Source of the DNA: a virus
Taxonomy: Duplodnaviria > Caudoviricetes
Length of the DNA stretch: 64,000 bases
Reading direction: 5' to 3' (one strand)
Virus record (IMG/VR): IMGVR_UViG_3300021387_000661
Span: 1 to 64,000 of that record
Of the stretch, positions 1 to 64,000 are shown one piece after another. The notes below the pieces were generated by a model. That model worked only from the letters and a program-made list of their open reading frames with translations, searched no databases and was not told the DNA's origin. Position 1 is the first letter of the stretch; every line of letters starts with the position of its first letter. The position numbers were made by a program, and so were the translations under genes.

Positions 1-196
1 TATAGTAAATATAATATTTTTTGTCTTTAATGTATTATATAAATTCCTTAAATTAATTCTTATTATAGGATTTATTATATTTTTATTTTACTTTATTTTC
101 TCTTAATGTGTATTATTCTTATAATATAACAAATAGGCCAAATGTAAAAATATGTAAATAATTAATACACAATTAGTTATAGTAAAAGTGTAAAAA

Positions 197-877
197 ATGA
201 GTATGAAACAGTCAGAAGCATTGAAGTATTTAAAAAGTGAGTTGACTTTCCTTAAACCAGAAACAAGGAAGGCAATAGAAACTTTACATCCGGAATTGGT
301 AGATAGTGATGATGAATGTAAAAGGAAAGGACTTCTATTTCATCTGAATGAACTGAAGGATTGGAAACCTGGAACAATGTCTCCAATCAAGACTCCAGAA
401 CATTATGAAGCCTGGATTGAATTAATTGAGAATATGAAGGAAGATAAAGATCCAAATCTTGATATCCTTTCCAGGTTCTCAATCTATAAGTATGATGATG
501 ACAATGACACTATCTACCTTGCTGATGTGTTTGTCGGAGAACATATACGGGGTAAAGGGAAAGGAAGGCAAATACTGAAGGTTGTTGATGAGATAGCAAG
601 ATTGTTTGAAGCAAAGTATATCTGTTTAAAGGTAAAGAAGGCAACATCTGCATATGAGTGGTATAAGAGGAATGGATATGAATATCATATGGATGATGGG
701 GATTATGTGTGGATGAAGAAGAAAGTTACTAAAAAACAAAATAAACACAAGTTTTGGAAACCAACAAAGGAACAACTTGATGCATTGGAAGTTTCAGCGA
801 CTTATGAAACTTGTATAGGCAATAGAGACCATCTCCTCGATCTATTGAGTGATTTGAGGGTGATATATGGTGATTAA
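197..877 (+). CDS. GNAT-family acetyltransferase domain fused to phage accessory segments
   Basis: GNAT motif A IYLADVFVGEHIRGKGKGRQIL and motif B AYEWYKRNGY; C-terminal WKPTKEQLDAL segment. Confidence 0.7.
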   Translation: MSMKQSEALKYLKSELTFLKPETRKAIETLHPELVDSDDECKRKGLLFHLNELKDWKPGTMSPIKTPEHYEAWIELIENMKEDKDPNLDILSRFSIYKYDDDNDTIYLADVFVGEHIRGKGKGRQILKVVDEIARLFEAKYICLKVKKATSAYEWYKRNGYEYHMDDGDYVWMKKKVTKKQNKHKFWKPTKEQLDALEVSATYETCIGNRDHLLDLLSDLRVIYGD

Positions 878-897
878 GTGAGATACATAAAAATATG

Positions 898-927
898 AGG
901 AGGTGATTAATAATCATCTCCTTTTTT
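898..927 (+). terminator. intrinsic terminator
   Basis: AGGAGGTGATT/AATCATCTCCT stem plus T tract. Confidence 0.75.
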
Positions 928-935
928 GTTATTTT
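925..935 (+). promoter_or_regulatory. promoter motif A TTTGTTAT(A/T)TT, representative copy (others at + 6174, 6979, 12220, 16854, 35137, 35873, 38199, 58486, 61913, 62700; - 123, 31673, 52437, 58458)
   Basis: 15 intergenic copies oriented toward gene starts, mostly non-structural genes; resembles the Bacteroidota -7 element TAnnTTTG. Confidence 0.8.
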
Positions 936-944
936 TCATATAGT

Positions 945-1109
945 ATGAAAGGTAATATTTATAGGGTGACATATAATGTAATAAAACAAGAAGCAGTTCT
1001 GCATATGCAGAATGGTGATGTTGTATATATACCTATGACGGAAGAAGAGTGGTCCAATGCACTCAAAGGTGATTTAATTGAGAACTTCAATAAAATTTTA
1101 GATGAGTAA
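945..1109 (+). CDS. small hypothetical protein (MKGNIYRV...)
   Basis: ATG at 945 directly after promoter motif A at 925-935; the track start at 903 lies inside a terminator hairpin. Confidence 0.6.
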   Translation: MKGNIYRVTYNVIKQEAVLHMQNGDVVYIPMTEEEWSNALKGDLIENFNKILDE

Positions 1110-1641
1110 GTATATCATTGTCGGTCCTGGCGCTTCTGGCAAGGACTGGATGCTACAAAAGATGAAGGAATTGGGTTATCACCCAATGAAACAATACACG
1201 ACAAGAGAAATAAGGGAGAATGAGACAGGTGATGAGTATCATTTTGTCTCTGAAGATGTATTCAAGGATATGGATGACAGAGCCAAGTTCATCTCTGTCA
1301 ATTTCTATCGTATAGGATGGTATGGAGTGTCTTATGATGAACTCATCAATTCTGATGTTGCCATTCTATCTCCTGCCAATGTAAAAGATATATTTAATTT
1401 ATACCCAGAGTTAAGAGACAGATTTACAATCATTTATCTTGATATTCCTGTCTCTATCAGAAGAGAAAGACTGAATGCAAGATATAAGAACAAAGTGGGT
1501 GATGATAATGAAGTAAGACTTGCAAATGATGAGAGAGACTTCAAAGATTTCACCCTCTGGGACATCAGATTTGAGGATGTAAAATCAATAGATAATTTCA
1601 TAAATAACTTATCCCCAAAATCAGTGGCGGATAAGGATTAA
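1102..1641 (+). CDS. gmk: guanylate kinase-like NMP kinase
   Basis: P-loop GPGASGKD, YTTR..RENE.G.EYHFVS, WYG motifs of guanylate kinases. Confidence 0.8.
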   Translation: MSKYIIVGPGASGKDWMLQKMKELGYHPMKQYTTREIRENETGDEYHFVSEDVFKDMDDRAKFISVNFYRIGWYGVSYDELINSDVAILSPANVKDIFNLYPELRDRFTIIYLDIPVSIRRERLNARYKNKVGDDNEVRLANDERDFKDFTLWDIRFEDVKSIDNFINNLSPKSVADKD

Positions 1642-1667
1642 TGTTTAACTTTTTAAAATATTTTTGA

Positions 1668-2330
1668 ATGAAGAAACTAAATCCTTGTGTTACAGGAAGT
1701 ACCAAAGTATGGACTGTTGAAGGTGCAAAATCTTTTAAAGATCTTGCTGATGCAAATGAAGATGTGGATGTGTATTGCCTGGATGGTGATGGTAACATTA
1801 AGGTGTCAAAAATGTTTCATCCAAGGGTGTCTGGGTATAACATTGCACTTGTGAAAATAACATTGGATAATGGAACTGTACTGAAAGCATCTTCCAATCA
1901 TATGTTCCTCACAAGTGAAGGGTATGTCTCTGCTGAAGATTTGTTTGAAGGTGATGACATCATAACATTGAAGAATAATGTATCACTACCTGAAACCATT
2001 GATGAGAAGGATAAACCATTTACAGAATATACAGGCACAAAGAAAGGTACTGTTATAAAGAAATGTGAAGTATCAGGTGAAGAGTTTGAATGTGTCTGGA
2101 ATGAAAGAGAGGTCTGCACCAGGGAAGGATATGAGGCAGATCTCTATAATATTAAACTCAAGAAGGTATGTACATCTTCTGACAATTATGAATATATGAC
2201 TGTTAAAGATGTTGAATTCCTTGATGAGAGGGAAAATGTTTACAATGGTACTGTTGCAGTATATCACAATTATTTCACCATAGATGAAAAAACTAATACA
2301 ATAGTCAATCAACTTAACTGTGGTGAATAA
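1668..2330 (+). CDS. free-standing intein (Hint domain) precursor with 6-aa N-extein and 3-aa C-extein
   Basis: MKKLNP/CVTGSTKVWT (block A); LKASSNHMFLT (block B His); VYNGTVAVYHNYF (block F); terminal QLN/CGE-stop. Confidence 0.85.
   Translation: MKKLNPCVTGSTKVWTVEGAKSFKDLADANEDVDVYCLDGDGNIKVSKMFHPRVSGYNIALVKITLDNGTVLKASSNHMFLTSEGYVSAEDLFEGDDIITLKNNVSLPETIDEKDKPFTEYTGTKKGTVIKKCEVSGEEFECVWNEREVCTREGYEADLYNIKLKKVCTSSDNYEYMTVKDVEFLDERENVYNGTVAVYHNYFTIDEKTNTIVNQLNCGE
1686..2318 (+). mobile_element. mini-intein (211 aa, no recognisable LAGLIDADG/HNH endonuclease), RNR NP/CGE-site type
   Basis: Cys1 codon 1686-1688, terminal Asn codon 2316-2318, +1 Cys; joined flanks read NPCGE. Confidence 0.8.
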
Positions 2331-2359
2331 AATATAATAAAATTAAAATTTAAATTTGT

Positions 2360-3703
2360 ATGATCAGAACAGTAATAAAACGAGATGGAACAAGTGCTCA
2401 CTTCCGTATTGAGAAGATCTACAATGTACTTGACAAGGCATTTGCTTCAAAGGAGATGGAAACTCCTGTTGAGGTATATGACTTCATCAAGGAATGGGTT
2501 GATGGTTATGAGGGAGACTCAATCAATGTTGAAGACATTCAGGACAAGATTGAGAAATACCTTATGAGATATTACCCATGTGTTGCAAAGAACTTCATCA
2601 TCTACAGGGCTGAACACAAGGCAATGAGGGAAGAGAAGAACCAACTTACCAAGGATGTGGAGAAGAAACTCCTTGCAAAGAATGTCGAGAACCAGAATGC
2701 CAATGTAGATGAAAATTCATTTGGTGGTAGAATGGGAGAAGTCACCAGGGTTGTTACAAAAGACTATGCACTCAAATATTGTATGAGTAAAAAGTCAAAG
2801 AACAATCACCTCAACAATGAGATTTATATTCATGATCTAGATTCGTATGCCGTTGGTAACCACAACTGTCTTTCAATACCTTTTGATGACCTTCTTGCAA
2901 AAGGATTCCACACCAGACAGACAGATGTAAGACCAGCCAACTCTATCAACACAGCAATGCAGCTTGTTGCTGTCATCTTCCAACTTCAGTCACTCCAGCA
3001 GTTTGGTGGAGTCTCTGCTACACATCTTGATTGGACTATGGTTCCATATGTGAAGAAGTCTTTCAGGAAACATATAAAGTCCTGGTTCAAAGATGTTGAG
3101 GGATATTCAAAAGAGGATGCGGAAAAGGTTGTGTGTGAACTTGAAGATACTTGGGGAGAACTTTGTTTTGAGAATGAAGGATTCAAAAAGAATTATCCTA
3201 AAATTTACAGATACGCATATGGTCAGACTGAATCTGAAACATATCAGGCAGTAGAAGGTATGTATCATAATTTGAATACCTTACAAAGTAGAAGTGGAAA
3301 TCAGTTGCCTTTCACATCAATCAACTATGGTACTTGTACTTCGCCAGAAGGAAGGATGGTAATACAGAAACTCCTTGAAGTATCAATTGCAGGTCTTGGT
3401 AAATTCCATAAGACTCCAATCTTTCCTTGTGGAATCTTCCAGTATATGAAAGGTGTCAATGACAAACCTGGAACACCTAATTATGATCTTTATCAACTGG
3501 CATTGAAATCTACTGCAAAGAGACTTTATCCTAATTATGCAAATGTGGATTGGTCAGGTAATACTGGAGAAGATAAGGTTAAGGATATAAAGAATGAGTT
3601 TCTTGAGAGCTTAAGTTCAGATGAAAAAAGTAAACTTTTATCTGCAATTAAAAATGATCCAAAGATTGCAGACGCATTGGGAATAAAAATAATAAATGAA
3701 TAA
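2360..3703 (+). CDS. nrdD: anaerobic (class III) ribonucleotide reductase, N-terminal polypeptide with ATP cone
   Basis: ATP cone VIKRDG; IYIHDLD...HNC; LNTLQSRSGNQLPFTSINYG; PIFP; YPNYAN; ends at TAA 3701-3703. Confidence 0.9.
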   Translation: MIRTVIKRDGTSAHFRIEKIYNVLDKAFASKEMETPVEVYDFIKEWVDGYEGDSINVEDIQDKIEKYLMRYYPCVAKNFIIYRAEHKAMREEKNQLTKDVEKKLLAKNVENQNANVDENSFGGRMGEVTRVVTKDYALKYCMSKKSKNNHLNNEIYIHDLDSYAVGNHNCLSIPFDDLLAKGFHTRQTDVRPANSINTAMQLVAVIFQLQSLQQFGGVSATHLDWTMVPYVKKSFRKHIKSWFKDVEGYSKEDAEKVVCELEDTWGELCFENEGFKKNYPKIYRYAYGQTESETYQAVEGMYHNLNTLQSRSGNQLPFTSINYGTCTSPEGRMVIQKLLEVSIAGLGKFHKTPIFPCGIFQYMKGVNDKPGTPNYDLYQLALKSTAKRLYPNYANVDWSGNTGEDKVKDIKNEFLESLSSDEKSKLLSAIKNDPKIADALGIKIINE

Positions 3704-3706
3704 TAT

Positions 3707-3763
3707 ATGGAGAAGATTTTAGCAAAAGATGACAGTCCAAAATGTTATTTCTCAACGATGGGT
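3707..3763 (+). CDS. nrdD: nrdD C-terminal polypeptide, exon 1 (MEKILAKDDSPKCYFSTMG)
   Basis: in frame with the upstream nrdD ORF after TAA-TAT; encodes YFSTMG, which joins CRT after intron removal; absent from the ORF track. Confidence 0.8.
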
Positions 3764-4635
3764 AAGTGTAAACTACAGCTCATCTAAAATCTTTTGAACC
3801 ATGCCAATGGGTATCCACATATGTGGGTTAACGGTTAGGTCCTGTAAATATTAATGCTGTTGTTTTATAGGATGAGACCGTGCCAAGAAACAAGAAACAA
3901 AAAGAATATGTATATTTACAAAATCACAAATAAAGTCAATGGTAAAGTTTATATTGGTCAGTCAATCAGACCAATTGAACAGCGATTCCAAAGACATATC
4001 AATGATGCTGTAAATAATATTCTTGACACTCATTTTGCAAGGGCAATAAGGAAATATGGAAAAGAGAATTTTTATATTGAACTTGTTGAGACTTGTGATA
4101 ACCAGACAGAACTCAATTTAAGAGAACAGTATTGGATTAGAAAATATGATAGTATCAATAATGGTTATAATGAAACAGATGCTATCAGTAAGTGTGGAGG
4201 AAACACATATATGTCCAAGACTGAAAGTGAGATGAAGGAAATTTCTGAAAAGATAAGTAAAACAAAACTTGGAAGTAAGAATCCACATTCAAGATCTGTC
4301 AAGGTTTTCAATATAGTGACAAATGAAGAAAAGGTGTTTGATACTGTAAATGATTGTAGGAAATTTTTTAATGAGAAGAATCACAGATTCATAACAACAA
4401 GGTTACAAAATCACTATATAAGAATGAGTGGAAGATTGCTTATACTGAAGATGAATACAGAGAGTTCAGTATAGGTGTTCACCGTGAAAGAACCAGGTGG
4501 GAATATCTTGTTTAAGGTGTATCGACTATCCCTGATGAATGTAAGGGAGTAGGGGTGGGACAGGCTCCACTTCGAAGCGGAAGACTACAAAAGTAGAAGA
4601 TATAGTCAGTGCCAATGGTAACATTGGATAAAATG
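3764..4635 (+). mobile_element. group I self-splicing intron (872 nt) in nrdD
   Basis: P1 GATGGGT(3757-63)/GCTCATC(3778-84) with U.G at the splice site; P7 GACTA 4524-28 with S element AAGATATAGTC 4597-4607; P9 CCAATG-GTAA-CATTGG 4612-27; omega G 4635; splicing restores STMG/CRTANG. Confidence 0.92.
3908..4474 (+). CDS. intron-encoded GIY-YIG homing endonuclease (probably frameshifted near 4402)
   Basis: MYIYKITNKVNGKVYIGQS, RFQRH, E.YWI...NGYN catalytic motifs; NUMOD-like tail. Confidence 0.85.
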   Translation: MYIYKITNKVNGKVYIGQSIRPIEQRFQRHINDAVNNILDTHFARAIRKYGKENFYIELVETCDNQTELNLREQYWIRKYDSINNGYNETDAISKCGGNTYMSKTESEMKEISEKISKTKLGSKNPHSRSVKVFNIVTNEEKVFDTVNDCRKFFNEKNHRFITTRLQNHYIRMSGRLLILKMNTESSV

Positions 4636-5655
4636 TGTAGAACAGCTAATGGATGGGATGCAAACTGGGAGGAATCCTGGAAGAATGCAGTCAAGACAGT
4701 CATTGAGACTGGTAAGTTAAATACTAATGTGCTGGAATCAGCAAGAGCAAAGGATGGTAGGGGAAACATCTGTCCTGTAACCATCATTATGCCTACTCTT
4801 GCTATGGAAGCAGACAGGGATGTTGAGAAATTTATGAAACTCCTTGACAAGAAGATTGGTGAAGCAAAGGATATGCTCATTGAAAGATTTGAGTGGATTT
4901 GTTCACAGTCTCCAAAGTCTGCTGACTTTATGTATATAAATGGTACAATGGCAGGTTATGTTCCTGAAGAAGGTATCAGGTCTGCTTTGAAGCATGGAAC
5001 TTTGGTTATTGGCCAGCTTGGTCTTGCTGAAACTCTTCAACTTTTGATTGGTAAGAACCAATGCACAGAGGAAGGTATGGAACTTGCAAAGAGAATTGAG
5101 CAGTTATTTAAAGACAGATGTGCAGAATATAAACAGAAATATAGTCTCAACTTTGGTGTTTATTATACACCTGCTGAAAATCTTTGTTATACTGCACTTA
5201 AGAAGTTCCGTGATAAGTATGGTGTGATTGAGAATGTGTCTGACAGGGAATATTTCACCAACAGCATCCATGTTCCTGTATGGGAGAAGGTAACTCCATT
5301 TGAGAAAATTGACATTGAGTCACAGTTGACTGGATACAGTTCAGCAGGTTGTATCACTTATGTTGAACTCCCTTCAACAGTACTTCATAACATTGAGGCA
5401 CTTGAGACTATTGTTAATTATGCCATGGACCATGACATCCCTTACTTTGCAGTCAATACACCAAATGACCTTTGTACCAATTGTGGATATCAGGGTGAAC
5501 TTGGTGAGACTTGCCCTCAATGTGGAAGTTCAAAAATAGACAGACTTCGTAGAGTCACCGGATATTTGACTGGAAATTATTTGACAGCATTTAATCTTGG
5601 AAAGCAGGATGAGGTTAAGGATAGAGTAAAACATAATAAAGAGATAATAGTTTAA
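4636..5655 (+). CDS. nrdD: nrdD C-terminal polypeptide, exon 2
   Basis: CRT catalytic Cys, GRGNI, TPAENL, YFTNS.H, CTNCG...CPQCG Zn site, glycyl-radical loop RRVTGYL. Confidence 0.92.
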   Translation, partial: CRTANGWDANWEESWKNAVKTVIETGKLNTNVLESARAKDGRGNICPVTIIMPTLAMEADRDVEKFMKLLDKKIGEAKDMLIERFEWICSQSPKSADFMYINGTMAGYVPEEGIRSALKHGTLVIGQLGLAETLQLLIGKNQCTEEGMELAKRIEQLFKDRCAEYKQKYSLNFGVYYTPAENLCYTALKKFRDKYGVIENVSDREYFTNSIHVPVWEKVTPFEKIDIESQLTGYSSAGCITYVELPSTVLHNIEALETIVNYAMDHDIPYFAVNTPNDLCTNCGYQGELGETCPQCGSSKIDRLRRVTGYLTGNYLTAFNLGKQDEVKDRVKHNKEIIV

Positions 5656-5657
5656 TT

Positions 5658-6140
5658 ATGAAATATGAGAGTATTACTACATCAGATGTAAATAATGGAT
5701 TGGGTTGCAGGGTTACCTGTTGGATTAGTGGTTGTACTCATCATTGTAAAGGTTGCCACAATAGAAAGACCTGGAGTTTTAATTCTGGAAGGATATATAA
5801 CCAAAATGTTGAGGATGTTCTTTTCAATGAGATTGATAAACCATATATCAAAGGTTTGACATTGAGTGGCGGTGACCCCCTTGACAGTCCTGATGGTGTA
5901 CTGGAACTTCTTCAACATTTCAGAGAAAGGTTTGGAAGCACAAAGGATGTGTGGATCTATACAGGATACACTTATGAATACTGTAAGGAACACTTTCCAG
6001 AAATCCTTGAATTATCAGACATTCTGGTAGATGGGATGTATGAATGTACAAAGAGAGACACATCACTGGCATTCAGAGGAAGTTCAAACCAGAGAATCAT
6101 TGATTTGAAGACTGGTGAAGACATCAGTTCAAAGTTATAA
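5658..6140 (+). CDS. nrdG: anaerobic RNR activating enzyme (radical SAM)
   Basis: GCTHHCKGCHN (CxxxCxxC), LSGGDPL, WIYTGY, FRGSSNQ; directly after nrdD. Confidence 0.93.
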   Translation: MKYESITTSDVNNGLGCRVTCWISGCTHHCKGCHNRKTWSFNSGRIYNQNVEDVLFNEIDKPYIKGLTLSGGDPLDSPDGVLELLQHFRERFGSTKDVWIYTGYTYEYCKEHFPEILELSDILVDGMYECTKRDTSLAFRGSSNQRIIDLKTGEDISSKL

Positions 6141-6143
6141 ATG

Positions 6144-6176
6144 AAATTGGGGAGATGATTAAGTCTCCCCAATTTT
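6144..6176 (+). terminator. intrinsic terminator after nrdG
   Basis: AAATTGGGGAGA/TCTCCCCAATTT stem. Confidence 0.8.
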
Positions 6177-6191
6177 GTTATTTTTAATGTT

Positions 6192-6947
6192 ATGAAGGAG
6201 TTGAATAAGATTTATAATGAAGATTGTCTTGTTGGTATGAAGGATATACCTGACAAGTCAATTCATTGTATCATAACATCACCACCATATAATGTTGGTC
6301 TTGATTATGATGAGTATAAAGACAATAAACCATATGAAGATTATCTTCATTGGATGAAAGAAATCTTTTCAGAATCATACAGAGTCTTGACAGATGATGG
6401 TAGGATGTGTGTGAATATAGGTGATGCAAAGAATGGTTCAATACCAACACACTCTGATTTTATTCAAATTGCAAAGGAAATAGGATTCCATATACTCACC
6501 ATAATCATATGGAATAAGAACACAACAAGTAACAGATGTGCCTGGGGAAGTTTTATGAGTCCTTCATCTCCTTCATTTCCAAGATGTTTTGAGTATATAT
6601 TGGTATTTTGTAAATCACCAAAACTCATTCACAAGGGAAAGATAACAATTGAGAAAAAGGAATTCATTGATTGGAGTAATGGTATGTGGAGTTTCAATTG
6701 TGAGAACCTGAAAAAGATAGGTCATCCTGCTGCATATCCTGTTGAACTTCCAAAAAGATGTATAAGGTTATTCACATATGAAGATGATGTAATACTGGAT
6801 CCATTTATTGGAAGTGGTACGACTGCGATTGCCGCAATTATGGAAAACAGGAGATTTATAGGGTTTGAGATGAGTGAAGATTATTATAAGATTGCAGAAG
6901 AGAGGATAAATAACTTACAAAGTGAATTGTCAGAAAAATTGTTTTAA
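6192..6947 (+). CDS. orphan beta-class amino (N4-C/N6-A) DNA methyltransferase
   Basis: catalytic TSPPY precedes SAM-binding DPFIGSGTT; HPAAYP. Confidence 0.9.
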   Translation: MKELNKIYNEDCLVGMKDIPDKSIHCIITSPPYNVGLDYDEYKDNKPYEDYLHWMKEIFSESYRVLTDDGRMCVNIGDAKNGSIPTHSDFIQIAKEIGFHILTIIIWNKNTTSNRCAWGSFMSPSSPSFPRCFEYILVFCKSPKLIHKGKITIEKKEFIDWSNGMWSFNCENLKKIGHPAAYPVELPKRCIRLFTYEDDVILDPFIGSGTTAIAAIMENRRFIGFEMSEDYYKIAEERINNLQSELSEKLF

Positions 6948-6995
6948 TTGAAAGAATGATTTGGGATTGTCATTCTTTTTTGTTATTTTTGTATT

Positions 6996-7259
6996 ATGAA
7001 ACGGGATTATAGTCTCATACATCTTATTAACAATTATAAGAATGAAGATGGTTCTTCCAAGTATGATTATGTTGGAAGTACCATCTGGTTCAGTAAACAG
7101 GAACTTTGTGATGAAGTCAGTGAGTTCCTTGGTATTGATATTCCTCTTGAGATAAAAGTGGATGTGACCAGAGAACAGATGGAGAGTGTTTGGAAGTTAC
7201 TTGATGACAGGAAAGACTTGATTGGAATGTATGGTGATGATTTTTTGAATGAGTGGTGA
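6996..7259 (+). CDS. hypothetical protein
   Basis: ORF directly after promoter motif A at 6979-6989. Confidence 0.6.
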   Translation: MKRDYSLIHLINNYKNEDGSSKYDYVGSTIWFSKQELCDEVSEFLGIDIPLEIKVDVTREQMESVWKLLDDRKDLIGMYGDDFLNEW

Positions 7260-8016
7260 TATGGAAGAAAAGAAATTGAAAATAGTAGGAATCAGTGACA
7301 CACATGGTCTGTTACCTGAACTCCCAGAGTGTGATGTTGTCTGCTGTGCAGGTGACATCAGTCCTCTTGAATATCAGGGTGACCAGACACAGATGGTATC
7401 CTGGTTCTGTCTGGAGTTTCTTCCTTGGGTTGAGTCTCTTCCTTGTAAAAAATTTGTGATGATTTCTGGCAATCATGACTTCTTCTTACAGAATATCCAC
7501 AGGAGATTGATAGATGAATCTGATGGATACAGGAGATATACCTGGAGAAGTGCATCTGATGTTATGAAGAAACTCCTTCCTGGTAACTTGAGAGGTAAGT
7601 ATAATAAGTTGGTATACCTGTGTGATTCTTCTTATGAGTATGAAGGTCACAGGTTTTATGGTACACCTTGGATTAGGGACTTATCTATGTGGGCATTTTA
7701 CCTTGATAATGACACTCTTATGGAGAAGTACAAGAACATTCCAAAGAAGTGTGATGTGATTATCACCCATATGCCTCCAAGGATTGAAGGTCTTGGTGAA
7801 GTCATCCAGGGTGGATGTTTCAACACAGGTGCAGATTATGGTTCTCCTGAACTGGCAGAAGTGTTGAAGACCAGGGATTTCAAGTATGCATTATGTGGAC
7901 ATGTTCATTCAGGTCAGCATCTTCCTGTTGAACTTGATGGGAAGAAGTTGGTGAATGTATCATTGAAGAATGAAGATTATAATGAAATGTATTATCCTTT
8001 TGAATTTGAGATATGA
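7249..8016 (+). CDS. calcineurin-like metallophosphoesterase (intact motifs)
   Basis: SDTHG, AGD, GNHD, THMPP, GHVH. Confidence 0.88.
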   Translation: MSGDMEEKKLKIVGISDTHGLLPELPECDVVCCAGDISPLEYQGDQTQMVSWFCLEFLPWVESLPCKKFVMISGNHDFFLQNIHRRLIDESDGYRRYTWRSASDVMKKLLPGNLRGKYNKLVYLCDSSYEYEGHRFYGTPWIRDLSMWAFYLDNDTLMEKYKNIPKKCDVIITHMPPRIEGLGEVIQGGCFNTGADYGSPELAEVLKTRDFKYALCGHVHSGQHLPVELDGKKLVNVSLKNEDYNEMYYPFEFEI

Positions 8017-8402
8017 GTAAACTGAAAGAAAAATTATCAAAATGGTTTCTTGATATTGCAAAGAAACTGGATGAGAGTACTGTGAATGATAACTGTACCA
8101 CCATTCAACTACCAACATCGACACAACCAATCATAATGTATGACACTTATCATATTGAAAAGATTCATGCCCAACATATGATGAGTGATGCAACATTAGA
8201 TGCATACAGACTTAATTTGAGTTTTGATGTTGATGATATGATAAAACGCAGACTTATTGATGAAATAAGTAAAGTAATTTATGACAGTCATAAAGATGAT
8301 GTGAAAAAAACATTACTTGCTGACAGTCCTTATAATCCATCTACATTGTTTACATTGGATGTATATGTGTGTAAACCACAGAAAAAAGAGAGTCTGTTAT
8401 AG
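8013..8402 (+). CDS. hypothetical protein
   Basis: ATGA overlap with the upstream gene; ends in a bidirectional terminator. Confidence 0.65.
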   Translation: MSKLKEKLSKWFLDIAKKLDESTVNDNCTTIQLPTSTQPIIMYDTYHIEKIHAQHMMSDATLDAYRLNLSFDVDDMIKRRLIDEISKVIYDSHKDDVKKTLLADSPYNPSTLFTLDVYVCKPQKKESLL

Positions 8403-8412
8403 ACTCTCTTTT
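8383..8412. terminator. bidirectional terminator between convergent genes
   Basis: AAAAGAGAGTCT/AGACTCTCTTTT. Confidence 0.8.
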
Positions 8413-8798
8413 ATTTTAAATGATAACCTCAATGTCCATACATCATCAGGACAATCATTTGTTAAGTCAACAAGTATTGCACCATCAAGATTTACAAATA
8501 ACTCACTTAACCATTTTGAATAGTCTTTCCAATTTCCAGTACCATTCTCACCACCATAGATATATGCAATATAATGGTCGCTGGCATTGAATACACTGTC
8601 AACAACAGGTGGTCTGTTTCCTTTATAAACAGGAAGTTTATCTGATATATATTGGAATTCAGGAGAACCTTTTTCTGATTTTACCCAATGTTCATCAAAA
8701 TCAACACCTGGATCTTCATCAAACATATGTTCATCTAATGATTCCTTGATATAACTTTTGAATGTTATATAATCTTTATATTCAAGTAAAGTGTTCAT
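8397..8798 (-). CDS. hypothetical protein with capsid-targeting-like N-terminal motif
   Basis: N-terminus LLEYKDYITFKSYIKES; co-transcribed with 8800-9957. Confidence 0.65.
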   Translation of the reverse strand: MNTLLEYKDYITFKSYIKESLDEHMFDEDPGVDFDEHWVKSEKGSPEFQYISDKLPVYKGNRPPVVDSVFNASDHYIAYIYGGENGTGNWKDYSKWLSELFVNLDGAILVDLTNDCPDDVWTLRLSFKIKESL

Positions 8799-8799
8799 A

Positions 8800-9957
8800 T
8801 TATTTTAATGATTTGAATTTATTTACTTTCAAGAACTCCTTGATATTCTCAAGTTCATATTTCTGGTCCGGACCTATATTGTAATGGAGTATGTCATCTC
8901 TCATCTTGTCATCCATATCATTGACCATATTAAATCCCTGGAAATATGTTGTCATAGGCTCTCCAGACATAATTGAACAATCCTTGTTTCTTCTCCTTGG
9001 TCTCATCACTGTTTTGAATGCAGTATAGTCTGTCATTCCTGGTGCCTGTTTCTTCACCCAGTCAAAGAGATCACAGAAATCCATCTCAAACATAAGATAA
9101 GATATACATGTTTTCATTGCAATATTGAACATCACATTGTCTTTCTTGTGTTTTACCAGGTTTAAACTATTCCAAACGGCCAAACCCTCATCATAAGTTG
9201 AACTACTTTGTGTTCCATATGCAAACAACCAAAGTCCAGTTTGTTTTCCAAAGTATCTTCTTCCGACGTGACCCCGGATTTCATGTTGGATCAGTCCATC
9301 AATATCTTCATCAGAGAACTTGGAATTCTTGTTGATATTGACCTTTCCCATCTTCACATTCATTCTTGGGAGCATACCTGTGTCAATTTGTACATCAAAG
9401 TCATATCCAAGTTCATCCAGTGCATCCTCAATTGCTTCAAGGACATCATCACTGTCATTGGTCCTGTCTTCCTTGAAATCAGGTTTCTTATATGGATGTT
9501 CCTTTATCACCTGGAGTGCTTCCTTATATAGTTCTTTGTCAACAGGATTCTCACCCGGTTCATAAGTCCCGTCTTCCAGTTTCTGTCTTTGTTCAAGTGA
9601 CAGTCTCATTGAATGGAGTTTTTCAATATAGAACTTTGCAACATAACACTTGTCCTTTATCTTCTCAAACTCTTCCTTGAGTTTCCCCATATCATCATAG
9701 ATTTTCATATCCACATCAGAGTTCTTTATTTCCAGTTGTGGATAATACTTCTGACCAAGGTTTCTGGCATTCATAAACTTGTCAAACTCTTCCTTGATGT
9801 TGGATACAGTCTGGGCAACATATTTTGTACGGAACTTTTCAATGAGTTTATGATACTTCTCATCCAGGACCAGAAGTTTTGATTTGGTCTCATTATCCAA
9901 TTTGTAGATACTCTTGGATTCAAGAATATAATTATCAAAATCAAGTAAATTGTTCAT
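8800..9957 (-). CDS. DUF1704/MATCAP-like (QEGLA-motif) zinc carboxypeptidase
   Basis: HEIRGH (HExxxH) followed by DEGLA; N-terminal LLDFDNYILES. Confidence 0.7.
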   Translation of the reverse strand: MNNLLDFDNYILESKSIYKLDNETKSKLLVLDEKYHKLIEKFRTKYVAQTVSNIKEEFDKFMNARNLGQKYYPQLEIKNSDVDMKIYDDMGKLKEEFEKIKDKCYVAKFYIEKLHSMRLSLEQRQKLEDGTYEPGENPVDKELYKEALQVIKEHPYKKPDFKEDRTNDSDDVLEAIEDALDELGYDFDVQIDTGMLPRMNVKMGKVNINKNSKFSDEDIDGLIQHEIRGHVGRRYFGKQTGLWLFAYGTQSSSTYDEGLAVWNSLNLVKHKKDNVMFNIAMKTCISYLMFEMDFCDLFDWVKKQAPGMTDYTAFKTVMRPRRRNKDCSIMSGEPMTTYFQGFNMVNDMDDKMRDDILHYNIGPDQKYELENIKEFLKVNKFKSLK

Positions 9958-9962
9958 ATCAT

Positions 9963-9984
9963 TATTTATGAACAGTCATAAATA
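9963..9984. promoter_or_regulatory. back-to-back late promoters CATAAATA (others at + 1599, 14218, 19985, 21338, 39116, 40395; - 34632, 42013, 51678, 54370, 56102, 57529, 61897)
   Basis: one base from the T4 late promoter TATAAATA; mostly upstream of structural genes; gp55-like sigma is present. Confidence 0.82.
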
Positions 9985-10003
9985 TTCTATATAGGTTTTT
10001 ATT

Positions 10004-11320
10004 ATGAAATTTGAATTTGATCATAAGACAGGTATGATGAGACCAAAGAAGGATGAGGAAATTTATTTTGCCAAGTCACAAGGTGGTGGTCTCATTGTTG
10101 ATGATAAGAAGAATGATATCAAATATATCATTGAAAGAGATGAAAGAATAACAAAACTCTTTGGAAGTTTTGATAAAGATAATCTCAATCTTTATGATAT
10201 GAGGAATGCAAGGATGATTGCAGACAGGGTTGTCAGATTATTTGGTAGAGATCATAAGTACACAGATTATCATTATTTCCTTAAGGGTTATCATATGAAT
10301 GAGAATTTTGTCCAGAAAATGAGTGATTTTTTGGATGAATCTGTTTGGGGTGATATTAGAAGAAGAGGTAATGGTTCTGTGGAAGATATTAAAAAGGAAG
10401 ATGGTGAAATAATTGGAAAATTGGAAGATGGTACAATTCTGATAATGTCAAGAGATGCCTTTGCTGATGGAGATATTATTGATTTTAATGGTAGTAAAAT
10501 TTATACTTTTAATGAATCTGGAGATGAACCTATTTATGTTGCAGTCATATCAGATGGTAAGACAGATGTTTATTATAAGTATGATGAAGATTCAGAAGAT
10601 ACTGTAAATATGGTGAGATGTTTTGAGGCTGATTCTACAATTAGAAAAATCAATGATTTTGGTTCATTGAGAGCGATTATGAATCAAGATGAATGGGATG
10701 ATAATGATTATTTTGATGGACTTGAGATTGACTGTCATGAAAATTGTACCATTTTTAAGATTGATGGTTTTTATGAATTCTCTGTATATGAGAATAGAGA
10801 CAGTGCAATAGATGATGCTGTTGATATGGAAGAGGATTTGCTTGATTCAACTACTTTTACCAAAAAAGATGTTGAACGTTTTAGAAATGTATTGGGGGAT
10901 GATTTTTTAGATGAAAAACAAATGAAGGAAGACCTTAAGGAAAGTCAGGAGACTTATTATGATGAATTAGATGAGGATGATGCCATTGATGAATTATTAA
11001 GAATGGAAATAATTGAAGATTCTGAAGATTATTTTGATGTTGATGAGTATGGAGATATAGATCATTCTCTTCCAAAGTTTGATTATAATGATTATAAAGA
11101 TGCATATGTTGAAAAATACATAGATGGTATTAGTGACTATATTGATGAATATATTTCTAATTTTGGATATGATGGTATAGAATCATATATTGATACAAGG
11201 AAACTTGCAGAAAAGATTATAGAAGCAGATGGTCCAGAATGTGAAATAGCATCATATGATAGTGTTGAGAGGGAAGAGAGAATAGATTATATCACATATT
11301 ACATATATAGAAGGAATTAA
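10004..11320 (+). CDS. very acidic hypothetical protein, probably virion-associated
   Basis: 438-aa D/E-rich ORF after CATAAATA at 9977; internal KMSDFLDES motif. Confidence 0.65.
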   Translation: MKFEFDHKTGMMRPKKDEEIYFAKSQGGGLIVDDKKNDIKYIIERDERITKLFGSFDKDNLNLYDMRNARMIADRVVRLFGRDHKYTDYHYFLKGYHMNENFVQKMSDFLDESVWGDIRRRGNGSVEDIKKEDGEIIGKLEDGTILIMSRDAFADGDIIDFNGSKIYTFNESGDEPIYVAVISDGKTDVYYKYDEDSEDTVNMVRCFEADSTIRKINDFGSLRAIMNQDEWDDNDYFDGLEIDCHENCTIFKIDGFYEFSVYENRDSAIDDAVDMEEDLLDSTTFTKKDVERFRNVLGDDFLDEKQMKEDLKESQETYYDELDEDDAIDELLRMEIIEDSEDYFDVDEYGDIDHSLPKFDYNDYKDAYVEKYIDGISDYIDEYISNFGYDGIESYIDTRKLAEKIIEADGPECEIASYDSVEREERIDYITYYIYRRN

Positions 11321-11321
11321 T

Positions 11322-12182
11322 ATGATATTGGATTTTGGAAGTTATACTATAAATGAAGCCAGCTTGAAGAAACTCAAGAGGGAGGTTCATGGTGTACTAA
11401 ATATGTCTGCCAGGAAGCGAATGCGAAAGGAACTCCGTGACAATATCATTACATTCAAATTCAAAAAGAGAAATGGTGAAATAAGGACAGCTCATGGAAC
11501 TCTTCATCCAAGTTATTTACCAAAATTGAAGGGCGGGGCTCCAAGACCTGAACACCAGATGGTTTATTATGATTTGGATAAAAATTCTTGGCGTTCATTT
11601 AGATCATATTCATTTATAAAGATTCTTAATGTTAAACCTGTTGATGGTACAAGTAAGCCATCTACTAAACCTGTTTCAAAACCTGTACATAAAGAAGAAG
11701 ATGAGGATGAAGAAATAAAGAAAACAGTTCCAGTAAAGGAAAAAGAGAAGGAAGTTGAAAAAGAAACGCATACAGAGGAAAAGAAAGAAAAGAAGAAAGT
11801 GCATGAGATTGATGATGAGATAGAGGATGATGATGACAAGAAGAGTGTACTTGATGATAAGGATACTCCAGAGGAAGAGGAAGTGATTAAGAAGGATAAG
11901 GAGGAAGATGATGACAAGGATAAGAAAAAGAAAGAAAAGACTAATGAGTCTGTTGTGAATCCTGTTGAAAAATATCCTAATGTGATTACACTTGGTGATG
12001 GTGAATATGATGGTGTTCTTTGGGGACATTGTTTTGTTTATGAAGGTAATAAATATTATTCAGACTGTGGATGGAGAAATATATTTCCAATGTATTGTAA
12101 GATGGTTATAGAAGGTGATAGTGCTTGGGCAAATCAAGTGGATAAATATCAAAGACCAGACTTAAAGAAATTATATGTATAA
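11322..12182 (+). CDS. DUF2693/WYL_2-like SH3 beta-barrel protein with a charged low-complexity linker
   Basis: FKFKKRNGEIRTAHGTL and YYDLDKNSWRSFR; N-terminal ILDFGSYTINE. Confidence 0.7.
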   Translation: MILDFGSYTINEASLKKLKREVHGVLNMSARKRMRKELRDNIITFKFKKRNGEIRTAHGTLHPSYLPKLKGGAPRPEHQMVYYDLDKNSWRSFRSYSFIKILNVKPVDGTSKPSTKPVSKPVHKEEDEDEEIKKTVPVKEKEKEVEKETHTEEKKEKKKVHEIDDEIEDDDDKKSVLDDKDTPEEEEVIKKDKEEDDDKDKKKKEKTNESVVNPVEKYPNVITLGDGEYDGVLWGHCFVYEGNKYYSDCGWRNIFPMYCKMVIEGDSAWANQVDKYQRPDLKKLYV

Positions 12183-12193
12183 AGAAAAAAATT

Positions 12194-12222
12194 AGTGAGG
12201 ATGATTAAGTCTTCACTTTTTT
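12194..12222 (+). terminator. intrinsic terminator
   Basis: AGTGAGGA/TCTTCACT stem plus T tract. Confidence 0.7.
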
Positions 12223-12304
12223 GTTATATTTAAGGTTGAATAAAATTGTTTTGATGTCTCCTGGTTGGAGACAAAGTAGTATATAAATTAAAGTTAGTTT
12301 TATT

Positions 12305-14176
12305 ATGAGCAAAATTATAGGTATTGATTTAGGGTCGACTTTGAGTGAGGTCGCTGTTGTTGAGGGTGGAAAGCCCTCTATTATTGTTAATGATGAAGGT
12401 AGTAGGACAACGCCTTCAGTTATTTCATTTACAAAAGATGGTGAAAGAAAGATTGGGTCAGCAGCAAAGAGACAGATGGTAACCAATCCAAAGGGAACTA
12501 TTAATCTTATAAAAAGATTTATGGGAGGTACATATGATGAGGTGAAAGACAACATCTCTCATATTCAGTATGATGTGATTAACAAAAATGGATATCCAAG
12601 AGTTTCTGTTGATGGTAAGGAATATTCTCCAGAAGAACTTTCAGCAATGATTCTTGGAAAGTTGAAGAAATATGCTGAAGATTATCTTGGGGAAACGGTT
12701 ACAGATGCTGTCATCACAGTTCCTGCATTCTTTAATAATGACCAGCGTGAGGCAACAAAGAGGGCAGGTGAGATTGCCGGACTTAATGTAAGAAGAATTG
12801 TTGCAGAACCTACTGCTGCAATTATGGCATCCAATATTGACATCAACAAGGGAGGTAAGTATATGGTGGTTGACTATGGTGGTTCAACACTTGACTTCTC
12901 CATTGCTGACATTTCTGATGGTGTTGTGGAGATTCTTGCATCCAATGGTGATGTGTATTGTGGTGGTAGTGACCTTGATAAGCTTGTGTCAAAGTATATT
13001 GTTGATGAGTTCAAGAAGGCTGAAGGTATTGATTTGTCAAATGATGCAATGGCAATGAGCCGTATCATTGAGGCTGCTGAAAAAGCAAAGGTTGAACTCT
13101 CCAATGTATCAACCACAGACATCAATCTTCCTTATATTACTGCAACTGAAGCAGGTCCTAAGCATTTGAACATCACATTGACAAAGGCAAAGTTTGAACA
13201 GATTATTGATGGTGAGATTACAAAGGTTATCAAACTTGGAAAGGAAGCCATCAAGAAGGCAAATATCAAAACCACTGATTTGGATGGTATTCTTCTTGTT
13301 GGTGGATCTACCCGTATTCCTAAAGTCCAGGATGAATTGGCCAAGGCATTTGACAGACCACTTATCAAGAATGTGAATGTTGATGAAGTAGTGGCATTGG
13401 GGGCTGCTGTTCAGGGGTCGATTCTTGCTGGTGAGAAGACTGATGTCCTTCTTCTTGATGTTATTCCTCTTTCACTTGGTATTGAAACTATGGGTGGGGT
13501 ATTTACAAAACTTGTTGAAGCAAACACAACCATTCCTGTTGCAAAGACAGAGATTTTCACAACTGCTGCTGATAATCAGCCAAGTGTTGAGATAAAAGTT
13601 CTCCAGGGCGAGAGACCAATGGCAAAGGATAATAAGCAGTTGGGTATCTTCCATCTTGATGGTATTGTTCCTGCAAGAAAGGGTGTTCCTCAGATTGAAG
13701 TGAAGTTTGACATTGATGCAAATGGTATCCTTTCTGTATCTGCAACTGATAAAGGAACTGGTAAGGCACAGTCAATCAGAATTGAGGGTTCATCCGGTTT
13801 GAGTGATGCAGAGATTGACAGGATGAAAAAGGAAGCAGAGGCAAATGCAGAAGAAGATAAGAAGGAACTTGAAAGAGTACAGACACTCAATGCTGCTGAA
13901 GCAACCATCTTCAGAACTGAAAAACAGATTGAAGAATATGGTGACAAGATTACTGATGAGCAGAAATCAGAACTTGAAAATGGTCTTACTGCATTAAAGG
14001 ATGCATATGAGCAGAAAGATGTTGATGCTTGTAAGTCTTGTATGGAAATTCTTGCACAGTCCTGGTATAAGATTTCAGAAGAGTTGTATAAGAACACAGG
14101 AGGTGGAGACCAGGGAGGCACACAGGATGGAAATCCTATAAATGATGTCTTCAATAATTTTAACAATGGCCAGTAA
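12305..14176 (+). CDS. dnaK: Hsp70 chaperone DnaK
   Basis: [38 protein letters not shown] linker, [17 protein letters not shown]. Confidence 0.96.
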
Positions 14177-14177
14177 T

Positions 14178-14216
14178 AAGAATGGAGAGTGAAAATACCA
14201 CTCTCCATTCTTTTTT
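14178..14216 (+). terminator. intrinsic terminator after dnaK
   Basis: AAGAATGGAGAGTG/CACTCTCCATTCTT plus T tract. Confidence 0.85.
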
Positions 14217-14249
14217 CCATAAATAATTTATATATAGTAAAATTGATTT

Positions 14250-16061
14250 ATGATATCTACTCCAAAATTGATAGATTTTAATATAGATGGTGGGACATTG
14301 TATGTCTTTCCATCAGCAAGTAGAGATTTAACCAGGACTTTTGTAAGTAGTGATTATGAATTTAAGTTCAGTCATTTTGCTTGTTTGAAACTTCCGGAAT
14401 TTAAAGAAGGCCCATATAATGAAGCATCTGAAGAATCTGAAGAGTATAATAAAGGATTATATCTTCAGGCATTAACACCAAACCATGAAGGTTATTGGAA
14501 TAATGGTTTTGCAATTAAAAACAATCTTCAAAATTATGTGATGAATTTTGAGACTGCCATACTTAATGGTATGGGTATGGAGAATGCATATGATAATGAT
14601 ATTTTAACATCTCCATCAGAAAAGGTATTCTTTAATTGGCTTCAAAAAGTAGGAGGTATAAAGTTTGATGATAGTAGTTCTTCTGAAAAGTATAATGGTT
14701 CTGAGGAAGACAGAACTGTCCAGTATATAGGTAACCTTGATATAATGAACAGTGTTGAGGTGAATGGAGATGTGTTTGAGGAATTGTATATATATATTCC
14801 TAGTTCGGCTGGAGCAAGTACAAATGTTTATTTCAGGAGAGGTGGACTTACAGATGACAAGAATTATCTTGACAGGGAATATGTTCTTAATTTAGAGAAC
14901 ATTATAGGATCAGAAGATTCAGAAAATATACAAGCATTTTATGATTATGACCATACTTATGTTGGTGATGTGGGTTATACTATTGATTTCAGGGATACTG
15001 TTTATGATGGTGGAGAAGGTATAGATAATATGAATGCTAAAAGTCAGAAAGATTTTGAATTCAATGCTATACTTATATATTATGATTTGTTACAGAAAAC
15101 AAAGACTCCAGGGGTAAGGAGAGTCAGTACTAATCTGTATGGTATTTTATTTGTCAGTGGAATAGAAAATAATCAACTTGAATTATATCCCAAGAAAAAG
15201 GAAAAGGCATATAGTGGTGGTAATAGTTTTGGATTCAAGATTGATATAAAGATTGACACCACAAGTAACAGTCAATCAATTACTATACCAGACTCTTTAA
15301 AGGAAGAACTGCAAAATCACACTGCTGGGTTATCTCTTTATGAAAAATCACTGGTACAACTTCAAAAGTGTATTGATTTGTTTTACACACAGAAGATAGA
15401 ACTTACAAAATTATCTGAAAGGGTTTCAACACTTGAAAATCTTGTAACTGGGATTGACAGTATTAAGTCATTGAGGTCTGATATAAATAAGCTTTATAAT
15501 TTATTTGATGATAATCTAATGGTTGATACTTCTGCATTATTGGGACTGATCAATGAAAATTCAAAGAAACTTGACAACATTATGAATGGTGGAAAGGATT
15601 TGAAACTTCAATATGACACTGATGTTCTTCAGCCAGGTAGGGGTATTGGAATGGTAAAGAGTCTTAATAAAGTTATAATCAGTTCAGAGGACAGATATTC
15701 AATTAATGATGTATCTGCCGGTACTGAAGAAAATCCTATTAATACTGGTGATAATTCAGTAAAAGAATGTAATATTCCATTGAGACCTGGAGAGAATTTT
15801 GCTGTTATATATATTAATGATACTGGATTGTGTGAATCCAAATTCAATATCAATATTGATGATAGTGAATTCAATTGGGAAATAGGACAATCAATGAAGA
15901 TATGTTTCAGTGGCGATTTATTGAATTTTGGTGATAATGGCATACTTGAAATCAGACCAACTGATGGTGTCGTATTATCCATTGCTGAATTTGATGATGG
16001 TGCCTCATTTATAGAACTTGTTTGTGTTGGAGAAAATAAATTTGTATATTTAATCAGATAA
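14250..16061 (+). CDS. hypothetical virion structural protein
   Basis: 603-aa ORF after CATAAATA at 14218; central coiled coil. Confidence 0.55.
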   Translation: MISTPKLIDFNIDGGTLYVFPSASRDLTRTFVSSDYEFKFSHFACLKLPEFKEGPYNEASEESEEYNKGLYLQALTPNHEGYWNNGFAIKNNLQNYVMNFETAILNGMGMENAYDNDILTSPSEKVFFNWLQKVGGIKFDDSSSSEKYNGSEEDRTVQYIGNLDIMNSVEVNGDVFEELYIYIPSSAGASTNVYFRRGGLTDDKNYLDREYVLNLENIIGSEDSENIQAFYDYDHTYVGDVGYTIDFRDTVYDGGEGIDNMNAKSQKDFEFNAILIYYDLLQKTKTPGVRRVSTNLYGILFVSGIENNQLELYPKKKEKAYSGGNSFGFKIDIKIDTTSNSQSITIPDSLKEELQNHTAGLSLYEKSLVQLQKCIDLFYTQKIELTKLSERVSTLENLVTGIDSIKSLRSDINKLYNLFDDNLMVDTSALLGLINENSKKLDNIMNGGKDLKLQYDTDVLQPGRGIGMVKSLNKVIISSEDRYSINDVSAGTEENPINTGDNSVKECNIPLRPGENFAVIYINDTGLCESKFNINIDDSEFNWEIGQSMKICFSGDLLNFGDNGILEIRPTDGVVLSIAEFDDGASFIELVCVGENKFVYLIR

Positions 16062-16067
16062 TAGATT

Positions 16068-16835
16068 ATGGCAGTATCAATAAAAGGAAATATAAGTAAT
16101 GTTATCTATGGTAAGGGTGATGTGTGCTTACATATCAGTCCATTTGATAATTTTAGGATGTTTACTCTTTATGAAGATTGGAGAAGTTCTGACAGGACAC
16201 CTTTGGATCTTTCAAATAACCAGAAGGTTTATCTTGTTTTTAAATCCAATAAAAAGGAAATAAGAATACCTGAATATGATATTGTTAATGGAGATTATAA
16301 AGTAGATAAGGTGAATGGTCAGGTATTGTTCAAGATTTCAAAGAAGAATGCCATAGATATTCTTGCTATGGAAAATAATGTATTCTACATAACAAGAACA
16401 TATACTTTAAGGGATGGTGTAGGAGACAAGGAAAGGGTATCTGATGAAGAGGTACTTTATACTGGGTTGTGGAAGGATGAAAGTTCAAATACTGTTGATA
16501 ATTACACATCACAGATAAAAAACCTTATGGGTATTCTTGATGAAAGGAATAAGCAAATAAAGGATTTACAGGAATCCAATGCTGAATTGATGAAGCAGAA
16601 TGTTGAATTTGCTTCCACTATTACAGATTTACAGGAAGAAAACAATAGGTTGGAATCTACCAATGCTGACCTTGAAGCAAAGGTAATTGAATATGAGAGT
16701 GGTGTTGAACATAATGGTGAAGTTGTTGAAGCTACTGGGGGTGCATCTAAATATACCATTATAAAAGGAGAACAATATACTGAAGAACAGATGAAAGATG
16801 CATTAACACATTTGGAAGAAATTTCAAGAAAATAA
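16068..16835 (+). CDS. hypothetical protein with C-terminal coiled coil
   Basis: ORF in operon with 14250-16061; heptad-rich region. Confidence 0.6.
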   Translation: MAVSIKGNISNVIYGKGDVCLHISPFDNFRMFTLYEDWRSSDRTPLDLSNNQKVYLVFKSNKKEIRIPEYDIVNGDYKVDKVNGQVLFKISKKNAIDILAMENNVFYITRTYTLRDGVGDKERVSDEEVLYTGLWKDESSNTVDNYTSQIKNLMGILDERNKQIKDLQESNAELMKQNVEFASTITDLQEENNRLESTNADLEAKVIEYESGVEHNGEVVEATGGASKYTIIKGEQYTEEQMKDALTHLEEISRK

Positions 16836-16934
16836 ATATTTTTTTGAGTATTTTTTGTTATATTTAGTTTGTAAAAATTGAAGACATTGTCCGAAAGGAC
16901 ATAGTTAATATAGTTTAATAAAGTTTTAATAATT

Positions 16935-17990
16935 ATGGCAGAAGTAAATTTTAATGAGCTGTTTGGAAATTTTTCAGCAGCAGATGCTCTTGCAGCAACT
17001 GAGAGCAAGAAGACCACAACATTCAGTAGTGAAGGTCTTTTTAAACCATCCATCAAGGATGAGAAGTGTAAGGATCAGAATTATCGTGCACTTATTAGAT
17101 TTATTCCTTTTTATCATGAAGGAAAGTGGCGTACAACGGTTTCCCGTTGGGAATGTTTTCTTAAGGATGTCAATGGAGAGAATGGTATCTTTGTTGTCTC
17201 TCCCAAGACTGCAAATCAGAAATGTCCTATGAGAGCTCTTTCTTATAAGCTCTATTCCAGTGACAGTGCAATTGACAAAGCAAATTCAAAGAAGATTCAG
17301 GTTTATCAGCAGTACTATGCTCTTATTGAGGTAGTAAAGGATGTTCAGCACCCTGAATATAATGGTAAGACATTCATCTATCAGTTTGGTCAGAAGATTA
17401 ATGATAAGATTGAGAATGCTATGACCAGTACAGAGTTCACTGAAGGATTCAATCCTTTTGACCTCTACAATGGAAGGTTGTTTGAAATCAATCTCACAAA
17501 GGATACAAAGAAGATGGAAGGTGATAGTAACAGGACCGTTACTAATTATGATGCCTGTCGTTTCATTGAGAAGACTGCACCTATTCATTTTACTGTTGGT
17601 GAGAATACCTTGACTCTTACTGCAGATGACAGGGAGTCCCAGAAGGCTTTTTTCAACTGGCTTGAGAATGATGCACCAAAGATTAAGGAGTATTTCTGGA
17701 AGGAGTGGGATTCAGAAACCACAGCAAAGGTAAACAAGAATCTTGCAACATACACTTCTGGTTATGTAGCACCTCGCACACCAGCTGCTTCTGCACAGGA
17801 AGCTGTTCAGGAAGCAACCAAGGCAGAGATAAAAAATCCTACTCCAGCACCAACTACAACAATTAGGGAAGATTCACCCATAGAGGATATGCCCGACTTC
17901 ACAGGTGCGGGTGTAAATATTCCTACTGATGACACATCATCTGTTTCAACTGAAGATGATGATTGGATCAACAGTGTATTGAATAGCTAA
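16935..17990 (+). CDS. T4 gp32-like single-stranded DNA-binding protein
   Basis: ALIRFIP, CPM, YYALIEVVKD.QHPEYNGK.F.Y.FG.KI.DKI, NPFD, NYD..RF; acidic C-terminal tail. Confidence 0.85.
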   Translation: MAEVNFNELFGNFSAADALAATESKKTTTFSSEGLFKPSIKDEKCKDQNYRALIRFIPFYHEGKWRTTVSRWECFLKDVNGENGIFVVSPKTANQKCPMRALSYKLYSSDSAIDKANSKKIQVYQQYYALIEVVKDVQHPEYNGKTFIYQFGQKINDKIENAMTSTEFTEGFNPFDLYNGRLFEINLTKDTKKMEGDSNRTVTNYDACRFIEKTAPIHFTVGENTLTLTADDRESQKAFFNWLENDAPKIKEYFWKEWDSETTAKVNKNLATYTSGYVAPRTPAASAQEAVQEATKAEIKNPTPAPTTTIREDSPIEDMPDFTGAGVNIPTDDTSSVSTEDDDWINSVLNS

Positions 17991-18002
17991 TTTTTCTAAC
18001 CC

Positions 18003-18032
18003 AGGTGGTGGGTGATTCGACCCACCACCTTT
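18003..18032 (+). terminator. intrinsic terminator after the SSB gene
   Basis: AGGTGGTGGGT/ACCCACCACCT. Confidence 0.8.
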
Positions 18033-18045
18033 AATCATTTTTTAT

Positions 18046-18585
18046 ATGCCAAGCATTTTTGCTATAAGTGATACTTGGTTCAATCGTCTTCTTGATGATG
18101 ACCCAAATGAGAATATTGTTGATAACAATGAACATATTATTCAGGTGTGGAATGAAACTGTTTCCCCTGATGATAAAGTATATGTTCTTGGTGGATTTGG
18201 TATTGGTGATTTGTATTATATTCTCACAAGATTGAATGGTGAAATTCATTTTCTTGATAATTATTTCAATGGTGATGAAAAATCATTTATTTCAGAGATG
18301 AAGTCAGAAGTCAATAAATCAAGTGATTCTAAATTTAAGAGTAGGGTTGTTTTTGAAAAAAATCAGATATTGGTTCTTCCAAAATATGATGTTGTATTAT
18401 CATATTTTCCTCTTGAATCCTGGTTGGGTAAATCATCAGGTACATATTGTTTTCATGGTTTAACAGAGACAACCGATTTATTGAACCATAATATTTCTTG
18501 TGTTTCAAAGAAGTGGGAGTGCGTTCCTGTTAATATTATAAGTGTGCAACACAATATTGAATCAATTGACAATATATTTAAGTAG
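18046..18585 (+). CDS. degenerate calcineurin-like phosphoesterase (most metal ligands lost)
   Basis: SDTWFN, WNETV.PDD.VYVLGGF, LNGEIHFLDNY, LSYFPL, FHG align to family motifs but lack most His/Asp ligands. Confidence 0.7.
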   Translation: MPSIFAISDTWFNRLLDDDPNENIVDNNEHIIQVWNETVSPDDKVYVLGGFGIGDLYYILTRLNGEIHFLDNYFNGDEKSFISEMKSEVNKSSDSKFKSRVVFEKNQILVLPKYDVVLSYFPLESWLGKSSGTYCFHGLTETTDLLNHNISCVSKKWECVPVNIISVQHNIESIDNIFK

Positions 18586-18635
18586 ATATAAATTTGGATA
18601 TATTGGATTTTTCTTTTATATTTGTATTGAAATAT

Positions 18636-18857
18636 ATGGGGAGATACAGGGTATATAATATTGAAGTAGGAGAAAAATTCTATTGGTCTGATAGAAATCT
18701 TTACCACATAGTTCATATTTTTAATGATGAAGATGATACTATGGTGGTTATGAAATTTTGGAACAAATACAGGAAGAATTGGCATTATGAAACTGTTCAT
18801 AAAGAACTTGTTGAATGGTGGCTTTCATCTAATTGTTTTAAAGAAGTTAATAAGTAA
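18636..18857 (+). CDS. small hypothetical protein (MGRYRVY...)
   Basis: ATG at 18636 after an AT-rich leader with a motif-A-like sequence. Confidence 0.55.
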   Translation: MGRYRVYNIEVGEKFYWSDRNLYHIVHIFNDEDDTMVVMKFWNKYRKNWHYETVHKELVEWWLSSNCFKEVNK

Positions 18858-18874
18858 AATAAGTTAATAAAGTT

Positions 18875-19549
18875 ATGGATAGTAAATTGTACAATGACAT
18901 TGGTAAGGCAGTAAAGATTGCTAAGAAAAATGGAGGAACACTTACAGAACAGAATCTATTATATGTTGTCAAGATTGCAACAGATATATCAAACAGGACT
19001 GGTGTTGATTTTGATTCTCTTCTTGCAGAGGGTGTGATTGCAATGATGAAGGCAGAAGAAAATTATGACCCTTCAAAGAATGACAAGTTTGTAAAATCAG
19101 CGGCAATGTCAGTTAGGGGTTATATGTTGAATTATTTAAACAGACAAGGATCACTTGTTCATATCCCGGCAAATCATATGAAGGGATTCAAGAAAGGGCA
19201 GGACAGACTTGAGTCATCAAAGATAGAATATTGTGAATTGGATGCAACAGATTATGATTCATTAGGTTATGTAGATAATTCTTACTTTAATGTTGACCGG
19301 GAGGCAATCCTTGAGGAGGGATTAAAGACACTTGAACCAAATGGTAGGATTGCAATTGAAATGAAATTACATCTTGGAAAGTATGCTGAAATAATTCCAA
19401 GTCCAAATAAAGATAAAATAGTATATAAGTATGGTAATTCAATGCAGTCTATTGCAGATGAACTGGAGGTACCACTTAACACGGCAAATAAGATATTCAA
19501 AGATGCTATGACAAAGTTATCCAAATATTGTCAAGCTGCTAGTGCATAA
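18875..19549 (+). CDS. sigma70-family-like factor (regions 2 and 4, atypical)
   Basis: DSLLAEGVIAMMKAEENYDP..KF...VRGYM...LVHIP resembles region 2; SMQSIADELEV...KDAMTKL resembles the region 4 HTH. Confidence 0.75.
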   Translation: MDSKLYNDIGKAVKIAKKNGGTLTEQNLLYVVKIATDISNRTGVDFDSLLAEGVIAMMKAEENYDPSKNDKFVKSAAMSVRGYMLNYLNRQGSLVHIPANHMKGFKKGQDRLESSKIEYCELDATDYDSLGYVDNSYFNVDREAILEEGLKTLEPNGRIAIEMKLHLGKYAEIIPSPNKDKIVYKYGNSMQSIADELEVPLNTANKIFKDAMTKLSKYCQAASA

Positions 19550-19561
19550 AGAAATAACGAT

Positions 19562-19954
19562 ATGAAATTTGACATAAACAATATTCTTGGAGTACATAAA
19601 TTAACTGGCGTTTCATATTCATCTTCAGAAGAAGGATATGTCTTTGAAATTGATGGTAAATTATATTTAATATATGAAGACTATCCAGATAAATACAGGT
19701 CTGAATGTGCCATTATGCAAGTTGAAACTGATGAATTTGAAAAAATCACAAGGTTTCCTCCACAGGAAGTTAATATATGTATAGGAGACTATTATGATGG
19801 TGAATATATGTCAGGTATTTGTTTTGAATCATTAGATATATTAAATAAAGAAGACAATTCACTTATACTTCGAGGGTGGACTGAAGACTGGCAAGATTAT
19901 TATCCAAGTGCTCAATTTTCATATTATCCAGAAAATTTATCTATAAATAAATGA
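19562..19954 (+). CDS. hypothetical protein
   Basis: ORF with typical codon usage, followed by a terminator. Confidence 0.6.
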   Translation: MKFDINNILGVHKLTGVSYSSSEEGYVFEIDGKLYLIYEDYPDKYRSECAIMQVETDEFEKITRFPPQEVNICIGDYYDGEYMSGICFESLDILNKEDNSLILRGWTEDWQDYYPSAQFSYYPENLSINK

Positions 19955-19996
19955 TAGAAAGGATGGTACAAGCCATCCTTTCTTCATAAATATAGT

Positions 19997-20194
19997 ATGT
20001 GGTTTAATTTATTCAAACATAAAAAGAAAGAGGAAGAACCATCAAGGACATTTGATGGTAAGTTTATTTCTGATGATGAGATAAATGAAATGATTAGACC
20101 CAAAAGGGGTACATTCATAAAGAAGGAGTTTGAAGAAATCAATGAAATGTTAAAGAATATCAAAGAACAAATTGATGGAGATGGAAGAGAATAA
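19997..20194 (+). CDS. small hypothetical protein
   Basis: directly after CATAAATA at 19985. Confidence 0.5.
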   Translation: MWFNLFKHKKKEEEPSRTFDGKFISDDEINEMIRPKRGTFIKKEFEEINEMLKNIKEQIDGDGRE

Positions 20195-20771
20195 AGATAT
20201 AATCAGAGATAGTATTGCAGATTTGTTGAGTGACAATGACATCAATCTTATAGATGATATAGATTCACAGACATTGACATTCAACAAGACACCTTCTACA
20301 CTTACCAATACAAACAGGGTTACATTAGAACAGTCCAGGAAGAAAGCAAAGGGTGTGATGGAAGCACTTTTGAGGGTTTATCTGTCTGATAATTTCATTT
20401 CAAAGAGTGAATATGCCCAGGCAAAGGTAAACCTGGATTCAATGACTCTTGGTAATATTATGAACCAGATGGAGATAAGTCAAAGGGCAATCAACATACT
20501 TATGGACAATATTGAACTTGGTGATGTGAATCCAAAGTTATTTGAAGTACTTGGTAAACTCCAGGGTACATTTATTGAACTGGTGAAGACACAGACCAAT
20601 TATATTGTGAATGCAAGTGATGAGTATGAGAAGCTGGCCTTGGATAAGGATGGTGATATGATTGAAGTAAGTGCTTCGCCGGCAAAGGAGATCTCATCTG
20701 GATTCAAGTCAAGCAGTCAGAAGGACTTGATGAGGTTAATCAGGAATGTTTCAGATAAGGAAGACAAGTAA
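20175..20771 (+). CDS. putative terminase small subunit (T4 gp16-like)
   Basis: NPKLFEVLGKL and C-terminal SSQKDLMRLI resemble gp16 HPR.YEV and GST.EL motifs; in a late operon. Confidence 0.5.
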   Translation: MEMEENKDIIRDSIADLLSDNDINLIDDIDSQTLTFNKTPSTLTNTNRVTLEQSRKKAKGVMEALLRVYLSDNFISKSEYAQAKVNLDSMTLGNIMNQMEISQRAINILMDNIELGDVNPKLFEVLGKLQGTFIELVKTQTNYIVNASDEYEKLALDKDGDMIEVSASPAKEISSGFKSSSQKDLMRLIRNVSDKEDK

Positions 20772-21313
20772 TGGTAAGGACTTATAATATTGGAACAGAG
20801 TGTTATGCTCTTATAACATCTCCCAATGAACCTGAATTTCTTTTACCTGTCAAGGTTGTTCTGTTGGAGAAATATACACAGAACAGTAGAACAACATACA
20901 AGGTGAAGATAAGGGAGATATTTGAAGCAGACATCAATTATCTTAAGGAACATTTTGGAAGTGTTAAGGTATCAATGAATCTGAAGTCTGCAAACCTTAC
21001 TACCTTATTGAGGAAGAGTGAGGTTGATTCAATAAAGACTATGAGTGAACTTCTTCAGAAACTCAATGACAAATCATTTTATCTGGAGGAAAATTATATA
21101 ACACTTGATAAGAATGGTTTGATTGATATTTACAATAAGTTTGTCAAATATATCATCAATTATCATTTCAGGAAACTGTATCAACTCACAAGTAGGAGTT
21201 TCATAGTCAATCAACCTGTATATAATAACCAGAAGGATGTTTTTTTGAGGAGAGTGGAACAGTTGGGATTTGGAGATATATTCAAAAAATATGATTTGAA
21301 ATTAGATATTTAG
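20771..21313 (+). CDS. hypothetical protein
   Basis: TAATG coupling with the upstream gene. Confidence 0.65.
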   Translation: MVRTYNIGTECYALITSPNEPEFLLPVKVVLLEKYTQNSRTTYKVKIREIFEADINYLKEHFGSVKVSMNLKSANLTTLLRKSEVDSIKTMSELLQKLNDKSFYLEENYITLDKNGLIDIYNKFVKYIINYHFRKLYQLTSRSFIVNQPVYNNQKDVFLRRVEQLGFGDIFKKYDLKLDI

Positions 21314-21368
21314 GAGGCCAGGGAGACCTCCTTTTTTCATAAATACCTATATAATCCATATTGTATCA

Positions 21369-23246
21369 ATGGGTAATAAGGTAATTGAATCAAATATTAT
21401 AGAATATACAGGTATAAAGGATATATCAGGATTTACCTGTGTGATTATACCAGAAGAAAATGAATCATCATATTTTGAGAAGGAGTTTAGATATTCTTCA
21501 GATAAGATATTGTGGTCAGATTTTAAACCATTGACCAATAAAAATCTTTCAGCGGTAAAGAGGTATGATGATAAAATTTATATACAGTATAGGTTTAAGC
21601 AAGTGGGAGATATAGATTTATCTGTTGAAAGTATATCTCTTGATGTTGATTATGTAAATGATAATGAAAGTCCAATACCAGACTGTTTCTGGAATAAAAC
21701 AACATCTACACCACAGATAGTTTATAATCAGAGTACTGGTAGTAATTTATTTAATCCTTATTCTGTTGGTCAGTCATTAAATATATACAACCAGATGTCT
21801 ACACTTATATCTAATATGTTTGGTATATGTGTTCTTTATTTTAAGACTGAACCAAATGCAAAGAGTAGAGATGTTGTATTAAAAGAATACAGTATAGAAA
21901 AGGTTATAGATAAACAGAATGTAAAAGTTTTGGTGCCAGATAATAATCTTCCAACCAGGGAACTTCAATTCAATTCAATGATGATAGACTATCCTATTTC
22001 GTGGGAGTGTCACATTGTCAAGTCAGAATTCTGGAAAGTCTTTGGAGAGGGTTCACATCCAGATCCACATGATTATCTTTACTTCAGTACATATATGAAT
22101 AAGATGTATATGGTAGATTCTGTATCTGACCCAGATGACTTTGGTTATGTTGCATCATATTGGAGGGTAAGTCTTGTACCTTACCAGGAGATGAAGTCTG
22201 TACAGTTTGATAATGATAATCTTATGGAAGACACAGAGAGTCTTATTTTCTCTGCTGAAGGTAAGTTTGAGGAAGAGATGAAGGAAGAGATTGCTGATAA
22301 CAGGAAGGATAATCAACTCAATGATGTTAATGATTTGGCAGAAGGCCAGGATGGATTGAGAAGGATACTTCACGAAAACGTCAGAATCATTGAAGAAAAC
22401 ATATATAATGACTGGACTGTTGTTGCAAAGCAGTATTATAATCTGACCACCATAGACAGGGGAGATATTGCAGTTGAATATAAGTATAGTGGTTTATCTT
22501 CTTCGGATGAGAGGATGATAACATTTGCTTTTAGACCAACCAATATGAATAATGTGTCAGATAATGTTATGCTGGATTCTGTGGTTGATAATGGTGGAAA
22601 GGTTAGACTTAAGGTGAAGACTTGGAACAAACTTCTTGACACTGGAAATATGATTAAAATTTCAAGGGTGTCTGGACTTAATGGTTGGCACAGGATTTCC
22701 AATATTGACAAGAGGAAGTTATTTGTTGATATTGATGTTGATTATAATGATACAATGAAAGTTCTTTCTTGTGGGAAGTTGGTCAGTTATGAGGCCAATG
22801 GGTGTGTATGTGTGGGTGATGGGTTTGAAATAATTCAGATGCCTGATAAGATGGTGGTGAGGATCAATGGAAAGAACTATGATTATATGTTCGATAATTT
22901 CTCATCTTTTGAATCCAAGTGGTATTTCTGTGTACTTGGAATGAAGAGAGGTATGTCCAATATGTGGTTGTATGAAGTCAGGGGAAGTGATGTGTTGAAC
23001 AATTCACATAGTGAGATAGAGTTGATAGGTGTGGCAAGTAATGACCTTGATTCATTTAATGTTAAGGGTTATTATGACATCAGGGGATGTGGACTTCATC
23101 TTACCAATTTCAGATTATGGAGTAAATTGTGTGGTGAGGATTTGCATAAGCTTATATTAAGTCAGTATGTTATTGATGATACTCATAACACATTGATTGT
23201 TGATAATGCTCAAAATGAATTACTTGTAAATTATAAATGGAGTTAA
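21369..23246 (+). CDS. putative neck/head-completion protein (gp14-like core) with beta-sandwich C-terminal region
   Basis: NMFGICVLYFK...DVVLKEYS, FGEG..P...DYLY; after a late promoter. Confidence 0.5.
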   Translation: MGNKVIESNIIEYTGIKDISGFTCVIIPEENESSYFEKEFRYSSDKILWSDFKPLTNKNLSAVKRYDDKIYIQYRFKQVGDIDLSVESISLDVDYVNDNESPIPDCFWNKTTSTPQIVYNQSTGSNLFNPYSVGQSLNIYNQMSTLISNMFGICVLYFKTEPNAKSRDVVLKEYSIEKVIDKQNVKVLVPDNNLPTRELQFNSMMIDYPISWECHIVKSEFWKVFGEGSHPDPHDYLYFSTYMNKMYMVDSVSDPDDFGYVASYWRVSLVPYQEMKSVQFDNDNLMEDTESLIFSAEGKFEEEMKEEIADNRKDNQLNDVNDLAEGQDGLRRILHENVRIIEENIYNDWTVVAKQYYNLTTIDRGDIAVEYKYSGLSSSDERMITFAFRPTNMNNVSDNVMLDSVVDNGGKVRLKVKTWNKLLDTGNMIKISRVSGLNGWHRISNIDKRKLFVDIDVDYNDTMKVLSCGKLVSYEANGCVCVGDGFEIIQMPDKMVVRINGKNYDYMFDNFSSFESKWYFCVLGMKRGMSNMWLYEVRGSDVLNNSHSEIELIGVASNDLDSFNVKGYYDIRGCGLHLTNFRLWSKLCGEDLHKLILSQYVIDDTHNTLIVDNAQNELLVNYKWS

Positions 23247-23249
23247 TGT

Positions 23250-25934
23250 ATGGCAGAAGTTATTAATACAGGAATGAGAAAGGGCATAAAGGCAATGTGT
23301 GTGACCTGTCAGACTATGCAGTTCATTTCATTGATGCCCAAACCCAAAGATTTTGTTACAAGGATAGTTGGGGATGTGGTTTATTTATCTTCACAGGTTA
23401 AGAAGTTATCTGATGAGATGAATAAGATGTTGGATAGTTATGCGGAGATTCCAGGTAATTATCTGATGACACAGATGAATAGTATTACTGGTTCTTTATC
23501 AAGTATTGTCAACAGGGTGGGAGATTATGCCACCAATACTGTGAATCAAACTGTGGGTCTTGCAGAAAATGCTGTCAATACTGTAACAGAATTGACAGGG
23601 TCAGTGATAGACACTACTGGAGAACTGACAAAATCTATTATTAGTTTGGGAGGTGAGGTTGCTCATTCTACATCTACCATACTTGGGAATACAGATTTTG
23701 CAACAGATATTCATAGTGGTACCGAGATTGTTCTTGAATGGACAAGTGATGGATTTAAAAATGTTAATGAATATGCAACATCTCCATTAAAGTCTGCAAC
23801 ACAGAAATTGGTGGATGCAAGGACAACTGCTACTAATAAAATCAATGATGTGACAACTACTGTGACAGACAAGATTAGTGAAACACAGAAATGGGTTGAG
23901 ACACTTATCACGGAGTTGAGAGACAAAATGAAGGAACTTGAAAATAAAATAGATTCAGGATTTAAAGATGTCACAGGTATAAGTTCCATTTCCAAAGGTA
24001 CAAATGCAGTTACAGAAGCATTAGCACAGTCTGATAATAACAGTCCATCTGCACAATTGACCAGTGCTGTTGCCTCTACAATTTCAGAAGTTTTAAAGAA
24101 TTTCAGTATTGGTAAAATGGTTTCTGCTTTTGCCGGGGTACTTACACAATCACTTATTGTTAGAATGGGATTGGATAAATTACCTCCAATTGATTTTGAA
24201 TCAATGTTGTGTAGTATAAGGGATGATATGACTATTTCCAATGAGGAGTTATATGAACAGTATAATACATTATTGGATTCTACATATGATGATTATATCA
24301 AATTTGGTGAAGAGGCAAATAAGATTCCATCTGAAGAACGGAATTATAGTGATAAAAACTATAAGGAGTTCATAAGTAAATATGATTCCACTCTCAAGAA
24401 GCAGAGGGATGACATAAGAACACTTATGAAATATTCCTCAAACCATAAGGATGAAAAGGAGACTGGATATATTGATACATTGACCAGAAAGGAAATAAAG
24501 TCTGCCATCAAAGAGGTTAATAAATACAGGAATCAAATTAAAAATGCAAGACAGACAAGTACATTGAAGGGTATTATAGGTAATGAACTTGATAATCTAA
24601 AGAAAGAAGCAGAATATAGATGTAATACACTTAAGTCAGACTGGAAATCTATGATGGATCAATACAAGGAATCCATTAAAGAGATAAAAAGGTTTTTCAC
24701 CAATGGCGGATCTTGTGATATGTTTATAGAGGATTGCTGCAAACAGATAAACAAAGATTGTGATGATATAAAGGAAATATGTAAAAATCTTATAACCCAA
24801 CTTGTATCCAGTTCCATAAAGGTGGCGATGCCTGCTGATATTGGTCCGTGTGTTCCAAATCCAGGATATAAGATTCCTGATTTCTTGTTGGATATAAAGA
24901 CTATTTTAAAATTCATAAAAGACCTTTTGACACTTATTATTGATATTATAAACAATGTCAATAAATTAGCAAGACTGATGTTGAATGGTTTGAATAATCT
25001 TGTTGAAATAATCAAGCAGATTATGGAACTGATTGGTCTTAAGTGGTTGATGAATCTGATTCAAAGTATTATAGATTTCTTTGGTGATAACATAAAGAAT
25101 TCCAGATTGATGTTGGAAAATACTTTGACACCTATATATTTTCATGACACTGTGGAATATGATAATGCTATGGATGCGTTGGAAGATTTTGTTAATAATT
25201 CTAAATTAACAGATGCCAATGAAAAGGCCTTAAATGATGTTGAAGGTATGTTAAACTCAATGATACCTGGAGTTAGCAAGAAGCAAGGTAATGAAATAAA
25301 CAAACTGATAAATAATATTCAAAATATTCAAAATATTCAAAATAAAAATGAAGATATTGAAGAGTTGATTGAGAAGCTGGAGGAACAGGGAGAAATAGTC
25401 ATAGCATATAAATCACCTATTTTGGATGCATCTTATTCAGATACTACTGTGTCTGGGATAATTGATGGTGAAAAAATGGATAATGACATTAAATTCATAG
25501 GTTGGCGTTTCTATCATCCTGATCTCAATCATACAGGTGACAGGTATTATGATTCTGAAGGTTTAATAAATAAACTCATTAAGAAGATAAAAAGCAAGAT
25601 TATTAAAAAGGCATCAAAGACTGGTCATAAATTGTCTGGCGGTGTCAATATGTTGAATCAAAAGACTGTTGGATGGAAGAAGAAAATAGATACTGCATAT
25701 ACAGCTTTTTATTGGTATACTTATTATACTGAAGACCTGGAGAAAGAGTGTTTTGAAAGTAAGACTAGACAGGGTAGTACCATAATTGACAGTGTTATTC
25801 AGACACAAAATGGTTCCATTGTAGAAATCACCAAAACAGATGGTACCAAGCAGAAGGTGTTTGTTGCAAATAATATGGTTAGGAAAGGTGATTATATTAA
25901 TGTTGATGGTGTTAAATATAGGGTAAATAGATAA
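23250..25934 (+). CDS. large alpha-helical hypothetical structural protein
   Basis: 894-aa ORF in a late operon. Confidence 0.6.
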   Translation: MAEVINTGMRKGIKAMCVTCQTMQFISLMPKPKDFVTRIVGDVVYLSSQVKKLSDEMNKMLDSYAEIPGNYLMTQMNSITGSLSSIVNRVGDYATNTVNQTVGLAENAVNTVTELTGSVIDTTGELTKSIISLGGEVAHSTSTILGNTDFATDIHSGTEIVLEWTSDGFKNVNEYATSPLKSATQKLVDARTTATNKINDVTTTVTDKISETQKWVETLITELRDKMKELENKIDSGFKDVTGISSISKGTNAVTEALAQSDNNSPSAQLTSAVASTISEVLKNFSIGKMVSAFAGVLTQSLIVRMGLDKLPPIDFESMLCSIRDDMTISNEELYEQYNTLLDSTYDDYIKFGEEANKIPSEERNYSDKNYKEFISKYDSTLKKQRDDIRTLMKYSSNHKDEKETGYIDTLTRKEIKSAIKEVNKYRNQIKNARQTSTLKGIIGNELDNLKKEAEYRCNTLKSDWKSMMDQYKESIKEIKRFFTNGGSCDMFIEDCCKQINKDCDDIKEICKNLITQLVSSSIKVAMPADIGPCVPNPGYKIPDFLLDIKTILKFIKDLLTLIIDIINNVNKLARLMLNGLNNLVEIIKQIMELIGLKWLMNLIQSIIDFFGDNIKNSRLMLENTLTPIYFHDTVEYDNAMDALEDFVNNSKLTDANEKALNDVEGMLNSMIPGVSKKQGNEINKLINNIQNIQNIQNKNEDIEELIEKLEEQGEIVIAYKSPILDASYSDTTVSGIIDGEKMDNDIKFIGWRFYHPDLNHTGDRYYDSEGLINKLIKKIKSKIIKKASKTGHKLSGGVNMLNQKTVGWKKKIDTAYTAFYWYTYYTEDLEKECFESKTRQGSTIIDSVIQTQNGSIVEITKTDGTKQKVFVANNMVRKGDYINVDGVKYRVNR

Positions 25935-25935
25935 T

Positions 25936-27738
25936 ATGGACATACAAAAGTTATATAAAACAATATTTCCAATAGGTGGAGTAGATGATAATAATAAGTA
26001 TATTGACTTACCTGGTGATAAGATAAACACAGTTCAGTTGATTGAACCTACAAAGAGTGTTAAAGAGTTTCTGATAAGTCCTGCTTATTATAAGGGAGAC
26101 TTCATCCCTATATATAAGTTTGCATATAGAATACCTCTTGTATCCATTAATGATTATATGATTGACCAGACAAGTCTTTGTAAATTTAGTTTGGATTATA
26201 GTGGATTCCTCCCAATGGTAACATTTGAATTTATTGATAACTATAACAGTATATTATCAACGAATGTACCAAAGGATGGAAGTATTATCAAAGTTTATAT
26301 AGGCGGTAATGGTGATGAACTTTACTATAAGCCTATCCGCCAGGATTTCATTTTGACAAGTATAAGGAAGATTGCAGGTGGAGACCAGAATAAAGGAAAT
26401 GTTTTCAGGTATAGGGTATATGGAAAATTAAATGTACCTTATGGATACAGGAAAGAATCTTGGTGTAGCGGTGAATGTACTGCTATGCAGGCTTTGTTTA
26501 ATATTGCAGCATGGATTGGTCTTGGGTTTGCAACCAACTTCACGAAAACCAACACACTTGACAAGATGAATTGGAGGAATGATGAAAACAGTACATATTT
26601 TGATTTTATTGAAAATATAACAACCCATGCCTGTTATTCCCCAAATACATTCTTTACATCATTTATAGACCAGTATAATGTACTAAATTTTGTGGAATGT
26701 CATAGTCTTTTGTCACATGGAGGTAAGAAGACTGATACCCCGGCAATGATTTATAATACTTTCCCTCCTGATGATTATCCAAAGTATAATCCTGACACTC
26801 CTAAAACAACATTAAATCAATTACCTATAAAAGAGGGTACTGATCCAATGAATAACAAGTATCAGAGATTAAGTTATTATTTTATATCCAATAATGAGAT
26901 ATTTGACAGTTGGACAAACTGTATAGAGGAATATCAGGACATCACAAACAGTAATTCTTCAATATCTGAAGGGTTTAAAACACATGTTGTATATTCTGAT
27001 TCCAATGTTGATAATTGGGGTTCATCCATTTGTGATTTTTTAATAAGACCTATTGATAATCTCAAGAGAGATCCTACAACACAGAAGATACAATCCATAC
27101 CTATTGAACCTGATGAGAATTCATACATACCATTGAATTTGATGCAGATGTCAAATAAAGATTATCTTGCTGAACAGTCTGGTGTTGATAATATGACAAA
27201 TGTGGAATCTTTTAATAATTTTGGAGAGGTTGATACATCCAATATGTTTAAGCAATATTATTTTGCAGAGGTTCAGAACAGGTATCAGATGAAATGTTTA
27301 AAGAAGTGTGGATTGAAAGTAAGACTTCAAAATTACAATCCTGCCATTACAAAATTCAGCAGGATTTGGGTGGATATTTATGAAAAGAACAGATTCTCAT
27401 CACTTAAAGAATCGACAATTTATGATTCAGATAAAAAATTTGAATCAAACCAAGATTATCTGCTTTATAAACAAAATAAAAATGAGGATATACTTTCTTT
27501 TCCAGGGGAGGCAAGTAAAGATAAATATGGTACATATAACAGAGGATTATCTGGATGGTATGTTGTAACTGAAATGGAAATATATTATGATGCTCAAGAT
27601 AATAATTTAAAGATGAATTTAACTTTAAACAGGATTGAATATAAGCCTTGTTTTAAAGAGGAATATGTTTCTGCAAAAAAAGCAATAGATAAATATAAAG
27701 AGGAAAATGTCATAACAGACATATTGTTATATAAATAA
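25936..27738 (+). CDS. putative baseplate hub-like protein
   Basis: C-terminal LSGWYVVTEM...LTLNR typical of hub proteins; structural operon context. Confidence 0.4.
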   Translation: MDIQKLYKTIFPIGGVDDNNKYIDLPGDKINTVQLIEPTKSVKEFLISPAYYKGDFIPIYKFAYRIPLVSINDYMIDQTSLCKFSLDYSGFLPMVTFEFIDNYNSILSTNVPKDGSIIKVYIGGNGDELYYKPIRQDFILTSIRKIAGGDQNKGNVFRYRVYGKLNVPYGYRKESWCSGECTAMQALFNIAAWIGLGFATNFTKTNTLDKMNWRNDENSTYFDFIENITTHACYSPNTFFTSFIDQYNVLNFVECHSLLSHGGKKTDTPAMIYNTFPPDDYPKYNPDTPKTTLNQLPIKEGTDPMNNKYQRLSYYFISNNEIFDSWTNCIEEYQDITNSNSSISEGFKTHVVYSDSNVDNWGSSICDFLIRPIDNLKRDPTTQKIQSIPIEPDENSYIPLNLMQMSNKDYLAEQSGVDNMTNVESFNNFGEVDTSNMFKQYYFAEVQNRYQMKCLKKCGLKVRLQNYNPAITKFSRIWVDIYEKNRFSSLKESTIYDSDKKFESNQDYLLYKQNKNEDILSFPGEASKDKYGTYNRGLSGWYVVTEMEIYYDAQDNNLKMNLTLNRIEYKPCFKEEYVSAKKAIDKYKEENVITDILLYK

Positions 27739-27753
27739 TATCCAGTTAGATTT

Positions 27754-30342
27754 ATGCCGACAACACCACATGATATGAGATACTTGAATAGGATTTCATT
27801 AAAGAAATACTATGAGAATTCAAGGAACAGTATAGAAGACCCTCTTTTCACTGGGTTTACTCTTGATATTGATCAATTACATTCACCATTGTTTTATGCA
27901 TTGGCAGGGGATGAGTATAATAAATCAGAATCATTAAGGTCATCTGAAGGTACTAATGTTGACCTGGCAAAAAGCATAGAAGAAAAATTAAATAATGTAT
28001 ATAAATTACATGTCTATGGTTCTCCGAATAGTTATGAAATCAATACATTATATACAAAGGACACACTGGGTGACAGAAGGGCAGGATATGGTTTACAGGA
28101 TAAGTACTATATTGATAATGTTCTTTATGGTGCAGTAGATTATATTTATATGGTTGATAAGGTTACCAGTGGTATCTTCACTGATGATTATGGTGTTTCT
28201 GATATAGGTAATGGTACTGCCGTATCAAGTGTATATGATGAATATAATAATGATATTGAGTCTTCCCAAGCACTTCAACAGGCATTATCAGATATGAATG
28301 AACAGTTGACAAATGCCACAATTGATGATGAGACTGGAGAACTGATTATAGATTATGATTTAACAGCAGAACAGCTCTCACCAAAAGAGGCATTAAATAG
28401 GGAAATTGAACAAAGGGAAAATGGAATTACAGAAGAAGACAAAGCACAACATGAGGAAAATGAGAAAGCATGTAAGAAGGCAAAGGAGGCTGTAGATGAA
28501 AAACTTAAAGAGTATAAAAAGATACAAGATGATATTGATGCTTTAGAGAAATCAATAAATGATGATATGAGAAAGGTTCTTGATGATTTGGATAAATTAA
28601 AGCAAGATATGACAAAATATCAGTCTGAATTGAAAAGTAATGGTGGGAAAGAAGATACAAGAAATAATATAGAAAAAAAATATAAGGAATATGAAACTTT
28701 TATAGATGAAAATAATCTCAAGACAAATTTTAAAAATATAGAAGTTACACCTTATAAGCCTACTGATGAAGTTATTAATAGTGAGATAAATGGGCTAAGT
28801 ACTTCTGAAAGGAAGGATGAAAATCATTTTAGAAACATATTTAGAGTTTTAAAGACAACAATAACAGAAAGAAATGTTACTCAAGAGATAAAAAATATAA
28901 GGCAGGAAAAATTAGAGGATAAAAAGCAGTTGGAAAAAGAATTGTATGGTATTGATGCTGAAGACCGAATTGGATCTGAAGTTTCTCCTGTAGAACCAAG
29001 TCTTTATTATACATATAATAAAGCAAAGAATGAGATGAATAATGATATTTATTCTCAAAAAAATTATGATATATATAAATTAAAAAACGCTTCTGATAAT
29101 CTTGAAGATGTTCAAAAATATAATGATATTCAAGCTGCAAAAAAACAGATAACTAAAAATTTACCTTCATCTGATTTTACAGGTAATAAAGAAACAAAAA
29201 CAGAAATATTTGAAGTTCCGCAGACAGTCTATGATATGATGGGATTCATTAATGGTATGAAAGATATCATTACAAAGTATCCATATGTTTTACAGTCAAT
29301 CACAGGACTTGATGAGGCATATAAGAAATATTTTGGAATCAAAGATCCATATATGGGTTCAGGAGATGATAAGATTACCATTGAATGTCTGGAGTTCCTT
29401 GATATGAGAGTATCTTCTATGTTCAACAAATATTTCAATGCAGTATATGATAGACAATATAGAAGAGAGAGAGTTCCTGTTAATTTGAGAAGATTTAATT
29501 GTTCTGTTTTTGTACATGATATTAGAAACTTCAAGGATTCTCTTAATGGTGATAAATTTGTTGAAGGTGTTGATTTATCTACCATTGCAGAGATGGCGCT
29601 CAATTATGTTTCAGTAGTGGAATTTAAATTTTATGATTGTGAAATAGTGCCAGATGAAACAGGAGATATATTTGATAGTATATCCAACATCCCAAGTAGT
29701 GAAATGAAAAAAACAAATTTCACATTTACCTATGGAAACTGTGTGATCAACTTCCTGCCATTTGAGGATTTGAGAAAATATTTACTTAATCAGGATATTG
29801 AAAAAATTAAACCTAAAACAGTTACGACTACTATTAGTTCCACAGATGATTCATTCTCTGGAATTATTGATAATGGTGTAGATGGAAACTTCAGAAGATG
29901 GTTTGATAAGTCTCCTCTTGGTAATGTGAACAACAATGATTATAGAGATTATATCAGACATGATTCCGCAGTTGCTGTTGATGATCATTATAAAACAACA
30001 ATAGTAAATAATTTTGCAATGAATTCTGTTGTTGAAAAGAATCAGCAATTGACTGCAATGGATGATGCATTAAGAAGGATAGTTACAGGTATATCAGCAT
30101 CTACAGGTATTCCAGTTCCTGGGGTTACAGATGCATTGAACATCAAGTTTATTGACCCTATCATCAATGAAAAGGATAAGGCTGCACCGGTTGTTAAAGA
30201 TTTAGGTAATGTAACCAACAGTAAGGTTGTTGATGAAAACACAATGGAATATATAGGACAAGTAATTGATTCTGAAAAACAGGAACCGACTGTTGTTAAA
30301 AATCTTGGGAATATAAATAATCCAGAAAAAGGTGGTAAGTAA
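27754..30342 (+). CDS. structural protein with a tail-tube-like domain and a long coiled-coil insertion
   Basis: ITIECLEFLDMR...FNCSVFVHD...FKFYDCE...FTFTY beta pattern; central charged helical region. Confidence 0.4.
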   Translation: MPTTPHDMRYLNRISLKKYYENSRNSIEDPLFTGFTLDIDQLHSPLFYALAGDEYNKSESLRSSEGTNVDLAKSIEEKLNNVYKLHVYGSPNSYEINTLYTKDTLGDRRAGYGLQDKYYIDNVLYGAVDYIYMVDKVTSGIFTDDYGVSDIGNGTAVSSVYDEYNNDIESSQALQQALSDMNEQLTNATIDDETGELIIDYDLTAEQLSPKEALNREIEQRENGITEEDKAQHEENEKACKKAKEAVDEKLKEYKKIQDDIDALEKSINDDMRKVLDDLDKLKQDMTKYQSELKSNGGKEDTRNNIEKKYKEYETFIDENNLKTNFKNIEVTPYKPTDEVINSEINGLSTSERKDENHFRNIFRVLKTTITERNVTQEIKNIRQEKLEDKKQLEKELYGIDAEDRIGSEVSPVEPSLYYTYNKAKNEMNNDIYSQKNYDIYKLKNASDNLEDVQKYNDIQAAKKQITKNLPSSDFTGNKETKTEIFEVPQTVYDMMGFINGMKDIITKYPYVLQSITGLDEAYKKYFGIKDPYMGSGDDKITIECLEFLDMRVSSMFNKYFNAVYDRQYRRERVPVNLRRFNCSVFVHDIRNFKDSLNGDKFVEGVDLSTIAEMALNYVSVVEFKFYDCEIVPDETGDIFDSISNIPSSEMKKTNFTFTYGNCVINFLPFEDLRKYLLNQDIEKIKPKTVTTTISSTDDSFSGIIDNGVDGNFRRWFDKSPLGNVNNNDYRDYIRHDSAVAVDDHYKTTIVNNFAMNSVVEKNQQLTAMDDALRRIVTGISASTGIPVPGVTDALNIKFIDPIINEKDKAAPVVKDLGNVTNSKVVDENTMEYIGQVIDSEKQEPTVVKNLGNINNPEKGGK

Positions 30343-30399
30343 CCACCTTTTTTGATATAAAAAAACAGGGCACGAGATGATTCTTGTCATTCGTGCCCC
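30326..30399. terminator. two opposed terminators between convergent structural operons
   Basis: AAAAAGGTGGT/ACCACCTTTTT and GGGCACGA/TCGTGCCC hairpins. Confidence 0.75.
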
Positions 30400-30427
30400 G
30401 AAACTCCTTCTGACTTCAGATGAGCAA

Positions 30428-30712
30428 TTATAATTTAGGCATTTGAATATTTGGCATTTTAGGCATATTCTTTTGTGCCTGATGCATCATATTGTCCGGA
30501 TTATATTTCTTTTCATCATATCCTTGTTTCCTTGCCTCTTCATCTTCAGCTTTCTTTCTTTCTTCAAGAATGTCTGAATAATGCTTCAGTATATTTTCAA
30601 AGATATAGAATTGAAGATTCATAATGGTGTCATAGGACATATGGAGTTGTTCCATAGCTATGACAATATTATTATAGAAGTTCGTCTCTGAGATCAGAAA
30701 TTGTTGGAACAA
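30428..30712 (-). CDS. gp51-like baseplate hub assembly protein (possibly a frameshift product)
   Basis: MEQLHMSYDTIMNLQFYIFE resembles the gp51/tail chaperone C-part; overlaps the upstream gene and has only a TTG start. Confidence 0.5.
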   Translation of the reverse strand: MFQQFLISETNFYNNIVIAMEQLHMSYDTIMNLQFYIFENILKHYSDILEERKKAEDEEARKQGYDEKKYNPDNMMHQAQKNMPKMPNIQMPKL

Positions 30713-31649
30713 ATAAAGATCTGAATCCGTCGGGAAAGGTGACTGGAATTACCAGCTCACCTCCACATGAGGTACAAGTTTCCTTAATTGTATACTCAAT
30801 ACCAACATTGATTTCATCCTTGAGTCTGAGGACCAGGGCAAACTTTTCAGTAGGCCAACCGGCAAGTTCAGTAATTTTTGTGAATACTTGTTTACCTGTG
30901 AATGTTCTCCAGTCTTTGATGACATAAGGAAGAATGTCTGCAAGGGCAGCATCAATCTTTTTATCTTCCAACTGCTGTTCCCTAATCCAGTCTGCAATTA
31001 TAGATGTTACACCAATTGTAGGAGGATATAATTTAATTACACCAAATCTCTTTGTCTGGATATTATAACATTTTTCTGCTGGATCATAATACTTTTCAAG
31101 TTTTTCACTTGGCTTAAGGAATTCCAGTTTGCTTGAATCAAAGTACACAGTCTCCTGAGGTTTACATCCTGGTGTTTTACATGCACCTTCAGGAACAGGG
31201 ATGGAGATACTTGATTGACCATTGATAAAGGTGAGTTCCCTGATTTTGAATACAAGGACAATACGATCATCTTCAAGGATATCCTTATAATGACCAGGTG
31301 TGTTACCATAATAAACTTTTGTACACTGTGATACAATATAAGTCATTTTATCCCTGATATCCTTTGGATCTTCTTCATTGATGATGGAGAACTCCCTGAT
31401 TTCTCCAACCCTAGCAGCCCTGATACTGATTCTTGTTCCTTCTGGGTAAAATCTTCCCTGACTTGGAAGAGTTTCAAGAGGGATGTTTACATACTCCATA
31501 GAACTCTTGATTCTTTCAAGTTCCGGATCCTCAATGTTTTTATTGAGATTTACTTTACCAAGATTAGTTACAGTTTCCTGAGATTCATTTTGAGTAGATT
31601 CAAATTCTTCACGAATCTGCTCTTCATAGTTATCTACATTTTTACTCAT
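30672..31649 (-). CDS. gp26-like baseplate hub/tail assembly chaperone
   Basis: LPSQGRFYP, D...LVFKIRELTF, C..PGC and CTSCG Zn motifs. Confidence 0.65.
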   Translation of the reverse strand: MSKNVDNYEEQIREEFESTQNESQETVTNLGKVNLNKNIEDPELERIKSSMEYVNIPLETLPSQGRFYPEGTRISIRAARVGEIREFSIINEEDPKDIRDKMTYIVSQCTKVYYGNTPGHYKDILEDDRIVLVFKIRELTFINGQSSISIPVPEGACKTPGCKPQETVYFDSSKLEFLKPSEKLEKYYDPAEKCYNIQTKRFGVIKLYPPTIGVTSIIADWIREQQLEDKKIDAALADILPYVIKDWRTFTGKQVFTKITELAGWPTEKFALVLRLKDEINVGIEYTIKETCTSCGGELVIPVTFPDGFRSLFVPTISDLRDELL

Positions 31650-31688
31650 ACTTATAAAATATAATATAAACTAAATATAACAAAAAAA

Positions 31689-34607
31689 TTAATCATCCAA
31701 TGTAAGGACAACTCTTCTACCTGTTTCATTGTTAACAACCAGTTTGACATCTGATATATTGGTCTCCACATTTACAGGGAGTTGTTTGATTGCATTTGCA
31801 ATGGCTGATGCCAATTCATCTTTATTGTTGATATTGATTGCATTACCCATAGGTGTTTTATCACCTGTTGTAATCGGTGTGTTGGACATTGAGTTATTTG
31901 ATTCTCCAAATGTATTTAATGACTCAATAAGGTCAGAACAGGATTCAGAGAATTTGTCCACTGCCTTTGTAAATGCATCTATTGGTTTATCCTTTATGTC
32001 AGAGAATGCTTTGAATATTTCCACAACTGTAGATGCCTTTGTTATGTCAAGCGCATTGACGGTATCTACTGTTGTTTTGAATGGTAAGGCAAAGTTCTTT
32101 AAAACTTTTATCAATTTTATATTTCCACCATTATTAAGTTTTTGAAGGTCTGCAACATTTAGTATTAAACCATTGATGGTTTTATTTATATTTTTTAATG
32201 ATACATCCGGGTTGAAACTTTCCCAAGGTTTAAGGTGTTGTATTACTGGTGAGAATGTTTTTACAATAGTTGATAATGAACCTATCTTTGCAAGCAGATT
32301 TCCACCTTCAGCAGCATTGGCCATACCTTCAGCTGCTTTTCCAACAGTCTTACCTATATTTGCAAAAAAATTTCCAACCTTTTGTAGGATTCCACTTTTA
32401 TTTTCTGCTTCTTTTAACTCTCTAAGACCAAACAAATCAAGTAAACCATTGATGGTTTTACCCATATTTTCAATAGATTTCTGACCACCATTGTAATTTT
32501 CCCAAGGCATTATAGATTCTTTAATCTTTGCTGCCATACCAGTTGCCAGGGCAATGGTTCCCATCTTTATTAATACACCACCGGAATTTAATAATGATGT
32601 GGCCAAATCGAGCATTCCACCAGCAAGATGAAGGAGTTTGAAACCTTGAGGGGCAGTATCATCAAGACCAAAAACAGATATCAGTTCTTTTATAGTGTCA
32701 CCCATCTTTTGAATTGCATTAACACCATTGTAATTTTCCCAAGGTTTAAGGTTGAGTTTAATGATGTCAGCAAGACCTGTGGCAAGCATAATGGTACCCA
32801 TTTTAACCAGGACACCACCAGCACTCATCAATGTACTTGCCAAATCAAGCGGTCCACCTAAAAATCTTAATGTTTTTTGTCCAAAATTTTCATTTGTTTT
32901 ATCATTAAGTCCAAATGCATCTTTTAGGGAATAAAAAGCAGTCTTTAAGTTTTCTGCTGCTGGTTTTGCATTGAATTTATTCCAGGGGATTAAGGTAAGT
33001 CTGATAACATCAGCCATACCTGTGGCAAGGGTGATGGTACCCATTTTGGCAATAACCTCTCCACCTTGTAATAAAGCAATTGCCATATCAAGTACTTTAC
33101 CACCAAATTTTTTTAATTTTCCCTTAAGTCCTTCCTTCTTACCATTTTTGTCATCACCAAGACCAAATGCATCTTTCACAGCACCAATACCAATTTCAAG
33201 ATTTTTTGCTGCCTTGACACCATTGAAGTTATCCCATGCCTTTAATCCTTTGTATAAAATTCCAAGTCCAGCTCCGGCAAGGAGTAACTGACCCATAATA
33301 AAGAATGATGAACCAAAATTAAGAACACCCATAGCAATATCCATAACACCCCCAGAAAGTCTTTGGAAAAATGTTTTCTTTTCATTACCCTTTCCCAGTT
33401 CCAGACCAAATATATCTCTCAATCCACCAACTGCTTCTTGTATGTTGGTCATTGCTGTTTTTGTATCCAGAGATCTCCAGGAATCTATCACAACACCAAA
33501 GACACCAAGACCCGCACTCAACAAAAGTAATGAAGCACTACCAACTGCTATGGGTACTGCAAGTAGTCCAACACCTGCTACAGTAAGTCCAACACCTGCT
33601 ATACTTGCCATCATCAATCCAATATCCTTGAGTTTCATATCTTTGACTGCCTTCATCATAAGTCCCAAACCAAGGGCAAAAGTGATGATACTTGTACTCA
33701 TAAGTAGCAAAACTGTGGCACCTTTCTTTACATGTCTGTCCACCTTACTTAAACCAACCATAGTACCTGTCATCAACCAGATGACACCCTTTACAAGAAG
33801 AGCACCAAGCATTGCAGGAATAGCGACAGCTGCTACACCTGTAAGGATTATAGATGTTAAGAACATTGAACCACATGCCTTAAGGATATTGGACATTGAC
33901 TTCTTACCTCTTTCAATTTTGTCTTTGTTCTCATCTATTTTCTGGAACAGTCCAAGAAGTCCTCCATTTTTATCTCTTTTACCACCAAGGAATATTTTCT
34001 GAATTGCCTTTGATCCTCTCTGTGCCGGTCCTGCTATTTTTGCAGTCTTGGCAAGTTTACCCATCATTTCAGTAGAAGTATTGATGAAATTCATTGTGTT
34101 TTCAACTTCTTTCTGATTCTTGAATTCCCTGAACATCTCCAAAGACTTTGACATTATCTGTTTAAGATGTTTGAGTTTTAATTTGGTGAGGATAAAGTCC
34201 TTGATGTTTATATTTTTTAATTTCTTTATGGCATCAATTGAATTGGATAATCCTCCAAATCCCTTGTCATTATTTTCTCCTCTGAAATTATTTCTTGTGA
34301 GTGTTCTGCCTTTATCAGACATTTTATCCATCTTGAGCAGAATTTTATTAAGGGTATTGGATATTGAATTTGTATTTTTGATGAGATTTTTATTACCATT
34401 GGCAGATGTGATTTTACCAGTTAATTTATTTAATCTGTTTTGTTTATCTACATTATCCAATTTTTTGTTTATAGACATCAAAGAAGAAAGGATGCCACCA
34501 CATACGGCGTCCTTTATTTCCTTTACATCGGGTTTGATACTTTTGTTTGTGTCATCAGCGATCTGAGCAAGCTTTGTTGTCAGTGCCTGTAAACTTTTAT
34601 CTGCCAT
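31689..34607 (-). CDS. tape-measure-like protein
   Basis: A/G/L-rich helical protein with hydrophobic segments and about six 80-90 aa repeats marked by (P/A/S)W..(F/Y/L)(N/D); ATG at 34607 after CATAAATA. Confidence 0.65.
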   Translation of the reverse strand: MADKSLQALTTKLAQIADDTNKSIKPDVKEIKDAVCGGILSSLMSINKKLDNVDKQNRLNKLTGKITSANGNKNLIKNTNSISNTLNKILLKMDKMSDKGRTLTRNNFRGENNDKGFGGLSNSIDAIKKLKNINIKDFILTKLKLKHLKQIMSKSLEMFREFKNQKEVENTMNFINTSTEMMGKLAKTAKIAGPAQRGSKAIQKIFLGGKRDKNGGLLGLFQKIDENKDKIERGKKSMSNILKACGSMFLTSIILTGVAAVAIPAMLGALLVKGVIWLMTGTMVGLSKVDRHVKKGATVLLLMSTSIITFALGLGLMMKAVKDMKLKDIGLMMASIAGVGLTVAGVGLLAVPIAVGSASLLLLSAGLGVFGVVIDSWRSLDTKTAMTNIQEAVGGLRDIFGLELGKGNEKKTFFQRLSGGVMDIAMGVLNFGSSFFIMGQLLLAGAGLGILYKGLKAWDNFNGVKAAKNLEIGIGAVKDAFGLGDDKNGKKEGLKGKLKKFGGKVLDMAIALLQGGEVIAKMGTITLATGMADVIRLTLIPWNKFNAKPAAENLKTAFYSLKDAFGLNDKTNENFGQKTLRFLGGPLDLASTLMSAGGVLVKMGTIMLATGLADIIKLNLKPWENYNGVNAIQKMGDTIKELISVFGLDDTAPQGFKLLHLAGGMLDLATSLLNSGGVLIKMGTIALATGMAAKIKESIMPWENYNGGQKSIENMGKTINGLLDLFGLRELKEAENKSGILQKVGNFFANIGKTVGKAAEGMANAAEGGNLLAKIGSLSTIVKTFSPVIQHLKPWESFNPDVSLKNINKTINGLILNVADLQKLNNGGNIKLIKVLKNFALPFKTTVDTVNALDITKASTVVEIFKAFSDIKDKPIDAFTKAVDKFSESCSDLIESLNTFGESNNSMSNTPITTGDKTPMGNAININNKDELASAIANAIKQLPVNVETNISDVKLVVNNETGRRVVLTLDD

Positions 34608-34641
34608 TAAATGCAATTATCTTATGTATTATATTTATGAC

Positions 34642-35133
34642 TCAAAGGAAATTAAGGTTGGATTTTTCAGTTACATAAACAAAGTTGTAACCATTTTCAG
34701 CACACCATTTTTTAGCATACTGTCTCTTGCAGGTATTCTTTATGAATGCCTCCATCAGGTAGTTGTAATTCTGAACCGCCTTGAGTGTTTTTCTTTTTGG
34801 TTCTTCTGGCTTCTGTAATTGTGATGTAGGTTTTACCTCTACAATATATTTCACAATCTTACCATCTGGTTTCTGATAAGCAAAGTAGAAATCAGGATAA
34901 TAGGTGTGTATTCTGTTGTCCAGGGTGTAGAAATACTTGATGGACACGGGTTCAGAAGCCCACTCCACCACTTCAGGTGTGAGATCCAACCATTTACATA
35001 ATTTAAATTCCCAGGAAGACCTATATATAATCTGTTTTGAATTGGTCTTATATTTTTGTGGATAGGAAGGTTCATAGTAACCTTGCTTGAACTGTCCACC
35101 CCTTTTGGGTTTCAGGTCTTTTATTCCTGCCAT
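34642..35133 (-). CDS. T4 gp4-like head completion nuclease (TnsA-like)
   Basis: FKQG, IIYRSSWE, WASEP, YYPDF, VEVKP. Confidence 0.85.
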   Translation of the reverse strand: MAGIKDLKPKRGGQFKQGYYEPSYPQKYKTNSKQIIYRSSWEFKLCKWLDLTPEVVEWASEPVSIKYFYTLDNRIHTYYPDFYFAYQKPDGKIVKYIVEVKPTSQLQKPEEPKRKTLKAVQNYNYLMEAFIKNTCKRQYAKKWCAENGYNFVYVTEKSNLNFL

Positions 35134-35171
35134 AAATTTGTTATTTTTACAAAAGATAATTATATATATTT

Positions 35172-35867
35172 ATGGAAAATAATAGTTTTTACACAAAAGG
35201 AGAGAAAGAAGAAATTGTTTCCAGGATAAATCAAGTACATACAATAACTATGTTTTGTCCCATTGGAGATTATTGTGTGCAGTCATTGAAAAATTCATTT
35301 GAGACGATGTTACCTAAATATAAGAAATCAGATGACCTGTGGAAGGGAATACCCGCCATTGAAGCATTGAATGCATTTGTTTTTACAATTTCATTTTTAA
35401 ATACATCTGGTCTGGATGTTAATAAAGATATATTTGGTATAATCGCTGGCTCATTGAAGATGTTTAAAAAATTGAAGAAAATCAATTTTAAGTTTACAGA
35501 TGATGCTGATATCGCCGATACATATGACAGTCTACTGAAAAAATCCAAAGAGGGAGTGAAAAGATGTATATATAATGTTGATGTTCTTGAAATGAATCTT
35601 TCTGATATGTTTTCTCAATCAATCATAGATTTGTTGAACAAGGTGTTTGTATATAATGAACTTATTCCAAATTCATATCTTGAGAGAAAATTCAAATTGG
35701 ATTTTAAATATGATGAGTATATTACATTTATGGATATGTTCATAAGTAACAATAGGGATAATTTAAATTTATTGGACAGTAAGATATGTGATTACTTCAG
35801 GTCATTTCCTCCATTGGTAAATGAACATAAACCCAAAATAAGAATTATAACCAATTATATTGATTAA
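35172..35867 (+). CDS. hypothetical protein
   Basis: ORF after promoter motif A at 35137. Confidence 0.65.
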   Translation: MENNSFYTKGEKEEIVSRINQVHTITMFCPIGDYCVQSLKNSFETMLPKYKKSDDLWKGIPAIEALNAFVFTISFLNTSGLDVNKDIFGIIAGSLKMFKKLKKINFKFTDDADIADTYDSLLKKSKEGVKRCIYNVDVLEMNLSDMFSQSIIDLLNKVFVYNELIPNSYLERKFKLDFKYDEYITFMDMFISNNRDNLNLLDSKICDYFRSFPPLVNEHKPKIRIITNYID

Positions 35868-35890
35868 TACAATTTGTTATATTTAATTAT

Positions 35891-37075
35891 ATGAAAAGAT
35901 TTACATTAATTATAGATGGACATAATTTCTTTTACAGAAGTATCTGGTCTACATTTAAACAGAGTAGTAAGAAGATACTTACCACCCAGAAAGATATGGA
36001 TACTTTTGAGAAGAAATTGATGGTTGATTTCTGTGCTGTCATCAAGCAGTTGGGACCAGTCATCAATGATGTTGTTTTCATTAGGGACAGTCATTCTTGG
36101 AGAAAGGATTTACTTCTTCAACAGGAGTATAAAGGAAATAGAAAGAAAGTCCAGGAAGAGATAGACAAGAATGGTTTTAATACAGTTACTGCAAACTTTA
36201 TTGATACATTGAGAAATATTGGTGTCAAGGTTAGTTATGCAGAAAGGAGTGAGGGTGATGATTTGATTTATGCCTGGAGTGAACATCTCTTTAATGAAGG
36301 TAAGTCAAGTCTTATCTTGTCAACAGATAAAGACCTCAATCAACTTGTGAAGTGTGTTGATGGTGTCCATATCATTCAATATGGACCAGTAAATAATAAA
36401 CTGTGGGTATCAGAAGGTACTAAAAAGTTTATTGACAAGTTGAATGAGAAACATGAAGTCACCCAGGAGAATCTGTTCAATGAGATATTCACCATCTCCA
36501 TTGAGAATGATCCATTTGAGAGATTTATTGAAACAACCAATGTTGAAGTAGTGGATCCCGAAGTGGTGAGATTTATGAAGATTATAGGTGGTGATACTTC
36601 TGATAACATATATCCTGTGTATTATAAACCAGGTACAGAAACAACAAAGGCAAAGGGTCTTGGTCCAAAGACTGTTGAGAAGATATACAACCAATTCAAG
36701 GAGAAACTTGGATGTGAGTTTGACTATCATATCTATGGTCAGGAAGATACAGTCAAGATGCTGTGTAATATCATTTATGATGTTGCAAAAATCAATGATG
36801 AGAACTTTACCAGGAGGATGTTGTATGAGAATATAAAGACCAATGCATCTTTGGTATCTTTAACAAGTGAAACCATTCCTGAAGATGTGTTGAATAATAT
36901 GTCAACAGATATTCTTCTTGAAGATTCAAAGAATCCAGTTATTCTTTCAAAAATTACAAAGGAGACTATTTTCTCAAAATCAAGATTCAAGGATTATAAA
37001 TCCAGTATCCAAATGAGAAGTAATGTGATGAAAGGAGTTAAGGATGATGGTGATATGAGTTTTATAAAAGGATAA
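35891..37075 (+). CDS. 5'-3' exonuclease / T4 RNase H-like flap nuclease
   Basis: LIIDGHN, SWRK, YKGNR, EGDDLI, STDKDLNQL, GGDTSDNI. Confidence 0.88.
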   Translation: MKRFTLIIDGHNFFYRSIWSTFKQSSKKILTTQKDMDTFEKKLMVDFCAVIKQLGPVINDVVFIRDSHSWRKDLLLQQEYKGNRKKVQEEIDKNGFNTVTANFIDTLRNIGVKVSYAERSEGDDLIYAWSEHLFNEGKSSLILSTDKDLNQLVKCVDGVHIIQYGPVNNKLWVSEGTKKFIDKLNEKHEVTQENLFNEIFTISIENDPFERFIETTNVEVVDPEVVRFMKIIGGDTSDNIYPVYYKPGTETTKAKGLGPKTVEKIYNQFKEKLGCEFDYHIYGQEDTVKMLCNIIYDVAKINDENFTRRMLYENIKTNASLVSLTSETIPEDVLNNMSTDILLEDSKNPVILSKITKETIFSKSRFKDYKSSIQMRSNVMKGVKDDGDMSFIKG

Positions 37076-37285
37076 ATGATGAGTAAAACTGTGATAAAGA
37101 TAAGAAGAAAGACTGATGGTAAAATCCTGACAGATGTTATAAATGATGTCTGTCAGGTTCATAATATCTATGATGGTGACAATCTAATTCTTTCTGAAAA
37201 GGAATGGTTTATTGGGTATTCAGAGTGTGATGGATTTTTTGAAACATCTGATTTTGAGGAGGTTAAAGATGAAAGAGTTTTTTGA
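37076..37285 (+). CDS. small hypothetical protein
   Basis: abuts the exonuclease stop codon. Confidence 0.5.
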   Translation: MMSKTVIKIRRKTDGKILTDVINDVCQVHNIYDGDNLILSEKEWFIGYSECDGFFETSDFEEVKDERVF

Positions 37286-37739
37286 GGTTTTGAACTGTTA
37301 TTGTAATAGAAATTCTGGAGCAGTAACAAAAGATGAAAAAAGAAAATATTCATATCTTTTACGTAGAGTATTTTCTGCACAGTTTCCTCTTCAGTGTGAG
37401 TTGGTGAACAGGTTGGACAGTGATCCACTTGTTGATGCAGAAGTTATATCTTTACTTGCCTTGAGGTTTAATGGACTTCCATCTTTTCTTAAGACCAGGA
37501 TAGATCAGAAAAAGAAGAAGGAGACTATCAGGACTTATTATGAGGATGAGGTATTGAATAAGTATATGGAGATAAATGAGTGCGGTATTAGGGAAGTTGA
37601 AGAGGCATATGCTGTCAATAAATCAGAAGTGGATAATGCACTTAAACTCATCAAGTCTAATTTCTTTAATAATAAGGAAAAGGTCTTGGTGAATAAGAAT
37701 ACCAATAAAGAAGAAGAAACTGAAAAAACATTATTTTAA
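37269..37739 (+). CDS. hypothetical protein (weak resemblance to clamp-loader small subunit gp62)
   Basis: probable ATG at 37269; replication cluster context. Confidence 0.4.
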   Translation: MKEFFEVLNCYCNRNSGAVTKDEKRKYSYLLRRVFSAQFPLQCELVNRLDSDPLVDAEVISLLALRFNGLPSFLKTRIDQKKKKETIRTYYEDEVLNKYMEINECGIREVEEAYAVNKSEVDNALKLIKSNFFNNKEKVLVNKNTNKEEETEKTLF

Positions 37740-37741
37740 TT

Positions 37742-37942
37742 ATGGAAGTCGAGACTAAATTTAATATTGGTGATAATGTTTATTTTATTACTGATAATAA
37801 AGTTCAGAAAATGGACATAACTGGTATCTCAATATCTGTAAATGGTAATGAATCAAATATTGAATACACATTACACTTTGACACTAATATCAATGAAAAT
37901 TTGGTATTTGCATCAAAGGAAGAACTATTAAAATCATTGTAA
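37742..37942 (+). CDS. small hypothetical protein (KFNIGD...KEELLKSL family)
   Basis: paralogous with the next gene. Confidence 0.6.
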   Translation: MEVETKFNIGDNVYFITDNKVQKMDITGISISVNGNESNIEYTLHFDTNINENLVFASKEELLKSL

Positions 37943-37943
37943 T

Positions 37944-38198
37944 ATGAAAAAGGAATTTAAGTATAAGCCGGGAGACCTTGTTTGGTTTATGCATGAAAAT
38001 AAACCAATCTGTGCTAAAATTTCAAGGGCTTTATATAGGAAGTCTATTAGTTGTGTTGATTTTGAGACTATATCTGAATCAGAAAGATATTATGTTACTT
38101 TACATATAAAGGATGCACCTTGTGCTTTAAAAGAACTTGGTGATTATGGAACAGAGGATTTGTTTGATGATAAACAGAGTTTATTAAAATCCTTATAA
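37944..38198 (+). CDS. small hypothetical protein (KYKPGD...KQSLLKSL family)
   Basis: paralogous with the previous gene. Confidence 0.6.
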   Translation: MKKEFKYKPGDLVWFMHENKPICAKISRALYRKSISCVDFETISESERYYVTLHIKDAPCALKELGDYGTEDLFDDKQSLLKSL

Positions 38199-38243
38199 TT
38201 TGTTATTTTTAAAGTATAGTTTTTAATTATTAATATAAAAAAT

Positions 38244-39068
38244 ATGGCAGAAGAAAAAAAAGTTATTACTGATGAGCAGGTAAATGCCACAGTTGAAAGG
38301 GTAAAGGAACTTAATGAGGCCCGTGCTGAACTTGTTTCATTGAAGGAAGAACTTGCTGGTCACCAGAAAGATTTGGCAAATGCTGAAACTATTTTTGGTG
38401 TCAAGTCAAATGAGTATGAACTTCAGAGGGGACATGTTGATAATACCACTTCTAGAATTGAGGAGGTAGAAAAGAAGGTTGCAGAACTTTCTTTCAAGAA
38501 GTCAGAACTCAAGCCAGTTCTTGATGAGTTGGCAAAGAGGTTTGAGGATGCATATAAGAATGATACTTCAAAGGAGTATCATATTGAGGTTGGTCCAAGA
38601 CCGGAAAAGGAAGATGAACCTGTTGATGGTTCAAAGGGTAAGAAGGTATTCAAGCAGCTTCTTGAGTATCTTAATCATAATGTAAACTTTACAGCAAAGA
38701 GTGCCGTAAACCTTTTGGTTCTTGTCCGTAATATGGAAGAGAACAAAGCCTGGGTTAATTCCAAGGAGTTTGACAATGTCATCATTCTCCGTTCTGCAAG
38801 TGTTCTCAGTTTGTGGAGATGTATTATGGAAGATTTTTCCGGAAAGGGATTTTTTGAGGCTAGGACATTCCTTGAGTGTTGGGCAAATTGTGGTCAGTCT
38901 ATTTCTGATGCTGTTCGTAAAATCCAGAAGGATAATGCTGCAACTCGTGAAATAGGTACTCAACTTAACACAGTTGAAGAAGAGTTTGACCGTAGTGAGG
39001 ATGATCTTCCAAAGGAAGAGCAGCAGATTACCACCCAGGAGGAAGTTGCACCAGAAGTTTCAGAGTAA
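38244..39068 (+). CDS. coiled-coil hypothetical protein
   Basis: own promoter motif A (38199) and terminator (39080). Confidence 0.7.
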   Translation: MAEEKKVITDEQVNATVERVKELNEARAELVSLKEELAGHQKDLANAETIFGVKSNEYELQRGHVDNTTSRIEEVEKKVAELSFKKSELKPVLDELAKRFEDAYKNDTSKEYHIEVGPRPEKEDEPVDGSKGKKVFKQLLEYLNHNVNFTAKSAVNLLVLVRNMEENKAWVNSKEFDNVIILRSASVLSLWRCIMEDFSGKGFFEARTFLECWANCGQSISDAVRKIQKDNAATREIGTQLNTVEEEFDRSEDDLPKEEQQITTQEEVAPEVSE

Positions 39069-39079
39069 TAAATTGAACT

Positions 39080-39114
39080 GGTTTCCTGGATATTAAATAT
39101 TCAGGAAACCTTTT
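39080..39114 (+). terminator. intrinsic terminator
   Basis: GGTTTCCTG/CAGGAAACC plus TTTT. Confidence 0.75.
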
Positions 39115-39170
39115 ACATAAATACTTTGTATGTTTAACCGTTCCATTCAGGAACATTAATGAAATAATAA

Positions 39171-40340
39171 ATGGGTATTTTAACTCAAAGAGTAGAAATT
39201 TATTCTGATTCAGATCCACTGAATTCTTATTTTGTAGACATTCCTGTACATAAAGGTGAGAAAATTATGTGTCATGAACCATATGTTCTTGATGCATTGA
39301 AGATGTATGCACAGTCTTGTTCTGATGAAGTGATGGATGAAATTGCCCAGTATGAAAGATTGGGTAAATTCAAGGATGTTAGGGAGGGATGTATATCTCA
39401 TTATGATGAAAAGAAATCATCTGTTGATATTTCCCTCTCACAGAAACATTCGGTTGCTGTAACTGTCAACCGTAATGAGAAGGTCAATGTTGGAGATAAG
39501 ATTGATGTTGTTGTCACCAAGGCAAGAGGACATCTTTTTGCTGATGCTTCTTCAAAGACTGCACAGGTTGAGAGGTTGAGACAGGAACTCATCAAGGAAA
39601 TCCAGACACCTACATCTGCATATATTGGACATGTCAAGGAGATTGTCTATAATGGTGCAAATGTATTTAATGGTTTTATTGTCGACATCAAGGGTGTGAA
39701 GTGCTTTATGCCTGGTACAGAGTCTGATGTTGTTCCTCTTAATGACTTCAATGAACTCCTTGGTCAGGATCTCTATGTGATGCCTGTAAACCAGATTAAG
39801 GACAGCATCATTGTTTCCCATAAGGAATTCCTCAACACAAAGAAACCAAGTGTTCTTGATAGACTTGAGAATCTTGAAAAGGGTACAGTCATTACTGGTG
39901 TTGTTTCTTCTATCAAGCATTTTGGTGCATTCATTCTTATTGATGAGTGTGTTGCAACATTGCTTTCTGTATCTGAAATGAATGAGGTGACAGAGGCAAA
40001 GTTTAAGTCAGGTCAGTTGAAGGTGGGTGATTCTATTGACTTCTACATTGACAGTATCAGTGATGAGAAGGTTAGTGTTACCCAGACTGTAAGTAAGACT
40101 GAAGGTTGGGATAAACTGAAAGAGACAATTGATAAGACACCTGATTATAAGTTGAAGGGTGTAGTAAAGAACATCTTTGACAATGGTGTTGTCATCCTTT
40201 CAGAAGAATTCAATGGTATCACATTCTTCTTGTCATCAAAAGTTGTTGAACTTGACAAACTGACTGTTGGCCAGGAAGTGGAACTTCCAGTGGAGAATGT
40301 TGATGTAGTCAAGAAGACCGTAAGGTTGAAGATTGCTTAA
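39171..40340 (+). CDS. ribosomal protein bS1-like multi-S1-domain RNA-binding protein
   Basis: about four S1/OB repeats: GFIVDIKGVKCFMPG...IIVSHK; GVVSSIKHFGAFILID...LLSVSEM; GVVKNIFDNGVVI. Confidence 0.75.
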   Translation: MGILTQRVEIYSDSDPLNSYFVDIPVHKGEKIMCHEPYVLDALKMYAQSCSDEVMDEIAQYERLGKFKDVREGCISHYDEKKSSVDISLSQKHSVAVTVNRNEKVNVGDKIDVVVTKARGHLFADASSKTAQVERLRQELIKEIQTPTSAYIGHVKEIVYNGANVFNGFIVDIKGVKCFMPGTESDVVPLNDFNELLGQDLYVMPVNQIKDSIIVSHKEFLNTKKPSVLDRLENLEKGTVITGVVSSIKHFGAFILIDECVATLLSVSEMNEVTEAKFKSGQLKVGDSIDFYIDSISDEKVSVTQTVSKTEGWDKLKETIDKTPDYKLKGVVKNIFDNGVVILSEEFNGITFFLSSKVVELDKLTVGQEVELPVENVDVVKKTVRLKIA

Positions 40341-40360
40341 ACACTGATTCACAAAATTTT

Positions 40361-40394
40361 AAGTGGTTATTCCTAATGGAATGACCACTTTTTT
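40361..40394 (+). terminator. intrinsic terminator after the S1-like gene
   Basis: AAGTGGTTATTCC/GGAATGACCACTT plus T tract. Confidence 0.8.
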
Positions 40395-40425
40395 CATAAA
40401 TACATATATATAATATGATTATTGT

Positions 40426-41004
40426 ATGGCTTTTTTAAGCGGTAAAAATAATAACTTTAAGTTTGAATTCCCAAAGTATTTTGTACCAGATGAGATAGAC
40501 AAGAAGTATAGTCCATTATTGAACAGAATCCCAGGTAATATGTGTACTACAGTTGTGGACTTTATCAATTATAGTATTATGTCTGTTGAGATTGAAGTGA
40601 ATCCAGGAGAATATGATCCTATTGAACAGAGAGACAGGGGAACACCATTTAGAAGATTGTCAAGGTCTGGTTTCTACCCAGATTATTTGTTTGCAAAGAA
40701 TATCACAATTACCTTCCAGTTGGATTCTGCATATTTAATTTGGAGTATTATGGTTGATTTGTTCTATTATTATTATTGTTGGGATAAAAAGGATGATGAA
40801 AAATATATACCACAGTTACCTGGAATGGAAATATTGGACAGTTATAATAAGGTTTTGTATAGGATTAGTTTCTTCAATTTGTTATATACAGGTATCAGTG
40901 GTCTTGAATTTAATTTCTCATCAAATGGTATTGAGCAGAAAACAATAACCACCAACTGGGTTGCCAATGAAATATTGATGGATTTTGAACCATCACATGT
41001 GTAA
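40426..41004 (+). CDS. putative tail-tube-fold protein
   Basis: ITITFQLD...EILDSY...ISF...TGISGLEF pattern; after a late promoter. Confidence 0.4.
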   Translation: MAFLSGKNNNFKFEFPKYFVPDEIDKKYSPLLNRIPGNMCTTVVDFINYSIMSVEIEVNPGEYDPIEQRDRGTPFRRLSRSGFYPDYLFAKNITITFQLDSAYLIWSIMVDLFYYYYCWDKKDDEKYIPQLPGMEILDSYNKVLYRISFFNLLYTGISGLEFNFSSNGIEQKTITTNWVANEILMDFEPSHV

Positions 41005-41039
41005 AATAAAAGAGAGAGTGTTTAACTCTCTCTTCTTTT

Positions 41040-41984
41040 TTATTCTTTTTCTGTATTATCAGAATCTGAATCATCTGATTTTTCACCAAATTTGTCAAAG
41101 TGATAAGATTCTTTGATAGAAGGATAATCCTCATATACAAACTCATCAAATGACTTGACTGCACTTTCTGTAAATGCTGTGAGTTTGTAGTTTGTTGAAT
41201 CAATAAGAGCAAGGAACTCATCAATGGTAGAATTTATTTCAGAGTGGTCTCCAAGGACACACTTATTATTTTCCACAAATGCCTTGAGTTCAGTAAGGTA
41301 TTCACCCTCTGTCTTGCCATCCCCTACAATGCAGTTTACAAATGGGTCTTCAATCACACCACAGATACCTTGGTACTGTTCAATAATGTCATCTACAATA
41401 TCAAGCGCTTTTTCATAGAATTCATTAAGAGTAACATGGATGTGATGCTTTCTTGTCTTTAGGTGGAATCTCCAAACAATAGTAACACATTCCTGGATTG
41501 TACCAAAGAAATTGGCAACAGTAACAACACTATCACAAGGTTTCATACCACTATTATCACAAGAGGTACAACAACCATCTGTAGGATTCTCATCACCACA
41601 TTCAGGTGTAACATCTGAAACAACAGGTGCTGGGTCTTCTGGGATGATAGGATCAACCACATCAGTTGGAGTACAAGTAACCTCACTACCAGGTTCTTCA
41701 ACAGGTGCATCAACAGGTATATCTTGTATTGGTGGAACAGTGTCTGCCAATGGTGCAGGTTCTTCAACAGGTGCTGGAATCACATCATCAGTTGGCGCAA
41801 GTGTCTGGTCTTCTGTTGATACAACTGGTTCATCAATAGTAGGTATCAATGTATCATCAATATCTGAATCTTCTGTTGATATGTTGTTATCTATAACATT
41901 TTCATCTTCATTCTGAAGGTTATCCTCATTGATGACTGTGGAGTTTTCTACAGTCTGTTCAATTACTTTTTCTTCTTTTTTCAT
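41040..41984 (-). CDS. ferritin/Dps-like (DUF5856-type) domain with a long acidic Pro/Val-rich N-terminal extension
   Basis: FHLKT...H..LNEFYE....VDDIIEQYQG. Confidence 0.65.
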   Translation of the reverse strand: MKKEEKVIEQTVENSTVINEDNLQNEDENVIDNNISTEDSDIDDTLIPTIDEPVVSTEDQTLAPTDDVIPAPVEEPAPLADTVPPIQDIPVDAPVEEPGSEVTCTPTDVVDPIIPEDPAPVVSDVTPECGDENPTDGCCTSCDNSGMKPCDSVVTVANFFGTIQECVTIVWRFHLKTRKHHIHVTLNEFYEKALDIVDDIIEQYQGICGVIEDPFVNCIVGDGKTEGEYLTELKAFVENNKCVLGDHSEINSTIDEFLALIDSTNYKLTAFTESAVKSFDEFVYEDYPSIKESYHFDKFGEKSDDSDSDNTEKE

Positions 41985-42015
41985 AATTAATTGTTTTATA
42001 AGTTTATATAACTAT

Positions 42016-42270
42016 TTATGAGTTAGTTCGAGTAATAGTAAAAGTTGGAGTATTGAGAACATAATGATTATCACCTTGATCAGCATTTATAATTGAAACT
42101 GTAATATTATCTTTATTTACATCATGCCAACCCTCTAACTCTATCTCTTTAAAAGTACCACTATTTAGATCAGTAATGGTTATAGGATTACAATCTGGAT
42201 GATTTAATTCAAGTGATAACTTTTGATTGTTAGCATTAGTTTGTTTGATTTTAATTTTATAAGTAGCCAT
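42016..42270 (-). CDS. small beta-rich hypothetical protein
   Basis: last gene of the baseplate operon. Confidence 0.55.
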   Translation of the reverse strand: MATYKIKIKQTNANNQKLSLELNHPDCNPITITDLNSGTFKEIELEGWHDVNKDNITVSIINADQGDNHYVLNTPTFTITRTNS

Positions 42271-42283
42271 ATTTTATTTATAT

Positions 42284-43195
42284 TTAATATACTATATTTA
42301 TGTCATTAAGTCCAAGTGCCTTTAGTAATAAGAAACCTAGATATTGTGTACCTGATAGACTACTCATTATATACACACTATCTACAGAATTTTCAGAGTT
42401 AAACATATATATTTCCATACTTCCATCATCAATACCTCTTGAAAATCCAGCAACATTACATATGTTTTGATAATATGTATATTCTTCTGAATTATTGTAG
42501 CGACTAAATCCCATTCCACAATAATCATCACCATGATATACTCTTACATTATCAGGTTGTTCTGAAAGACCAAGAAAATGTCTGTATTCATGTACATATG
42601 CACCTAAATTTTCATATTGATTACCCATATGTATGACACCCTTAAAACTGGTATCTGCCCCGGAACCAATACTATTTCCACCATATTGTATTGATGTTTT
42701 GAATTTTCCATCTGTATTGGTCATAGGTGATTTACTTCTGGTATTAGTGACTGTATAATCATAACCAACTGCTCTCATACAATCAATGAATGAACTTACT
42801 TTATTTCTAAATACTGTTTCATCTGGACAACCTGAAGTACTTGTGATATCCAAAGTGAATTGATTTTGTTCACTTATCAATGAACAGGTAGTAAATGTTT
42901 TTACAGGAGTTTCAAGATTCTCTATACTCTCATCTCCTTCTGTAACTTGAAGTTTTATTTTATATTTTGTGTTAGGTTGTAATCCATCCAAGTCATAAAA
43001 TAATGGACCATAACCATAAAGATTTCCAGTGATATTGTGTCCTTCCTCACAATACATTTCTTCAGTATATGTATATGTTGAAGCAGAAGAGATTTTATAA
43101 CCCAATCTCCACTTTGTTAAAGTATCATTGACATATGCATTTATCTTTATTCTGATAACAGCACATGTTGCTCCAGGTATAATTGAAATGTCCAT
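42284..43195 (-). CDS. FN3-like domain plus zincin-type metallopeptidase motif
   Basis: LDGLQPNTKYKIKL (FN3); YVHEYRHFLGL (HExxH). Confidence 0.55.
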   Translation of the reverse strand: MDISIIPGATCAVIRIKINAYVNDTLTKWRLGYKISSASTYTYTEEMYCEEGHNITGNLYGYGPLFYDLDGLQPNTKYKIKLQVTEGDESIENLETPVKTFTTCSLISEQNQFTLDITSTSGCPDETVFRNKVSSFIDCMRAVGYDYTVTNTRSKSPMTNTDGKFKTSIQYGGNSIGSGADTSFKGVIHMGNQYENLGAYVHEYRHFLGLSEQPDNVRVYHGDDYCGMGFSRYNNSEEYTYYQNICNVAGFSRGIDDGSMEIYMFNSENSVDSVYIMSSLSGTQYLGFLLLKALGLNDINIVY

Positions 43196-43202
43196 TACCG
43201 AA

Positions 43203-46200
43203 TTAATTTATTGTTATCTTAAATGTTTGTGATGATGAATTGTAGTAAAGTATTCTATTATTACCCCATTGACCTTCTTGACCAGTTATGATTTCATCAT
43301 TTGCTGTTTTAACAGTAATTTGGTTTTGTATATCAGTGGATAAAAATACTAAATAACTTTTTCCAGTTAATGTGTATTCTGTACCAGATGGTTTAGATAA
43401 ATCTATTATGGATAATAGAGTTGGATTTCTCTTATCATAGTAATATGAATAATTAGTATCTATACCACTTAGTGTTTTATTAGGACTCATTAGAGCAAAT
43501 CTTAAGCTGGATGATTCTTGTAATATTGAACACATAAATTCTCTTTCATAAGAGTCAATATAACTTGTTAGATTATCATCACCATCATATGCTGATGATA
43601 ATCTAACAACACCAAACTTTAATCTATTTGTTGTGTTTTTTGCTATTGAATAACTTAATGTTGATTCCAATCTTCCAATTGTTAAACTTATATCATTTGG
43701 TATCATTGTATTGGTATCAAAAGTGTAGTTGTTACCATTTGCATAATTCTTGTGACAAGTATATGTTCTTTGTACAGCTGGATAATCATGGTATATATCA
43801 TAATAATAAACTCTGTTTCCACTTATGGATACTGCTCCATCTGCAAGTCCACATAAAGTAAATGATGTATTAATTGATTCATTTTTATATGGAATGAGTT
43901 GGACACAAGCAAATGAGTAATTAGAAACAGTTCTTACTCTACTGGTATGTTGTACTCCAGTTCTTCCATATACATCAAAAGTAACATTATTATTTGCATT
44001 TGAACTACTTATTGTAAATGTACCATGTGCAACAGAAAGTTTGCCAGTAGTATATCCATCTTTATTGCATAGAATAATAGAATATTGATAATCATCATTA
44101 TTATCATATATATCAATTTGTTTATCTGCTATTTTTGAAAAATTGTAGTTATATGTATTTTGATGGTTAGATATATTAACAGTATAATCTATTTGTTTAT
44201 TTGCAGAATTTTTAATAATAATTGGGAAACCACCAGACTCTGATTGTAAATCTGGATAACTATATGTTTCTTTTATTACAAGAGGTTCAGCAGATATTTC
44301 AACATTTTCATCTTCATATGTTATGTCACCTTCAACATCAACAGGAACTTCATCTGGGGTGAGGTTTATATCACCTATAACATCAACAGTTACTTCATCT
44401 GGAGTGAGGGTTATGTCACCTTCAACATCAACAGTTACTTCATCTGGGGTGAAAGTTATATCACCTATAACATCAACTGGTACTTTATCTGTGACAAGGG
44501 TTATGTTACCTATAACATCAACAGGTACTTCATCTGGGGTGAGAGTTATAGTACCTTCAATATCAACAGGCACTTCAATTCTTTCATCCAGTTCAAGAGA
44601 TATTGTTGCAGTTGGATTGTTGAAGGAAAGAGGAACTATTTGATTCTTATATCCATTTTTAGATATAACTGCCCAAACATAATCTTCACCTGTGAATAAG
44701 GGGTCGGTTGATATTGACCCCCCAATAAGTTGAGTACAATTTTCATCTTTATACCAGGAAATATAGGCAATAATACTGGAATCTGTCAAATTTATCCTAT
44801 AGGTGTGTTGAATTATTGTAACATTAACTTCAGTATGTTCAGGAGTTAGATGAGCATATTCTGGTTCTACTCTACATCCTGTACAATCTATTTTTATCCA
44901 TACATTTTCAAGAGGTGTTGTTATTGTTGTTGCTCCACCTGTACCTTCTATAGGTTGAGACATATTTTCATCCTTAAACCAACCAATACTACACATACCA
45001 GCATAATAAGATATATCAGATATGTTCACTTTATATGTATATGTAGGTACATCATCTTCATATGTTATATTACCTTCAACATTAACAGGTACATCATCTG
45101 GAGTAAGGGTTATGTTACCTACAACATCAACAGGTGTTTCATCCAGGGTGAGGGTTATATCACCCATAACATCAACAGGTGTTTCATCTGGGGCGATGGT
45201 TATATTACCTATAACATTAACAGGTACTTTATCTGTGATGAGGGTTATGTCGCCTACAACATCAACAGGTATTTCATCTGGAGTAAGAGAAATGGTTCCT
45301 ATAATGTCAACATAAACATCTGTATTAGGTTTGGGTTTTCTTTCTATTGGGGATTGAGTCCTTAATTCATTAAGATATTGTGTTTCATTCAATAATTCTT
45401 GTTCACTAATGAAATCATAGTCTTTTTTGAATGATTGATAAAGTTTATAATTTGCAGATTTGCTGACCACTATGATATTTCGTGAAATACTGTATTTGTT
45501 GCCTAATTTATCATCAAGTTCCAGTGTGACCGTATATTCACCTTCTTTTTTCAACAAGAGGGTGAGATATCTTTTTCCAACAAATTCTAATGTATTACTT
45601 TCTTTGGGTAAGCTATTGTTTTTAATAGTCCATTTAGGATTTATTTTACTTGAAATTTTACTGTATTCATATCCAAGCAGAAACCAGGTGTAAGGTTTTA
45701 CATCTACACCATTTTTAATATATCTTGTGTATTTTACAAAAGGTTTTAATTCTGCTGATTCATATGATATATTATCTGCAAGATACCATTCATTTTCAAT
45801 ATTATTCACATAATATGGTCCAGGATGTATCAATTTACCATCAGAACTATAATAAGGCATGGAGGCATCATCTTCTATGTTTTTTGTTGTTCTTTCTCCT
45901 GTTGCCCAACTGTGCATACTGGTTATATTTTTCTGGATGAAATCATACATACCTTCATCCATTTCAGAACTTATCTTTTCAGGAATTTTTCTGGTATCAT
46001 AATAAAAACCAATCAGATTTATCTCATATGGTTCTACTTTCAAGAATTTAGTAAATGTCTTTGATTGAATAATTTTTTCATTTTCATCCTCCAGGTCTAC
46101 AGTTACATCATAGTATCCTATAAATGGGACCTGAATAAAAAACTGGTTGTATTCAGAAATGCTTTTATGTTCTACCCAAAATCTGTCTTTTATGTCTTTA

Positions 46201-47933
46201 AACATTTGGTCACTTTCAAATAAACCATATGTTGAAGCATTTTCTAAATCATGGTATTCATATTTTTTTACTATACCTATTTTTCTTAAGTCATCATCAT
46301 ATTGGTTTTCATCTTTTGACATTGTGACCTTCCAGGAAATTTTGGTAGGTGCATTATCATTGTTGTAGTCCCATTTGTTGTTTTCCATCATAATACGGTC
46401 AAATGTTTTATTGATTAAAACAAATTTACCACCGAATCTGATATATGGGTTTTTTGTATAGTCATACTCATTACTTTCATATGGATAATCATCATTATAA
46501 TTCAATTTATTATCCTCATAGTATTCTTTAAAAACTTTATAATATTCACAAATATCATTATTTTTGTTTTTTATTGTGGTATTTAATATATCCAATAATA
46601 CTGTATTTGTGCTGTCATCTGAAATTTCAGATAAATATGTGTCAGATATATCTGACAACACCTGATTCCTGAATTCTGATGAATTTTCATATATTTCAGG
46701 ATATAAATATTTAGCAAAGAATGTGTTGTCAGTTATGTGTGTATATTGACTTGGTGCAACATCAATACATATAGGTAATGTATTGGTATTTGATGTTTGA
46801 CCTCCTGATATGTGGAGTGTAGATAGTTTATGAAGTCCAAAATAATTACCTTCACCGATAATATCAACAATCTTACTACTACCAGGCATAAACTCCTTGT
46901 CCAGTTTTTTCTTCAGTGCAAAGAGTTTCACAAGGACTTCTTCAAGGGTGTATGCGAATGCTTCCCTTACTTCAGGTAACCCCCAATCATTATTTTCCCC
47001 GGTTAGTTCATTGATGTTATATACAAGTGCCAAAGAATTGATTTTCTTATAATCCTTATTGGGTACAACAATGTTCCTGGCACCAATTCTTATGGTTTCC
47101 TTGTTCTTGAGACTGTATTTTGAACTATGATATATTTTTCCAAAGTTTATATCATCTGGATTGACATTTTTCCAATATTCAATGATGTTGAGATTTTCAT
47201 AACCAAAGAATTTGATGGCATTTATAATGGCTTTATATGAACCTATATATGGATATATGTTACTTCCTTCAAGAATCAACTCCTTTCTTTTTTCATTAAG
47301 GAGGATGTAATCAGGTTTGTATTCATGTATGTCACTCCTGTTAAATATTATTTCATCTTCAGGAGTTATGTTGTATCCAAGGTTGGAGTTCCATATGGTC
47401 AATCTTTCATCTTCCTCAACTGTTTCGGCATAGAATTTGATTTTTGCAAAGACAGAACCATTATAATACATAAAGAGAGTCCTGTTATATGTTGTTGCAT
47501 CATACTTCTCATTTGCTATAAATCCTATATGAACAGGAATAACTTCATTTTTCAATACTTTATCAAGAGGAATCTCATATGTATCAAATGTGTTTATAAG
47601 AAGGGTTTCACAATCCGGACCATCATTGGGTGTGTAAACAAGTGATGATTCTTCATTTGATTTATAATCCTCATCAAATGTAAACATAAAAAATTCATCC
47701 ACAAACTTATTGAGCAAATCCCATTTGAAGACTATCTTTTCATTATTGTTTTGCCCAATAGGTCTATAGAATAAATTATTTATCTTTTCAAGAATATATA
47801 TTGTGGTGTTTGCATAAAGGCCAACACTTACTTTAGGAAGATAGATATTACCTTCCCAATAACCAGAATCATTCAATTCAAAGTTAAGATTGTAACCATT
47901 GTAATCAAAAAACTGTAAATTCCGAATATTCAT
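43203..47933 (-). CDS. large baseplate wedge/fibre-like protein with internal 15-aa repeat arrays
   Basis: IGSYKAIINAIKFFGY wedge-like motif; PKD-like G.Y.VT.. segments; repeat arrays; follows the gp6-like gene. Confidence 0.6.
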   Translation of the reverse strand: MNIRNLQFFDYNGYNLNFELNDSGYWEGNIYLPKVSVGLYANTTIYILEKINNLFYRPIGQNNNEKIVFKWDLLNKFVDEFFMFTFDEDYKSNEESSLVYTPNDGPDCETLLINTFDTYEIPLDKVLKNEVIPVHIGFIANEKYDATTYNRTLFMYYNGSVFAKIKFYAETVEEDERLTIWNSNLGYNITPEDEIIFNRSDIHEYKPDYILLNEKRKELILEGSNIYPYIGSYKAIINAIKFFGYENLNIIEYWKNVNPDDINFGKIYHSSKYSLKNKETIRIGARNIVVPNKDYKKINSLALVYNINELTGENNDWGLPEVREAFAYTLEEVLVKLFALKKKLDKEFMPGSSKIVDIIGEGNYFGLHKLSTLHISGGQTSNTNTLPICIDVAPSQYTHITDNTFFAKYLYPEIYENSSEFRNQVLSDISDTYLSEISDDSTNTVLLDILNTTIKNKNNDICEYYKVFKEYYEDNKLNYNDDYPYESNEYDYTKNPYIRFGGKFVLINKTFDRIMMENNKWDYNNDNAPTKISWKVTMSKDENQYDDDLRKIGIVKKYEYHDLENASTYGLFESDQMFKDIKDRFWVEHKSISEYNQFFIQVPFIGYYDVTVDLEDENEKIIQSKTFTKFLKVEPYEINLIGFYYDTRKIPEKISSEMDEGMYDFIQKNITSMHSWATGERTTKNIEDDASMPYYSSDGKLIHPGPYYVNNIENEWYLADNISYESAELKPFVKYTRYIKNGVDVKPYTWFLLGYEYSKISSKINPKWTIKNNSLPKESNTLEFVGKRYLTLLLKKEGEYTVTLELDDKLGNKYSISRNIIVVSKSANYKLYQSFKKDYDFISEQELLNETQYLNELRTQSPIERKPKPNTDVYVDIIGTISLTPDEIPVDVVGDITLITDKVPVNVIGNITIAPDETPVDVMGDITLTLDETPVDVVGNITLTPDDVPVNVEGNITYEDDVPTYTYKVNISDISYYAGMCSIGWFKDENMSQPIEGTGGATTITTPLENVWIKIDCTGCRVEPEYAHLTPEHTEVNVTIIQHTYRINLTDSSIIAYISWYKDENCTQLIGGSISTDPLFTGEDYVWAVISKNGYKNQIVPLSFNNPTATISLELDERIEVPVDIEGTITLTPDEVPVDVIGNITLVTDKVPVDVIGDITFTPDEVTVDVEGDITLTPDEVTVDVIGDINLTPDEVPVDVEGDITYEDENVEISAEPLVIKETYSYPDLQSESGGFPIIIKNSANKQIDYTVNISNHQNTYNYNFSKIADKQIDIYDNNDDYQYSIILCNKDGYTTGKLSVAHGTFTISSSNANNNVTFDVYGRTGVQHTSRVRTVSNYSFACVQLIPYKNESINTSFTLCGLADGAVSISGNRVYYYDIYHDYPAVQRTYTCHKNYANGNNYTFDTNTMIPNDISLTIGRLESTLSYSIAKNTTNRLKFGVVRLSSAYDGDDNLTSYIDSYEREFMCSILQESSSLRFALMSPNKTLSGIDTNYSYYYDKRNPTLLSIIDLSKPSGTEYTLTGKSYLVFLSTDIQNQITVKTANDEIITGQEGQWGNNRILYYNSSSQTFKITIN
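44308..44573 (-). repeat. 6 x 45-bp coding tandem repeat (VPVDVxGDITLTPDE), array 2
   Basis: six units visible in DNA and protein. Confidence 0.9.
45052..45318 (-). repeat. 6 x 45-bp coding tandem repeat (xPVDVxGxITLTPDE), array 1
   Basis: six units visible in DNA and protein. Confidence 0.9.
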
Positions 47934-48217
47934 TAGTCAATCCTTTTATAGTCTTTTCTGACAGCATAATTGTTGAAGTTTCTTAAATACTTCACACTGT
48001 TGATGAGATGAGACATAAGTCTATTTAAGTATGGAAAAAATAGTCTTATGTTTGGATTCTTCTGAAGATACTTACTGGTGTTGTCCTCCATTAATGTTTC
48101 TTCATATTTATAACCCTCATTCTTTGTCTCCCATCTACTTTCATTAATTTTATCATAGATGGAATCAAAGCCTTTATATTTGATGATGTTTAAATCTGTA
48201 TTTTTAGATGTGTCCAT
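47933..48217 (-). CDS. small hypothetical baseplate-operon protein
   Basis: TAATG-coupled to the next gene. Confidence 0.6.
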   Translation of the reverse strand: MDTSKNTDLNIIKYKGFDSIYDKINESRWETKNEGYKYEETLMEDNTSKYLQKNPNIRLFFPYLNRLMSHLINSVKYLRNFNNYAVRKDYKRID

Positions 48218-48220
48218 TTG

Positions 48221-49990
48221 TTAAGAGTTGTTTTTTAAGAGAGTATTAAGTTTTCTCTGCATACTGAGATTGTATGATGAACTGTCAACCTTATCAACAA
48301 AGAAGATGTTGAGCGGACCCAGTTTACCATCCTCTGGGGTTTCAGTATAGTAATTACCATCCCTGTCCTTCCATCCACCTTTTGGTATGAATATTTCATA
48401 TTCATTTATCTTCAGATTACCAAAGTCATCAAAACCTACCCTTGGGTCTTCGTCATATCCAACCGCAACTCTCTTTTGCTTTTCCTTGAATTCGAGGCCG
48501 GTCCAGGACATTTCATTGGTATAATAATATCCATTTATTATCGCCTTTTCATTCTCTTCATTGACAAAGAATACATCACAGGTATCAACACCATCAACAC
48601 CCTCAACAAGAGAAATAATATCAGAAAGAGGAACAATGTCATTCCTGTTTATGTTGAGAAAATATTTGTTGAGCAATGAACGGATACTTGACTTAATCTG
48701 TACCTTGTCAATATCCTCAAAATATCTGACAATGATATTAATCACATATCTCTTCACCGTAGGATCAACAATGTCCACTTCTGCATTGACCAACATTCGT
48801 CCTGAATTCTCCAGGGCATTTATTATTGATTGTTTTTCATAATCACTTAACAAGAATTCTTTTGCGGGGAGTTCAAAGAAGTCTTGGCTGTTTGAGAGTT
48901 TCTTTTTGATGTTTGGTATTATTTTCAAATAAACAATGTTATCATCAAATGTGTTTTCATCCTCTTTGGTATTATATGCATAGATGAATGAATACTGATT
49001 GTATTTAGAAAGATAACTTACATAGTTTTCAGGGGTTGCCAATACAAATGATTTACTTGCTTTAGGAGCAATGAGTTTTGTGAATTCAGGATCCTCAAAG
49101 TCACAACCAAGCATAGGAGGAGCAATGGTTTCAATGGTGAGTACATCATTGAGATTCACCTCATTTCCATATTCATCAACACCGGGATCATCAAAGATAT
49201 ATGTTAAATGTGTTGAATCTGCATTACCCTTGTAACCATCTGTTTTAATATATATTACTTCTATCATTGCCCCTGCTGGTGGAATTTTACCAAATTCACC
49301 ATTACCAAAGAAAATGGAAAGACCCACATTGACAGAAGATTTTACTATAAAGCATTCTGAACTTTCATATTCATCATCAGCAGGCATGTCATACAGACTC
49401 TCAACCCTTTTCCAAGGTTTACCATTCACAAGTACAGATACATTGTCATTGTCTGTCATTGATTTGACAATGGGGTTGAATGATTGAAGGGGAGTTCCAT
49501 CTGATGTGAATGTCTGACTTTCAACTTCACCCTGGGTGAAGTTGACATTTATAAAGTTATTGTCAGAAGTGTTGAGACGGATATATTCAGAAGGGAGATT
49601 CAAGAAATAAGTACACCCTGTCTCGGCTATGGTGAATTTTGAAAAGTTATTAATGGTGATATAATTACCCTCAATGAGATCTGTTGATGTGTTGAGCTTC
49701 AATGCCAACATACCATAAGCACTTCCACCCCTGTATGCATTATGTCCTGTCATCTGTGCAAGACCATATATAGTTTCCACATTCTGGGCTGTCCTTATGT
49801 TGAGCTCTTCTGCTGTGTGGGCAATATATGTGAATATGAGTTCAGCAATATTGGCTATTACTGTCAAAAGTTGTCCAAACGGAGATGCTGCCGTGAACAC
49901 GTGGATTGTCTGATTATATTTAGACTGTAAGAAAGATACAGCCTGTTCCATCAGTTCACTTGCCTTGAGTCTAGTTTTGGATAAAAACAT
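48221..49990 (-). CDS. baseplate wedge protein (T4 gp6-like)
   Basis: TAQNVETIYGLAQMTGH, IFFGNGEFGKIPPAGA.IEV.Y..TDG..GN; follows the gp25-like gene. Confidence 0.75.
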   Translation of the reverse strand: MFLSKTRLKASELMEQAVSFLQSKYNQTIHVFTAASPFGQLLTVIANIAELIFTYIAHTAEELNIRTAQNVETIYGLAQMTGHNAYRGGSAYGMLALKLNTSTDLIEGNYITINNFSKFTIAETGCTYFLNLPSEYIRLNTSDNNFINVNFTQGEVESQTFTSDGTPLQSFNPIVKSMTDNDNVSVLVNGKPWKRVESLYDMPADDEYESSECFIVKSSVNVGLSIFFGNGEFGKIPPAGAMIEVIYIKTDGYKGNADSTHLTYIFDDPGVDEYGNEVNLNDVLTIETIAPPMLGCDFEDPEFTKLIAPKASKSFVLATPENYVSYLSKYNQYSFIYAYNTKEDENTFDDNIVYLKIIPNIKKKLSNSQDFFELPAKEFLLSDYEKQSIINALENSGRMLVNAEVDIVDPTVKRYVINIIVRYFEDIDKVQIKSSIRSLLNKYFLNINRNDIVPLSDIISLVEGVDGVDTCDVFFVNEENEKAIINGYYYTNEMSWTGLEFKEKQKRVAVGYDEDPRVGFDDFGNLKINEYEIFIPKGGWKDRDGNYYTETPEDGKLGPLNIFFVDKVDSSSYNLSMQRKLNTLLKNNS

Positions 49991-50009
49991 ATATCTATGA
50001 TTTTTATTA

Positions 50010-50369
50010 TTATACTAAATAAGATGAAATTTTTTTATTATTTATTATAAGATCTACGATCATTGCCACATTCAAATCCCATTTTACAAATTGAACATCT
50101 ACATCTACATTATATGATCCATCAAGATAAATGAAAGACCTTATTTGTTCCATTATTACCTGTTTGATGTATTGTTCATTGTATGTTGTCTCAAAGAGGT
50201 ATTTACCCAGATTACATCCGAATTCAGGCATACAAAGGACATCACCTTTATTGGTGAACAAAATCATATCAACCTGCTGGATGATTTCATCAAGTTCACC
50301 AGTTATTTCAAGAATACCTTCTTTATATCTTGGTTCCTCCTCGGGAATTGCATAAATATCTCTTAACAT
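50010..50369 (-). CDS. baseplate wedge protein (gp25/GPW-like)
   Basis: ILFTNKGDVLCMPEFGCNL..YLFE. Confidence 0.8.
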   Translation of the reverse strand: MLRDIYAIPEEEPRYKEGILEITGELDEIIQQVDMILFTNKGDVLCMPEFGCNLGKYLFETTYNEQYIKQVIMEQIRSFIYLDGSYNVDVDVQFVKWDLNVAMIVDLIINNKKISSYLV

Positions 50370-51655
50370 TATTGAATTTCATTTACATTTGTTTTTTCAA
50401 CGTCATCATCTATCTCCGCCATTGATGTAATGACGGTGGTATCCTTTAATGAACCACCCTTCATAATACCACCCATCTTACCGAGAGCTCCGGAAACCCT
50501 ACAATCTTTTAATTTGATGTTTCTACTTATAAATGAATCTATAAATCTACTATCCTTACAATCTGCATATCCAAAAAGGTTACACTTGGTAACAGAAGAT
50601 TTTTCAATATTAGTATCATAAATGTCACAATTCCTGATTGTACAATTGATGAGTTCACTGTCAACAATATCAACCCCATTGAAATGATAACATTTCCGTA
50701 CTTCAAGATTCTTTAATTGAAGTCTGGATAAATCAGAATCATAGTTGATTTCCGCCTCTTTTATATCATTCTTGATGACAATGTCAAAGAGTTTGTCCTT
50801 GATGGCAGGGAAGATGATGTCAATGTCCATATTGTCATTGTTCAAGTCTTTTGTGAGCTTAATCTTCTTATATTGTCCCTTGAAACTTTCATAACAACTA
50901 AATGATCCAAAAATGGTTTTATATTCATCATCAAGTTTTTCAATCTTCTTCACCTCCTCATCTGTGAAATCATAAGACATACTTGTGTTGTAGAGAGTGA
51001 TTACCGTGTGGTTGATACATTTAAGAATCTCTTCCCATTTACCCCTGTAATCAATTTCTTGAGCATATTTGAATATGATGTAACCAAGTTTGATGGTAGA
51101 AAAGTCAATACCATAGATGTCTTCATCATCCATATATTTCAAACCATCCAACCTTTTTTTAATGGTTTCGGCACAAGATTCTAAATCCAATGGTTTGATG
51201 TCTGTTAATTTTTCAAAGTTACCATCCAATGTCAAATCACCAAGATGTTTTAAAACATAATCCTCATTGAACTCCAAAACAAATTTCATTACATTAATCT
51301 GATTGATGTCACAGAATCCATCATTGAAACCGATTCTGAAATAAAGATATGAGTTCTTTTCATCCTTCAGACCTTTCAATAGTTCAAGGATTTTAGGAAG
51401 AACAAACAGTGCTTCATAGTAACTGTACTGTGGAGTCTTTACAATACAGTATTTACCATCCTGGATGAGAACAGCATTGTGTTCTGTTGGTTCAAGGAGC
51501 TTATATTTGATGTTGGAAAAGTTTACATCTCTGTTGAGAATATCTTTGAGTTTTCCTAATAATACATTTTCATCATCTTTGAACTGACCCCTGAATTCAA
51601 AACCAAGTAAGGAGTTTCCTGTAATGTGGTCATTCTGGAATAAATTATTGTTCAT
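50369..51655 (-). CDS. degenerate amidoligase (COOH-NH2 ligase)-like protein with a beta-helix C-terminus
   Basis: LGFEF, KTP..SY.EA, YGIDF...GYIIFKY...DY align with amidoligase motifs; C-terminal 5-residue periodic repeats. Confidence 0.5.
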   Translation of the reverse strand: MNNNLFQNDHITGNSLLGFEFRGQFKDDENVLLGKLKDILNRDVNFSNIKYKLLEPTEHNAVLIQDGKYCIVKTPQYSYYEALFVLPKILELLKGLKDEKNSYLYFRIGFNDGFCDINQINVMKFVLEFNEDYVLKHLGDLTLDGNFEKLTDIKPLDLESCAETIKKRLDGLKYMDDEDIYGIDFSTIKLGYIIFKYAQEIDYRGKWEEILKCINHTVITLYNTSMSYDFTDEEVKKIEKLDDEYKTIFGSFSCYESFKGQYKKIKLTKDLNNDNMDIDIIFPAIKDKLFDIVIKNDIKEAEINYDSDLSRLQLKNLEVRKCYHFNGVDIVDSELINCTIRNCDIYDTNIEKSSVTKCNLFGYADCKDSRFIDSFISRNIKLKDCRVSGALGKMGGIMKGGSLKDTTVITSMAEIDDDVEKTNVNEIQ

Positions 51656-51720
51656 AAAGTATATACTATTATATAGGTATTTATGAAAAAAGGAGTGTCT
51701 TGTGTGACACTCCCTTGGAA

Positions 51721-52410
51721 TTAAAGATTGTATAAATCAAATGGTCTTCCATTTTCATCAAGACAAGATATGGAAATTGTACCATTGTATTTTTTGGGAT
51801 GAAGAATCCTGTGTGCCCCGGCAATACCAAAGTATGCGATTTGCGAACAAAATGCAAAAGCACTGTAAGGTCTTCCATTGACATCAACAGGTTCATACTT
51901 CCAAAAACAAGAACAGAGATCCAGGACAGCATTGGCCTTACAATCTTCACCATCATCAGGGTTAGACCAGTAGAAACTTCTTGCAATGTTTTCTACAATG
52001 AGTTGGAACATTTTTGCCAGTTTATCACTGACAACAGGTTTTCTCATTTGTATTTCAAGTGATGTTGCTTCCTCCCTGGTCAATTCACCTTCTTTGATAA
52101 GTTCTTCAATGTCAAGTTTTTCATACTCCCTCACCTTACGGATCCAATATGATCTCTCTGGCATATAACCATTCTTGATGGCAAGGTCATACTTTTCTTT
52201 TAATTCATTGTCATTGCTTTCAAAAAGGTAACCAATCTTTAGGATTTTTGAATTATCTTCTTCCACGTCTGATTCTGAATTGCCATTATCATATTGTGGG
52301 AGATTTGAATCAAACCCATAGGATACTGCTTTTTCATATCCATCAGTTATACATTTAAGGATCTCTTCTCTTAATTCCGCATTACTTAAATAATTTTTCT
52401 TTTTTGACAT
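51721..52410 (-). CDS. T4 gp55-like late sigma factor
   Basis: NYLSNAEL, LAKMFQLIVENIA, DC...AV.D....WKYEP, SAFAFCSQIA. Confidence 0.7.
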   Translation of the reverse strand: MSKKKNYLSNAELREEILKCITDGYEKAVSYGFDSNLPQYDNGNSESDVEEDNSKILKIGYLFESNDNELKEKYDLAIKNGYMPERSYWIRKVREYEKLDIEELIKEGELTREEATSLEIQMRKPVVSDKLAKMFQLIVENIARSFYWSNPDDGEDCKANAVLDLCSCFWKYEPVDVNGRPYSAFAFCSQIAYFGIAGAHRILHPKKYNGTISISCLDENGRPFDLYNL

Positions 52411-52488
52411 TTTAAGTAATAGATGTTGTATATATTAAATATAACAAAAGTAAAAATGTGGTGATTTTTTAAATCTCCACATTTTTTA

Positions 52489-52764
52489 TTATATACATAT
52501 TTGTATATTCTTTTTTGCAGTGATGATTTCATCATCATCTTTATAACAGGTGACTAATGATTCATCATCCAATTGACCAATCTCTGTTGCTGAAACCAAT
52601 ACCTTGTCACCTTTTTTTAAACCGTCAACAGGTTCAATGACTTCTGCCTCAACATAACCATTTTTTTTCATCTTTTTCTTGTCATGTTTGAGAAGGTCTG
52701 CATCAGCAGGGTTTTCAAGGAAAGTTTCATTAACAAATTCTTTGAAACTCTTTATCATTCCCAT
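52489..52764 (-). CDS. small protein with capsid-targeting-like N-terminus
   Basis: MGMIKSFKEFVNE. Confidence 0.7.
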   Translation of the reverse strand: MGMIKSFKEFVNETFLENPADADLLKHDKKKMKKNGYVEAEVIEPVDGLKKGDKVLVSATEIGQLDDESLVTCYKDDDEIITAKKNIQICI

Positions 52765-52766
52765 AA

Positions 52767-54347
52767 TTACTCCTCATATGTTTCCTGGAGTTCCTTTTCA
52801 AACTTCCTGATTTCACCTTCAACAAGTTCAAGGGCTTCTTTTACCTGTTCATTGTTATTGGTTTCTTGGAGACCGGCAATAAGCTGTGACCTCTTCTCTG
52901 AAAGGAATGAAAGGGTTTCCTTGATTTCATTTCTCTTTGACTCAATAACAGCATTCTTGATTCCTTCAGCCTGGAGTTTTTCTGAAAGGATAGCTGTAGC
53001 ATCATACTTCATAAACTCCTTGATTGAATCCAATGCTTCCTTTGCAGTTTTATAGTAAACCATCTCATTGATACCAAGACCAACATTTACCTTGTTTACA
53101 TAAACACCTTCCTGTACATTGATAACAGTCACAAAGATACCTGCAAGTTTGTCATTCTGGATAGTTGTAACAGGTGAATCAAGTTCATAAAGAAGGTCTT
53201 TTGACTCAAAGAACTTAACAAGTTTTTCACAGTTACCAATAGTCTCACGGTCAAAGATACCACATCTCTTAAGTGTCTCATTAAGGTCAATGATGGACAT
53301 CTCATTGATGTTATCTACACCAGTAAGAGAAATCTCATCTGTGTTGCAGTTGTATTCAAGGACCATATTGTTTTTACCATAGTAAACAAGCCTGTCTTTG
53401 TCTGCCTCATACTTCAATATTGAAAGACCTTCAAGTACATTGATATATTTTTTATCAGTAACTGTAGCCTCTTCAAGAGTCTTACCATCAAAGATGTAGT
53501 TCTTACCATTAAGGAAGAATACCTTCTTATTCTCATCAATAAGAATAGGTGAGAAAGTTTTTCTTACAGAACAGTTACCATTCTCATAGATTCTGGTATC
53601 AACCTCACCCTGCTCTGACTTCTCTTCAGCAACAATAGAAGAAAGAAGAGCCTTTGCATCATTGTGCCATGAGTTCTCAAGAAGGACATCTTTAAGTGCA
53701 AGTCTTACATTCTCCTCACCAATGAGAGTATCTACAAGACTTTCATAGAGATTAGCATATGATGGGTTTGATGTCTGATTAGAAATACTGTTTGCAAAGT
53801 TGGCTGCAACATAACTCCATTTATCAGCAATGAATGATTCAGCAATCATATTTCTGAAATCAGCAACAGGCATCAACCAATCATACTGTGCAAGTGCAGC
53901 ATGAAGACCTTCTGCTACAGTGTACTTAACAACTGGATTTACAAGTGTATCATCAATCTTGTAACCAGCCTTAATCTTTTCCTCCATTACTGTTTCATCA
54001 TTTTTTGAAATCTGGAGTTTTGCCATAGCATTCTCGATAATCTTCTGTGCGCTTGATGCAGAGAAACCAAGACTGTTGTCAGACTTCATTTCTTCAAGTG
54101 CTGCAATAGTCTTTTTAGACTGTGTGTGCAATTTTTCAAGTGTTAGTTTCATATCTTTATTTTCTTTTACAATGTTTATGTCTTTGTTAACCTGTGCAGT
54201 GTGCTTGTTATAATAGTCAAGGTGTGACTCCACCATCTCTGGAATCATACCCAACTGCCATAAAGACTGCTTGATAACCTCATCAGACTGACCTGTCTTC
54301 TTGAATGAAGCGATCAAGTTGATTAAATTTGTATTTAAATTATCCAT
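52767..54347 (-). CDS. putative prohead core/scaffold-associated protein
   Basis: late promoter; many (I/L/V)xE motifs; C-terminal coiled coil. Confidence 0.4.
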   Translation of the reverse strand: MDNLNTNLINLIASFKKTGQSDEVIKQSLWQLGMIPEMVESHLDYYNKHTAQVNKDINIVKENKDMKLTLEKLHTQSKKTIAALEEMKSDNSLGFSASSAQKIIENAMAKLQISKNDETVMEEKIKAGYKIDDTLVNPVVKYTVAEGLHAALAQYDWLMPVADFRNMIAESFIADKWSYVAANFANSISNQTSNPSYANLYESLVDTLIGEENVRLALKDVLLENSWHNDAKALLSSIVAEEKSEQGEVDTRIYENGNCSVRKTFSPILIDENKKVFFLNGKNYIFDGKTLEEATVTDKKYINVLEGLSILKYEADKDRLVYYGKNNMVLEYNCNTDEISLTGVDNINEMSIIDLNETLKRCGIFDRETIGNCEKLVKFFESKDLLYELDSPVTTIQNDKLAGIFVTVINVQEGVYVNKVNVGLGINEMVYYKTAKEALDSIKEFMKYDATAILSEKLQAEGIKNAVIESKRNEIKETLSFLSEKRSQLIAGLQETNNNEQVKEALELVEGEIRKFEKELQETYEE

Positions 54348-54382
54348 AATAAGGTATCTATTATATTAGTATTTATGCAAAA

Positions 54383-56083
54383 TTAAAGTTGACTAAATGG
54401 ATTACTGTTGTCCTTATCCTTATCCTTTTCATCATTTTCATTAGAAGTGTCATCAGACTTTGTTTCTTTATCATTTGATTCTTCATCTGAATCACCCTCA
54501 TCTGTATCTTTTGGTTTTTCTTCCTTTGATTTTTCTTCTTTTGGTTCTTCTTTCTTTGAAGATGTATCATCCTTTTCAGGTTTATCTTCTTTACTTTCCT
54601 TTGCTGCTTTTTCAGCATCTTCAGCAGTTTTTTTGGTGTCCTTTATGTCACTCTTAATCTTCTCTGTATCTTTCTGGAGATCCTTAATCATATCTTCAAT
54701 AGATCTTAATGTCTTCTTTTCCTTCTTTTCATCCTCTTCGTCCTTATCCTTCTTCTTGAAGTCCGCAAATGACATTACTTGACCGATTTTCTTTTCTTCA
54801 GGTTTTACATCCAATGCATTATTCTGTACATCTTCTGGCGCATTGTTGATGTCAAGGTCATTTAATGTTTTATGATGTATGGTATTAAGATAAGATGTAA
54901 ATGAGAGATTGTCATTCTGGTCTTTTGTCTTAATTTTATCATTTATCTTATCAATGATTTCATTGAAAATCCTGACAACACCAGGAGACATAACTAATGA
55001 CTTATAATCTTCAGGTTTCTTTGCTTTGAAACTACCAAGGAGAGTTTTGAAGATAGATTTATATTCAGGATTTTCCTTTAAGAGTTTTTTGGTAGTTTCA
55101 TTTGAAATTTCATTAAGGTCAACATCAAAATCAACATTGATGGATTCCTTAACTATATCATTTGTATCAACATCAAAATCTTCCAATTGGGATTTCTTAT
55201 ATTTGATGTATCTGTTGAATAATCTATAGAACAGTTCAAGATACCTTTGTGCTTCATCATCACTATGAAGAAGGATAGAATCCATATCCTGACCTGTCAT
55301 AAAAACTGCAAAATCTGATAATAGAACATCTGTGTTATCCTTGAATCCCTTGTTTGACTTGTTCTTCAAAATAATATTGGTCATATAAGGGTCAATGAGT
55401 TTTGCAGAAACAGGTTTGGTTACACCATCATCAGAAACAAACTTGAAGATGAAACCATCAATTGGTGAATCAAATCCATCATTCTGGAAAAGAGAATGTG
55501 TAAGACTAGGATTCAAAAGAGTGATAATAAACCTTGCAAATGAATCCTTGGTGGATCCACTCTTTAAATAATCATTCAACCTGTCCTTTTGATATTGTGT
55601 GAGATATCCCCTGAATACAGGTTCCTGATAAGCAATGTCAAACATCTCAGCCCAAGACCTGAGATCTTCAGCATCTTCAATTTTTGTTCCACCTGATGTG
55701 ATGATACAAGAGAGAACCAAGTTATTTTTTGGAAGAACTGAATAATTGATGAAACTTGGCTGGTGACTTGGAAAATACTTACAGACAAATGTCCAGTTGC
55801 TTGGAATCTTGTCTATGATTATCTTACTCAAGTTACTCAAATAGGTCATACCAGTTGAATAGAAGTTGGTCATAACTTTATCTGCAACTGTAATTTCTCT
55901 CTTGTTAACACCAGAACCTTTATAGAAGGTCAACTTCCTGTTGAGGTCTGCTTCTGACTTTACCTTTTTCTGGAATGATAAAGTAGCAGCATTGAGTTTT
56001 TCATTAACAATTACCTCTTTGTTTAAAAGGTTGTCTAAAAACTCCTGACCTTCTGAATTTAATATGTTTTGTAAACTTATCAT
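54383..56083 (-). CDS. ATP-dependent ligase (RNA-ligase-like) nucleotidyltransferase-fold protein with atypical motifs and an acidic tail
   Basis: VNEKLNAA (cf. EKxDG), IDGFIFKF (cf. EGxVxK), SAKLIDP. Confidence 0.5.
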   Translation of the reverse strand: MISLQNILNSEGQEFLDNLLNKEVIVNEKLNAATLSFQKKVKSEADLNRKLTFYKGSGVNKREITVADKVMTNFYSTGMTYLSNLSKIIIDKIPSNWTFVCKYFPSHQPSFINYSVLPKNNLVLSCIITSGGTKIEDAEDLRSWAEMFDIAYQEPVFRGYLTQYQKDRLNDYLKSGSTKDSFARFIITLLNPSLTHSLFQNDGFDSPIDGFIFKFVSDDGVTKPVSAKLIDPYMTNIILKNKSNKGFKDNTDVLLSDFAVFMTGQDMDSILLHSDDEAQRYLELFYRLFNRYIKYKKSQLEDFDVDTNDIVKESINVDFDVDLNEISNETTKKLLKENPEYKSIFKTLLGSFKAKKPEDYKSLVMSPGVVRIFNEIIDKINDKIKTKDQNDNLSFTSYLNTIHHKTLNDLDINNAPEDVQNNALDVKPEEKKIGQVMSFADFKKKDKDEEDEKKEKKTLRSIEDMIKDLQKDTEKIKSDIKDTKKTAEDAEKAAKESKEDKPEKDDTSSKKEEPKEEKSKEEKPKDTDEGDSDEESNDKETKSDDTSNENDEKDKDKDNSNPFSQL

Positions 56084-56110
56084 TCTATTTTCAAATTACT
56101 ATATTTATGG

Positions 56111-57019
56111 TTATTTAACAATCTTCCTGTGAATTAAATCTTCATTCAAATCTTTCTTCTTCAAGTCATCTAATGATTTTACCCTCATTGGTACTTGATG
56201 GGTGTTGGATTTTAATGTGGGTTCTTCTATATGATGTGCATAAACAGATTCTGCAATCTTTTCCATTACACCACCTGTCCTCATACCCCAGACACCAAAT
56301 TCATCTGGTCTGTATTCAATGATACCCTTCTGATCTTTAGGTACCTGAAGAAGAAGTTCATCAATCTCACAAAGAAGAAGACCATGTTCAAATGCAGGAA
56401 TGAAACACTTCATTTCAATACTGAACTCTGTTGAGAATTCCTTTTTGTCATTGAGTCCAAATTCTTGGGGAAGATTATGATTGTAATCTTCAGGTACTGT
56501 CATACAGGCATCAACATTGAACATACCAAAATCAACTTTGAAATAGTTTGGGTTTTTGTAAATCTTTGAAACAATCATTTCAGTTACTTTAAACAATTCA
56601 ATATTGTTTGCACATATGACCTTACAATCAAAGGAAAGAGTGACAGGGATCCACTCTACATTCAAGTAAAGTGTCCTCAAGACACCCTGACTCTCCCTCA
56701 CTATCTTTGTTCTGTTATACTTATTGGTCTGTTCTGCTGTATTTACTGTAAAACCAGTAAGGTTCACCATACATCTTGGTACATGTTCATAGTCACCAAT
56801 TGCCTTACCCATTTGAAGAGCATCATAGTAAAACTCATCTTTTAACATACGTTCTTGACCTGTAATAGAATACAAACAAGGTATGGTTACTTTTTGAACT
56901 GAACCATCATCTAGTCTATTATAAATATACATCTTCTTATTTAATTCAGCAAGAAGACATACTATCATAGACCTTATGAAAACATCATCTTTATTATATT
57001 TCTGATTATACTCACTCAT
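56111..57019 (-). CDS. T4 gp15-like tail sheath terminator
   Basis: FIRSMIV...IPCLY...VPRC.VNL.G...PVTLSFD. Confidence 0.65.
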   Translation of the reverse strand: MSEYNQKYNKDDVFIRSMIVCLLAELNKKMYIYNRLDDGSVQKVTIPCLYSITGQERMLKDEFYYDALQMGKAIGDYEHVPRCMVNLTGFTVNTAEQTNKYNRTKIVRESQGVLRTLYLNVEWIPVTLSFDCKVICANNIELFKVTEMIVSKIYKNPNYFKVDFGMFNVDACMTVPEDYNHNLPQEFGLNDKKEFSTEFSIEMKCFIPAFEHGLLLCEIDELLLQVPKDQKGIIEYRPDEFGVWGMRTGGVMEKIAESVYAHHIEEPTLKSNTHQVPMRVKSLDDLKKKDLNEDLIHRKIVK

Positions 57020-57501
57020 TACTCTTCTTCCTCTTCTTCAGGTTTTTCATATCCTGCATCATCAAGTGCCTTTGCAACCTTATCCAATGTCTTGTCATCA
57101 TCAGGGTCGATGCCAAGAAGATTTTCCACATCACCAACCCTGTCATTGAGGTCTACAATCTGGTCTTCTGTACTCATATCATCAAATCCTCTGTCATTGA
57201 CTTTTTCCTCTTGGTCAAAATCTTCCTCGTCCTCATCATCATTGATATGGATATAACCTGTAATCTGCGGGTTATAGTCAGCAACCATATTTTTTGTAAT
57301 ATAGTTGATGTAAAACTTGTTCTTACCATGGAGTTTAGTGTCAAGCATCTCTCTCCAACCTATTTCACGCTTGGCTCTGGATGTGTTAAGATACTTGATG
57401 ATGTCTTTATCAAATGCAAGATGCCTGGCCAAGTCCTTAACAATGTCCTTATCAGATTTCACTTCAAGAAGGAATTCTGTATAATTCTTTATATTGTTCA
57501 T
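57019..57501 (-). CDS. acidic protein with capsid-targeting-like N-terminus
   Basis: MNNIKNYTEFLLE; after CATAAATA at 57529. Confidence 0.65.
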   Translation of the reverse strand: MNNIKNYTEFLLEVKSDKDIVKDLARHLAFDKDIIKYLNTSRAKREIGWREMLDTKLHGKNKFYINYITKNMVADYNPQITGYIHINDDEDEEDFDQEEKVNDRGFDDMSTEDQIVDLNDRVGDVENLLGIDPDDDKTLDKVAKALDDAGYEKPEEEEEE

Positions 57502-57536
57502 ACTTTAATATATGTACATAGTATAAGGTATTTATG

Positions 57537-57569
57537 AAAAAGAGTGGGGTTGATATTCAACCTCACTCT
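57537..57569 (-). terminator. intrinsic terminator
   Basis: AGAGTGGGGTTGA/TCAACCTCACTCT with A tract on the left. Confidence 0.75.
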
Positions 57570-57603
57570 AAAAAACAACAAAACAAATATGACTACACAA
57601 AAA

Positions 57604-57843
57604 TTAATTATCAAGAACACCAAGTATCTGGGTTTCCTTTACATTGGCAATTCTCCAATCAGCCATTGTACCATCATATTCCTTCTGTACAATCCTGTTG
57701 GCCTCTTCTGTGGTCTTTGCATGCACCAACCATTTTTCCTGCCATTTCTTAATCTTTGGATTTCCAGCCCTGTCTTCCTGATCAGTCTCTTCCTGAAGCT
57801 TAACAGTCACTTCAAAATAATTGATTTCTACTTCTTTTGCCAT
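57604..57843 (-). CDS. DUF4494-like protein
   Basis: YFEVTVK...KK..EKWLVHA.T.EEA....VKETQI pattern of a Bacteroidota-associated family. Confidence 0.6.
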   Translation of the reverse strand: MAKEVEINYFEVTVKLQEETDQEDRAGNPKIKKWQEKWLVHAKTTEEANRIVQKEYDGTMADWRIANVKETQILGVLDN

Positions 57844-57845
57844 AG

Positions 57846-58430
57846 TTAAAATAATTTTACATTGTTATTGAGAATTTCATTTGGTAATTTACTTACTTCC
57901 TTCAAATCTTCTAGGATTTGTATCTGTAGATAGGAACTTAACCTCTTCCACATTGTCTGTAATCCAACACCACAATATTCACACACCAAAACAAATAATT
58001 GTGCCATTGTGTAGTCTTGCTTCATCTTTGGATAACAATAAATGATGATGTCATTTATTGTTTGATAATTTATTGTTACCTTGTCCTCACCAAGTAATAA
58101 TTCTTTGTACTTGGAATCTTCAATGATTTCTTGGAATGCTTTTTCAAACTCAACATCTTCATAAGAAGAATTGTATTGATAACTGTGTGGATCAATTGTA
58201 ATTTTTTCATTAGAAAAATCCTCTGTATAATCAACTTGATTCCACTTGTTATTCTTAATTTTTAATGTTCTGGATGTTTTAATTCTCTCCTCTACTGTTT
58301 TCTCACCTGATTTTTTTGAGAAAATATCTACACCATTTTCATCAAGGAAAGTTCTTTTATCTACTGCAATGTCTTCTCCATCATCTATTGGGTCAATGTT
58401 AAAATCTGCAACCTCATAATTATTGAGCAT
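57846..58430 (-). CDS. hypothetical protein; C-terminus weakly gp33-like (late transcription co-activator)
   Basis: LFVLVCEYCGVGLQTMWKRLSSYLQIQILEDL helical pattern; promoter motif A at 58458. Confidence 0.35.
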   Translation of the reverse strand: MLNNYEVADFNIDPIDDGEDIAVDKRTFLDENGVDIFSKKSGEKTVEERIKTSRTLKIKNNKWNQVDYTEDFSNEKITIDPHSYQYNSSYEDVEFEKAFQEIIEDSKYKELLLGEDKVTINYQTINDIIIYCYPKMKQDYTMAQLFVLVCEYCGVGLQTMWKRLSSYLQIQILEDLKEVSKLPNEILNNNVKLF

Positions 58431-58549
58431 TTTAGTTTAGATTTCATTATATATATTAAAAATAACAAAATATTTATAAACTGTTTTTGTTATATTTAGT
58501 CTCGAATGAAGGTTACCTTCTAAAGTAATCATTAAAATTTAGTTTAACA

Positions 58550-61480
58550 ATGTTATTGGACATATTACAAGACAAATCAAACCTCCAGGTGTCTTACTGG
58601 GGTCCTGATGGAAAGACCCACATTGAGGTCATTAAAATCCCGGATGAAGAACAGTATATCTGGGTTACCAATCAAAAAGACAAAACAGATCTAAAATTCA
58701 AGGGTATCCACAACTGGAATGGAAAAACAGTTTACAAACACAGGGTGGATCCACAAAGAGAAAAACTCAACAGGTACAGGCAGTATGAAATCCTGGATTC
58801 TCAACCTGATGAATTGAAGGAGAAGATATTTTCTTATAATCTTCCGGAACTTTTCTTTATAGATATTGAGAATATACAACAGGAAGGAAAACCCAATCCT
58901 GAAAAACCAGATAAACCAATCACAGTCATAGGTGTATGTTGTCCTAATGATACAGTGATGGTTCTTTCTGGTGGATATAATCTTACAGAAAAGGAACAGG
59001 AAAGCATTCAGAAAAGAATTGATGAACACTTCAAGCAAGTGAACAGACACTTCAAGTTTGTGTTCAGGTATTTTAAAACAGAATATGACCTTCTTTATTT
59101 CTTCTTCTCAATGTTCATCCCAAAGATGGCGATGATGACAGGATGGAACTTTGAGGATTATGACTGGAGGTATATGTACAACAGGGCAAAACTCCTTGGT
59201 ATTGACCCCTCCCTTGCATCACCTTCAAGGATACTGACAGGACAGGTTGACAGACCTGCACATGTGGGTCTCATTGACTACCTGAAGGCATATAAGAAAT
59301 GGACCTGGAACTCCAATGAGAATTACAGATTGGATACTATTGGTGAGAAGTTGTGTAAAATCAAGAAGGTACAACACTCTGAATCTCTTGATGATATGCT
59401 CAATAATAATTTTGAGAAGTATGTGTATTACAATGCAATTGACTGTTGTCTTGTTAAGTTAATTCATGAAGCATGTAATGCACTTACTTGTGGATTGACT
59501 ACTGCCTGGCTGGGTAGAATTAAGGCAATGGATTGTTTCTCTACTACCTATATTCCTGAAAACCTATTGAGGGCATCATTCTCTGGTGAACACAAGGTAC
59601 TAGGCATTGACCCATTTGCAAAGAAGAAAGAAGGTGAAAAGTATGAAGGCGCATTCGTGAAGCAACCAATTCCCGGACTTCACAAGTACTGTACCTGTAA
59701 TGACTATGCATCACTGTATCCTTCATTGATGAGACAGTTCAATATCGGTCCTGAAACACTGGTGACACTTCTTCCTGAAGCAGATGAAGTACTCAAACAG
59801 CAATGGAGGGACAAGGGTTATATAGTATGTGCATCCGGTGCAGTCTTCCAGAAGGAGGATGGTCATCTGAAGAAGATTATCACTGACCTGTATTTCAAGA
59901 GAAAGGCATATAAGAAGACATCATTCAAGTTCACACAGATTTATTATGACCTGAAAGACCTCAAGCATGCCAATGCATCTTCGGAAGAGATTGAGGATTA
60001 CCTGAACAAGAATGACTTTGCCGGCAGGAAGGCAAGTGAGGTGGATGAGATTATGTCCTACTGTCAGGTACAGGCAGACATCTACAACAACTTCCAGCTT
60101 GGTACAAAGGTGGTTATCAATGGTATCTATGGTGCATTTGGATTCTCTGGATTCTACTTCTACAATCCTACCATTGCAGAGGCAGTCACCAAACAGGGTA
60201 AGAATGCCATCCTTAATGCAGAGAGGCTTATCAACCTCTGGGCAAACAAGGTATGGCAGAAGGATACCAAGACTCATCAGTTGATGGGTATAAAGATTAC
60301 TAAACCAAATGAAAATATTGGACCAGTCAGTGTATATATTGATACGGATTCTATATATTCATCTTATTATCAAATAGTTAGAGTCACAGACTGGTTTGAT
60401 CATGATGTGTGGAGACTGACAAAGATCAACAAGCAGAATGACCAGAAGGATTTCACCTATGTATCTAAAGGTGGTTATCCTACTGAAGAAGATGCAAGGA
60501 AGTACTTTGATGTTGATTCCATTGATACCACAAAATATGAATGGAGTATTGATACTATTGAACCTGAAGGTAGGGAGTTTTGTCTCACCATCAACAGGGT
60601 GTTTATGTCCAACTACCTGAAGAAGATACATGAGGAATATGCCAAGAAGAATGGCACTCCAAATATTCTTGACTTTGAACTTGAGGCATACAATGAAGCA
60701 GGTATCTGGTTGGCAAAGAAGAAGTACATCAAGAATATGACCTGGGCAGAACCTAATGTCTATTATGACTCCTGTACCAAAATCAAGGCTACTGGTGTTG
60801 AGATTGCTCAGACCAGTTCATCACAGTGGGTGAAGAACCAACTGACAGACCTGGTGAAGTGGATTTTCCAGCAGGAGGAATTTGTACTTGACAGTTTTGT
60901 GAAGAAATTGGCAGGTGTGAAGAAACAGTTTATGCTTCAATCACCTGAAACCATCAGTGTTAACAAGGGTATGAACAAATACAGTGAATATGTGTTGAGT
61001 GATACAAGTGATATTGAGATGAATCCAAAGGCAATGATAACCGTTCAGGGCGCAGCACTCTATAATTATATATTGAATAACAATGTGAAGTTCAAGAAGA
61101 GATATTCAACACTCTTTGATGCCGACAAACTCTGTGTACTTTATATTAAACCAACTGAAAGATATAAGTACTGGAAGAAGGAAATGCAGATACCTGTGAG
61201 TGAATATGTCAAGAATCCAGATATGTATAAACTTATTAGTGATGCAAAAGAAACAAGAAAAGGTAATATTGATGTTTACACAGATATTATGAGTCTTCAG
61301 AAGTGTGAAGCATTCAGTTATCCAGCAGGAATGTTCCCTATGGATATGGCAGCCAACCTGGAGATTGACAAGAACAAGATGTTTGACCTTCTGGTATTGA
61401 GTCCTGTCAATAGGATTGTTGAAGCAATGGGTTATCCTGCTATTGATATTTCTATGACAACAGAGGCTGGATTGTGGTAA
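58550..61480 (+). CDS. family B DNA polymerase (T4 gp43-like)
   Basis: ExoI DIEN, ExoII GWNFEDYD, ExoIII YNAID, motif A DYASLYPS, motif B KVVINGIYG, motif C YIDTDS, KKKY. Confidence 0.95.
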   Translation: MLLDILQDKSNLQVSYWGPDGKTHIEVIKIPDEEQYIWVTNQKDKTDLKFKGIHNWNGKTVYKHRVDPQREKLNRYRQYEILDSQPDELKEKIFSYNLPELFFIDIENIQQEGKPNPEKPDKPITVIGVCCPNDTVMVLSGGYNLTEKEQESIQKRIDEHFKQVNRHFKFVFRYFKTEYDLLYFFFSMFIPKMAMMTGWNFEDYDWRYMYNRAKLLGIDPSLASPSRILTGQVDRPAHVGLIDYLKAYKKWTWNSNENYRLDTIGEKLCKIKKVQHSESLDDMLNNNFEKYVYYNAIDCCLVKLIHEACNALTCGLTTAWLGRIKAMDCFSTTYIPENLLRASFSGEHKVLGIDPFAKKKEGEKYEGAFVKQPIPGLHKYCTCNDYASLYPSLMRQFNIGPETLVTLLPEADEVLKQQWRDKGYIVCASGAVFQKEDGHLKKIITDLYFKRKAYKKTSFKFTQIYYDLKDLKHANASSEEIEDYLNKNDFAGRKASEVDEIMSYCQVQADIYNNFQLGTKVVINGIYGAFGFSGFYFYNPTIAEAVTKQGKNAILNAERLINLWANKVWQKDTKTHQLMGIKITKPNENIGPVSVYIDTDSIYSSYYQIVRVTDWFDHDVWRLTKINKQNDQKDFTYVSKGGYPTEEDARKYFDVDSIDTTKYEWSIDTIEPEGREFCLTINRVFMSNYLKKIHEEYAKKNGTPNILDFELEAYNEAGIWLAKKKYIKNMTWAEPNVYYDSCTKIKATGVEIAQTSSSQWVKNQLTDLVKWIFQQEEFVLDSFVKKLAGVKKQFMLQSPETISVNKGMNKYSEYVLSDTSDIEMNPKAMITVQGAALYNYILNNNVKFKKRYSTLFDADKLCVLYIKPTERYKYWKKEMQIPVSEYVKNPDMYKLISDAKETRKGNIDVYTDIMSLQKCEAFSYPAGMFPMDMAANLEIDKNKMFDLLVLSPVNRIVEAMGYPAIDISMTTEAGLW

Positions 61481-61481
61481 C

Positions 61482-61513
61482 AAAAAAATGGAAGTCATCA
61501 GACTTCCATTTTT
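61482..61513. terminator. bidirectional terminator after the polymerase gene
   Basis: AAAAAATGGAAGTC/GACTTCCATTTTTT. Confidence 0.85.
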
Positions 61514-61873
61514 CTATTTAACACTATGAAAATGCCATTCATCCCTGTTTAAATCCTTTTCACGGACATCTTTACCAGTAATACCATCAATTACACCATG
61601 TAAAACTTTTCCTGGTTCCATACTTCTGATTTCTACACTGTCATCAGGCATTACATATATACATGCTGCATATTCAATGTCATAAGGAGGCATATTTCTA
61701 ATGGCATCTTCATCAAAATCAATTTCAAAAAATTTAACATCAAGTGATACTTTCTTTGTTACATCTTCTGCTACAAAATTGATTTCTTTACCAAAATGTT
61801 CAGATGGATCTATAAAATCATTGAAGTTTTCATTGATTTTTTCATTTGTAAATTCACTAAATTTCTTAATCAT
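61514..61873 (-). CDS. small protein with capsid-targeting-like N-terminus
   Basis: MIKKFSEFTNEKINE; CATAAATA at 61897. Confidence 0.7.
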   Translation of the reverse strand: MIKKFSEFTNEKINENFNDFIDPSEHFGKEINFVAEDVTKKVSLDVKFFEIDFDEDAIRNMPPYDIEYAACIYVMPDDSVEIRSMEPGKVLHGVIDGITGKDVREKDLNRDEWHFHSVK

Positions 61874-61929
61874 AGTCTTTTTTAAATGATATATGTTATT
61901 TATGTAAGTTGTTTTGTTATATTTGAGTT

Positions 61930-62694
61930 ATGATAGACATTAAAGAATTCAACATACCAAGAAATATCTTGGAAATTCTCTTGAAAGACAGAACTACTGG
62001 TCAGAACATCCTTTGGGGAACTGACCAGTATGGTTTTGATCCAAAGTCTCATATTGATATTCACCAGATTATTTCAGGTGATGTGATTAAACCAAGGGTA
62101 CTGAAATCATTGGAAGACCAGAAATCCAGGACTGATTCCAAGGCAGAGGTTTATACTCCTATTGAAATCATCAAGAAGATGAATGATGCAGTGGATACTG
62201 AAGAACCACTTAATGAAACATACATCAGGAGGAAGGTTCTTGAAGTCACCTGTGGAGAAGCACCTTATCTTGTATCCAGGTATGATGTATCAACAGGGAA
62301 GATGATTCCATTGTCAGAAAGGCAGGGACTTCTGGACAGGAAAATGAGGAGAATAAACAGTATCCCAACCACAACAGATATTGAGACTTGGAGGGTGTGT
62401 ACCATTTATGCACTACAGGCAGTCTATGGTTATGAGTGGCAGGGTGATTCACTTCTTCTTGCCAGGGAGAATGTCTTATATGATGTGATTGACTGGTTTG
62501 AAGACAGATTCAAGAGTGCAATACCAACCCAGATGATGGAAGAGTTTGCAAATATCATTTCATATAATCTCTTTCAGATGGATGGTGTGACAATGTGCAT
62601 ACCTTATTCTGATACACCAGCAAAGGTGATGGATTGGATATTGGATGAGATGGAAAGATTTGATGGACAACCTGAAGAATTGTCTTTATTTTAG
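61930..62694 (+). CDS. restriction-modification subunit-M-like protein (SAM-binding half only)
   Basis: KAEVYTP (motif X), LEVTCGEAPYL (motif I), YGYE (motif II), NLFQMDG; no NPPY/DPPY. Confidence 0.7.
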   Translation: MIDIKEFNIPRNILEILLKDRTTGQNILWGTDQYGFDPKSHIDIHQIISGDVIKPRVLKSLEDQKSRTDSKAEVYTPIEIIKKMNDAVDTEEPLNETYIRRKVLEVTCGEAPYLVSRYDVSTGKMIPLSERQGLLDRKMRRINSIPTTTDIETWRVCTIYALQAVYGYEWQGDSLLLARENVLYDVIDWFEDRFKSAIPTQMMEEFANIISYNLFQMDGVTMCIPYSDTPAKVMDWILDEMERFDGQPEELSLF

Positions 62695-62743
62695 TATTTT
62701 TTGTTATATTTAATTCAGAAAACATTTTTAAGTTTAATATAGT

Positions 62744-63601
62744 ATGAAGAAAATCATTTTAAAGAATTGTGATACTCATGAGGTGATATCACTTTTTAAG
62801 AAATCTAGTTCACTGGATAACTTCATTTTTATCAATGTGAGAGGTAATCAGTTTGAATCAACTGCTTACAACAAGAACAAGTCTGCATTGAAGTCTATTA
62901 CTGCTGACCTTACAAATTATTGTGGTGAGTTTGTGAATGAACTTGGTGATGATCTTGTAAAGATTCAGTTCACCAATGCAAGTAAGTTGATTTCTGTACT
63001 TGGCCTTGTAGGTACAGAAGGTGTAGATGTTACTTTCTATATTGAAGATAACAACTATGCAAAGAAGGTTGTTGTTGAGAACACTGAAGTAAACCTCACT
63101 GTTCCAGCTGCTGATAAAGAAGCACTCTCATTCCTTGAGATTCCTGATCATGCCCGTCATACCATCTTTGAGGACACCTCAACCCTTGAATATAAGGTTG
63201 GTATTAGTGAGAATGAGTTTAAGTATCTCTCACAGTTGTTCCAGTTGAATAAGGAATCTTGTCGTGTCTGTTTCTCTATCAGTGACAATGTGGTTACTGT
63301 GTCAGAGATTGAGAGTACCGATGAGAATGTCCGTGATGCTGTCAATGTGCTTCTTGATGATTATAATATTAAGGAGTTTGATGCATTTGAAAAACTCTAT
63401 TCAAAGAAACTTAATTATGATAACTTTGATGCCAAGACAGATGAGGGTTATCTTCACTGCTTCAACAAGTCATACTTTGTATGGATTGATGCAGATGAAC
63501 ATTATGACATTGAGTTCCACAGTAACAAGATAAAGTTCATTTCTATTGATGAAAAGGGAACGAAGACTTATGTTGTCCTTACTCCTGTTCGTTTTGCTTA
63601 A
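62744..63601 (+). CDS. putative sliding clamp (gp45-like)
   Basis: two-domain alpha/beta pattern, 285 aa, promoter motif A, near the polymerase gene. Confidence 0.35.
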   Translation: MKKIILKNCDTHEVISLFKKSSSLDNFIFINVRGNQFESTAYNKNKSALKSITADLTNYCGEFVNELGDDLVKIQFTNASKLISVLGLVGTEGVDVTFYIEDNNYAKKVVVENTEVNLTVPAADKEALSFLEIPDHARHTIFEDTSTLEYKVGISENEFKYLSQLFQLNKESCRVCFSISDNVVTVSEIESTDENVRDAVNVLLDDYNIKEFDAFEKLYSKKLNYDNFDAKTDEGYLHCFNKSYFVWIDADEHYDIEFHSNKIKFISIDEKGTKTYVVLTPVRFA

Positions 63602-63620
63602 ACATAATAGTATTAAAAAT

Positions 63621-63650
63621 AAAAGAGAGGTTTTTATGACCTCTCTTTTT
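63621..63650. terminator. bidirectional terminator
   Basis: AAAAGAGAGGT/ACCTCTCTTTT. Confidence 0.8.
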
Positions 63651-64000
63651 TATTTCCTGTCTTTTACCAATCTCACACAGAGTTTACCATTAGTTGTATC
63701 TTGTGTTACACTATCATTTACATTATGATGATCATTCAATGGTGTGTGACAAGGTTTACCATCATTGAAAGTAAATATATTTGCAAATCTATTATTATTT
63801 GTATAAAGAGATGATGTCCAACAATAATAATAATCTTTATCTATGGGTTTATCACCAGCAGATGTATATATTAAACCTTTCTTGAAGAATACTAATTGAT
63901 GTGGAAATCCATCAAATACAAATCTATCATCATTTTCCCAGAATGAACCTTTTTTATAAATATCATCAAGTTCTGCAACTTCTTCAAGTGTTGGGAGTCT
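63650..64000 (-). CDS. C-terminal part of a C-type-lectin-fold (DUF1566/Fib_succ_major-like) protein, truncated by the window edge
   Basis: open frame RLPTLEE...YCWTSS...LCVRLVKDRK-stop; absent from the ORF track. Confidence 0.7.
   Translation of the reverse strand, partial: RLPTLEEVAELDDIYKKGSFWENDDRFVFDGFPHQLVFFKKGLIYTSAGDKPIDKDYYYCWTSSLYTNNNRFANIFTFNDGKPCHTPLNDHHNVNDSVTQDTTNGKLCVRLVKDRK

Follow-up and report, generated by a model that had tools for sequence, protein, structure and literature searches.

The intein gene and its neighbours

The stretch of DNA analysed here (the window) covers 64,000 nucleotides of a 344,746-bp phage genome that is 94% complete. Near its start, an open reading frame (ORF) encoding a 220-aa intein-like protein lies between a nucleotide-kinase-like gene and the genes of the class III ribonucleotide reductase (RNR). 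The locus has the following features.

1102 to 1641, plus strand: guanylate/dNMP-kinase-like gene (Pfam Guanylate_kin), syntenic at all loci
1599 to 1606, plus strand: CATAAATA motif, a candidate phage promoter, starting 69 nt ahead of the intein ATG and still within the coding 3' part of the preceding ORF
1643 to 1649, plus strand: GTTTAAC, belonging to a conserved (A/T)RGTTTAAYTT element 15 to 25 nt upstream of the ATG
1668 to 2330, plus strand: free-standing intein gene, "type 1" form, 220 codons plus TAA (Pfam Intein_splicing; 228 same-length homologues; dN/dS 0.07 to 0.22)
1668 to 1685, plus strand: micro N-extein MKKLNP, in which Asn5-Pro6 are the class II RNR finger-loop residues preceding the thiyl Cys
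1686 to 2318, plus strand: intein proper, Cys7 to Asn217, 211 aa, predicted HINT fold plus an inserted Cys-rich domain (AF2, Foldseek)
1890 to 1901, plus strand: block B, S75-S-N-H78 (TxxH motif), with Thr at the first position in most relatives
1974 to 2183, plus strand: insert domain, about residues 103 to 172, in the place of a homing endonuclease; a remodelled zinc-ribbon/treble-clef remnant
2238 to 2318, plus strand: blocks F and G, VYNGTVAVYHNYF...NQLN217, with a terminal Asn and a penultimate Leu instead of His (alignments)
2319 to 2330, plus strand: micro C-extein C218-G-E and the TAA stop, kept in all type 1 members and also in relatives at 51% and 43% identity
2360 to 5655, plus strand: nrdD of the class III RNR, in interrupted form (matches to Pfam NRDD, ATP-cone and Gly_radical, and by tblastn to an intact relative)
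5658 to 6140: nrdG, downstream of nrdD and, with it, the conserved downstream neighbours of the intein gene

The original prediction described an intact ORF with its own ATG and its splicing residues, directly upstream of a class III nrdD, and the ORF list and the map agree on each point. Only 26 nt separate the stop codon of the kinase-like gene (1641) from the ORF, and 29 nt separate the ORF from the nrdD ATG (2360), so a host gene cannot fit. The CATAAATA motif is present at 1599 as described, but it lies 69 nt rather than about 60 nt upstream of the gene and falls within the upstream coding sequence. The genome holds 85 copies of this motif, 47 of them sited 10 to 40 nt upstream of ORF starts, so the copy at 1599 is a plausible promoter, though atypically placed. 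With 12 copies genome-wide, the GTTTAAC motif is not a general signal; of nine related loci, eight carry the longer (A/T)RGTTTAAYTT element ahead of the intein gene. The upstream region of nrdD keeps a TATAAT-like ATATAATA. An Rfam search of window positions 1 to 8000, at E values up to 0.1, found no RNA family. The sequence interrupting nrdD was thus not identified as a group I intron by this search, and the intein ORF does not lie within any intron recognisable by it.

The NrdD protein carries a Met-Gly-Cys loop, which we take to indicate a formate-type class III enzyme that would need no redoxin. Its homologues were present at five loci in the viral scan and in 6 of 81 genomes in a sample of one bacterial order. 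A modelled complex between the intact NrdD of a related locus (L016) and its own intein (P0005) had a score of 0.04 (mark, 0.32), to which we give no weight in either direction. In this clade, nrdD is a favoured target of inserted endonucleases and introns, both in the loci that we fetched and in published genomes (PMC12880540).

The protein reads MKKLNP↓C7VTGSTKVW...S75-S-N-H78...V191YNGTVAVYHNYF203...NQLN217↓C218GE-stop, where arrows mark the splice junctions. It matches Pfam Intein_splicing (PF14890) at an E value of 8.5e-13 (48.8 bits against a cut-off of 35.8) and PT-HINT only weakly (E = 3.3e-7). The AF2 model has a pLDDT of 91.5 and a pTM of 0.88. Its best Foldseek matches in the PDB are the mini-inteins Ssp DnaB, Ssp DnaE, Mtu RecA, and NrdJ-1, at a probability of 1.00 and TM-scores by target of 0.74 to 0.86. 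Pfam, AF2, and Foldseek thus agree on the HINT fold of a class-1 intein. The protein does not group with the BIL domains: its nearest sequence relatives are RNR inteins, type 1 has a +1 Cys, and Foldseek places BIL structures beneath the inteins, in the lower part of its matches.

The Cys/Ser1 and TxxH signature of inteins is found as an invariant C7 and H78, with S or T three residues before H78; the His is invariant, and N77 nearly so, in all free-standing and RNR-resident relatives. In the N-extein, type 1 and the RNR-resident relatives share an invariant N5 and an almost invariant P6, and residues 2 to 4 vary. At the other end, a terminal Asn followed by a +1 Cys (N217↓C218) is present in the window protein and in all type 1 members. 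A derived subfamily, type 2, lacks this arrangement of Asn/Gln and a following Cys/Ser/Thr. The block F Asp and the penultimate His are missing from the window protein and from the aligned RNR-resident relatives. Because the latter must splice, this absence is a lineage trait. Splicing would restore no in-frame host protein, as the exteins have 6 and 3 residues and the genome has no PF02867 RNR. On that measure, the window gene is an intein by descent and not in the functional sense.

Descent from reductase inteins and the central insert

A class I/II reductase was predicted to have been lost, and the genome bears this out: a PF02867 search across all 344,746 bp gave zero matches, so no intact nrdJ or nrdA was found elsewhere, and control genomes did give matches. 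In an exhaustive search of cluster representatives, we found full-length matches, insert included, inside PF02867 RNRs (P0145, P0198, P0166, P0156-8, and viral loci L021-L089), all of the form ..NP↓C...(N/Q)↓CGE... These homologous inteins, at ..TNP↓C...(N/Q)↓CGE.., confirm NP↓CGE as an insertion site, and both homology and identical flanking extein residues make the window intein an allele of that site. In the tree, the free-standing forms make up a single clade (100/99), apart from and sister to the embedded ones. By alignment and phylogeny, the gene descends from a class-1 mini-intein lineage at the NP↓CGE thiyl-cysteine site of class II-type RNRs.

The embedded inteins are homologous to the window protein over its full length, with 26 to 36% alignment identity and E values of 1e-16 to 1e-20. 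Both share the -2/-1 and +1 to +3 residues, VYNGTV, the lack of a penultimate His, and CE..RE in the insert. However, the embedded inteins sit within RNRs of 790 to 1100 aa and must splice to yield the enzyme, whereas the window protein has only its 6-aa and 3-aa exteins and no RNR in the genome. The terminal residue is Asn in the window protein and Gln in most embedded inteins.

The central segment had been read as a zinc-ribbon remnant rather than an endonuclease, and the embedded relatives support this, since they carry a CExCG..RE..(F)CSxxC zinc ribbon at the same position. Their inserts give weak, sub-threshold Pfam matches to zf-FCS, YacG, DUF2116, and Ribosomal_S27e; the window's own insert has no Pfam match, even sub-threshold. 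A nuclease domain is absent: there is no Pfam nuclease match, and the insert, which contains no His, aligns to the four-Cys ribbon. No second ORF of at least 80 aa overlaps the gene on either strand, so no out-of-frame endonuclease is concealed in it.

The insert has been remodelled. The four ligands of a zinc ribbon are complete in the embedded relatives and partly present in P0121 and P0124. Against the TRASH/FCS/treble-clef pattern (CxxC...CxxxC), the window protein has C133, S136, C142, and C150, and the fourth ligand is missing. Of the ancestral ligands, C133 is unambiguously retained and the third has C150 in its vicinity; the other two, the second and the fourth, have been replaced. Relative to the embedded inteins, the window protein has gained C142 and a TKKGT hairpin. 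F118..K163 is the most conserved stretch of the protein, and G123, T124, K125, K126, G127, T128, E141, C142, W144, C150, and L159 are conserved in free-standing forms only. Folded alone, the insert had a pLDDT of 60.6, too poor for a fold search, and it seems from these models to need the Hint core.

Selection at one locus and the type 2 form

Homologous clusters of 217 to 231 aa numbered 228 plus 215. Across 123 sequences, C7, H78, N217, C218, G219, and E220 are nearly invariant, and the few variants without a catalytic residue (C1R, N217T) are confined to single clusters. The conserved cysteine set is C7, C37, C133, C142, C150, and C218. At the DNA level, the junction Pro, Gly, and Asn codons vary synonymously; the Gly codon of CGE is GGT, GGA, or GGG among relatives. 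Synteny is retained at every locus fetched, and length and synteny are maintained through relatives at 51% (L007) and 43% (L008-L011) identity. The NG86 dN/dS of the intein gene is 0.07 to 0.22 at dS of 0.15 to 2.7, compared with 0.03 to 0.21 for the kinase-like gene and 0.02 to 0.11 for nrdD/nrdG.

By these comparisons, purifying selection on the intein gene is as strong as on its neighbour, and the leftover intein has passed by vertical descent, always at a single locus (kinase-like gene, intein, nrdD, nrdG), through a clade of gut phages of 340 to 410 kb. The original prediction favoured domestication over decay and proposed a search for orthologues with the same micro-exteins. The search returned more than 200 clusters, with CGE in all type 1 members, and the selection values point the same way. 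A unique recent deletion or an assembly artefact would have undone that reading; the same gene in more than 200 independent metagenomic assemblies excludes the artefact. The Thomasclavelia phages TR-TP1/2, considered as possible carriers after blastn, share only nrdD, and the best tblastn E value for the intein was 0.58.

Type 2 lacks the C-extein. All 27 type 2 clusters end in ..NQ(M/F/Y/L)(N/D)-stop, with Asp replacing the terminal Asn in four of them, and 26 begin ..xC↓CVTG.. (the remaining one is 5'-truncated). The DNA after the stop, TGATGGTGAA, is TGT GGT GAA plus one A; CGE was lost through a 1-nt insertion. A frameshift or readthrough that would restore the C-extein was considered and rejected, because a +1 shift gives D/N-G-E, which lacks the Cys nucleophile, and no slippery site is present. 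The NP motif is degenerate in type 2, where it no longer adjoins Cys1. In both types, the N-extein has at least 6 residues, never a bare Met-Cys start; that of type 2 is variable. Type 2 occupies two points of the tree, and dN/dS among its genes is 0.10 to 0.18. Type 2 is thus equally constrained without a C-extein, which makes the selection independent of ligation and of the nonapeptide. The GGTGAA of the lost C-extein stays conserved in type 2 as non-coding DNA, so the conservation of CGE in type 1 could owe something to a constraint at the DNA level, for example on the region upstream of nrdD.

Proposed function and known systems

We suggest that the protein is a domesticated Hint protein that probably still processes itself, and that a former genetic parasite probably now works for the phage. 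In type 1, Cys7 would form the N-terminal thioester, Cys218 would take the acyl group, and Asn217 would cyclise, giving a 211-aa Hint protein, with MKKLNPCGE as by-product. Selection would act on a function of the Hint body and the remodelled Cys-rich insert (TKKGT hairpin, C133, C142, C150) and not on the ligated peptide. All members have Cys1, the block B His, and a second Cys beside the N-terminal scissile bond, which is Cys+1 in type 1 and Cys-1 in type 2. Because these are kept throughout, the selected chemistry is most likely thiol/thioester chemistry at the old splice site, in the form of conditional, redox- or metal-gated self-cleavage or acyl transfer, and it may serve the anaerobic nucleotide-metabolism module of the phage. 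The tie to nucleotide metabolism is one of synteny. If type 1 splices, Cys218 departs with the nonapeptide, so a paired thiol could exist only in the precursor, and the thiol-pair idea is indirect. We consider this combination, a domesticated free-standing intein with a self-processing type 1 form, a function in the Hint body and insert, and thiol/thioester chemistry, to be reasonably probable.

A more specific proposal is that the splice-site chemistry was exapted. The Cys1 thioester, the extein-side Cys, and the Cys-rich insert may together make a redox- or metal-gated self-cleaving switch or an acyltransferase in anaerobic dNTP supply. We offer this tentatively, as a possibility with the balance against it. 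If the proposal is right, the intein is kept for its own chemistry and not for host-protein repair.

Could the fold (Hint core plus insert) instead be only a binding or structural module that never processes itself, with the splice-site residues stabilising it? The highest and newly gained conservation lies in the insert rather than at the splice site, splicing is impossible for type 2, and four type 2 clusters have Asp for the terminal Asn. On the other hand, neither Cys1 nor the block B His varies in type 1, in type 2, or in the two deep lineages. The N-extein never falls below 6 residues to leave a bare Met-Cys start, and the loss of Cys+1 in type 2 is matched by a Cys at -1 in every member. 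These features argue for selection on the chemistry of the site, and we consider the non-catalytic alternative unlikely.

A version of our preferred explanation would have the protein assist the anaerobic reductase, as a thiol- or metal-based partner of NrdD or NrdG such as a redox sensor, metal chaperone, or oxygen-damage switch. The gene always adjoins nrdD/nrdG in the loci fetched, its ancestor resided inside an RNR, and it has a conserved cysteine set in phages of strict anaerobes. However, the synteny may be mere inheritance from the lost nrdJ, and related nrdD genes occur in phages without the intein gene, such as a more distant 386-kb phage. The NrdD also looks formate-dependent from what is known of the family, so we give a redoxin role less weight. 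This partnership appears improbable in the specific form stated.

We regard a selfish element as very unlikely, whether free-standing and homing, like yeast WHO beside FBA1, or a passenger of the homing endonucleases that invade nrdD. The insertion hotspot in nrdD would suit it, as would type 2 at two tree positions and the recombination mosaics that flank the locus (L012 and L016 differ by a dS of 0.02 in nrdD and 0.74 in the intein). Yet the protein has no nuclease motif or nested ORF, only a degenerate zinc ribbon without His; the fetched members of the clade showed no presence/absence polymorphism at this locus; and homing would not select Cys1, block B, or the N-extein.

A role for the ligated MKKLNPCGE itself, or for a displayed mimic of the RNR finger loop as decoy or inhibitor, would account for N5, P6, C218, G219, and E220, which are conserved with no RNR function to explain them. 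We hold it to be highly improbable, as residues 2 to 4 vary, C-exteins range from 3 to 12 residues, and the intein body bears most of the constraint. Cys-nonapeptide production and a decoy homing site, both suggested originally, are disfavoured by the equally constrained type 2, which has no C-extein and a variable N-extein. Neutral persistence after a recent deletion, or an artefact of assembly or annotation, has only the a priori expectation of decay in host-less inteins behind it and can be dismissed, because the gene recurs in hundreds of independent assemblies and stays intact to 43% identity at saturated dS, with a dN/dS of about 0.1 to 0.2.

Inteins are usually viewed as parasites that persist only because their imprecise removal would ruin the essential protein that hosts them. 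In this phage that protein has been lost, yet the intein persists with its catalytic residues and minimal exteins, under purifying selection, in a clade of jumbo phages prevalent in human and animal guts. The family that we interpret as a domesticated intein is therefore a natural system in which to ask what an intein can do for its carrier. Its two natural forms, a putatively splice-capable type 1 and a type 2 without the C-extein, can be used like a set of mutants that nature has already made. Protein engineers may also take an interest in a compact natural intein that would tolerate exteins of 3 and 6 residues.

Our literature search found nothing on free-standing, orphan, stand-alone, or extein-less inteins, and on domesticated inteins only HO/WHO and conditional-splicing papers. 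The yeast HO endonuclease and WHO (PMC7282813) resemble the window gene as intein-derived stand-alone genes kept by selection, with a zinc-binding module and adjoining another gene. However, HO/WHO kept the LAGLIDADG nuclease and have no exteins, no motif G, and no splicing, whereas the window protein has no nuclease and retains motif G, Cys1, the terminal Asn, and micro-exteins.

In BIL, Hedgehog/Hog, and pretoxin-HINT domains, the HINT fold serves autoprocessing or acyl transfer rather than the repair of a host enzyme, as we propose here, and type 2, with Cys1 and no +1 nucleophile, is formally analogous to an A-type BIL. However, those domains sit inside larger proteins, between genuine flanking domains, whereas the window protein falls within true RNR inteins by sequence and tree. 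Split inteins and the "fractured genes" of phage metagenomes, for example NrdJ-1 (PDB 8ubs, a structural match to our model), are likewise phage RNR-associated mini-inteins. They come as two halves, each fused to half of an RNR, whereas the window gene is one ORF with both splice junctions and no RNR.

Another parallel is in the Jug (jumbo gut) phages of 360 to 402 kb, which have 26 Intein_splicing proteins, all encoded by stand-alone genes, and a fragmented nrdD in most genomes (PMC12880540). These are probably the same genes as the one in the window. That study treats them as putative inteins or as insertions between gene fragments, and makes no mention of micro-exteins, a missing RNR, selection, or two forms. 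The family also carries a warning for annotation: "Intein_splicing" ORFs beside fragmented genes need not be insertions.

An intact intein gene without a host reductase

An intact ORF bounded by the micro-exteins MKKLNP and CGE had been predicted from the sequence. We found it as claimed, and both Pfam and an AlphaFold2 model identify its product as an intein.

1668-2330, + strand: free-standing intein ORF, 220 codons, intact; MKKLNP, Cys7 to Asn217, Cys218-Gly-Glu, stop
Stop at 1641: guanylate/dNMP-kinase-like gene, 5′ neighbor of the intein gene
ATG at 2360: nrdD, 3′ neighbor of the intein gene

The ORF matches the Pfam family Intein_splicing (E = 8.5e-13) and, more weakly, PT-HINT. The AlphaFold2 model, built with 29 aligned relatives, has a mean pLDDT of 91.5 and a pTM of 0.88. 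All of its top PDB matches are mini-inteins (Ssp DnaB, Ssp DnaE, Mtu RecA, Npu DnaE/DnaB, and the NrdJ-1 split intein), with a probability of 1.00 and TM-scores, by target, of 0.74 to 0.86. The gene is separated from the kinase-like gene by 26 nt and from nrdD by 29 nt, and therefore there is no room for a hidden host gene. The window ORF list contains no ORF of at least 80 aa that overlaps the intein gene in another frame.

The window covers the first 64 kb of a virus record of 344,746 bp, which is rated 94% complete. The reductase profile PF02867 had no match in this record, and the same profile matched 12 of 14 control genomes. Therefore, the ribonucleotide reductase (RNR) has been lost from this phage, as originally proposed. 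The genome has one further intein, which interrupts its host at catalytic motif IV (..FTYSSP|CFVAGT...VHN|CQSFSLAGK..).

G000:C1:172521-174371, + strand, outside the window: ordinary intein with a LAGLIDADG endonuclease, in a C5 DNA cytosine methyltransferase

Origin and retention of the free-standing gene

Searched exhaustively with HMMER, 1.84 billion cluster representatives yielded 1,460 matches. Those that aligned over the whole length, central segment included, were inteins embedded in 790- to 1,100-aa RNRs of the PF02867 barrel family, some of which carry the class II markers B12-RNR insertion domain or TSCPD. Every full-length embedded relative has the junctions ..(T/C)NP|C...(N/Q)|CGE.., as do 19 viral loci, which bears out NPCGE as an RNR intein site. 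The free-standing gene descends from such an RNR intein. Throughout the lineage, in embedded members as well, the penultimate His is missing and block F has Asn for Asp (VYNGTV), so neither feature speaks for an inactive phage copy. In cells, related inteins are carried by scattered environmental bacteria and archaea, at no more than 43% identity, and no gut Bacteroidales genome is among them.

In a collection of 5.8 billion proteins, one search found 228 homologous clusters and another 215; all are of 217 to 231 aa, and many are on contigs of 200 to 412 kb. In a maximum-likelihood tree, all free-standing forms make up one clade (100/99) apart from the embedded inteins; the relative P0124 (43% identity) branches first, followed by P0121 (51% identity). 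In every fetched locus, these deep relatives included, the kinase-like gene, the intein gene, nrdD, and nrdG form one nucleotide-metabolism block, with the order intein, kinase, nrdD in P0121. Pairwise Nei-Gojobori dN/dS of the intein gene is 0.07 to 0.22 at dS of 0.15 to 2.7. The kinase-like neighbor falls in the same range, and nrdD and nrdG lie at 0.02 to 0.11. Because the free-standing forms are one clade with a conserved block and low dN/dS, the gene lost its host a single time, long ago, and has been retained ever since. The low dN/dS and the synteny down to 43% identity demonstrate vertical inheritance under purifying selection and decide for domestication over decay, as the original prediction had it.

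Cys7, His78, Asn217, Cys218, Gly219, and Glu220 are near-invariant across 123 sequences, the only exceptions being C1R or N217T in single clusters. The junction codons vary synonymously (Pro CCT/CCG, Gly GGT/GGA/GGG, Asn AAC/AAT). The form with the CGE C-extein, type 1, thus retains all class-1 catalytic positions.

Mosaicism of the locus and its upstream motifs

2360-5655: interrupted nrdD
1599-1606: CATAAATA motif, inside the last codons of the kinase gene, 69 nt 5′ of the intein ATG
1640-1655: (A/T)RGTTTAAYTT motif, 15 to 25 nt 5′ of the intein ATG; same place in L004, L007, and L012 to L016

Within nrdD, positions 2360-3574 align to residues 1 to 439 of an intact relative. Next comes an in-frame insertion, which contains a TAA (3701-3703); after it are a restart ATG and a stretch of 19 aa that ends in YFSTMG (to about 3765). 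An intervening sequence of about 870 nt carries a GIY-YIG endonuclease ORF (3854-4474), and nrdD coding picks up again at CRTANG near 4636. No group I intron was matched in nrdD by Rfam at E up to 0.1; positions 4523-4607 resemble the T4 nrdD intron region. Among related loci, nrdD is intact in L004, L016, L096, and L098, has NUMOD3-type and GIY-YIG insertions in L012, and has different ones in L007 and L008. The 5′ parts of nrdD in L012 and L016 are near-identical (dS 0.02), whereas dS is 0.74 to 1.06 in the neighboring intein and kinase genes. Between the window and L016 it is the other way round (intein dS 0.15, nrdD dS 1.0). This mosaic indicates that recombination between co-circulating phages is frequent. 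The cultured Thomasclavelia ramosa phage TR-TP2 (PQ571310.1, about 100 kb) has an nrdD at 3659-6782 with about 70% DNA identity to that of the window; this nrdD is likewise interrupted, here by an HNH endonuclease gene, and no intein gene precedes it.

The CATAAATA motif noted upstream of the intein gene is a genuine genome-wide upstream motif, with 85 copies against about 46 expected (both strands), 47 of them 10 to 40 nt 5′ of ORFs that start with ATG and have 80 aa or more. It probably serves the phage as a promoter element. However, the copy at 1599-1606 is 69 nt away and within kinase coding sequence, and its conservation there may be due to coding. The (A/T)RGTTTAAYTT motif is conserved 5′ of the intein gene in eight of nine loci, and GTTTAAYTT is rare elsewhere in the genome (12 copies).

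The type 2 form, the central insert, and known systems

A derived form without the C-extein, type 2, is represented by one IMG/VR locus (L020) and 27 protein clusters. In 26 of the 27, a variable leader of 7 to 16 residues ends in Cys just before Cys1 (..xC|CVTG..); the remaining cluster is 5′-truncated. The protein ends right at the terminal Asn (Asp in four clusters). In all four type 2 loci examined the DNA at the stop reads T(G/A)A TGG TGA (A/G), which is the ancestral TGT GGT GAA plus one inserted A. Judged from these sequences, extein ligation is impossible in type 2. Its dN/dS is nonetheless 0.10 to 0.18, with locus and length as in type 1, and the C-extein is therefore dispensable in this form. 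A ligated nonapeptide and a decoy homing site, both offered earlier as possible roles, are thus unlikely to be the selected trait. The ancestral Asn-Pro drifts in type 2, where it no longer adjoins Cys1, which suggests that in type 1 its place next to the scissile bond is what constrains it. In the tree, type 2 falls inside type 1 at two places, and recombination among mosaic phages fits this better than two identical origins.

In type 2 loci (L020 4670-4685; L096, L097, and L098 just past the intein stop), the non-coding remnant TGGTGA(A/G) that the CGE codons left behind is conserved even between lineages whose synonymous sites are saturated. The T(G/A)ATG stop/start overlap opens a mini-ORF of 5 to 7 codons (MVNNI, MVNNFFI). 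Downstream of the remnant and before nrdD is a TATAAT-like ATATAATA element common to both types, and this stretch may be the nrdD promoter region.

All members share Cys1, block B, blocks F and G, the N-terminal leader, the insert, and, next to the N-terminal junction, a further cysteine (Cys+1 in three dimensions or Cys-1 in sequence). The insert was thought to be a zinc-ribbon remnant rather than an endonuclease, and the embedded relatives do carry a four-cysteine ribbon at that place (CExCG...RE..(F)CSxxC), with sub-threshold matches to zf-FCS, YacG, DUF2116 (treble clef), and Ribosomal_S27e. C133-E134 and R147-E148 are common to free-standing and embedded forms. In the window copy, S136 and, at the last site, Gly-Tyr stand in for two of the four ancestral zinc ligands, and Cys142 has become fixed as a new cysteine. 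F118 to K163 is the most conserved stretch of the free-standing protein: G123-T-K-K-G-T128, E141-C142, W144, C150, and L159 are at least 96% conserved in free-standing forms, both deep lineages included, and variable in embedded inteins. On this pattern, the insert has gained, not lost, constraint. Its pLDDT is 60.6 when folded alone and 85 to 96 within the full model, and it probably packs on the Hint core.

We suggest that in type 1 Cys7 would still undergo the N-S acyl shift and that splicing would probably run to completion, freeing a 211-aa Hint protein. The activity under selection may sit in the Hint body or its precursor. It would combine the Cys-rich insert with thiol or thioester chemistry at the former splice junction, for instance in self-cleavage or acyl transfer gated by redox state or metal. 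A link to anaerobic dNTP synthesis is suggested only by the invariant synteny. A simple redoxin for NrdD is argued against, because the finger loop of NrdD reads Met-Gly-Cys, as is typical of formate-dependent class III RNR enzymes, and because related nrdD genes occur without the intein gene.

The intein is real, and the main inference drawn from the sequence is supported: the gene is a domesticated intein or Hint protein. No account of free-standing, orphan, or extein-less inteins came up in a full-text literature search. Very probably, the window comes from one of the Jug (jumbo gut) phages of Bacteroides/Phocaeicola, which have genomes of 360 to 402 kb, a fragmented nrdD in 95 of 104 genomes, and 26 Intein_splicing proteins, all stand-alone and listed without analysis (PMC12880540). 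The closest sequence family is the embedded NP|CGE RNR inteins. BIL, Hog, and PT-HINT domains use the fold for autoprocessing, but within larger proteins. In concept, the nearest match is the yeast HO/WHO family of stand-alone intein-derived genes, which retain a LAGLIDADG nuclease, have neither exteins nor motif G, and do not splice (PMC7282813). What is unusual in the phage gene is that the splicing apparatus and micro-exteins were kept after the loss of the host gene and the endonuclease.

Follow-up and report, generated by a model that had tools for sequence, protein, structure and literature searches.

In several phages, the catalytic subunit of a ribonucleotide reductase (RNR) is encoded by more than one gene. 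One such case is the class Ia enzyme of Aeromonas phage Aeh1, whose 'genes-in-pieces' products NrdA-a and NrdA-b (Friedrich 2007, via PMC3653736; Crona 2011, PMC3045599) carry C- and N-terminal tails at the break that are essential for activity (PMC3045599). A split class II enzyme, NrdJa/NrdJb, is encoded with a gap of 12 nt by Thermus phage phiYS40 (PMC3653736). Fragmented nrdD genes, which belong to class III, were reported for phages phiAS4 and 949 (PMC3653736) and for the Jug jumbo gut phages (PMC12880540); the reported fragments include junctions without intron or intein, one of them a Jug junction without splicing reads. An earlier reading of the locus studied here, made from the sequence alone, knew of no characterised split class III enzyme. 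Fragmented phage nrdD genes as such had already been published (PMC3653736, PMC12880540); the fragments of phiAS4, 949 and Jug were reported without biochemical, selection, structural-position or lateral-spread analysis.

Here we analyze an nrdD locus in a 64,000-nucleotide stretch (positions 1 to 64,000 of IMG/VR record IMGVR_UViG_3300021387_000661), which we call the window. We consider it likely that the only RNR of this phage is a class III enzyme composed of two polypeptides, whose genes share an operon with nrdG and are kept in the split state, the C-terminal piece being obtained via splicing. Selection conserves the break, which travels with the intron from one phage gene to another, and we therefore regard the locus as encoding a maintained split enzyme rather than as a dead gene. 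To the sequence-only reading the analysis adds the position of the break in a hairpin turn, the unsplit insertion in relatives, a second insertion, the lateral cassette, the relationship of the intron to sunY and the frameshift in the endonuclease gene.

Layout of the locus and its catalytic motifs

The features of the locus are collected in Table 1. The phage genome (345 kb, 94% complete) contains one nrdD as its sole RNR gene, and no class I or class II large subunit was found in it. The host presumably carries its own NrdD, so that the phage enzyme would not be strictly essential. The neighboring nrdG is intact in the window, and its synteny is kept in all relatives. A scan of positions 2,330 to 6,140 for terminators gave nothing comparable to the hairpin behind nrdG, the sole other plus-strand match being a 5-pair stem at 4963-4980 within exon 2.

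Table 1. Features of the split nrdD locus (positions in the window).
Feature	Positions	Strand	Description
nrdD-N	2360..3703	+	447 aa; ORF list; Pfam ATP-cone 3.1e-15, NRDD 3.3e-64 (profile 2-251)
nrdD-N contents		+	ATP-cone aa 4-87; first half-barrel with H168-N169-C170; C-terminal tail; stop TAA 3701-3703
Insertion 1 (N-piece tail, aa 402-447)	3563..3700	+	three predicted helices, then beta-strand IKIINE
Fission point (stop TAA + 3-nt spacer TAT)	3701..3706	+	2-residue turn of predicted beta-hairpin
Mini-exon (first 19 codons of nrdD-C), MEKILAKDDSPKCYFSTMG	3707..3763	+	second hairpin strand and N-side of finger loop
Group I intron, 872 nt	3764..4635	+	IA2-like core, related to T4 nrdD/sunY intron
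Intron-encoded GIY-YIG homing endonuclease gene	3908..4474	+	Pfam GIY-YIG (PF01541) 7.4e-12
Exon 2 of nrdD-C, 339 aa + stop	4636..5655	+	Pfam NRDD 1.5e-81 (profile 272-562), Gly_radical 2.8e-09
Exon 2 contents		+	radical Cys (first codon), insertion 2, second half-barrel, glycyl-radical loop RVTGY, Zn ribbon
Insertion 2 (exon-2 aa 7-38), ...NWEESWKNAVKTVIETGKLNTNVLESARA	4654..4749	+	helical; ~23 aa longer than plain form
nrdG, activating radical-SAM enzyme	5658..6140	+	Pfam Fer4_12 5.8e-47, Radical_SAM; start 2 nt after nrdD-C
Terminator-like hairpin	6140..6179	+	17 pairs, then T run; closes transcription unit

Both pieces score far above the curated cut-off of 26.2 for the NRDD family (PF13597): the N piece reaches 218 bits and exon 2 reaches 275. 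The N piece aligns to residues 5-402 of the solved NrdD 8P23, and exon 2 to residues 432-738 of the same structure as well as to residues 306-604 of the T4 enzyme (1H78). No single polypeptide of the window nrdD holds both half-barrels, the frame being closed at 3701 and reopened at 3707. To our knowledge, every class III RNR structure solved so far consists of a single chain. For the T4 enzyme, we take the key residues to be N78-C79, the finger-loop cysteine C290, N311, and G580 as the glycyl-radical glycine within RVxGY.

The sequence-only reading had assigned the HNC cysteine to the 447-aa piece, and the radical-accepting cysteine and the glycyl loop to the 358-aa piece (19 + 339 aa). The alignments agree with this division. 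Indeed, N169-C170 of the N piece is invariant and aligned to the TNCC of T4, while the C piece holds the finger-loop cysteine, with which exon 2 begins, and the RVTGY glycine, with RRVTGYL aligned to RRTC(A580)YL in 1H78. Additionally, the asparagine of KDGRGN in the 358-aa piece aligns to T4 N311, and exon 2 contains the Zn ribbon with its four cysteines (CTNCGY...CPQCG). All catalytic motifs are intact across the two pieces, which would together form the class III reductase NrdD. NrdD-N would contribute the ATP-cone, a first half-barrel that carries Asn169-Cys170, and a tail of three helices followed by a beta-strand. NrdD-C would open with a beta-strand and the finger loop, continue with a helical insertion and the other half-barrel, and also supply the glycyl-radical loop and the Zn ribbon.

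The break between the two halves

The nrdD frame closes with TAA at 3701-3703 and, after TAT, reopens in the same frame with ATG at 3707, as the sequence-only reading had described. It had compared this arrangement with TAATATG junctions at 11318, 25932 and 37940; these are present in the window, where the spacer is 1 nt vs 3 nt at the nrdD junction TAATATATG. The leader of nrdD-C is AT-rich and has no Shine-Dalgarno site, like the rest of the genome, and translation of NrdD-C would restart by reinitiation 3 nt after the NrdD-N stop. When we checked relatives for this junction, stop and restart were kept in L003, L004, L005, L006, L045, L092 and L093, and seven protein clusters with lengths of 447-481 aa show them as well. 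A stop codon in a metagenome contig of an uncultivated virus could have arisen through faulty sequencing or assembly. This junction recurs, however, in at least eight independent assemblies from differing samples and sources (ENA, Logan, JGI, IMG/VR) with variation in the flanking sequence, and because of this recurrence we regard an error as practically ruled out.

Given that the window restart lies in frame and just 3 nt past the stop, the two ORFs might also be joined into one chain during translation, by readthrough of the TAA, by ribosome hopping or through a very small spliced element. A 3-nt insertion in L006, which is likewise frame-preserving, would fit such a joining, but the same junction (TAA TAA AGT ATG) presents two consecutive stops. 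In L045, which is about 57% identical and retains a homologous tail and mini-exon, a TGA stop is followed by a 49-nt spacer, an AGGAGG site before the ATG and a change of frame. The restart ATG is invariant across all split relatives, and among the ordinary stops of the window TAA is the most frequent, ending 28 of the 42 plus-strand ORFs of at least 100 aa. A single translated chain is hence most improbable in our view, and we continue with two separate polypeptides.

Every part of the two pieces is under purifying selection. Among the split lineages (dS ~1), dN/dS amounts to 0.07-0.10 for the N core, 0.07-0.095 for the C core, 0.27 for the tail, 0.08 for the mini-exon and 0.135 for insertion 2. 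Since the backbones recombine, part of the backbone signal may come from time spent in unsplit alleles. Evolution in the split state is certain for tail, mini-exon and insertion 2 alone, all of which are short. The dN/dS values bear on the idea that the gene is a decaying pseudogene, with the two ORFs as remnants and the phage relying on the host NrdD. It would account for a stop inside a normally single gene, for the frameshift that the endonuclease gene of the intron also carries here, and for close relatives whose gene is still whole and encodes a single chain (P0003, 95% identical). Decay is nevertheless very unlikely, given a dN/dS of 0.07-0.27 even in the cassette-only parts, the same stop/start down to 57% identity (in one such relative with its own Shine-Dalgarno site), and the intact catalytic motifs in what is the sole RNR of the genome.

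Alignments and AF2 models place the break where the sequence-only reading had put it, inside a helical insertion adjoining the finger loop, and refine it to the turn of a beta-hairpin within this insertion 1. The insertion is absent from plain relatives and present unsplit in L015/L021, L022 and L028. Insertion 2, which follows the finger loop, shows the same distribution, and the tail formed by insertion 1 always co-occurs with it. The AF2 model of the window read through the stop (mean pLDDT 71) contains helices at 404-417, 420-432 and 434-440 and a hairpin of strands 442-447 and 450-455, with stop 448 and Y449 as the turn. The model of the unsplit L022 (mean pLDDT 70, with 82-90 across insertion helices 2-3 and the hairpin) has the corresponding strands at 432-435 and 438-441 and an insertion 2 helix at 461-478. 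The quality of both models is moderate, and they render the finger loop poorly.

A complex model of the N piece with exon 2 reached a score of 0.87, a mark that 58 of 80 solved complexes but just 2 of 110 mismatched pairs attain; the best of three controls scored 0.00. The runs share at least 93% of contacts, with a partner pLDDT of at least 82, and the predicted interface of 286-301 contacts involves tail residues 403-441 along with residues 1-37 of exon 2, of which 7-37 belong to insertion 2. For the barrel, the passing score may derive from solved single-chain NrdDs known to the predictor and shows no more than likeness. Among the solved NrdDs matched by sequence, 8P23 has only about 30 residues over the finger-loop region and therefore lacks both insertions. 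In the assembly that we propose, the two chains would re-form the beta-hairpin, the tail helices would pack on the second insertion and the ten-stranded barrel would close round the finger loop. One may speculate instead that both pieces are made without yielding a normal reductase, for example with the N piece serving as a nucleotide-binding regulator or with the pieces joining host NrdD subunits. Expression as two chains permits independent dosage, and purifying selection says that each piece is useful without saying for what. Yet the catalytic residues of the two pieces show joint conservation, the pieces always lie next to each other and beside nrdG, the predicted interface is extensive, and tail and insertion 2 never occur apart. 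We thus judge such another role to be improbable and retain the two-chain reductase.

The intron and the mobile cassette

The sequence-only reading of the second half as a 19-aa mini-exon, an 872-nt group I intron at MG|CR and a continuation with CRTANG is confirmed by the coordinates. The intron is inserted precisely where the Gly codon of the finger loop meets the Cys codon; the mini-exon ends in T and the intron in G (4635), and exon 2 opens with TGT AGA at 4636. Helix P1 pairs AUGGGU, which is encoded by the last six bases of the mini-exon (ATGGGT, 3758-3763), with GCUCAU and has a U.G pair at the junction, and P10 is formed as UGUAG/CUACA. The internal guide sequence for both is contiguous (CTACA-GCTCAT, 3773-3783), and relatives show compensatory variants in P1 (GCCCAU) as well as in P10 (UGCAG/CUGUA). 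A core alignment of 14 related introns gives 63 consensus pairs, 96% of them canonical and 37 with two-sided changes; alignment and fold were made by the same analyst, so that the pair counts lean towards structure. The Rfam model RF00028 found no match in the whole region and none in an ORF-less relative intron of 290 nt, and the 3' part gave 17.1 bits (E 0.025) vs a gathering threshold of 50. The model appears to be insensitive to this intron subgroup. Near-identical alleles differ in having or lacking the intron at precisely this position.

These features suggest that the intron splices in vivo, and the 19-codon first exon would be joined to the remainder by self-splicing of the sunY-like intron. 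In other jumbo phages, nrdD introns are reported to be spliced (PMC12880540). Only after splicing would the catalytic Cys be reached, as the sequence-only reading had claimed for the second part as a whole. This holds strictly in L004, whose intron has an in-frame TAA two codons ahead of the Cys codon, so that splicing is obligatory there. It is less strict in the window, where the last three intron bases are an in-frame ATG and, by reading frame alone, an unspliced M-CRTANG product may be made.

Both insertions, together with split and intron, make up a cassette of about 1.3 kb. Window positions 3560-4880 are 96-100% identical to L003, whereas the flanks are 80-90% identical. L092 and L093 show the same mosaic pattern in their tail and mini-exon, and in a tree of the N core the five split rows need at least four changes. 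Because the cassette is nearly identical on nrdD backbones that are not, we conclude that the fission spreads laterally with the intron. Insertions, stop/start, intron and endonuclease gene would then be exchanged as one unit between nrdD alleles, most likely through intron homing with co-conversion of the flanking exons, with ordinary recombination as the alternative to transfer driven by the endonuclease. The endonuclease ORF is open from 3854, with the canonical start MYIYKITNKVNGKVYIGQS, and encodes the GIY-YIG catalytic domain. A 10-nt deletion near 4403, seen in the DNA alignment with L003/L004, causes a frameshift about 34 codons ahead of the end. The final ~34 residues of the 205-aa L003/L004 proteins are replaced as a result, so that an intact full-length ORF with the C-terminal part is missing. 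Homing from the window copy is doubtful because of this frameshift.

Tentatively, and with slightly less than even confidence, we propose a transmissible gene fission, in which the co-conversion tract of a mobile intron carries the break together with the two helical insertions as an assembly module, and a single event of homing or recombination would turn a single-chain allele into a working two-chain, intron-dependent NrdD. If so, gene architecture, beyond the intron alone, spreads horizontally among phages. The mosaic pattern suggests more generally that mobile introns can transport changes of protein architecture.

Comparison with known systems

If the two-chain reading is correct, a glycyl-radical active site can be built from two proteins, with a selected break that separates the half-barrels at one hairpin's distance from the radical cysteine, and the window NrdD would be a natural test bed for finger-loop positioning. 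For annotation, such loci should be named two-chain nrdD with intron, rather than pseudogenes or 'fragments'. The 'genes-in-pieces' idea would be extended from class I to class III, with a different origin, namely a break inside a pre-existing insertion.

With Aeh1, the locus shares a phage RNR catalytic subunit encoded by two adjacent genes, with extra C- and N-terminal tails at the break; in the window, two adjacent ORFs jointly cover one homologous catalytic subunit. The halves of the Aeh1 product must reassemble the active site, and for the NrdD halves such an assembly may be suggested by the complex model, whose score may in part reflect the solved single-chain NrdDs. Aeh1, however, is class I and was split by the free-standing HNH endonuclease gene mobE, which still lies between the halves and with whose insertion the tails arose. 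The class III gene of the window has just 3 nt between its halves (6 nt in L006, 49 nt in L045) and no free-standing endonuclease gene there. Its endonuclease gene is located inside the intron, 57 nt further downstream, and each of its tails is one strand of a hairpin, part of an insertion that relatives already possess unsplit. Furthermore, the second half would here also need RNA splicing, unlike in Aeh1.

The split class II enzymes resemble the locus in having consecutive ORFs with a very short gap for one RNR catalytic chain. They are of another class, have another break point and no intron, and no mobile cassette has been described for them. Pseudomonas aeruginosa also has such a split NrdJa/NrdJb. 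The phiAS4, 949 and Jug fragments differ from the window in break points and piece sizes (e.g., 230 aa and 91 aa in Jug). Finally, the group IA2 intron of T4 nrdD (sunY) has a homologous core with the same GCUCAU guide, P7.1, the GAAGAUAUAGUC motif and P9, including 32 identical nt (4523-4554 in the window). The T4 intron is inserted about 110 codons further upstream (AYE|YEVNTL), while that of the window interrupts the finger loop at MG|CR. The intron ORF of T4 (I-TevII) is found 3' of the core and that of the window in a loop before P7, and T4 NrdD is a single chain, whereas that of the window comes as two.

Layout of the divided nrdD gene

The class III ribonucleotide reductase gene nrdD of the window is indeed built as the sequence-only reading had described it: a stop followed by a restart in the same frame, a 19-codon exon, an 872-nt intron and then the CRTANG sequence. 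Pfam assigns NRDD profile positions 2–251 and an ATP-cone to the first open reading frame (nrdD-N, product NrdD-N), while NRDD positions 272–562 and the Gly_radical domain fall into the last exon of nrdD-C.

Features of the split nrdD locus and its downstream neighbour
Feature	Position	Strand	Description
nrdD-N	2360-3703	+	ORF, 447 aa, TAA at 3701-3703
nrdD-C restart	ATG at 3707	+	follows a TAT spacer; same frame as nrdD-N
mini-exon	3707-3763	+	19 codons, MEKILAKDDSPKCYFSTMG
intron	3764-4635	+	872 bases, encloses a GIY-YIG ORF
exon 2	4636-5655	+	339 codons, opens TGT AGA (CRTANG...)
nrdG	starts 2 nt past the end of exon 2 (5655)	+	

The stop and restart are conserved in relatives. The same TAA-TAT-ATG is found in five contigs from different samples (L003, L004, L005, L092 and L093), the related contigs being drawn from ENA, Logan and JGI metagenome assemblies, and N pieces of 447–481 aa form seven clusters in the protein database, with 77–90% identity over the full length and all ending in ...IINE. 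An assembly error at the stop is excluded by these independent assemblies. Reassignment of the stop codon was also rejected because TAA, TGA and TAG each close ordinary ORFs in the window. In the related locus L006 the junction reads TAA-TAA-AGT-ATG. In L045, a distant relative with an N core of ~57% identity, the homologous tail is closed by TGA, and after a 49-nt spacer with AGGAGG the restart, MRILAKKDSPLCYFSTMG, is out of frame with the tail; after it come the same intron and an endonuclease of the same type. The double stop of L006 together with the spacer and frame change of L045 argue against readthrough or hopping as a conserved mode of expression.

The TAATATG junctions at 11318, 25932 and 37940, to which the nrdD junction had been likened, all exist. 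Since a Shine-Dalgarno-like 4-mer accompanies just 5 of the 42 + strand ORFs of the window and short stop-start junctions are common there, a restart at an AT-rich junction is normal for this genome. A 17-pair terminator-like hairpin, the only strong one, lies just 3' of nrdG. Directly upstream of nrdD we also noted a free-standing Hint/intein-like ORF (1668-2330, + strand, 220 aa; Pfam Intein_splicing, 8.5e-13), whose synteny is preserved in every close relative, whether split or unsplit (L003, L004, L009, L010). The motif CATAAATA occurs 20 times in the window versus 7.2 expected, with one copy at 1599, upstream of the Hint-nrdD-nrdG unit.

The closest N-core relatives, the protein P0003 (95%) and the loci L009, L010 and L012, are all single-chain and intron-less and read NVDWSGNAGYDRNDPCTYFSTMGCRTxNGxDINGLGQRKDGRGN across the finger-loop region. 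Compared with these plain alleles, the window carries 51 extra codons before the finger loop (insertion 1), which take in the tail of NrdD-N (aa 402-447) as well as the stop and restart, and ~23 extra codons after it (insertion 2). The more distant NrdDs L015/L021, L022 and L028 possess homologues of both insertions in one unbroken frame and are intron-less. Thus, the helical insertion, in which the break had correctly been placed, is a feature of the lineage, inside which the fission arose through one stop and one start codon.

For the unsplit L022 protein, AF2 gave a mean pLDDT of 70, rising to 82–90 over insertion helices 2–3 and the hairpin, in the order three helices, beta-hairpin (E432-435, turn D436-G437, E438-441), finger loop and helix. 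A read-through model of the window N piece plus mini-exon (pLDDT 71) contains H404-417, H420-432 and H434-440, then a strand 442-447 (IKIINE), a turn made of stop position 448 and Y449, and a strand 450-455 (MEKILA). Because both models place the stop/restart in the hairpin turn, the predicted break point is this beta-hairpin turn. Given the barrel topology of RNRs, the first half-barrel lies on one side of this break point, the finger loop and the second half-barrel on the other.

The intron at the MG/CR junction

P1 forms between AUGGGU, the six bases that close the exon, and GCUCAU (3778-3783), with a U.G wobble at the splice site, and the adjoining guide CUACA (3773-3777) pairs with UGUAG, the five bases that open the following exon; the last intron base is a G. 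Relatives show compensatory variants, namely GCCCAU, and exon UGCAG with guide CUGUA. When the cores of 14 related introns were aligned without their ORF loops, the consensus fold comprised 63 pairs; of the cells, 96% were canonical, and two-sided changes occurred in 37 pairs. These counts lean towards the structure, alignment and fold both being made in-house. The threshold of Rfam RF00028 was not reached: the whole region gave no group I match and its 3' part a sub-threshold match only, and an ORF-less 290-nt relative likewise gave no group I match in Rfam. The in-house alignment and covariation counts were therefore used instead. The intron is real and precisely placed at the MG/CR junction.

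The 3' core is homologous to the T4 nrdD (sunY) intron, with 32 identical bases (4523-4554), P7.1, GAAGAUAUAGUC, P9 and the guide GCUCAU in common; this 32-nt T4 stretch was the sole Megablast match among phage records. An insertion at the T4 site was rejected, since the T4 intron sits ~110 codons upstream, at AYE/YEVNTL, whereas that of the window sits at MG/CR. The guide GCUCAU is common to T4 sunY (L002, about 2400) and the window intron (exon end 3758-3763), and the 5' exon ends, AUGAGU in T4 versus AUGGGU here, differ in a single base and lie at different places in nrdD. This would be in keeping with an ancient transposition into a similar-looking site.

Introns are found at precisely the MG/CR site in 17 further loci out of 88 related ones, and in some of these the N core is the same as in intron-less alleles. 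The same Gly/Cys junction is occupied in the related contig L026 (IMGVR_UViG_3300013383_000058, from about 5700) by a ~350-aa intein (CHAKN...VTHN) at STMG/CRT. Additionally, Thomasclavelia phage TR-TP2 (L001, PQ571310.1; 5250-6131) carries an HNH-bearing intron 4 nt upstream, within the ATG of STMG, which by its reading frame looks like a different intron. The MG/CR codon pair is a hot spot of mobile-element insertion. In GenBank, the TR-TP2 nrdD is given as two CDSs plus an HNH endonuclease, the splice having been missed by the annotation.

The GIY-YIG gene of the window intron (3908-4474) has suffered a 10-nt deletion near 4403, between short direct repeats. Compared with the 205-aa proteins of L003/L004, its frame is shifted from ~34 codons short of the end. 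It is probably a degenerating, inactive copy.

That the second part exists only after splicing holds for L004, where an in-frame TAA two codons before the Cys codon means that the catalytic Cys is translated only from spliced RNA. In the window the claim is less strict because the frame allows a start of the C piece in the 3' end of the intron (GTG 4609, ATG 4615, ATG 4633). Such an intron-internal start is opposed by L004, which has no start codon between the in-frame TAA and the Cys codon, by the introns of the related loci L030, L063 and L090, which end in ACG and not ATG, and by the conserved YFSTMG, which would be lost.

A cassette on a mosaic backbone

The stretch 3560-4880, comprising the tail, mini-exon, intron, endonuclease gene, insertion 2 and a bit beyond, is 96–100% identical to L003, with flanks at 80–90%, and its edges coincide with the invariant motifs NVDWSGN and KDGRGNICP. 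Synonymous divergence (dS) between window and L003 is 0 in insertion 2; the tail has 0.2 and the mini-exon 0.24, as against 1.09 in the N core and 0.78 in the C core. The tail and mini-exon are also 96–97% shared with L092 and L093. L093 (Ga0247609_10008757) has a different backbone type and an intron interior that differs after the first ~40 nt (65% identity), showing that intron interiors are exchanged too. Segment 3080-3320 is 93–96% identical to L010 and L012, but 55–88% to L003/L009. The nrdD backbone is itself mosaic, and recombination among these phages appears frequent. In a quick IQ-TREE of N cores, five split rows are interleaved with plain alleles and require at least 4 changes; L022 and L028 fall near the window on long or weakly supported branches, and the long branches make the placement of L045, L028 and L015/L021 unsure.

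The simplest reading of these sequence patterns is that the fission may travel within the co-conversion tract of the mobile intron; flanking exons are co-converted in T4 intron homing (PMC2988022). As co-infecting phages that simply recombined would leave such a pattern too, the role of the endonuclease is putative. A tail-only search of IMG/VR with a single sequence gave no match. A 7-row tail alignment was too divergent for use as a query, and a 4-row alignment returned only L045 from IMG/VR and two loci from JGI metagenomes. These tail-only searches of IMG/VR and JGI metagenomes found neither a split relative without the intron nor one joining a close unsplit tail with the intron.

Two halves of a probable two-chain enzyme

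Both pieces are maintained. Among the split lineages window, L003 and L004 (Nei-Gojobori, dS ~0.7–1.5), dN/dS is 0.07–0.10 in the N core, 0.07–0.095 in the C core, 0.08 in the mini-exon, 0.135 in insertion 2 and 0.27 in the tail; against L045 synonymous sites are saturated, with dN at 0.14–0.53. The catalytic residues are intact across both pieces (N169-C170, the finger-loop Cys, the KDGRGN Asn, the RVTGY glycine and the Zn-ribbon cysteines). This is the one nrdD of the genome (344,746 bp, 94% complete), which has no class I/II RNR large subunit.

The N piece and exon 2, the latter without the 19 N-terminal residues that the mini-exon contributes to NrdD-C, were modelled as a complex, which scored 0.87 against 0.00 for the best of 3 controls; of 80 solved complexes 58 reach that mark, of 110 mismatched pairs 2. 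Runs agreed in at least 93% of contacts with a partner pLDDT of at least 82, and the interface residues named include 403-441 of the tail, spaced with a helical periodicity, and 1-37 of exon 2, covering insertion 2. The model supports a putative binding of the N piece to exon 2; its barrel interface may echo solved single-chain NrdD structures and shows likeness only. In the closest of these by sequence, PDB 8P23, the N piece aligns to residues 5-402 and exon 2 to 432-738, and with only ~30 residues over the finger-loop region 8P23 is without both insertions. We consider it likely that the split pieces form a working two-chain enzyme. The observation from which we started is confirmed, and its reading as an active site shared by two polypeptides is supported, with enzyme function predicted from sequence and models.

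The closest working parallel would be the "genes-in-pieces" class I RNR NrdA-a/NrdA-b of Aeh1, which is inactive unless it has the tails at its break (PMC3045599). The window enzyme differs in being class III, in having no endonuclease gene between its halves, in tails that derive from a pre-existing hairpin, and in requiring RNA splicing as well for one of the halves. Fragmented nrdD genes have been listed before for phiAS4 and phage 949 (PMC3653736) and for 95 of 104 Jug jumbo phages, where one junction lacks splicing reads (PMC12880540). These cases have other break points and were published without selection or structural analysis, and we found no biochemical study of a split NrdD in the literature. 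Precedents exist for the genes-in-pieces principle and for phage nrdD genes in fragments; what is new is where the break falls, the structural logic behind it, its maintenance over evolution and its association with a mobile intron.
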